This document shows, in pieces, positions 1 to 30,569 of a stretch of DNA of 30,569 bases. A program made the translations under genes and the position numbers. The notes below the pieces were generated by a model. The model worked only from the letters and a program-made list of their open reading frames with translations. It made no database searches and was not told the DNA's origin. This stretch comes from Zygophlyctis sp. KS116 (taxonomy: Eukaryota > Fungi > Chytridiomycota), in assembly GCA_054661495.1 (NCBI GenBank), contig BAAFSQ010000104.1:1-30569 (forward strand). Reading direction: 5' to 3'. Every line of letters starts with the position of its first letter. Positions within the stretch are counted from its first letter, which is position 1.

Positions 1-4
1 AAGA

Positions 5-1834
5 CTAAACAAATGCAAAAACTTCCACTGTAAAAATTGTAAAATTGTTGGATTTATCGCCGGTGAGTGGGTCATTCCCAAATGTTTTACAGTGAGACGT
101 TTCTCCTTTTGAAAGCATTTCATCTAAATGCAATCCAATCCCAGATCCTCCTGCTCCAATATTAAGAAAATCCCCGCCTGATTGAACAAACAAGTTAGTT
201 CCATAAGAAGTCACATTCTCAGAATTCTGAGCATCTTCACTTTCAACATCAAATCTTCCCACCCAAGGGTATAATTTTGCGGAAGGTGCAAGAGTGAAAA
301 GAAATGTTTCACCTAAAGTTATTATAGAAGTATTTACCATTTCCATAATATTGTCCATCTGAATCACTCCATGGCTGTGATAGATAAGCACCGAAAATCC
401 TTCCATTTGTAGTTTCAATTATCAAAATCATTGGCGAAATATCTTGAGTTAATCTGTATAGGGTAGAAATATGACTTCCATGCTCTCTTGTTGTAAATAC
501 TAACTGTATTGAGCTCAATTGTTTTGATTGAGGGATCCAAGACCACAGTGCAATCCAATAGTCACTTTGTAAAACAGTGCTTGTCGATAATAAATCAACT
601 TTTTTTTCGCTTTCGTCGCTCTCATTACTAGAATGAATTTTATGAGATCGTAATATAAGCGATGAGATAAATTTGGGTAGACCTCTTTGATTCTTTGAGA
701 TTGTTGGCAAGTCTTCAGAACTAAATTTAGAAAGACTAGGATGGTGTTCTGCTAAATTAGATGTTTCAATTTTGATTGCTATTTTCTCTGCCGCATTGAA
801 GACAACCAAAAGACATTTTGGATCAGAAAATGTTGCAGACTTATAATTGAAAAAGTCATCTAGCTCTGCCATAGAGTTTAGTTTAAGCACATCTTTCTGA
901 TACTGTAATAGCAAGGCAAGAGCAAATTTAAATAAATAAGTATATCCTGTTAAAATATATCCGTCCAATATTTTCCACAATGCCTGTTGTGGAACAATAT
1001 CAATGAAAAAATCTTATTTTTAATTAATAACTATTACCTGAAAACCACTTATCCCAAAATGGCCTGGGTAAGCTTGAATGAAGTTTCTTAACATGTGAAT
1101 GTAACTTTTTACTTTTCTTGTAAAGTAAATTTCCAAATGCTCTACTTAAAATTTTTGAGTCTTTGACAGAACTTGGAAAATAAAATGACTGGTTTCGGAC
1201 GTCCTTTGGACTATAAGAAGAATTATTTGAATATAGACTTGATGAGTCATTTTTCCCTCCATTATTAATTTTGGTAATAGCAACCATTAATCCCAATAGT
1301 TGGTCGTTATCTTGAGCAAAATGAGTTAAAAGATAACATATGGCTGGAAGGCTGGGGGCGAATGTAAGATTGGGGAAATCGTTTGCCAGAATGCATAATA
1401 TATGGTCACTGACAATGATTCCTTCTGGCGTCAGAGCCAAAGACTTATCATAACTAATTCGGCCCTCGAATGATGGAGGAACAGGAGTTTCAGGAATTAC
1501 AGCACCATGAGTTCTGCGTTGTGACTGATTAAAATCCTTTTCAAACTCTGATGGTTAGTTTACCTAAATTCATACCATGAAGTCCGGTTTCAACCTGAAG
1601 AAGCTTGGAATACACAAAAACTGAAATGAGATAGCGTTGGCTTACCTCTCATATCATCAGGAACACCATATTTCATAAGTTTTGCTAGCCCCTTTATGTC
1701 TAGCAAGCTGCGTTCGAGAATTAGTCGGGATTTAGGATCATCCCAGATGGGCTATCGGGTAAAGGATTAAATCTTACTATAGACTCATTATATGTGATAA
1801 ATTTAGACTCTTCAACCCATTTATTATTAGCCAT
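5..1834 (-). CDS. TBC + TLDc domain protein (TBC1D24/Skywalker-like), 6 exons
   Basis: Manual splicing from ATG 1834 with GT-AG introns at 1752-1777, 1621-1645, 1548-1575, 1013-1037 and 313-337 gives one frame. It has TBC-like segments (LMKYGVPDDMR; LWKILDGYILTGYTYLFKFALALL) and a C-terminal TLDc domain (FTTREHGSHISTLY, FGAYLSQPW, YYGNGETFLF, TFGNDPL, VEVF). Confidence 0.85.
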
Positions 1835-1931
1835 CCTATGCTGAATTGATTCTAAAACTGACGTCTGCTGACTACGGAAAATAACAATCAGCCACCAACA
1901 AGTTGCCGTTGTTTCGCAATATTCCCTTCAA

Positions 1932-4449
1932 TTACATTTTCCTCTTTTTAAGTGTATGATCTGATTGAGGAATTTCATCAAGACTCGATCGAACAAATTC
2001 AAGGGGAGTTTCTGACGGCTTGTCCGTTTTGAGGTTAATCGCCATTTTAACTTTTGCCTTTGAGCGGCACACTAAATTTTCTTCTTCATCATCGGGATAG
2101 TCGACAAGTTTCTTTACAGGAGGTGCGGCTTCTACTGGGGATTCTTGGATTTCATTAACTTCCTCGTCTATACCATTAAAGTATGATTCTTCTTCTTTTT
2201 CAACGTCCCAACCAGTTCGTTGGACAATAGGGACTCTTGCTATAACTTGACTACTTATTATTTAAAAATAAATTCATACTCTGTAGAGTTATCATTAACT
2301 GTGGTAGATGTGTCAGCATTTTGTTCATTCTTGAGAATCAAACCCCTAAAAACTACAGTATAATCAAGTGACTCCAATTCATTTTTTCTGCTAGCTAAAA
2401 TGTTAGATATAAGGGGCCGAATGTTTTCCTACATATAAATATTTCAAAATATTACTTTTCTGATAAATTCAAAAAACTCTAGGCATGCAGAGTTCATTAA
2501 ATTATTACACTTTTTAGTTCCAAGACAGAAATCAAATACATGATTTAATACATCATTTTTCAAAATTATTCTAGTGTAAAATTCTTCTTTAGCCCCAACA
2601 CAAGTTCTAAATACTCGTAGAGCGGCTGAAATTAATAAATAAAAAATTTACCAATTCTGAGAAATGATTCTTTAGATAATAATAACAGTAACAATTTCTT
2701 GACAATACCACCCATGAAGAAAAATTTACTTCTAAATTGATGAAATTTGACCATGAATGAAAATAATTCACAACTAAGAAAACATATATCTACTAATGAA
2801 GACTCCATTTCAAGAAATTTAGTTCCATCTAACCGTTATATAAAGTAATTACCCTTTCTCGTTGAAATCATAACTTCATCCAACGACATGATTGGCTGAG
2901 AGAGTTGCGATAGATTTTTCTCGTAGAATAGCGTGAGAAAATCCTCTGCTTCTGATGTGTGTTGTACAATTCCTTCACTAACTGCGTCTACACGAACAGT
3001 ATCAATCATCATTCTAATAATTTCTGAAAGTTGTGATCGAAGCCCAGAATCAGGCTCATTGATAAACCTTTCTACAACAGTTTCCATCAATGTTTTTTGC
3101 ATTTGCTTTGATTGTGCCAAGCAGAAAGATCTTACCAATGACGATTCATTTTCAAGAATATTACTTAATAATGAAATTATTGCTATTCTAATTTCAATAT
3201 CAGGATCTCCAATTGTGTATTCAAAAATAGCAAAAAGTCCATGGCTAGCAAGAGATCTAAAAAACTCTACTTTAGACTGAGCATGTAGACTTTTAACAGT
3301 CGTAGACATTTCATGTAAAAACATGATGACATCCTTCCTCTTTTGGGAAGATAAATTCTCTTCTGATAATATCGCAAATACATGCGCTTGAAAAGTCTGA
3401 TCATTTTGTATAAACGCAATAATTTCTGTTTGATTAAAAAATGCAATTGAGCTAAGAGAAGAAAATGTCTGTTCATCTAAAATTCTGGCCAACGCAACAT
3501 CCTTTAAGAATTGTACTCTGTATGTTTGTATTATTTTGTAAGTGATTTCTGGACTGTTAAATTCAACAACCTAAATTTCACTATAAACCTTTATTACCTG
3601 CTTAAAATGTGATTTTTGACTTAAATGTTCTCTATAATCAGCCTTTATATGAGGATATTCTTTATCATCTAATTCTTGTAAGTTGATCATAAATTACATT
3701 CTAACATTCCCAACACATTTATAAATTTATCATCTTTTAAAATAATTTCATACAATCCAGTATCATTCAATAATACTATCTTTTTAAACCTTGAATTTCA
3801 TACAAATCATTCTCATTATATCTCCTAGTATATATAAATCTCCAATATTTTCCAAATCTTCACAATCATTAAAAACCTTGAATAGTTTTTCAAGAAAATC
3901 CTAAAAATTATTTGTTTTTAATTACAGACTTGATTAAATAATGAACAGTCTTATTTCTCCCTTGAAAGCTTTTGGATGCATCTTCTAAAAAACGAGATAT
4001 ATCTGGTAAATTTGATAATTCTGGGTCCATAATATTCCACTCTGACTTGTAATCATCCATTAAAAATGCTAATAATAATTTTAAATCAAAATACCATCTG
4101 TGGAGAGAGGTAACTGATCTATATCATGTTTATCAGCCCTCATTCTCTTTTGGGCTTCTTGAATCGAATCCCAAATTTCGTTACAACCGTTGATGTCCTG
4201 AAAACTTAGAGCCAACTCTGTTCCGTCCGGTTCGGTCCAGACGATGAGTGTCTCCTGTTGCCGACTGTAAGAATTAAAGTCTTGCCTGACGCTTGAATTC
4301 ATCAATAGTCCTTCAACGCTAGGATCTTCTGGTTTGATTATAATACAATTGACTTCCTTTGCCTCTACCCATTCAACCGAAACAGTTCCAGTCCCCTTAT
4401 CGACCCAATTAGAATCAGAATCCAGCTCATAGACTTTGACTCTAAACAT
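1932..4449 (-). CDS. PSY2: Protein phosphatase 4 regulatory subunit 3 (PP4R3/SMEK/Psy2), 10 exons
   Basis: N-terminal EVH1-like RVKVYEL..WVDKGTG..RQQETLIVWTE..LALSFQ..GC.EIW, then the SMK-1 region (TYRVQFLKDVALARILDE) and C-terminal KLVDYPDDEE. Nine introns of 24-29 nt restore the frame; stop TAA at 1932-1934. Confidence 0.93.
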
Positions 4450-4548
4450 TTTTTATGGCAAGTGAGAGGTTTACTGTGAGGAGTTGGTGTCAGTTAACTG
4501 ATGATTCTATTACAAACGTAAAACTAAAGTATGCAAATATGTCAGAGA

Positions 4549-5574
4549 TTATAAATAATCTGATAAATGATAACTGGCTAAAATCCGTGACTCTTCTTCT
4601 CCTCCAGTTACAAACCTTGGATTACAAGTCTCAAAAGATCCATCACTTTGCATATGTTTGTATAAACATGAAGTTCCAAAAGGGCATGATCCATTTCCAA
4701 AATTGAAATGTTTACAATTGATTTTAGAAAGTTGAGATTGATAATTTGAGACTATAAATGATTTTGTAATTTCATCATCTGGCCAAACAGTTGAAGGTGT
4801 TATGAAAAAAGTTATTGATCTACATATAGGACATGTTTTTGATGTAGAAACTGCTTCTTTACTTCTCCAGGTTCGTATACATTCTAAACAGACGCAATGT
4901 TCACATGATAATAACCCAAATCTTGCATCTTTCTTATTTTTGACAAGTTCCATACAAACTACACATTCCATATTTGAATCTGTCAAGGTTTTAATCTTTT
5001 CTTTTAGAGATTGACAAGTAGAAAAATGTTCTATTTTTTAGAAAATAAATATACCCTGATACTCTTCAATACTTCCTTGAGGATGTAATACTTTTCTATT
5101 ACATAAATGACATTCTAAGCCATGTTTGTACTTGCAATCTTTTCCAAATCTGCAATAGTCCTTGAAGGGGCATAATGGTGTACGATCATCAATTGGAACA
5201 AAGGGTTCAGTTGGCAGTATGTGAATTTCTCCATTATATTCAGCATTAGAATCAGCCTTTGATTCTTGGACTGATAGATTAGAAACTGCATTAGTTTTCG
5301 CCATGTCTGCATACTTTACTTGCACACTAGTTTCTCTTGAAATACTAGAATCGTTGGACTGGCAAACTGATCTGGGCACCGATCTAACCGGTTTGATCGT
5401 TTTAGTTGCTGATTTCTTATTGAGTTTAATGTGCTTGAGCGCACACTTATTTCCGAATCTACAGTCTCCTGTTTGATAATAAAGACAAATACCAGAGTCA
5501 TCATGGACAAAAGGACATTTACTTCCCTTGGTGCATTGCCCAAGAGAATAAAATTTACAACTAATTGAGCTCAT
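4549..5574 (-). CDS. MKRN: Makorin-like CCCH zinc finger / C3HC4 RING E3 ligase, 2 exons
   Basis: Three N-terminal CCCH fingers, a Cys-His motif, a RING (CVVCME..RFGLLSCEHCVCLECIRTWR..CPICR) and a C-terminal CCCH (CKHFNFGNGSCPFGTSCLYKH). 24-nt intron at 5031-5054. Confidence 0.9.
5571..5574 (-). other. Overlapping stop/start ATGA (UTP7 stop / makorin start)
   Basis: Minus strand reads AAG AAA TGA GCT. The TGA ends UTP7 and the overlapping ATG begins MSSISCKFY. Confidence 0.85.
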
Positions 5575-7043
5575 TTCTTATTAAATCTGTCTAATGCTTC
5601 TCTAGGCTTCTCCTTTTTCAAAACCTTTGACTCTAGAGCTGCAAGTTTTTCAACCCTCTTTGAGTCCTTGACATTATTTTGCTTTCTGAGATATCTACGG
5701 AGTGATGATGATTTCCCCTTCATTTTTCTCTTGATCTGGACAGTCTTACCATCACCAATATCTTGTTTTTCTTCTAATCTTTCCTTTTTTAGAACGTGGT
5801 TAGGAGCATCATCAATATTTCCAATTATATTTGGATCCAATGTAATCATTTCAGGTGCAAGTTTCTCTAATAGAGAATGTACTTCAGATTCTTGACGTTG
5901 TTTTGAAGTTTGATAAGGATTTGCTTCCATAGTGTCAAAGTTTGGTTCACCTGATCCAGGAATTATTAATGAAGATACACCTTTTGAATGGCCTAGTCCA
6001 AGGACATCTTCCCAAGGACAAAAGACTAAATCTGAAACTCTTGATCCTTCTTGAATATGCTTCATATATGCATCAGATTGTTTTTCTTTAAATATATTTT
6101 TCCATAAAGAGATATTAGGACCATGTCCAACTGCAAGAATACCTTTTTGACTGATAGATAGATGAGATGCAGGAGAAGGAGTATAATAATGATCAATGAG
6201 CTTAAATGTACGAATATCCCAAATTTTAAGTTGAGAATCTAATCCAACTGTTGCCATATAATTACCAGATAAATCAATTTTCAAATCCTGTATAGGACCT
6301 CTATGACACAACATTTTGACTAATGGAGATGACATACTTGGACTCCAAAGAGTTACAGTTCCATTATTATGTCCTAAATGAATTACTGCATTCCAAGGAT
6401 TTTGAGTCATTGACCTAGTAGGACCTAATTTAGTTCCATGTTCTGCAACTATTTTACCAGTTGAAGTATCTTGATACTTTAACCATCCTGTTTTACCACT
6501 TCCAACCAATAAAAAATGCCAATTTAAGAATTCTAATCTAGTAACATCTATAAAATCCTTTATAGAATGAATTTCTACTCCTTGATTATCATAAATAAAA
6601 GTATATTTCTTTTGTGCAACAGCAAATAACCCAGAATTATGACACCAAGAAACATCATGAATTGATTCTCTAGTATGAATTTCTGTACTTAATTTCCCTG
6701 ATTTCCAATCAAAAGCCGCAACATGACCTTTTTCACCTCCAATCAACATATATCTTGAATTTCTAGTATAATCCATTCTATAAGAACCAAAATCCAAATC
6801 CAACGTAAAAGATTTTTTAATAGAATTTAAATCTAGTGATTTACAGAGTTCTACTTGAGAAACTTTCCAAGTTTTTTCCATTTCATTTTCTGGCTCCAAG
6901 ACTCCAGATTCATTCAACAATAAATGCTGAGAAAGATTTAATTTCTCTATAGATTTCTTGAATTCCTTTTCATTCTTTTGAAGTTTAGATTTAAGTTTCT
7001 TGTCTGATATTTTCTTGAATGATATCGGCCTTGATCTTTCCAT
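5571..7043 (-). CDS. UTP7: U3 snoRNP WD40 protein Utp7/WDR46, intronless
   Basis: 490-aa ORF with WD40 repeats and the BING4CT motif (PGSGEPNFDTMEANPYQTSKQRQESEVHSLLEKLAPEMITLDP). Confidence 0.95.
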   Translation of the reverse strand: MERSRPISFKKISDKKLKSKLQKNEKEFKKSIEKLNLSQHLLLNESGVLEPENEMEKTWKVSQVELCKSLDLNSIKKSFTLDLDFGSYRMDYTRNSRYMLIGGEKGHVAAFDWKSGKLSTEIHTRESIHDVSWCHNSGLFAVAQKKYTFIYDNQGVEIHSIKDFIDVTRLEFLNWHFLLVGSGKTGWLKYQDTSTGKIVAEHGTKLGPTRSMTQNPWNAVIHLGHNNGTVTLWSPSMSSPLVKMLCHRGPIQDLKIDLSGNYMATVGLDSQLKIWDIRTFKLIDHYYTPSPASHLSISQKGILAVGHGPNISLWKNIFKEKQSDAYMKHIQEGSRVSDLVFCPWEDVLGLGHSKGVSSLIIPGSGEPNFDTMEANPYQTSKQRQESEVHSLLEKLAPEMITLDPNIIGNIDDAPNHVLKKERLEEKQDIGDGKTVQIKRKMKGKSSSLRRYLRKQNNVKDSKRVEKLAALESKVLKKEKPREALDRFNKK

Positions 7044-7140
7044 TTTTAAAATTATTTTAATCAGTGCAACAAATTTTTTTTGTCTGCCCTAAGCTGTGAA
7101 CCTTGCCCTTGTACATTGATTGCTTTTTGACTTTTGAGAA

Positions 7141-7500
7141 ATGTCTAGAGAAAAGATTGAATTCTCTTCAACTACTCCTTCATTCATTAAAAAACTTTTG
7201 GAATCTCCTGTACAGAAACCAGTACCTAAAAAAGAACCCGTAGATGATGGACCTGTGATTGTAAATGAAACTCAAGAAGCTATTAGCCAAGTCCCAAGAG
7301 AAAATAAAATAATAGAAATGGGAGCGCAAAAGTTGAAGAAGCAGATCAAATCCAAAAACTCAAATTCTAAAAATACCCTAGACATTAGCACTACAAGTGG
7401 ATATCAGTCTGGTGGCAGATCAGGTAGACTGTCAGGGAGCAAGATTGAAAAAACAAGAAAATCTATAAAGTTGCTCTCTTTTTCCGACCAAGAAGAGTAA
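7141..7500 (+). CDS. DUF4604 / KIAA1143-like small protein
   Basis: 119-aa ORF with N-terminal PSFIKKL, central DDGPVIV and C-terminal KLLSFSDQEE, a motif pattern typical of this family. Confidence 0.7.
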   Translation: MSREKIEFSSTTPSFIKKLLESPVQKPVPKKEPVDDGPVIVNETQEAISQVPRENKIIEMGAQKLKKQIKSKNSNSKNTLDISTTSGYQSGGRSGRLSGSKIEKTRKSIKLLSFSDQEE

Positions 7501-7567
7501 TGGAAGTTACATGTTTAATATGTAAATCTTATATCCATTTAAGATAATTTTACCGTTGCAATTTTTA

Positions 7568-8788
7568 ATGAAAACGTTTTACCGGAGAGATCTTCCGTCT
7601 GCATTATCATCATTTACATCAAGCAATGGGAAGAGACTATTTAAACAAGCATTGGCACAAGGAAACGCTGAAATTTATTTTAATCTTTCTGGAAACTTTG
7701 TAAATCAGTCTGAACCAGCATACTGTTCGCTAGGGTCATTGGTCATGGTCCTGAATGCTCTTGATATCGATCCAGGCAAAAGATGGAAGGGGGTCTGGAG
7801 ATGGTATTCAGATGAATTATTAGAATGTAAACCTCCAAAAGCACATATTCTGGAAAGGGGGCTCAGTTTAAGTCAATTAGCGGCTCTGGGAAGATGTAAT
7901 GGACTGCAAATTACTGCAAAAAGAGCAGATCAGGTCTCGTTTGAAGAGTTTAAAAGTGATTTATTAGAATCAGTTCAATCAAATTCAAAATATTTAATCT
8001 CAAATTTCTCTAGAACTTATCTTGGTCAGACTGGTGTTGGTCATTTTTCTCCTGTTGCTGCTTATGACTCTATAGATGACCAAGTATTGGTTCTTGATAC
8101 TGCAAGGTTTAAATATCCTAGTTACTTTGTCAATATAAAGGATTTATATAATGCAATGCTAACAGTTGATGAAGAATCTAAATTGTCTAGAGGTTATCTG
8201 ATCTTGTCTAAAGGAGATCTTAAACCAATGTCATTAATTAAACTAAATCATTTGGAACATTGGGATTTAAAATCTCTATTAAATGTTTTTATACCTCAAG
8301 AAATATCAAGGATTCAAAAAAAGGAACAGTTGATTGCTCTACTTTTAAATAACTTCATTAATGAATCGCAGTCTTTTCTTAATATTTCTCCTGGAGTAGA
8401 TCTTGCCGGAACAGGATTAAATAAGGAATACATTAATGATTTACTTAAATTGGACAATCAGATTTTACAGCATCCATTACACAAGATAATTCAGGATGTA
8501 GTAAAGCAAGACTCAAGTTTAGAGTCAAAATCTAAACTCTTCAATTCAAAACATTTACCGTTGGAATCTGGAATGTTTTCATTATTTGCAACTATTACTA
8601 TATTGTGCATGCCATCATCAATGTATGCGAATTCTCCTTTAAAGAATTGGATTATAGATCTGACTAGAATTCCCAAAACTTTTGGCCTTTTACTCGACGA
8701 GACTCAAAGATTATCAGAACAGATTGAGATTATTCTAAACAAGCATTGTACTTGCAATAATAAAAAGGAACAATCGATCCATCTTTAA
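7568..8788 (+). CDS. PCS1: Phytochelatin synthase (glutathione gamma-glutamylcysteinyltransferase), intronless
   Basis: First ATG in frame gives MKTFYRRDLP. Catalytic Cys (QSEPAYCSL), His (GHFSPV) and Asp (LDTARFKYP) are present, plus DPGKRWKGVWRWY. Confidence 0.93.
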   Translation: MKTFYRRDLPSALSSFTSSNGKRLFKQALAQGNAEIYFNLSGNFVNQSEPAYCSLGSLVMVLNALDIDPGKRWKGVWRWYSDELLECKPPKAHILERGLSLSQLAALGRCNGLQITAKRADQVSFEEFKSDLLESVQSNSKYLISNFSRTYLGQTGVGHFSPVAAYDSIDDQVLVLDTARFKYPSYFVNIKDLYNAMLTVDEESKLSRGYLILSKGDLKPMSLIKLNHLEHWDLKSLLNVFIPQEISRIQKKEQLIALLLNNFINESQSFLNISPGVDLAGTGLNKEYINDLLKLDNQILQHPLHKIIQDVVKQDSSLESKSKLFNSKHLPLESGMFSLFATITILCMPSSMYANSPLKNWIIDLTRIPKTFGLLLDETQRLSEQIEIILNKHCTCNNKKEQSIHL

Positions 8789-8804
8789 CTTGCCAATTTA
8801 AAAT

Positions 8805-9539
8805 ATGAGAAATCTAAGCTCATTAGCGATAACTGTAGGAACAGTTGGAAATTCATTAAATTTAATTTTTACTGGACATTATGGGGGAACAGCTAATAGT
8901 ATTTTATCAGCGACAACAGTCATGGGCTTATTAATGTTGGGCGATCTATTATCATTTGAAAACTCTTGGAAGAACTTTAAGATTCTAAAGCTGAACGGAT
9001 ATTCTGCTCTCCATGTTCTATCTTGTATATTCTGCTCTTATTTGCTAGCTATTCCTGGGACCCTGATAATGACTGAGATATTTATTGGAAACGATGGGCG
9101 GGTCGTACCATATTTCAACTTTTCTCTTTGTTTATATGTTACAATCTTTATGATCATATCAGAAATAGGATTCTCACTGGGTCATATAATACTACACAGT
9201 TATCTCCCTGGATTACATAGGATGCATCACTGTTGCATTCATGCATCATATCTAACAAACTTTGTATTTCATCCGTTGGATTTGATTTTGGAGTTTGGAA
9301 CTCCAATTCTAATGATTCTCTTGGTTAATTCCATTTTTTTCAATGATGATTATGCTGCATTATGGGCTATATCTATATTGATTTCTTGGTATGCATTGGA
9401 TCATGATGTGTTTCTTCAGTTTAAGCATACAAATCATCATCGTTTTGTTTCAAGTTACTATCATGCTTATTTAGGACTTAAAGGGGATTTCATTCAAGAT
9501 AATGTTAGAAAACTCGTGAAAAGGATTGACAAGAATTGA
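8805..9539 (+). CDS. Fatty acid hydroxylase / sterol desaturase superfamily membrane protein, intronless
   Basis: Hydrophobic helices with di-iron His boxes HIILH, HRMHH and HTNHH, plus FHPLD. Confidence 0.8.
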   Translation: MRNLSSLAITVGTVGNSLNLIFTGHYGGTANSILSATTVMGLLMLGDLLSFENSWKNFKILKLNGYSALHVLSCIFCSYLLAIPGTLIMTEIFIGNDGRVVPYFNFSLCLYVTIFMIISEIGFSLGHIILHSYLPGLHRMHHCCIHASYLTNFVFHPLDLILEFGTPILMILLVNSIFFNDDYAALWAISILISWYALDHDVFLQFKHTNHHRFVSSYYHAYLGLKGDFIQDNVRKLVKRIDKN

Positions 9540-9541
9540 AT

Positions 9542-12500
9542 TTAGTGAGCACTATATTTTAATACAAGGAATGCCATGATTCTATAAAAGAGAAACAGAA
9601 ATACTGCTATTCCAGCATAAAATCCCTTTTGATTTTCATCAAATGGAAAGTTTTCATTTGAAGTTAAAACTGATAAAACCTGAGATCCATTTGTATAAAA
9701 GCAAAGCTGAGATGCAACTTCTTCAGCTGTACACTCTATTATAGTATTTGAGTTGAATTCATTAACAGTAATTAATCGTGTCAAGTATGGAATTGGTGAA
9801 ATATAGTTTAGTCTATCCAAGAATAAAGGCATTTTTGATGACATCAAGCCAGACATTACAACAAAAATTCCTAAGAGAGAATTAGTAATTGAAATAGAAA
9901 ATCCAATATGATCAATCAAGGAGCAAAACGCTATTCCGATGCTTTCTCCAGTAGCAACAAGTAAGAATACTGCATATGTGTCGCTGAAATACGTTTCAGG
10001 GGAGAGATTTAATCCAACTAAAACTACGGCAAACAATGTATAGATCAAAGAGCTGATGATTGCTATAGGAATCTATAAATTAATCAAGTTCTATCACCTC
10101 AATTAAGCAGTAAGCGAGAAAATATGAATCTACAGAATAGATACCATCTGCTCTTTCACGAAAAAGAATATTTTTTTCTGCAGGAAAAACTGCGACGCAA
10201 TTAAGTAGACTAAACATTATAAATTGTAATAAAATACCCAACAAAAAAAATCGCCAATGTTTGCTGTATGACACCAATCTTGTTCTGAACTGAAACCTGT
10301 CCATTCCCTTGACGAGCATAGAATAGAGCTTGAATAACACCTAGAGATACAACCTGCATGATTCTAGAAAAAACTAATATAGGCTGCCGTCGAGTATTCA
10401 AAATACTTCGGCTAAATAGTACAGGAAAAGCAATCGTAAAAGGTGCCTGATTCCTCTGAATTTCTTCATTTGAGTCGGGGATCGAACTTTCAGATGCACT
10501 GACAAGACTAACTGGCCTTTCCTCTTTAATAAATTCATTCCATCTGTATATTATCGCTTCCACTCTTTTCCTTGATTCACTCTCTGCCTCAGCAGTGCGT
10601 AAATCTATGGAGCAGATGTCCAGCAAATAGTCACTTGGATTTGTATGATTTGGTAAGATGTAGCCTAAAGAGCTAAAAAAAGAGAATATATCTACTCTTG
10701 GTCCTAGCATAATTAATCTATCTAATTTTACCTGAATATGCGACTCTCCCGCCGTTGGTTAAAATCATCAAGTTATCAAATATTGGAAAAATGTCAGATC
10801 GAGGTTGATGAATTGAACATATGATCGTTCTTCCAGCTTCAGCCATATTTTTCAAGGATATCATAATATGATGGGCTGTGAATGAGTCTAATCCAGAAGT
10901 GGGTTCATCAATCACTAAAATACTAGGATCAGTTAAAATCTGGACTCCGATACTAAGCCGTCTCTTTTCACCACCACTCAAACCTTTTAATGCTTCATTA
11001 CCAACTACAGTATCAGCACAATGGCGAAGTCCTAGCATCCCAAGAATCTCCTCCGCTCGCACTTTTTTTTCTTCTTCTGTCCATGATTTTGGGAGTCTTA
11101 GCCTGGCTTGATAGTACAGCGTTTCTCTCGCAGTAAGTGCAGGAAGTAAACTTGCATCGTCTTGCCGGACAAAAGCACAGATCTTAGTTATTTCAGAAAG
11201 TCGTTCTTTTTTCATGCCATCAAACAACATTTCTCCAGACTTTTTTAATCGTACCATTGCCCCGTAATTCAGACTACGAGCAGCCAATATAGATAAAAGA
11301 GTACTTTTTCCTGTTCCAGACCCACCAATTATTATTGAGAGAGATTTAGAAGGGAACCGTGCACAGATATTATCCAGGAGAATTTTTCTATCTTCCTTTT
11401 TACCAGTATAAAGCTTCTTCCGTATTAATTCAACTGTTAAATTCTTGAGTTCCACATTTATACGGGCAGCTTTGGTTGTTTTTGCGACACTTTGCAATCG
11501 ATTATGTGCTTTCAAGCTGGAGGCTGACGAAGACGAAACATCTTTGGCATGAGCAACAACCGAATTGGGTCTAATCAGCAAAAATACAGCAGCCACCACC
11601 CAAAATACTAAGAAAATGATGCATAGCGCTAAAAGTGGTTCATAAAAATCATCTATCTTTATCCCCAATTGCTCCAAAATAATATTCCCGTTACACTGAG
11701 GTGATGTGGAGATACAAGAATATGTATTATTGGAGAATTCATTGGCAGCAAGAATTCTATATTGATATGTTAGAAATGATATTTTTTGAATCCAACGAAC
11801 GTAAACCGGCGCAGAATCAAGCTGTTGAAAAAAACCAGTGGAAAATGAGAAAAACGTATATAAACCATTTCCTAATAGAGATGCTAGAGCAAAATCTCGA
11901 AATATGCTAATACAAAAGTACGAAAATGTCACCACAATAAATTGCACAGCAAGGTTAGCGATAAAAAAGCGAAAAAAATGTAATCCAAGTTCATCAGTTC
12001 TAAGTCCAAGCATGAAATACTAAATGTTGGATAAATATTATCATACCATTATTGATGAGTATATTAGAGGAAATAATATGTTAAATGGCAGAGTAGACAA
12101 AAATTGCGCCATCATGTAAGGGATAGTGCCATACATGTTATCTGCTTTTTCCCGATCAAACACTTTCATATCAAGAGATAATTTGTAGATGATAAAAATC
12201 AACATGAGATACGTTTGCATAGACGCAACTATGTACAGAGCAGATCTTCTCGAAAGAACTCCTGGTAATGATTCATCAAGATTGTAAAAAATCGCTCCCA
12301 TTACAGAAGCAATAAATAGAACTTCGAAAAGATTCCCCCAAACCGCCAAGTTATCTCGCTTAAGGTTTGTGAGCGCTCTTCGTAAAAGAATCCATGTTTG
12401 CTGAAATCCATTAACATTGACCGCTTTTTTCGAAATAAGCAATTCATTCTCTTGTTCATCATCTTCTGGCTCAACCTTTCCAAGTTTATTGCTGGAAATA

Positions 12501-13511
12501 TTTTGATTTTCTATCTTGACCATTTCAGAACCAATTCCGGCTGATTCTACCTTGACCCATTCTTCAATCAATATATCCACATTTTTATTGGTTTCCTTTT
12601 CACTTAATTCATCCCTTGTATCAATAGAAACAATATCTATGAAAAAGTCTGCAGGATTCACGTTTAGAGGAACATCGTGTCCATGTTTACCAAAATATTC
12701 AATCATTGGAATCCCACATTTTCCAGCATAAACCAGTCTACCTTTACTAAGTAATATAATAGAATCAAAAAGCTGATAAATATCAGATCGCGGCTGATGA
12801 ATAGATATAAAAATAGTTCTTCCTCTCTTCGCAAGATCTACAAGAGTTTGAATTAAATTATTTGCAGTAAATGAGTCCAGACCTTTAATTTTAAAAATCT
12901 AAAATTACCCGTTGTTGGTTCATCTAAAAAAATTAAGGATGGATTAACTAATAATTGTATTGCAACTGAAACTCTTCGTCTTTCTCCCCCTGAAATCCCT
13001 ATTTTATTGTACTTCAAGATATACCTTTTCTCCAATCATCCCCAATAATTGTATCTGCACAATCCTTTAGCCCCAATTCCATTATAATATCATGTACAGT
13101 TCTGTATTGCTCCCTTTTAGTCAGAGATCCTAATCTTAGTTCTGCAGTATACTGTAAATATTCCCTTACAGTTAAGTAAGGCGTTAGATAATCATTTTGC
13201 TGGACATACGCAGTTACTCGATCCTTATGAAAACCATCTGAATTTAAACCGTTGAATAATATCTCTCCAGAAATAAGATCTTTTGGCAACCTTCCACATA
13301 AAGCATTTAAAAGTGTTGTTTTCCCAGATCCTGAAGCTCCCATAATTCCAATGACTTGCCCACTCTTGATTGAGAAATTGATATTTGAAATGATATCGGA
13401 TTCCTTCTTTTTTGAAGAGAAAACTTTAAGATCCTTTACTAGCACACTTATTGGATTTATATCCTCTAGAAGAGATATATTCATCCGCAATTTCTCATCA
13501 GGCGATTCCAT
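9542..13511 (-). CDS. Full-size ABCG transporter (NBD-TMD-NBD-TMD, YOL075C-like), 7 exons
   Basis: Two NBDs (GASGSGKT / ISGGERRR / LDEPTTGLD and GGSGTGKS / LSGGEKRR / IDEPTSGLD), each followed by an ABC2-type TMD. Six introns of 25-28 nt, e.g. 12999-13024, 12883-12908, 12020-12046. Start taken as the first in-frame ATG. Confidence 0.92.
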
Positions 13512-13681
13512 TTGAATTAACTGCGACACAAATGACGTTTGCGTTGGATAGATGCATGGATCCGATCTGTACCAATTTTAAATAACATACAAGAGTGCAA
13601 TATAATATCTCTATCCAATTGTCCGATTCTTCATATCATCTAATTTACAAGAGTTTCAGATTTTCAAATTTTACTTTTTAA

Positions 13682-15385
13682 ATGCCTGATAGTCCAACAG
13701 GATATGAGCAATTAACGAGGGAGTTAGATGACATTAGATCAGATATACATTCAAAGTCAATGATGCATCGGCCAAAGACATTGTCTTGTATGCCTGAAAC
13801 TGACAAGCAGCAGAGAAGTACTTTGACCAGTCCACAAGATGATAGCACAGTATCAGAGACTATAGACTCCCAATGCATTGATCGGCCATTCAGGAAATCT
13901 AATTCCCATGTCAAAGCCAAGAAGAGAGTAGTAATGATTTCTCCCACAAGGACAAATTCTCTTTTCCCAGATTTAGAAAGTACAATCTCTCAGGAAGTTC
14001 ATCAGCATACTCCAAGAATGAATATTGGAAAAGCGTCCAAGGCCCCTCTAGGTATTTTAAAAGTCAATACCAAGATTCCACTTGATTTTAAAAAGGATCA
14101 TATGGGAGTTTTGTATTCTTCAATTTTGGAAGATAAGCATACATCGATGGCAGCAGAAATGGAAAGGAAGGACATTGAGAGGTACGAAAGATGGGATGAA
14201 ATGATTTCTCAGCACTCTCAAGGATGGGATGCAGTGGTGAGTTTATATTTCCTAAAATTTAGTGGGAAGATAGAATTTGGAAGGGAGTACCCCATTCGTA
14301 TCGTAAAAATGTTTGGAATCAAATTCTAAGTATAAATTCTGGTTTTTATTCAAATTTATCGCAAAATCAAAAGAAGTGGGTTAATATGGAACTATTAAAG
14401 AAATTCAAGGTAATTAAAGGATAGATTTATATTTTAGGATATTAAATCATGGGACTTGTCAGATACCACTTTTTCTAAAGAAATTGAAAGAGATGCACAG
14501 GTCACATTGCCTCGTCATGTTACATTTCAAGGTTCAGAAGGGTAAGAGAATTGTATCTTTCTAATTTCTAGAAAACAAATTTTACAACTTGTTTTAAATG
14601 TTTTTTCGATTCATAATTATCAGATTGGATATGTGCATGGTATGAATCTATGGATTGGACTCTTGACGACTTTATTCTCTGATGACTTGGTTTTTTTCTT
14701 TTCTCAAAAACTTTTATATGATAAGCCTCGAAGGGATTCATTTACATCTTTTTATGGTCTAAATCGTCTTTACTTAAAAGATGGAACATTTTTTGATTGC
14801 ACTGTATTTATTCATTCACGTTTACTTGCTCTCTGGTTTCCCAAAATACGAGAACATCTTGAAAATTTTGGTCTATTTCCTTCTCTTTATTTAAAGAAAT
14901 GGTTATTTTCTCTATTTGTTGGATGTTCTGCAGTCTCATACCCTTTATCTACATATAAAAATTCCAATGGTGGATTATTATCCTGGCCAACAGTATTAAG
15001 AATATGGGATTTATACTTATTTTATGGATGGGATATATTAATTATTGTTAGTATATCCATCCTAAAATATTATTCTAAAGAAATCCTTAAAATGGACCCA
15101 GCAACATTAATGGTATTTTTTGGTATTGAAGATGGAAGCATGGAATCCCATGGAGTAGCCACAGACTCTTTACCTTTTATTTCTAATCCTGATAAATTTA
15201 TAGATCTAGTACAAAGCTTGTATCTTGTTGGAAAGAGACACCGCCTCTCAATACTAGGAGACTACCACTCTTCTAGAAATTCTATTGATTCTATTTCATC
15301 TATATCATCAGACTCTAAAGCATTAAGAGGAATGTCTGGAAAACAATTAGTAAACTTTTTCAAAAGCAGCGCAAGGGATAATTAA
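13682..15385 (+). CDS. Rab-GAP TBC domain protein with degenerate catalytic motifs, 4 exons
   Basis: After removing three short introns: RIWKGVPHSYRKNVW, IERDAQVT, IGYVHGMN, LYLKKWLFSLF, VLRIWDLYLFYG. Confidence 0.85.
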
Positions 15386-15491
15386 AGCTATTATTTTCAT
15401 TTTTAAAAAACACTAATACTCTTTAAACTTGTATACTTGATACTTTTCTAAATCTAGATCAAATCTAAACCTTGGGCCATTGTAAAATTCA

Positions 15492-16183
15492 ATGAAAAAT
15501 CTAGTGATTTCTCCTTCTTCTGCCCATAAATCTACAATTATTCTACTTCATGGCCTAGGAGACTCTGGTCATGGATGGCTCAGTGCAGCAGAAATGTTAT
15601 CTCCTTCTCTTCCAAACACAAAATGGATTCTTCCAAATGCTCCAAACATCAAGATCACTCTTAATTATGGTGCTTCTATGCCTGGATGGTATGATATTCT
15701 GTCATTATCTCAAAATTCTAAAGAAGATGAACCTGGTCTATACAAGTCTATTGGGTTCTTATCATCTCTAATTTCTCAAGAAATTGAATCTGGAATTCCT
15801 TCTAATAAAATAATTGTTGCTGGATTCAGTCAAGGAGCTGCTGTATCTCTATTGTATGGTGCTACTACAAATGTTAAACTAGTAATTACTCTAGAATTTT
15901 AAATTTTTAGGGAGGAATTGTATCTCTAAGCGGATATTTACCATTATCAGGTAAAATAAAACAGATTTTACAGGATACAAACAAGTCTACATCTTGGTTA
16001 ATGTGTCATGGTACTCATGATGATGTTGTTAATTATTCTTGGGGTCAAGCATCATGTAAATTATTAAAGGAAAATGGGATAAATGTAGAATTTAGATCAT
16101 ATAAGAATATGGGACATTCTGCATCCCAAGAGGAATTGATGGATGTATTACAGTTTATGAAAACTAATTTATCTGAGTTTTGA
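15492..16183 (+). CDS. APT1: Acyl-protein thioesterase 1 / lysophospholipase, 2 exons
   Basis: LHGLGDSGHGW, MPGWYDI, GFSQG nucleophile motif, CHGTHDDVV and MGHS. 29-nt intron at 15882-15910. Confidence 0.92.
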
Positions 16184-16209
16184 AAGATTTTAGATTTTTG
16201 AGATTTAAA

Positions 16210-19200
16210 ATGAAAAGAAAGACTCTAGATGAGAGTGCAATAGATGATATAGAACAAGATATTATAAATCAAGGATTGGATGTTAAAAGGATTAAAAATG
16301 TAAATATTTAGTCTTATAATAGTGTAATTCTAATGATATTGGAACAATTGAATATATTGAATTGGTAAACTTTATGTGTCATTCCTTTCTAAAGATAAAC
16401 TTGGGACCAAAGATTAATTTTGTTATTGGGAGGAATGGAAGTGGGAAATCTGCAATTTTAACTGCGCTCACTGTCTGTATGGGCGCAAAAGCACATTTTA
16501 CAAACAGAGCTGGGAATTTAAGGTCGCTTTTAAAGGCAGGAAGTTTGGCAGGTTCAATTCAAGTTGCAATTAGGAATGAAGGGGATGATGCATTCAAACC
16601 AAGCGTGTATGGAAAGAGGATTATTATTGAGAGGAAAATAGTCAAGGAAGGTTCATGTGGGTATAGAATTATGGATGAACATAGTATTTTTCTTTTTATA
16701 AATGTCTAGAAAGGACTATCTGTACGAAAAGGGAAACTTTAAATCAAATATTGGAGCATTTAATGATTCAAGTGGATAATCCATTGGCTGTATTGACTCA
16801 AGATACGGCTAGAATGTTTTTAAGTAGTAGTTCTCCACAGGAAAAATATGGGGTAAATGGATTTATTTTAAATTTAGTTGTTTTTAAGAGGAACTGGTCT
16901 CAAGCAGTTGAAGGATGATTATGTAAATATTACAAAGAATATAGTATCTACGCGGCAAATTGTACAATATAAACAAAAGGTAAAAATAAAGATTAATAGT
17001 AGATTCTTCCCGAAATTGAAGATGAGTTGAAAGTCTTACAGCGTAAATGGGAAGATTTAGAGAAATCAAAAGGTTTGGAAGATGAATGTCAAGAGTTGAG
17101 AGATGAACTTATATGGGCGCATGTTCAAGACAAGGAAGAAGTAATATCTTGTTTATTTTATTGCATAGGAACTTCAAAATAAGCAAAGGAATATAGATAA
17201 AATTGAGAGAAAGATTAATCAGAATCGTGAACAAATAATTGAGCCTGAAGGGCAAATTAAAGAAATTGAAACAGAAGAGTCTAATCTAGCAAATATTATT
17301 AATGATCATAAACAGGATCTTGTAAATCTTGCTGAGAGGCAAAAGGAAGTTAGAGCGGATATCTTCAAGATTCAGGGCCAGATTCGTGAAATTACCATTG
17401 ATGAACGTGATATTTCTTCAAGTATAAAAGAGCGCAAAAGTTCTAGTGATTTGATTGCGGCAAAAATTGAGGCTGAGAATCAAAGAATTCAGAATGATAC
17501 CGTGTAAATATTTTATTGATTCATTTTAAAGAGAATTTAGACAAAGGCAAGAAGGACAAATAGAGGAATTTGAAATGCAGAAAAGTCAACTCACTAAAGA
17601 ATCTGACGCTGTAACTTATATATATTTGTTTAATAGACTAGCTTGGAAATGAAAGGGACGCTCTAGAGCAACGATCAGAAAGTATCAAAGCAGAAATGGA
17701 AAGTGTTAGCTCAAATATTGAGCGTTTGAAGAATTCCAGCAGAATTTCTTTGGATAATATTAGAGCTCTAAAAAACAAAAAGACAGAGAAGCTAAGTGCC
17801 TTTGGTAATTCAATGCACCTCGTTATGAAGGATATTTACGCTGCAGAACAAGCTGGTCGATGGAGAGGAAAGAAACCTGTTGGGCCAATAGGTAATTTAG
17901 CGAGTTTTATATCAAAGGAACTCATGTTGAAGTAGTCGATAAAAAGTACGAGAAGGTGATTGAGACCATTTTATTAAACACTTTATCTGGTATGATCGTT
18001 GAAACGAACCAGGATAGAGCTTTGCTACAGTCTATATTAGATAAGCATTCACTGTAATCTTTTGGTTTGGTATCAATTTCATAGGAATAATAGTATTTTC
18101 GTCTGTCCTCAGAAAAGTATCGATCACACAAAAGGAGAACCTGACAATCATTTCAAAACCATACTGAGAGTTTTGAAGGTTGATAATCCTATAGTTTTAA
18201 GAGTGCTTATTATCAACCACAATATTGAAAAGATTGTTTTAGTTGACACAAGAGCAGAGGGAGATCATATAACCGGCAAAGGATTTCCACCAAATGTTGC
18301 ATATGTATATACACAAAATTGTCAGTCAATGGGTGCAAGAGGTGGAGGTTATGCCACTACTTCATTAAAACCATATACCGGGCCTCCACTTTTGGCTGTC
18401 AATATTGATGAGCACATAAAGTATGATTATTCATAAAATTCATGATATAGACAGCATGAAACAAATATTGAACAATTTAAACATCAAGTTCAAATTGAAG
18501 ATCAAAAGCATTATTCTCTGGCAAAGGAATATCAAAATTTACAGAGTCAAAGAGCACTCATTCGGGAGAAATTCAGTGCGTTAGTGCCTCAAATGGATAG
18601 GATTAAATTTGAAATTTCAAATTTAGTTGAAGCACTTCGTGTAATTATTCTTTTTTTATTCTTTAGGAACAAGAACCAGAAAATATTTTAGCTCTATTAG
18701 AGGCAAAGAGCGAAGAAGATGTACAATACGAAGCTCTTTCCCGGCAACTGTCATCTGCTATAGATAACAAAAGTAACTTGACGGGAGAATTTAATAATCT
18801 TTTGGAGGCAGATTCAGAAATAAATCGGAATATGGCGCTACTAAGGGAACAAAACATCTCGCTTGAGGTATCATTTTTGATTTATATTTACTTTATAGCG
18901 TGATCTGGAAACTCTTGCAAATGGAAAATGTAAAGCAGAAGCGCATTTACGGCATTTATCACAAAAGGCTGAGCAATATAATGAATTATTGGAGCAAGAA
19001 AAGTTGGCTCTCGCAACTCAAGAATCAATTGTTGAAGAAGCAATCAATCTGGCAGAAGATGAATGCGATAGAGTAGAAGTAACCGCATCCATGGAGGACA
19101 TCCAACGGAAAATCCTTTCCTTGGAAGCAAGAATACGTGAAAAAGAATCAGAGTACTTTTAATTAATTTTTATGATTCAGATGTGGAAGCAGAGAAGACC

Positions 19201-19891
19201 TTTACAATGAATTGATGAAGAAAAATACCTCTTATGAGGAAAGCAAGGCTCAGCTTGATAGGACAGTTAAATTGTTGGAATTTATGAGTTCTACAGTCAA
19301 AAACAGGGAAGATATTTGGATAAAATTTCGTAAAACAATATCAGTGACTGCTAAAACGAATTTCCGTGATTTCATGAAAAAGAGAGGATACAATGGAAAA
19401 CTTATCCTGGATCATGATAACCAAGCTCTCAATCTTGTTGTAAGAGATGTTATATTGTAATTTGTAGGTCCATATTGAAGACAGCTCCAAATCTGCCTCT
19501 AATGATGAAAATAACAATTCGGATAATGATCCAAAGAGTCTTTCTGGTGGAGAAAAAAGTTATTCAACAATTTGTCTTTTACTCTCACTTTGGGCATCTA
19601 TGCGAAATCCGTTTAGAGCTTTAGATGAATTTGATGTTTTCATGGTAATTTATATACACATAAATACAAAGGATGCAGTCAACCGTCGAATCAGTATGAA
19701 GCTCCTCATAGAGAACTCGCGTGAAGAGTCTTGTCAGTATATATTTATCACACCGCAAGACATGAGGTAAGAAATGATTAGCTAATGATAGTCATATCAA
19801 GGGAATAGATATGGGAAATGACATTCGTATTCACAAATTAAATGATCCTGAGAGGGGTCAAACCACATTAAGCTTTTCAAATAATAACTAA
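16210..19891 (+). CDS. SMC6: Structural maintenance of chromosomes protein 6, about 17 exons
   Basis: NFMCH, Walker A GRNGSGKS, QVDNPLAVLTQD, hinge PVGPIG, signature LSGGEKSYSTICLLLSLW, Walker B/D-loop LDEFDVFMDAVNR, C-terminal IRIHKLNDPERGQ. 16 introns of 23-31 nt (first 16300-16322, last 19767-19791). Stop TAA at 19889-19891. Confidence 0.93.
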
Positions 19892-19893
19892 TG
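19889..19893 (+). other. Overlapping stop/start TAATG (SMC6 stop / PRO2 start)
   Basis: AAC TAA TG: SMC6 TAA is 19889-19891 and PRO2 ATG is 19891-19893. Confidence 0.85.
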
Positions 19894-21243
19894 AATGGTG
19901 ATATTGCAGCGAGATCTCGAAAGGCCGCACTTGAGTTGCAAGTAGCATCTTGTAAAGATAAGTCTGCAGCATTGAGAGCAATCCATAACCAACTGCAAAT
20001 GGATAAAGATCTTGTTTTTAGTTTGAATGAGAAGGATCTAGCCAGCGCTGAAGCTCTTGTTAGTTCAGGCCAATTGTCTCTTCCATTAATCAAACGTTTG
20101 GATCTACGATTACCTGGTAAATGGGAATCGATACTGGCGGGGATCTTACAGATTGAGGGATTGGACGATCCAACCGGTAAGATTCAGTTGGCTTCGCTTT
20201 TGGATGATGGATTGAAAATGTATAGAGTCAGTTGTCCAATTGGTGTTTTATTAGTCATCTTTGAAGCCAGGCCTGAAGTAGTAGTACAGATCAGTTGTCT
20301 CGCAATTAAATCAGGAAATGCTGTAATTTTGAAGGGAGGGAAAGAAGCAAATCAGACTAATGATGCACTTTTCCAATCTATTCAAACTGCACTCAGATCT
20401 CTACCAGAAAATACTCGTATTCCAAGTGATTCGGTACAGTTGGTTTCTACTAGAGAAGAAATCTCTAATCTTTTGAAATTAGATAAATATATTGATTTGG
20501 TCATCCCTAGAGGATCTAAATCTCTAGTTCAGTATGTTCAAGAAAATACACGAATTCCTGTATTGGGCCATGCAGATGGACTGTGTTCAATATATGTAGA
20601 CGAATCGGCAGATGAAGAAAAAACTAAAAGATTAATTATAGATTCAAAGGTAATATATTATTCTTTTATTCTAAAGACTAATTATCCAGCAGCATGTAAC
20701 TCTGCTGAAACGTTGCTAATTCACTCTTCTCGTGAAGATTTACTTGTTAAAATTGCTCAAGAACTCTCAAAATATAATGTTATTATAAAGGCAGATGAAA
20801 AATCTTTTAATATTTTATCTAGAAATCATTCAGAATCAAATTTTGAAAAGGCTATAGACTCTGATTTCGACACTGAATTTTTAGACTTGAAGATTAGTAT
20901 TAAAATCGTGTCAAATTTAAAAGAAGCTATTGATCACATTAATACACATGGATCAAAGCATACAGAACTTATAATTACAGAAGATAAAGAGAATGCACAA
21001 GAATTTATGTCTCTAGTAGATGCTGCTGGTGTCTTTTGGAATGCTTCCACAAGATTTGCAGATGGATTTCGTTATGGATTTGGGGCAGAAATAGGTGTGA
21101 GTACTAATAAAACCCATGCAAGAGGACCTGTAGGATTGGAAGGATTGATGATTTACAAGTATAAAATTTTCGGTGATGGTCATATAGTAGAGGATTATAG
21201 TTCCGGTAAATTAAAATTCAAGCATCTGCCGATTGATAAATAA
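19891..21243 (+). CDS. PRO2: Gamma-glutamyl phosphate reductase, with one in-frame 27-nt intron
   Basis: PIGVLLVIFEARP, KSGNAVILKGGKEA, IDLVIPRG, NYPAACN, NASTRFADGFRYGFGAEIGVSTNKTHARGPVGLEGL. Removing 20650-20676 restores the conserved DSKTNYPAACN. Confidence 0.95.
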   Translation: MNGDIAARSRKAALELQVASCKDKSAALRAIHNQLQMDKDLVFSLNEKDLASAEALVSSGQLSLPLIKRLDLRLPGKWESILAGILQIEGLDDPTGKIQLASLLDDGLKMYRVSCPIGVLLVIFEARPEVVVQISCLAIKSGNAVILKGGKEANQTNDALFQSIQTALRSLPENTRIPSDSVQLVSTREEISNLLKLDKYIDLVIPRGSKSLVQYVQENTRIPVLGHADGLCSIYVDESADEEKTKRLIIDSKVIYYSFILKTNYPAACNSAETLLIHSSREDLLVKIAQELSKYNVIIKADEKSFNILSRNHSESNFEKAIDSDFDTEFLDLKISIKIVSNLKEAIDHINTHGSKHTELIITEDKENAQEFMSLVDAAGVFWNASTRFADGFRYGFGAEIGVSTNKTHARGPVGLEGLMIYKYKIFGDGHIVEDYSSGKLKFKHLPIDK

Positions 21244-21256
21244 TCTTGCGATTTAA

Positions 21257-22343
21257 ATGTCTTTGGAAATAAATGTCTATCCTGTAATTTAGGAAATCAT
21301 AATTCATCTAGTTGACTGAATCTAATCTACGCCGTTTACAAAGCGAACAGTTTGATTCTTATCATTTTTATGATTCAAAAGTTCCATTTATAGAGCAATA
21401 CATTAATCAGCAAGCGCATCTAGCAGTGACTCCAAGAAGCTGTAGGAAATCAGACTTCAAACCACGAACTGATAGCAGCGGTAAATCTAAACGTGCACAT
21501 ATGATGAAAGATAAGGATGGATGTCTATCTATAGTTACAAAGTATTTATTAAAGACTTAATATTTAGAAAGAAAAAGATATCTAGTGATCAGAGCAAAAA
21601 TCATAGATCAGGTACCATTATTAGCGTAATCATAGGAACTCATAAACCAAAGTCTACAAATGACAATAAAATCCAAAAAAAGAATCGGCTGTCGGTACTT
21701 TAGTCTATATAACCATCAGATGAAGATGTCGGACAATCCATTAAACATCAAAAGTAGACTAGGACTTTTTAACAAGGGATGTAGTAGTTCCAAGGCTCTC
21801 ATTGAACGCAGAGGTATTCTTACATTTTTCCTAAAAGAAGCATCTTTACTATCATTTGACGAAGACGGTTTTTTAAATGGATCTCCGACTAAAGACTTGA
21901 AAACTAATGATCGGACAGATCTTATTTCATCATTTTTTCAAAGCAAAAAACCATTAGTTCAGAATGCTAAATCAGATATACAGCCTAAATCCTTTAATGA
22001 ATCAAATGATTCATATCTTAAAAGCCCAAGATTTATCAAAGAAACTAATCAGAAAATGAATCTAGTAGAAAATCCTGATGACCTGTACGTGTACTATAAT
22101 TGTTTATATTTTAGATCAAGCTATAGCATGGACACATTTGGACGATGCTCTCCTAGTCAATGTAAAAATAGAAATGATTGCCAAAGTTCAAAAGTTACTC
22201 TTGATCACTCAAAGGAGAATATAAAAAAACTATCTCAATGCTACATTCCTCAACCGTGGGATTCTGTGCAATATAATCCAGTCTCTTTACCTAGAATTGG
22301 ACCATCAGCCTCAAATTTCAAGTATTCTGCCTTTCGAATTTAA
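21257..22343 (+). CDS. Uncharacterised Lys/Ser-rich protein, multi-exon
   Basis: ATG 21257 plus a 28-nt intron (21284-21311) joins ORF 21312. Further short GT-AG introns link the three overlapping ORF fragments into one frame ending at TAA 22343. Confidence 0.6.
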
Positions 22344-22373
22344 TGATTATTATATAATTTTGCTATTATCTGG

Positions 22374-22861
22374 TTACTGTACTTGTTCCTTGACTTGATC
22401 ATTCACTTGTTCCTGTACTTCTTCCTTGACTTGTTCCTGCACTTCTTCCTTGACTTCATTGTCAGATCTATATTTTAGCGCAATCTACAATGGTACATTT
22501 TAATTTTCTTCTCTGCAGACTCTTCCTCATCATTTAAACTTTGAGCAGCTCTTTTCCCTTTCCCAGTCTCACCTTTTCTTGGTTCAGACGACACCAAATC
22601 TTTTAAAAAATCTAAATTTGATACTGAATGCACAGTCTTTCTTCTATAATTTAGACTTTAGAATTACAAATGCACTAGAGTAATTTTCTTCTCTCCATGT
22701 AATGATGCAACTGTTGCTGATAACATTTCTTGTATAAACAGCTCCAAAGACTTTGAAACGCAAACAAGTGCACCTACAGCGACTCTTCCAATTTCTTCAT
22801 CTGTCCTCATAATTTGCTTGATCCTAGATGTGGGGAAAGTCGGTTTATACTTTTTCTGCAT
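22374..22861 (-). CDS. DRAP1: Histone-fold negative cofactor 2 alpha (DRAP1/Bur6-like), 3 exons
   Basis: FPTSRIKQIMRTDEEIGRVA..VSKSLELFI..KKITLVHL..LDFLKDLV. Introns at 22644-22667 and 22468-22496. Acidic repetitive tail. Confidence 0.85.
22377..22460 (-). repeat. Degenerate 12-bp coding minisatellite encoding (E/Q)V(K/Q)E repeats
   Basis: Units such as GAAGTCAAGGAA, GAAGTGCAGGAA and CAAGTCAAGGAA translate to EVKEEVQEQVKEEVQEQVNDQVKEQVQ. Confidence 0.8.
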
Positions 22862-22887
22862 TTGATTCCTTTTCGATTCCTAGCCCA

Positions 22888-23294
22888 ATGAGTGACGATT
22901 CTTGCAGTCATTCCCATGCTCCTGAAACTGAAGAAGAGACCCAAGAACAAGGTCATGCCAGACAAGAGAATAAAGATCTTGCAGACATATCTCGGTATTT
23001 AGAAGACGATAGCTTTAAAGATCAGAATACAATCAAATTACCAACTTTTCTCCTTGAAGCAAAAGCAACAACGAGAGCCAAGAGATTAGAAAAGTATTTT
23101 TTAAAGATTTAAAATTAGAGAGAAACAGTTTGCAAGCATAAAAGTTGAAAAAACGCAAGTTGAATTACTGGTAATTTTACAATTGTTAATTCTAGATTAA
23201 GGAATTGGAAATGTCAAAATTAGCTGCTGAAAAACTGCTGAAAAATAATAATGGAGATTTGAATGCAGCATTAAAGGAGTTTATTAAAATATAG
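22888..23294 (+). CDS. HYPK: Huntingtin-interacting protein K-like (NatA-associated, C-terminal UBA-like domain), 3 exons
   Basis: Removing 25-nt introns 23094-23118 and 23171-23195 gives KDLADISRY..EKQFASIKVEKTQVELLIKELEMSKLAAEKLLKNNNGDLNAALKEFI. Confidence 0.8.
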
Positions 23295-23336
23295 TGATCT
23301 AGACTAAATCATTAAGAATGTTAAGAATGAGGGTTA

Positions 23337-23566
23337 CCAATAATAAGGGTTGACCAATTGACTGAGAGCGCTGACTGATTTACATTGGCCTGAATGCCTA
23401 ATCTTGATAGGATATCCCTAATCTGGTAATCAGACAAATTAAAGAAAGCCTTGGCTTGAGTTGACTGATTCCCATCTGAAAATATTCGTGATTTTAATTT
23501 ACAGGCTACGCTTTTTGTCTCAGCGGAACAAGTGCCACTATGAAGCAGCACCGCTGCCATCCTTAA
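23337..23566 (+). promoter_or_regulatory. Candidate cyclin upstream regulatory region: 3 CCAAT boxes, 3 TGACTGA motifs, a hairpin and a uORF
   Basis: CCAAT at 23337 and 23354, ATTGG at 23384; TGACTGA at 23359, 23372 and 23462; stem at 23521-23556; uORF at 23540-23566. Confidence 0.4.
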
Positions 23567-23596
23567 TTACAATCCTTTTGATTTTTTAATTCTATA

Positions 23597-24277
23597 ATGT
23601 CTGGGGATCCTAGCAAGTTTTCTAGATTTGTAACATCAATGGTCTTTCAATTATTACATAGATCTCCAAAATCTAAACTTTCAAATAATGGAATTCCACC
23701 ATCTCCGCCTCTGAATAATCAGTTGGATACAGATCTGGTTTATTTATCTCTTGATATTATGGATCATGCACCTCAGATTTTATATTGTATTCATCATATT
23801 CTTCAATGTACGGCTGAATCTATTTCTCTTGCAATAGTTGTATTGGCTTTAAAATATATAAAGAGAATCATGTTGTATAAAATCAAAATACCAAGAGTTG
23901 GATCTGAAGCTCATTTATTTTGTGTATGTTTAATTTTGGCTCATAAACAATTGGACGATCATGCTTTTAAAAATAAGACTTGGTCTAGAATAACTTTAAT
24001 TCCTGTAGATATGATTACACAAATGGAACGTGAATGTCTCTCTTGTCTTCAATTTGATTTATATGTCTCCCAAAAGGAATTTTCTCTATGGCATTCAAAT
24101 ATTCAAAGATTAGCATTAGGATGGAATCAAGGATATTCAAAAGCTTCTAGATCTCATTCAATGCCATATTATTTTAGAAAAACACCTGAAAGACTTGAAA
24201 AAAGATTATTAAATTCTAATCAAAAGCAAAGGAAACAAAGAAAGGCAAATATCTGTTTTCAATCTAATATTCTGTAA
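23597..24277 (+). CDS. Pho80/Pcl-family cyclin-like protein, intronless
   Basis: Cyclin box VVLALKYIKR..LFCVCLILAHKQLDDHAFKNKTWS..ITQMERECLSCLQFDLYV. Confidence 0.85.
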   Translation: MSGDPSKFSRFVTSMVFQLLHRSPKSKLSNNGIPPSPPLNNQLDTDLVYLSLDIMDHAPQILYCIHHILQCTAESISLAIVVLALKYIKRIMLYKIKIPRVGSEAHLFCVCLILAHKQLDDHAFKNKTWSRITLIPVDMITQMERECLSCLQFDLYVSQKEFSLWHSNIQRLALGWNQGYSKASRSHSMPYYFRKTPERLEKRLLNSNQKQRKQRKANICFQSNIL

Positions 24278-24345
24278 ATAAGATTAAAGTTTTGAATAAT
24301 TTATTTCAATCATTACAGTCCTCATTGAGTCATAAATTCCGATAT

Positions 24346-25748
24346 ATGGAACGCAAAGAGTATTTTATAGCTGCAATGTTGACCGCTGTGACTAGTATTG
24401 GAGTCGTTGCATTATACAGAAATCTAAAGAGTAAACCAGGTGTAGAGTCTCCAAGAGGGATTTCAATACAAAGAGCTTCAATAAGACATTCAAGGACTAT
24501 TAATCATGATAATACAGAGGCCCAGAGTATGATAGAAGAAGGTCCAACGATTTTAAATGCATTATATATACATTCTCAAGAGTCTGCAAGACAAGGTAGA
24601 TTGTATTTATAAGACTAGATGCGTGTATTCATAGGTCAATTACATGTAATCATTGCTCTATTTCTCCAATCAGAGGTACAAGATACAAATGTGCAAACTG
24701 TGCTGATTTTGACTTGTGTTCAATGTGTGAAGATCTGGAAATACATGAGCGAAATCATGTCTTTATCAAAATTAGGATACCGATTCCACCATTGGCAAAT
24801 CAAAGGACACCGGTAGCTCCTGCATTTTATCCTGGAAGTTCTCTAGAGACTGGGCTCACATCAGAGGTATCAAATTTAGAATAAGAAATAGGTAAATTGG
24901 ATAGAGTTGATGCAATCTTGCCATTTTGATCTTTTTGAACTTGAAGCTCTGTTTGATCAGTTTAGATCATTAGCTTCAATGGAAAATATATCTAATCAAG
25001 GGATTTTGGGAATTACTAGATCTTGTTTTCAGAAATGTTTGGGACCAGTTGGAATGGAGATCAATCTTATTACAGATCAAGTATTTAAATTCTTTGATAG
25101 GGATAATGATTTATTGATTACATTTGGTGAATTTATTCAAGGGATGTCTGTACTATGCAAGGGGACATTTGAAGAGCGCGTCGAATGTAAGTAGTAAGTC
25201 TAATATTTAAAGGTGCGTTCAATGGTTATGATTTAGATGGAGATGGGCTTATTTCTAGAATAGAACTAAAGAAAATGTTCAAGGCGTATTTTCATTTAAG
25301 TATGGAATTAGTTAGGGATGTTGTAAAAACTATGGAAACAGAACTGGTGGAAAATTTTGATGAATTTGATGCAAAACCAGTCTCATCTTCTTTTAATGCT
25401 CCAATTACATCATCGGGAGAGCCATCAAATTATGATAAAGTTTTTGAAAAGGAAGATTCAAAAATTCTACATTCACCAGGTCTGAAAATTCAGACTTATA
25501 ATCCTCCTTTTTCTCCAGTAAATTTAAACACATCGCCCGTTTTGATGAATGGGAGACTTGCGTTACATAGTGAGTTTCCAGTCATGGAAGCAATGGGACA
25601 GACGGCACTAGAGGCAATGGTTAACCAAACTTTTATGGATGCATCAGCTGGAAGTAAAGACTTTCTGGATTATAATGAATTTTTCAAGGCTGCTGAAAAG
25701 GATTCAAATTTATTGGCTTGGTTTGAGGCACTTGGTTCAGTGTTTTAG
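24346..25748 (+). CDS. N-terminal TM + ZZ-type zinc finger + EF-hand (NCS/recoverin-like) protein, 4 exons
   Basis: Hydrophobic N-terminus; spliced ZZ finger HRSITCNHCSISPIRGTRYKCANCADFDLCSMCE..H..NHVF; EF hands FDRDNDLLITFGEF and YDLDGDGLISRIEL. Introns of 23, 25 and 26 nt. Confidence 0.85.
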
Positions 25749-25785
25749 TAGCATTTCTTTGCAAGCGACTCGAATTGTTCATCTG

Positions 25786-28353
25786 TTAGTTCGCCCTCGA
25801 ATAAACGCAATGCTTTTCTAAAAAACTATAAGACAAATAATTGTAATACCTTTTTGATCGTCTAGTTCTTCCAGTTTGGCGGTGAAAACATTCGTCTTCT
25901 TTAACTAGATGCGCATTTCTGAGCAAAATTGACAGCCATGGTAGCATTTCAGTGATAAAACAGCGTGGAACTTGGATTGAACTATCCCAAAACAAAAGAT
26001 TTGACACATCATTTAATCTTGACTTCATATATGGCCATTTAGGAAAATCATAGTATGGCAAAACGGCAGCGTCTTTAGATTGAGGCCTTTCTTTTTCTGA
26101 ATTACTGGCCAAAACCGTGATGCTTTCGACAATTTCTAATTGGCATTGGATATCCCTAAATGACGTTTCAGTAGAAGGTGGTTGATTATCGGCAAGAAGA
26201 GGAAAGAGGAAACATAAATCACTCCAGCTCTTGTGATTCTGAAAATCTGTATCTCGGTTCTTTTCCTCAGTATTAAAAAAATTACCGAGAAATAAGATGA
26301 TCTGATTTTGAAGTCATTATTGGAAATTGAATCACAAGTACGTAAAGCACCGTCCAAATCATTAGGAATTCCGCATGCACTCCAGATTTGAATTTCGTCT
26401 GAACAAATTGGAGATGTACAATCCAATTCATCTATCTTGTAAAAATTAAAACCATCTGCATCATTTAAAACCATAGGAGTATCTATCTTAGTAGAGATCT
26501 GTAAGAACAAAATAATCTGCCGAATATCGCTTTTAAACCGGGAGAATATTTTCTCGAATAACAATGGTTCAATCATAATTCCTTCATTTAGCAATAGCAG
26601 AGTTAAATAGCATTTGAGTTCATCTTCTTCAGGAGGGCAAATTTGGTAAATTTCAATCGATTGTAAAAGAGTCTCTAATGTACTAGAAGGGATTGCAGAA
26701 TTACTTGAAATAAGTGGATTTTCTATTAGTTAAAACTGAATATGGAAAATACCGTTACAGCAAAGGATTATAGGCCTCCTACTGGTTTCAAATAATGTCG
26801 AAACTCCATTCCAAAATCCTTTATCTTGCTCTGTAATTACATCAGCACTATCTAATACAATTACTGTTTTTCTAGAAGAAGCCTAAAGACAATTAACAAT
26901 CAAGGTTTCTTACGGTTTTAGCCTCTTCAGCGTTATCCTGCAGAATAGATTGATCATTATTTTGTAGACCAGCAAATCTAGGAGGTGGTGATACAGAAGA
27001 TGGTATAATTTCTGGCAGAACCACTGGTGGTCTGGGTGGAGATTCTGGTGGGGGTGCGTTTTGAATAGGTTCTTCTGCATCGGACTTCTTTATTGGCTTG
27101 AAAAAGCTGGCAATCCCGCCTTTTGGTCTTGGCTTGAAGAAGTTGGTAATATCTTTCTTCTTTTTGGTAAGCGACTGCTCTTGTTCTACTTGCTTCCGCG
27201 GCTTTTTAAGAGTTGCATTGTGATTTATATGTTCTTGGTCTACTTCAATTTCTTCATCTGAAGAATTCACAATTATCTTCTTTCTTCGTTTTTTTGGAAC
27301 CTCCTTCTTTTCTTGAAACCAATTTGCATCTATAGTCGCCTTTTTACCGCCTCCAACAAGTCGTGAAGACGTTGTTTCTCCTAAAGTTGAAATCAAATCC
27401 TTTCCAGTTCTCTTAATCCCACTATGAATTTCCAAAATACTTATATTGGCTTCTTTTGCAACTGCAGACACCAGAGCTGTTTTTCCAACCCCTGGAGGCC
27501 CAATTATCAGTTGATGTTTATTAGAAACTGACGTATCATATTCCAAATCTTCGTCGGAAATAATAAATTCATCAAAATCGTCTAGCTTGTGATACTTTGC
27601 CACTTTCTTAGGAATGGGGCGAATCTTATTCTTTGGTTTCCATTCTTCAATATATTTCAATAAACTGGATGCGTAAATTCTATTTGTAGATCCTAATATC
27701 TGTTCAGAGCATATTGGAGCATATTTGTCATTCCACTGAGCGCTACTTTCTTGATATGGACCTATTAGTCTATCGTATAATACTCGAATACATGGCTCTT
27801 GTAAAAGCTCCGTGGTGAATTGGCTGCTTAAATAGTTATCCAATTCCATCTGTGACATTCTGACAGTAGATATTTTTGATTGAGCTGTTTCACAATCTTG
27901 AATCACTACCAGGCGAGTTTGATCAGTAGATTCATAGTTAATAACATTATTGCTCCTTTTAGGAAATAATGAGAAAATATTCCCTCTTGATGGCTTATAA
28001 TAGTGGCCGACATGACAATCTTGATAAGTAGGGATCAAAGGCTCTATCAAATTCACCGTTTCATCACACTTTACGATTGCATTATTTGCTTTCTTATCAA
28101 AAAATGGATTAACGGCTTTTCCTTCCAGCAATAGTTTTGTTAAGTCATGCGATGCTTGCATTTGCTCTTTAACATCTTCATTGTTTTCTTTTTCATTATA
28201 GCTTTCATTTGCTCGTCGGACAGGTTTTTTTGGAGATGGTGGAATATCTTGCAATGCGTAATTAACAACCTTTGCCGGCCTTAAACTTCTTTTCTCAAAG
28301 AAGGAATGTATGCTCTATGATTAGTTGAAGTATGGAACCTTTTTTTCCGTCAT
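25786..28353 (-). CDS. ELG1: RFC1-like AAA+ clamp unloader, ELG1/ATAD5-like, 5 exons
   Basis: WNDKYAP, Walker A GPPGVGKT, ILEIHSGIKRTGKDL, IVLDSADV..QDKGFW, RRPIILCCN, SDIRQIILFLQ, C-terminal RTRRSKRYYNYL. First intron 28315-28338 has a weak GTTCCA donor. Confidence 0.8.
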
Positions 28354-28565
28354 TTTATTTTATTAAAGCGTCGGAGCGTCGCAGTTGATCATGATGGCAG
28401 TCTTATGATAAATATCATTAATGAACTTGATCAGATTTTATCTAGCATATGCAATCACTAATATTTACTCCTAAACAAGAATTATTTGTTTATCGGTCGT
28501 CTGGCCATCATAGAGTCAGATCTCTTCACGCCACAACGCCACATCTTGCCGTTTACAAAATTATC

Positions 28566-29127
28566 ATGGAAATCCTCATCTTGATCAGTATGATTGCAGT
28601 AGCTGTCCTAGGACAGGCTCCATCTAACCAAAATAAGTTTCAGCTAGCCGACTGTATTAGTGGAGCTCCTGATTCACTTGGACTATCTGGACCATTTAGT
28701 GAAGGGCTTGTTCCAGCCAGTTGTGTTGCCATTTGCACCCAAAGAAATCTTGAGCTTACATTCATTACTGGAGGATCAAATGCAAGATGCTATTGTGCAA
28801 ATTCTGTTCCTACTCCAAGAAAGTCAAACGATATTCTGTTTTGTCAGTCCCCATGTACAGATGGTGTAACGATAGGATGCGGATCAAATGGACTATTTGA
28901 GGGATCCCCAGCATTTGCCGTCTATGTTGTAAGTTTAATCGGTTAATATCTAGTTGGATGGAAACCAGCTGAGGACTACGCCATTCAAACTAACAGATCC
29001 ATTAACACTATTACCTCGAGCCATGTATGTCTATATTGGATTTTCAGGGATTGTTGGGATTGTTGTCTTCATTATTAGTACATTTGCTTGGATTGCAAGA
29101 GGGAAAGAAAATAGGAAAAGCAAATAA
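28566..29127 (+). CDS. Small signal-peptide + WSC domain + TM membrane protein, 2 exons
   Basis: Signal peptide MEILILISMIAVAVLG; WSC-like Cys pattern (C..SCVAIC..RCYCAN..CQSPC..GCG..AVY); 25-nt intron at 28929-28953; C-terminal TM helix and basic tail. Confidence 0.75.
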
Positions 29128-29316
29128 CTGATTCTAATCGTATCTATTGAATTGGCAGATTTAAATAGTAATCAAATATTCAATTTCAAATAGTGTTGTG
29201 ATTATTGAGATTTGCTATTGAATTGAGACTTATGTTCTAGATCTTACTCTACAACGGGATATTCAAGAGGACGTCATTACGACAGCTAACTGGGAAATTA
29301 CCTATAATCTATTGAA

Positions 29317-30569
29317 ATGGAAATGGATCGGGCTGCTAAAAGAAAATTAATAGCAAAGGCATATGAGCAACTTTCTGATAAAAGCAAGTTATCAGACACT
29401 GGTGAATATTTGGGCTTATGGGGATACTTACACAAGAGACAGACTTTAAAAAAGACACAGTCACTACCTAATAAGCATAGAGGATTAATTACTTGCTCAA
29501 ATGAGGAATATATGCAATTATATTTGAAATCAAAACGAATGAAATCAATGTTATCACAACTTCCAGTACAAACAACAACGAATCTGTCGATAGATCTGTC
29601 AAGATCTGATAATAATCTTCTTCCCGAAATTAATTCTAAAACTGAAAATGTACAAAAAATAATGGAATCTTGCCAGAAGACAATGGAAAAGTCTCAAGTA
29701 GAGGTGTCCGATCTACAATTAAATGGGCAGTTAATACAATCAGAAAAGAAATTCAAGAAAAAATCGCATTCCCGCAAGGACAAAAATACAAAAGTGCCTC
29801 AATCGCCCATAGATACGCCAAAGAGGAAAGATAAAAAGAAAAGAGTTAAAAAAGAAAGGATTTTAGATGATTTAGAAATCACAGTTTCAACACAAGAAGT
29901 CCATTATTATCAGTATTCTGCTGATGCTGATCACAATAAATTGGAAACTCCGCTAATAGTTGTGGCAGAAGACAATTTTCCAGCAATAAGTGATAATAAT
30001 GGTAGTAGTGCAAATATACTTTCAAAAGGAGGCTCTGAGTCTCAACTTTTAAATTCAGGGAATCAAGTTCAGCCCGATTATGCCCAATCATTCAATAATT
30101 TACGTCGTCAATGCCACGTTGATCATGGTATTTTCTCAAAAGTAAGAAATGCTGCTAAATTCTCACTATCTGTCCGTGATCAAATAGATACAAGACGAAC
30201 TTCTAAATCCATCGGCAACGCTGTTGATTCTCAAAATCAATTAGACAAGACTAGCCGACCAGTTAGCCATATGTCTCTTGCAGAAGATAATTCTAATGTA
30301 GGTGTTGCAGTAAAAAGCAAAAATGATTTGGTTTGTACTGAAGACGAACACAAGTTTTCTCAAAGCAACGGTCGTCGACAAAGCCACGTTGATCATGGTA
30401 TTTTCTCAAAAGTAAGAAATGCTGCTAAATTCTCACTATCTGTCCGTGATCAAATAGATACAAGACGAACTTCTAAATCCATCGGCAACGCTGTTGATTC
30501 TCAAAATCAATTAGACAAGACTAGCCGACCAGTTAGCCATATGTCTCTTGCAGAAGATAATTCTAATGT
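29317..30569 (+). CDS. Uncharacterised protein with 90-aa tandem repeat, 3'-truncated by the window end
   Basis: Stop-free frame from ATG 29317 (MEMDRAAKRKLIAKAYE) to the end of the window. Missing from the ORF track because it has no stop codon. Confidence 0.7.
   Translation, partial: MEMDRAAKRKLIAKAYEQLSDKSKLSDTGEYLGLWGYLHKRQTLKKTQSLPNKHRGLITCSNEEYMQLYLKSKRMKSMLSQLPVQTTTNLSIDLSRSDNNLLPEINSKTENVQKIMESCQKTMEKSQVEVSDLQLNGQLIQSEKKFKKKSHSRKDKNTKVPQSPIDTPKRKDKKKRVKKERILDDLEITVSTQEVHYYQYSADADHNKLETPLIVVAEDNFPAISDNNGSSANILSKGGSESQLLNSGNQVQPDYAQSFNNLRRQCHVDHGIFSKVRNAAKFSLSVRDQIDTRRTSKSIGNAVDSQNQLDKTSRPVSHMSLAEDNSNVGVAVKSKNDLVCTEDEHKFSQSNGRRQSHVDHGIFSKVRNAAKFSLSVRDQIDTRRTSKSIGNAVDSQNQLDKTSRPVSHMSLAEDNSN
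30113..30569 (+). repeat. 270-bp-period tandem repeat (about 1.7 copies visible)
   Basis: 30113-30299 is identical to 30383-30569 (187 bp, starting GCCACGTTGATCATGG). Confidence 0.95.

Follow-up and report, generated by a model that had tools for sequence, protein, structure and literature searches.

The locus described here lies on a 30.6 kb contig (C104; 30,569 nt), the whole of which is referred to below as the window, in a 12.7 Mb assembly of 1,175 contigs with a G+C content of about 34%. The host is an ultra-compact chytrid-like fungus that has retained spliceosomal introns, and a search of sequencing runs also found the sequence of the window in freshwater metagenomes. Three genes follow one another on the minus strand in the order UTP7, makorin and PP4R3, and the first two share four nucleotides, ATGA, in which the start codon of makorin is interlocked with the stop codon of UTP7 (Table 1).

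Table 1. Features of the UTP7–makorin locus; positions are those of the window unless a relative is named.
Feature	Position	Strand	Description
UTP7/BING4 CDS	7043..5571	-	single exon, 490 aa, stop TGA 5573-5571
Last 10 UTP7 codons (REALDRFNKK)	5603-5574	-	synonymous conservation raised
AATAAG	5582-5577	-	inside the 38-nt block, 8 nt before makorin ATG
ATGA junction	5574-5571	-	makorin ATG 5574-5572 over UTP7 TGA 5573-5571, read directly
Makorin-like exon 1	5574-5055	-	520 nt, 173 codons, three CCCH fingers (Pfam zf-CCCH families)
Makorin intron	5054-4980	-	75 nt, GT..AG, phase 1
Makorin-like exon 2	4979-4549	-	431 nt, RING, C-terminal CCCH and stop (zf-RING_2, zf-C3HC4, zf_CCCH_4)
RNA contig X18	5408-5589		makorin 5' end and 15 nt of UTP7 CDS, then ends
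RNA contig X19	5432-5582		makorin 5' end and 8 nt of UTP7 CDS, then ends
UTP7 tail intron of relatives	L002:1496-1523, L003:1362-1387, L005:1470-1495, L006:21-46, L008:1615-1641		

The upstream gene encodes UTP7 (BING4), which we take to be a U3 snoRNP protein of the SSU processome. Its ORF, which spans 1,470 nt and contains 33 ATG triplets, matches the BING4CT (E 3e-40) and WD40 propeller families of Pfam, and it has the layout expected of UTP7, in which a WD40 propeller precedes BING4CT and a basic tail that closes with ALDRF. The protein is 55-81% identical to fungal UTP7 proteins; the best named matches are from chytrids (55-57%), while the closer ones (65-81%) are all metagenome sequences. 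Across fungi, UTP7 ends in ALDRF followed by 0-10 residues, and since the protein from the window stops three residues after this universal motif, its stop codon is the natural one. The same tail sequence is found in a 98% identical strain (L009/L010), and the ALDRFNKK terminus agrees with both the relatives and the fungal consensus, for which reasons a stop produced by faulty assembly, or by an intron overlooked at the 3' end, was rejected. Loss of the stop codon would lengthen UTP7 by 84 codons. On its other side, the gene is flanked by a divergent 119-aa ORF without a Pfam match (7141..7500), the ATG of which lies 97 nt from that of UTP7, so that the promoters and leaders of both genes must share the gap at 7044-7140. 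A phytochelatin synthase gene (PF05023, E 1e-77), two genes from UTP7, occupies positions 7556-8788 of the plus strand.

The order of domains predicted for the downstream gene, with N-terminal CCCH fingers, a C3HC4 RING and a C-terminal CCCH finger, is that of makorin and identifies it as such. Its two exons, which were searched against Pfam separately and never as a joined sequence, add up to 951 nt (520 + 431) and preserve the reading frame, and the relatives likewise show separate exon-1 and exon-2 makorin ORFs. Exon-1 ORFs from metagenomes are 54-98% identical to that of the window, and the one at 59% was named 'E3 ubiquitin-protein ligase makorin' by JGI. Both gene identities had been proposed in the first-pass annotation, and are borne out by the Pfam matches and by the relatives.

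Along the minus strand the junction reads ...AGA TTT AAT AAG AAA TGA, which confirms the 4-nt overlap that had been reported from the sequence. The first-pass annotation had further argued that a later start of makorin is implausible because the first CCCH finger begins at residue 6 and the next methionine lies beyond two fingers; indeed, the first finger spans residues 6-25, placing the ATG five residues before it, and the next in-frame methionine is residue 91. From the opposite side, an in-frame TAA 6 nt upstream, which makes an earlier start impossible without splicing, upholds the ATG at 5574 as the true start. In the alignment of the six lineages for which DNA is available, the makorin protein is conserved precisely from Met1 onwards (MSS..CKFYSLGQC), and upstream of it conservation is confined to the UTP7 frame. 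A mis-assigned start, whereby makorin would begin in an upstream spliced exon, at a later codon or at a non-AUG codon and the overlap would not be true, is thus extremely improbable: although the AAG immediately before the ATG might in principle serve as a 3' splice site, an upstream exon or a later start was rejected on the grounds of the TAA, Met91 and the conservation from Met1 onwards, and the makorin of the outgroup L004 likewise opens close to its first finger (12 residues before it), after a spacer that contains stop codons. Both gene ends are genuine and the overlap is real.

Related loci were gathered by a word search and by exact-protein look-ups of UTP7 and makorin exon 1; a metagenome scan with the exon-1 alignment for further relatives found none. 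The first-pass annotation had proposed checking whether the overlap is conserved in related genomes, and the ATGA proved to be retained in six lineages with DNA: the species of the window (with its 98% identical strain), L002, L003, L005, L006/L007 and L008. A seventh place, without DNA, shows an identical 16-nt offset between gene calls. In all lineages with DNA the order is UTP7, makorin, PP4R3, and the junction takes the form RFN(K/R)K-TGA interlocked with ATG-AG(C/T). Fourfold-degenerate sites of UTP7 are identical among the lineages at a frequency of 0.49-0.54, compared with 0.42 expected from composition. Judging by these near-saturated sites, the lineages, which are uncultured, are deeply diverged, and the overlap is ancient. 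The two neighbours differ strongly in rate: between L008 and the window, UTP7 is 84% identical and makorin exon 1 just 54%.

Gene callers place the end of UTP7 either 16 or 90 nt upstream in the relatives, an artefact of failing to splice out a short intron (26-28 nt, phase 0, GTAAG/GTAAT...TAG), which lies about 95 nt before the UTP7 stop in all relatives and is 41 nt long in the outgroup. Introns of 26-28 nt are unusual in fungi. In the lineage of the window this intron has been lost precisely, its equivalent site lying between positions 5655 and 5654.

The outgroup L004, the UTP7 of which is about 63-65% identical, shows the same UTP7-makorin order with a different junction: UTP7 ends in ...ALDRFKR-TAA and is followed by a 145-nt spacer containing AATAAA, after which makorin begins. 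The presence of this order together with a spacer suggests that the adjacency of the two genes is older than their overlap, which probably arose through loss of the spacer; L004 thus points to a derivation from separate units, as is characteristic of compacted genomes. In both of the cultured chytrids that were checked, Polyrhizophydium and Spizellomyces, makorin is absent from beside UTP7. The spacer between makorin and PP4R3 ranges from 99 to 420 nt across the same lineages, a variability that fits a locked junction amid fast-changing spacers. Since each of the interlocked bases is needed by one or both genes, conservation of the ATGA is expected even without a coupling function.

Conservation at the nucleotide level is raised immediately upstream of the makorin start. 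A 38-nt block around the ATGA is shared without any change by the window, L002 and L003, and among codons with an invariant amino acid in five lineages, seven of the ten in the UTP7 tail are invariant as codons, against 79 of 260 in the body of the gene (Fisher P 0.013), a signal that is based on ten codons and hence on a small sample. Such raised conservation is expected if the codons also carry a signal for the neighbour, and the UTP7 tail could be a candidate makorin leader or core promoter, a candidate 3'-end signal of UTP7, or both.

The packing of genes around the junction was assessed over 230 kb of the genome (the window plus 200 kb) from ORFs rather than gene models. The smallest gaps were -4, -4, 7, 7, 7 and 10 nt (range to 30 nt) between tandem ORFs, -26, -6, 2 and 11 nt (range to 26 nt) between convergent ORFs and 23-97 nt between divergent ORFs, and minimal spacers are accordingly alike in the three orientations. 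The tight convergent and divergent gaps imply that start sites lie close to the ATGs and that 3' ends lie within neighbouring genes. In the window, for example, a 244-aa plus-strand ORF ends at 9539 and a 168-aa minus-strand ORF at 9542, and with 2 nt between them each 3' end must fall in the other gene. Close tandem neighbours also occur on the minus strand, where TAG, 7 nt and ATG separate 431-aa and 166-aa ORFs at 10711-10717, and 27 nt separate 221-aa and 431-aa ORFs at 12014-12040. The other stop-start junction of the first-pass annotation, and the first that it had listed, is a TAATG at 19889-19893 between the SMC6 stop and the PRO2 start; it is present, the ATG at 19891 opening a 450-aa ORF, and the SMC6 frame is putative.

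Within the same 230 kb, three ATGA junctions that open an ORF of at least 60 aa were found after 164 ORFs of at least 120 aa, while the mean at offsets +3 to +60 is about 0.43 per offset, which by hand calculation gives a Poisson P of about 0.01. The excess is modest and the sample small; ATGA accounts for about 2% of tandem ORF pairs and is not the modal class. Its pile-up fits an absorbing boundary for spacers that are shrinking. The ORF pairs comprise 136 tandem, 29 convergent and 28 divergent cases, but exons of one gene inflate the first figure, and strand clustering was for this reason dropped as an indicator of operons. A positional profile ahead of 79 long-ORF ATGs showed a weak preference for A at -1 and -3 and yielded no promoter or initiator motif. 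From the ATGA geometry, the first-pass annotation had drawn the hint of a genome-wide coupling mechanism. This suggestion is not sustained in view of the spacer-bearing outgroup, the lack of a known reinitiation cis-element (see below), the equal tightness of convergent and divergent neighbours and the small share of ATGA among the same-strand ORF pairs sampled.

RNA from the locus comes from four lake metatranscriptome runs, each of which contains small parts of the window and the contigs of which were placed on positions 4000-7500. Seven short contigs were obtained from the four runs, two of them in UTP7, at a depth of 2-3x; DNA carry-over is possible. None of these seven low-depth contigs bridges the junction with at least 31 nt on each side, and none crosses the makorin intron. 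Two contigs from different studies, X18 and X19, cover the 5' end of makorin and stop shortly inside UTP7 (Table 1); although contig ends do not define transcript ends, these are weakly consistent with transcription of makorin starting shortly within the tail of UTP7.

We consider it most probable (roughly 0.65) that UTP7 and makorin are two overlapping transcription units brought together by compaction, with the start site of makorin inside the UTP7 tail and no coupling device. In the ancestral arrangement, UTP7 and makorin would have been separated by a spacer of about 150 nt, in which the poly(A) signal of the first gene and the promoter of the second were located. In the compact clade, deletion of the spacer would then have gone on to the point at which stop and start codons became interlocked, whereupon the overlap, all four bases of which are needed by one or both genes, would have been locked and so have persisted. 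The makorin mRNA would start no more than a few tens of nucleotides upstream of its ATG, in the last codons of UTP7, and cleavage and polyadenylation of the UTP7 mRNA would take place shortly inside the makorin CDS; both positions are inferred. What was observed directly is the ATGA itself and its retention in the relatives, the spacer-bearing outgroup, the tight spacing in every orientation and the lack of any known reinitiation element. Such an arrangement of transcripts is reported for compacted genomes of microsporidia and nucleomorphs, and overlapping transcription has precedents in compact microsporidia, as described in passages of PMC3486916 that cite Williams 2005 and Corradi 2008.

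A capped bicistronic UTP7-makorin mRNA, on which ribosomes that terminate at the UGA reinitiate at the overlapping AUG, is an unlikely alternative, whether the process were mediated by the 40S subunit or by the 80S ribosome; it could also be part of a wider practice of the clade where genes meet in ATGA or TAATG. The ATGA provides the close proximity of stop and start codons that is expected of a termination-reinitiation bicistron, and the geometry is that of viral and retroelement termination-reinitiation. Retention of the junction in six lineages, the small excess of ATGA in the 230 kb and the failure to find a makorin-specific promoter motif among the 79 gene starts would also be in keeping with a bicistron. 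The same retention, however, is equally expected from the mere locking of a shared stop and start, and the AATAAA in the 145-nt spacer of L004 points to units that were separate ancestrally. Moreover, in all of the well-studied cases known to us, reinitiation after an ORF as long as 490 codons requires special cis-elements. A TURBS-like UGGGA is absent from the 100 nt upstream of the junction in every lineage, and the last exon of UTP7 showed neither a conserved RNA structure (consensus fold of -0.75 kcal/mol without covariation) nor unusual stability (z 0.01 for the single sequence), which led us to reject membership of the TURBS or pseudoknot type of reinitiation. Leaky scanning is excluded by the 33 ATGs of the UTP7 ORF. 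The convergent and divergent neighbours, for which coupling is no explanation, are just as tightly packed, and the RNA contigs include none that bridges the junction and two that end 8-15 nt upstream of the makorin ATG. In favour of a bicistron, passages of PMC11952965 and PMC11291117 describe reinitiation as most efficient at zero or very short spacers.

Two-gene transcripts might also be produced by read-through as a by-product of weak termination, with makorin protein made solely from its own shorter mRNA. Such a pattern has been reported for compact microsporidia, according to the same passages of PMC3486916 (citing Williams 2005 and Corradi 2008), and RNA contigs cover UTP7 and makorin at similarly low depth; no bridging contig was seen, however, and read-through is best viewed as a variant of overlapping transcription units from which the present data cannot separate it. 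As an explanation in its own right we regard it as quite unlikely.

Distinctly doubtful is the broader proposal that ultra-compact freshwater chytrid-like fungi, as a clade, routinely express neighbouring nuclear genes through two-gene mRNAs with element-independent reinitiation at ATGA and TAATG junctions, UTP7-makorin being one conserved example. The proposed behaviour would resemble a latent 80S reinitiation of yeast, in which a second cistron normally goes untranslated and an element-independent 80S route is inducible and works best without a spacer (PMC11952965). It is on account of this inducible route that the idea of coupling survives, albeit with a low probability.

If overlapping units formed by compaction are the correct explanation, the locus offers a clean and datable case in which the loss of a spacer drove nuclear genes into a locked stop-start overlap, and would indicate that, in a fungus that still splices introns, coding sequence can be made to take in the signals for promoters and 3' ends. 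Were reinitiation instead to take place, UTP7-makorin would represent a conserved cellular bicistron in which, with no known cis-element, translation resumes downstream of a long ORF, and would bear on the strictness of the rule that eukaryotic ribosomes translate a single ORF from each mRNA. The locus contributes a spacer-bearing outgroup, depth of conservation and thin RNA evidence, and the unambiguous ends of both genes make it suited to a simple test.

Among known systems, bacterial translational coupling has the four-letter overlap in common with UTP7-makorin. Bacterial coupling relies on retention of the 70S ribosome or the 30S subunit, with polycistronic mRNAs as the norm and ATGA as the modal class of junction, whereas here ATGA makes up only about 2% of the same-strand ORF pairs in the sample. 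Viral and retroelement termination-reinitiation displays the same stop-start geometry after a long upstream ORF. The AUGA and UAAUG junctions of this kind include those of calicivirus VP2, with its TURBS, influenza B BM2, Helminthosporium victoriae virus 190S and the UAAUG of the hypovirus CHV1 (PMC2699510; PMC5972666). The viral systems depend on an upstream UGGGA complementary to 18S rRNA or on a pseudoknot; UTP7-makorin possesses neither, and its bicistronic RNA is hypothetical.

The polycistronic loci of green algae (PMC11291117) and of mushroom-forming fungi (bioRxiv 10.1101/012542) likewise place nuclear ORFs side by side on one strand, with junctions that overlap or are very short, and at some Auxenochlorella loci the stop and start codons overlap (PMC11291117). 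The algal loci, however, are translated by leaky scanning past a short first ORF that has a weak start context and few AUGs (PMC11291117), a mechanism that cannot apply to an upstream ORF with the length of UTP7 (1,470 nt) and its 33 ATGs.

Compacted eukaryotic genomes are also comparable. In the microsporidia Encephalitozoon cuniculi and Antonospora locustae and in nucleomorphs, spacers are similarly described, in passages of PMC3486916, as being near zero in all orientations; there as here, the starts and ends of genes are forced into their neighbours, in genomes derived from ancestors with normal spacers. Unlike these, the present genome is that of a chytrid-like fungus, amounts to 12.7 Mb and carries spliceosomal introns, and its overlapping transcripts are putative. 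A further distinction is that the coding sequences themselves are interlocked here, by 4 nt, and that this interlocking has been kept across six lineages.

Follow-up and report, generated by a model that had tools for sequence, protein, structure and literature searches.

A stop-start overlap between SMC6 and PRO2 in a chytrid-related fungus, kept in a diverged relative and probably a product of genome compaction

The stop codon of SMC6 and the start codon of PRO2 share a nucleotide in the window (by which we mean the whole 30,569-nucleotide stretch of DNA that was analysed), and we asked whether this overlap is real, whether it is kept elsewhere, and whether it points to coupled translation of the two genes or to the packing of genes that are transcribed independently. 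The organism appears to be related to the Rhizophydiales, as judged from one gene: in a tree of PRO2 built from 48 selected rows, the window sequence groups with two environmental sequences (100/98), and it falls within a starred clade (98/89) that includes Terramyces, Globomyces, Kappamyces and Gorgonomyces, a set that we take to be the order Rhizophydiales. The best named matches of SMC6 and of UTP7, another gene in the window, are likewise chytrids, and the sequencing runs that contain this DNA are mostly freshwater metagenomes (among 20 runs).

SMC6 is predicted to occupy 16210..19891 (+), with about 1,080-1,090 codons and 15 or more introns, each 23-31 nt long; the Pfam domain SMC_N lies in the first large exon, and the homologues are named SMC6. 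Our model is the minimal set of introns that yields an open frame, with an in-frame intron at 19645-19671 added on top. The introns are A/T-rich, some have AAG acceptors, and no branch motif was obvious in them; they are unusually small for a fungus of such intron density. The last intron, at 19767..19791 (+), is a sequence prediction of 25 nt with GT..AG borders, placed there in the earlier note on this DNA as well, and a 23-nt intron lies at the same position in the relative described below. The last exon, at 19792..19891 (+), is 100 nt long, and its coding role was assigned from a homologue motif and from the alignment with that relative. This exon encodes IHKL.DPERGQ, a motif typical of the C-terminal end of chytrid SMC6 proteins. 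Several AGs are present near the acceptor (19781, 19791, 19801 and 19808), but because the motif fixes the frame, every acceptor that keeps the frame reaches the same TAA; the caveat that a different 3' splice pattern would remove the overlap therefore does not apply here.

PRO2, the gene for glutamate-5-semialdehyde dehydrogenase (gamma-glutamyl phosphate reductase), lies at 19891..21243 (+) and is about 60% identical to chytrid enzymes. From the ATG at 19891-19893 the frame runs uninterrupted for 450 codons, including a predicted in-frame intron of 27 nt (20650-20676) whose nine residues are missing from the named homologues. Comparison with 120 homologues each agreed with the claim that both termini at the junction fall where homologues end and begin: SMC6 has 11 residues past DPER (5-20 in homologues, the motif being present in 107 of 120), and the PRO2 N-terminus is slightly shorter than most, with a small offset of +1 to +6 in 87 of 120.

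At the junction itself, the sequence TAATGA (19889..19894, +) comprises the SMC6 TAA at 19889-19891, the PRO2 ATG at 19891-19893, which has one A in common with it (a -1 overlap), and a backup TGA in the SMC6 frame at 19892-19894, immediately 3' of the TAA and absent from the earlier note. Just 5' of its ATG, the PRO2 frame is closed by a pair of TAA codons, at 19882 and 19885 (19882..19887, +), which leave no earlier in-frame start for PRO2 and block an SMC6-PRO2 fusion by way of a frameshift or an upstream PRO2 exon. Contigs from two other studies, neither marked as the origin of the window, span the site: X4 record 5 covers 19586-20004 with 2 differences and X6 record 20 covers 19426-20287 with 13 differences, and in both the bases 19880-19894 are identical to the window. 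A tail codon, 19877-19879, is altered in one strain and the junction is intact. The sharing of a base as TAATG, as first reported, is thus upheld by the sequence and by these bridging contigs.

We also found the junction in a diverged relative. In a metagenome scan with an SMC6 exon that returned 80 loci, one locus, L001, was the sole one to match any other ORF of the window. Over 361 codons of SMC6, L001 is 71% identical to the window in protein, with a pS of 0.77 and only 39% identity at four-fold sites (31/80), so that synonymous sites are saturated, and intron length differs in four of the five SMC6 introns compared. The SMC6 stop of L001 is at the same codon but is a TGA, and it overlaps the PRO2 ATG as TGATG (the full junction being TGATGA), with the -1 register exactly kept; the first 22 residues of PRO2 are identical at 15 positions, and L001 also keeps the backup TGA and both of the PRO2-frame stops. 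From this structure, kept at such divergence, we conclude that the arrangement is long-standing and that PRO2 truly begins at this ATG. The SMC6/PRO2 overlap is therefore a real feature that is kept in a diverged relative, and the -1 register as TGATG in L001 is, together with a second overlap in the window, what is new here.

How much this conservation says about function is a separate matter. There are no indels across the 383 aligned codons (361 of SMC6 and 22 of PRO2), the ATG fixes the last base of the stop, and just two tail codons lie between the last conserved residues and the stop region, all of which make the conservation less telling. The -1 stop has been retained though the backup stop at -4 would permit drift, and the chance of this is roughly 0.1-0.2, a figure derived from the presence of TRATG at 2 of the 19 starts without overlap; whatever the gene, some selection acts on its stop codon. 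A fixed ATG and the lack of indels offer a simpler explanation of the conserved overlap than the mixed arrangement considered below.

The possibility that the overlap is an artefact, whether from an assembly error, an SMC6 end or PRO2 start other than those modelled, or a fusion of the two proteins, is largely refuted, and we give it almost no credence. That the gene models are sequence predictions leaves this reading some room, but independent contigs bridge the site, the structure is the same in L001, the termini match those of homologues, and PRO2-frame stops lie upstream in both species.

We modelled 21 genes in the window by eye; most are supported by Pfam, and several starts are provisional. 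A second stop-start overlap is present on the minus strand at 5571..5574, where the UTP7 TGA and the start codon of a makorin-like CCCH/RING gene overlap as ATGA. This assignment comes from homologue termini: UTP7 ends 3 residues past ALDRF (1-10 in most homologues showing the motif), and the makorin-like protein has its first CCCH finger at residues 6-25, with full-length relatives beginning at similar positions. When the UTP7 junction was sought in other DNA, genome contigs gave one irrelevant bacterial match and viral contigs gave none. UTP7 is apparently intronless at 5574-5700 (-), and its closest environmental relatives, P0242-P0244, seem to be broken by introns near the C-terminus; a recent loss of introns in UTP7 is possible. 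A candidate third overlap, at 7498-7502, where the stop of ORF119 is followed by TAATG, was rejected, the phytochelatin synthase domain beginning at the ATG at 7568. That phytochelatin synthase gene (7568-8788, +) is a single exon in a chytrid-related genome and has a Pfam E-value of 1e-77.

Tight spacing is found in all three orientations. The starts of a head-to-head pair, at 22861..22888, are 26 nt apart; the minus-strand gene encodes a histone-fold protein with CBFD_NFYB_HMF and the plus-strand gene carries UBA_HYPK, for which BUR6/NC2-alpha-like and HYPK-like are labels that we assume from these Pfam domains. The two ATGs were picked by inspection; another ATG, upstream at 22828, would run over the coding region of the opposite gene. 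The stops of a tail-to-tail pair, a fatty-acid-hydroxylase-like gene and an ABC-2 transporter gene by Pfam, are 2 nt apart (9539..9542), so that their 3' UTRs must be nearly absent or extend into the coding strand of the neighbour. Around the SMC6-PRO2 pair itself, 26 nt (16184..16209, +) separate a carboxylesterase/thioesterase gene, identified by Pfam, from SMC6, and 13 nt (21244..21256, +) separate PRO2 from the next gene, whose start was chosen by inspection. A diverged contig (X6 record 24, about 85% identity, depth about 3) has small indels at 21255-21265, at this latter junction. Five co-directional genes are consecutive at 13682-22343, with spacers of 106, 26, -1 and 13 nt. Over the whole window the spacers of the 11 co-directional pairs are -4, -1, 13, 16, 26, 67, 68, 97, 99, 106 and 189 nt (median 67), those of head-to-head pairs are 26, 36, 97, 170 and 212 nt (the 36 rests on an unverified ORF), and those of tail-to-tail pairs are 2, 26 and 37 nt. 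Throughout the window, therefore, spacers are too short for separate terminators and promoters in all three orientations.

Two overlaps of -1 or -4 among 11 co-directional pairs have a probability (of two or more) of 0.03-0.09 under a null of exponential spacers. Because one of the two was the finding for which the window was selected, the fair figure is that for one more overlap among the other 10 pairs, which is about 0.2-0.4 (by hand, with p at 0.024-0.048 per pair); allowing for the choice of this window, the second overlap loses its significance, and an excess of overlaps beyond what compaction gives is not shown. In a run-on simulation on the starts of the window, deeper overlaps were 3-4 times commoner than those of -1 or -4, yet both overlaps in the window have exactly the offsets known from prokaryotes and viruses and none is deeper, a pattern for which coupling and selection against double coding are equally good explanations. 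Among 19 non-overlapping starts, TRATG occurs in 2 and ATGA in 6, which supports the view that start contexts of this kind can alone supply stops. Short overlaps are also described as arising by chance in simulations (PMC3887535).

We then compared the junction with known signals for coupled termination and reinitiation. Stop-starts of the TURBS class are described as lying -8 to +6 nt apart, the commonest in viruses being UAAUG, UGAUG and AUGA (PMC11921876), and both TAATG in the window and TGATG in L001 are within this range. TURBS motif 1 (UGGGA) is not conserved, since the TGGGA at 19812-19816 is TGGGC in L001; words of this type number 61 in the window against 51 expected, and none is present in the 400 nt upstream of the UTP7 stop. 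For a paired element such as P1, which in TURBS closes 12-24 nt before the stop, folding of the RNA against shuffles gave nothing significant (z of -0.78, -0.14 and -0.75), and the consensus fold of the two sequences contains a weak stem of 7 pairs with 2 double changes, at -6.8 kcal/mol overall, which does not enclose the UGGGA. TURBS action also involves complementarity to the helix 26 loop of the host 18S rRNA, and yeast is described as requiring an altered motif (PMC11921876). With motif 1 lacking, the SMC6/PRO2 junction is not a member of the TURBS class. Coupling as in the hypovirus CHV1 needs no motif 1 (PMC2699510, PMC5972666), so these negatives do not suffice to reject a CHV1-like mechanism.

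The sequence before the starts does carry some signal. The 15 nt before the ATG had a leave-one-out mean score of -0.4 at 17 starts against -3.6 at 151 internal ATGs (p 0.0015), reflecting an A/T context; this score mixes promoter elements with translation context and cannot tell them apart. The makorin-like start scored above 99% of the 151 internal ATGs and the PRO2 start above 93%, whereas the PRO2 start of L001 was at the 51st percentile, no better than the internal ATGs. Words of the AATAA type occur 9 and 6 nt before the SMC6 stop, and such words lie 6-9 nt 5' of the SMC6, L001 and UTP7 stops. Overall, 7 of 17 stops have one nearby, compared with 17% of coding windows, an enrichment partly due to the TAA stops themselves, and these words point only weakly to poly(A) signals within coding tails.

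Our preferred explanation, to which we assign a probability of roughly two in three (0.68), is that the overlap results from extreme genome compaction of the kind seen in microsporidia, with PRO2 transcribed from inside the last exon of SMC6 and the SMC6 mRNA ending within PRO2. Deletions would have eaten the spacer between the genes until any further loss would cut into protein, leaving the junction at -1. Transcription of PRO2 would begin no more than a few tens of bases from the end of the final SMC6 exon, which we infer also carries a core promoter and short 5' UTR for PRO2 and possibly the SMC6 poly(A) signal; the PRO2 mRNA would be capped, with a very short 5' UTR and ordinary scanning, and the SMC6 mRNA would be cleaved inside PRO2, possibly by way of the AATAA-like words near its stop. 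RNA that reads through both genes is probably present to some extent, though most PRO2 protein would come from elsewhere. Three things would keep the junction in place: the third base of the stop is set by the ATG, indels in coding sequence are rare, and both genes use these bases.

What speaks most strongly for ordinary transcription is geometry. Genes arranged head-to-head or tail-to-tail cannot share a polycistronic mRNA, and the signals of such pairs must be tiny or lie inside neighbours, and a head-to-head pair 26 nt apart means that starts in this genome need almost no free DNA; an overlap of -1 is then the co-directional limit of the same compaction. In Encephalitozoon cuniculi, 5' UTRs under 7 nt and overlapping transcription at more than 80% of tested loci are described, as are a head-to-head pair 35 bp apart and signals within the adjacent coding sequences in its 9 overlapping pairs (PMC2803860), and its transcripts are said often to begin in upstream genes (PMC3629993). 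Four observations count against compaction as the explanation: the exact -1 in L001, the median start context of L001, the small number of coding overlaps in E. cuniculi, and the restriction of the window's overlaps to -1 and -4.

The chief rival is a dicistronic mRNA on which termination and reinitiation are the main route to PRO2, the 40S subunit staying after the UAA and restarting at the overlapping AUG as in CHV1. Of the two options that the earlier note had offered, the one that placed the PRO2 promoter and 5' UTR inside SMC6 and ran the SMC6 3' UTR into PRO2 fits the evidence best, and the one that invoked coupling fares worse, having neither a conserved TURBS motif nor a significant RNA fold, joining genes of unrelated function, and being set among head-to-head and tail-to-tail junctions that are equally tight and for which coupling offers no account. 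Reinitiation does draw support from the geometry, which is that of the commonest viral stop-starts and is kept in L001 although TAA has become TGA, from the second stop-start at UTP7, and from the pyrimidine at -3 of the PRO2 start in both the window and L001, TURBS reinitiation being described as indifferent to Kozak context. SMC6, a DNA-repair gene, and PRO2, a gene of proline synthesis, however, have no complex or pathway in common, the spacers of 26 and 13 nt that flank this same pair indicate that tightness is not special to the junction, and in a dicistronic mRNA the SMC6 stop would be followed by 1.35 kb of RNA with a splice junction in it (20650-20676). Such a long spliced stretch 3' of a stop is a typical substrate of nonsense-mediated decay. 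SMC proteins are also scarce relative to metabolic enzymes. Given the low rates of reinitiation described for CHV1 (2.5-4.4%; PMC2699510) and for caliciviruses (3-20%), a scarce SMC gene upstream would be a poor sole supply of a metabolic enzyme such as PRO2. In Arabidopsis, read-through RNAs are described as suppressed by nonsense-mediated decay (PMC9768141), prokaryotic coupled pairs are described as often encoding subunits of a complex (PMC10666635), and cellular mRNAs are described as very seldom reinitiating behind a long ORF (PMC5972666). In favour of reinitiation, fungal ribosomes are able to restart at UAAUG when no TURBS motif is present (PMC2699510, PMC5972666). A further point against it is the separation of the two genes elsewhere: by eye, SMC6 and PRO2 are on contigs of differing size in all 12 of the named chytrid species that are in both hit lists (some rows pool strains, and no Rhizophydiales are in both), so that their adjacency looks lineage-specific. 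On balance we regard reinitiation as the main route to PRO2 as unlikely, and the broader proposition that this lineage uses bacterial-style stop-starts, with TURBS-independent reinitiation on spliced multi-gene mRNAs for both PRO2 and the makorin-like gene, as doubtful.

Intermediate arrangements were also weighed. PRO2 might have its own promoter and be subject, in addition, either to substantial reinitiation on read-through mRNA or to interference from SMC6 transcription, with selection keeping this state. Mono- and polycistronic forms are described as coexisting in E. cuniculi (PMC2803860), read-through in mushroom fungi may repress the downstream gene (PMC4503453), and such an arrangement would account for the exact conservation in L001; as noted above, that conservation has a simpler account in the fixed ATG and the indel-free alignment, and we consider the mixed arrangement improbable. 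Much more improbable is a polycistronic precursor resolved by spliced-leader trans-splicing, internal ribosome entry or leaky scanning of the algal type. The series of five co-directional genes with short spacers would suit it, but about 73 AUG triplets lie upstream of PRO2 in the spliced SMC6 model, which excludes leaky scanning; for trans-splicing, the nearest AG (19871-19872) is lost in L001 and there is no AG in the 13- and 16-nt spacers; and a search of the window for Rfam families found none.

Among known systems, the locus would most likely work like the overlapping transcription of microsporidia. As described for Encephalitozoon cuniculi and Antonospora locustae, these organisms share with the window spacers that leave no room for signals, head-to-head pairs in close proximity, an A/T-rich stretch immediately 5' of the ATG, and starts and ends inferred to lie inside neighbours (PMC2803860, PMC3629993). 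They differ in that the present fungus is chytrid-related and has many tiny introns, in that no CCC/GGG motif was evident by eye 5' of the window starts, and in that transcript overlap, described there at tested loci, is here implied by geometry for the head-to-head and tail-to-tail pairs. For E. cuniculi, 9 coding overlaps after re-annotation among about 2,000 genes are described (PMC2803860), compared with 2 of 11 tandem pairs in the window.

Viral and retrotransposon reinitiation (the TURBS of caliciviruses and influenza B, the UAAUG of CHV1, the AUGA and pseudoknot of victoriviruses, and SART1) has the identical stop-start spelling and a long first ORF, and CHV1 shows that fungal ribosomes are capable of it, but the genes in the window are cellular, nuclear and intron-containing, may have promoters of their own, and are without a conserved UGGGA or significant structure. 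Prokaryotic coupled overlaps of -1 and -4 have the same geometry (TAATG/TGATG and ATGA) in co-directional pairs; here the system is eukaryotic and cap-dependent, the partners are unrelated, and their adjacency was not found in the named chytrids. The polycistrons of Agaricomycetes and green algae are likewise of closely spaced, co-directional nuclear genes, yet the gaps described there are about 200-360 nt (PMC4503453 among the sources) rather than -1, and in mushroom fungi polycistronic RNAs are described alongside independent transcription of each gene (PMC4503453). Green-algal bicistrons are described as depending on leaky scanning through first ORFs that are short and AUG-depleted, with medians of 291-357 nt (PMC11892635), whereas the first ORF here, SMC6, is about 3.3 kb long and rich in AUGs.

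If the overlap is the product of compaction, it would bring packing of a microsporidian grade, with coding sequences that touch or overlap, into an intron-rich, chytrid-related fungus, and a handful of codons would have to act at once as protein tail, promoter, leader and 3'-end signal. Such loci will be mis-modelled by gene predictors that bar overlap on the same strand. Were reinitiation to be the true mechanism, this would be a conserved cellular case between two ordinary full-length genes, which is treated as an open question in reviews (PMC10275272, PMC5972666), and the cellular equivalent of a process demonstrated to date chiefly in viruses and retrotransposons. Our search of the openly licensed literature turned up no description of stop-start overlaps between nuclear genes of chytrids.

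Several other features of the window are recorded here. The ORFs at 23321-23560 (-) and 21257-22343 (+) fill gaps between known genes and had no Pfam match above the cut-off; we list them as putative genes. The last open frame, which had no Pfam match and continues past the end of the window, contains at 30086-30569 two near-identical copies of a coding repeat of roughly 290 nt (about 98 residues). Finally, the 3' end of the histone-fold gene (22395-22460, -) encodes a short tandem peptide repeat that is EEVQEQVK-like.
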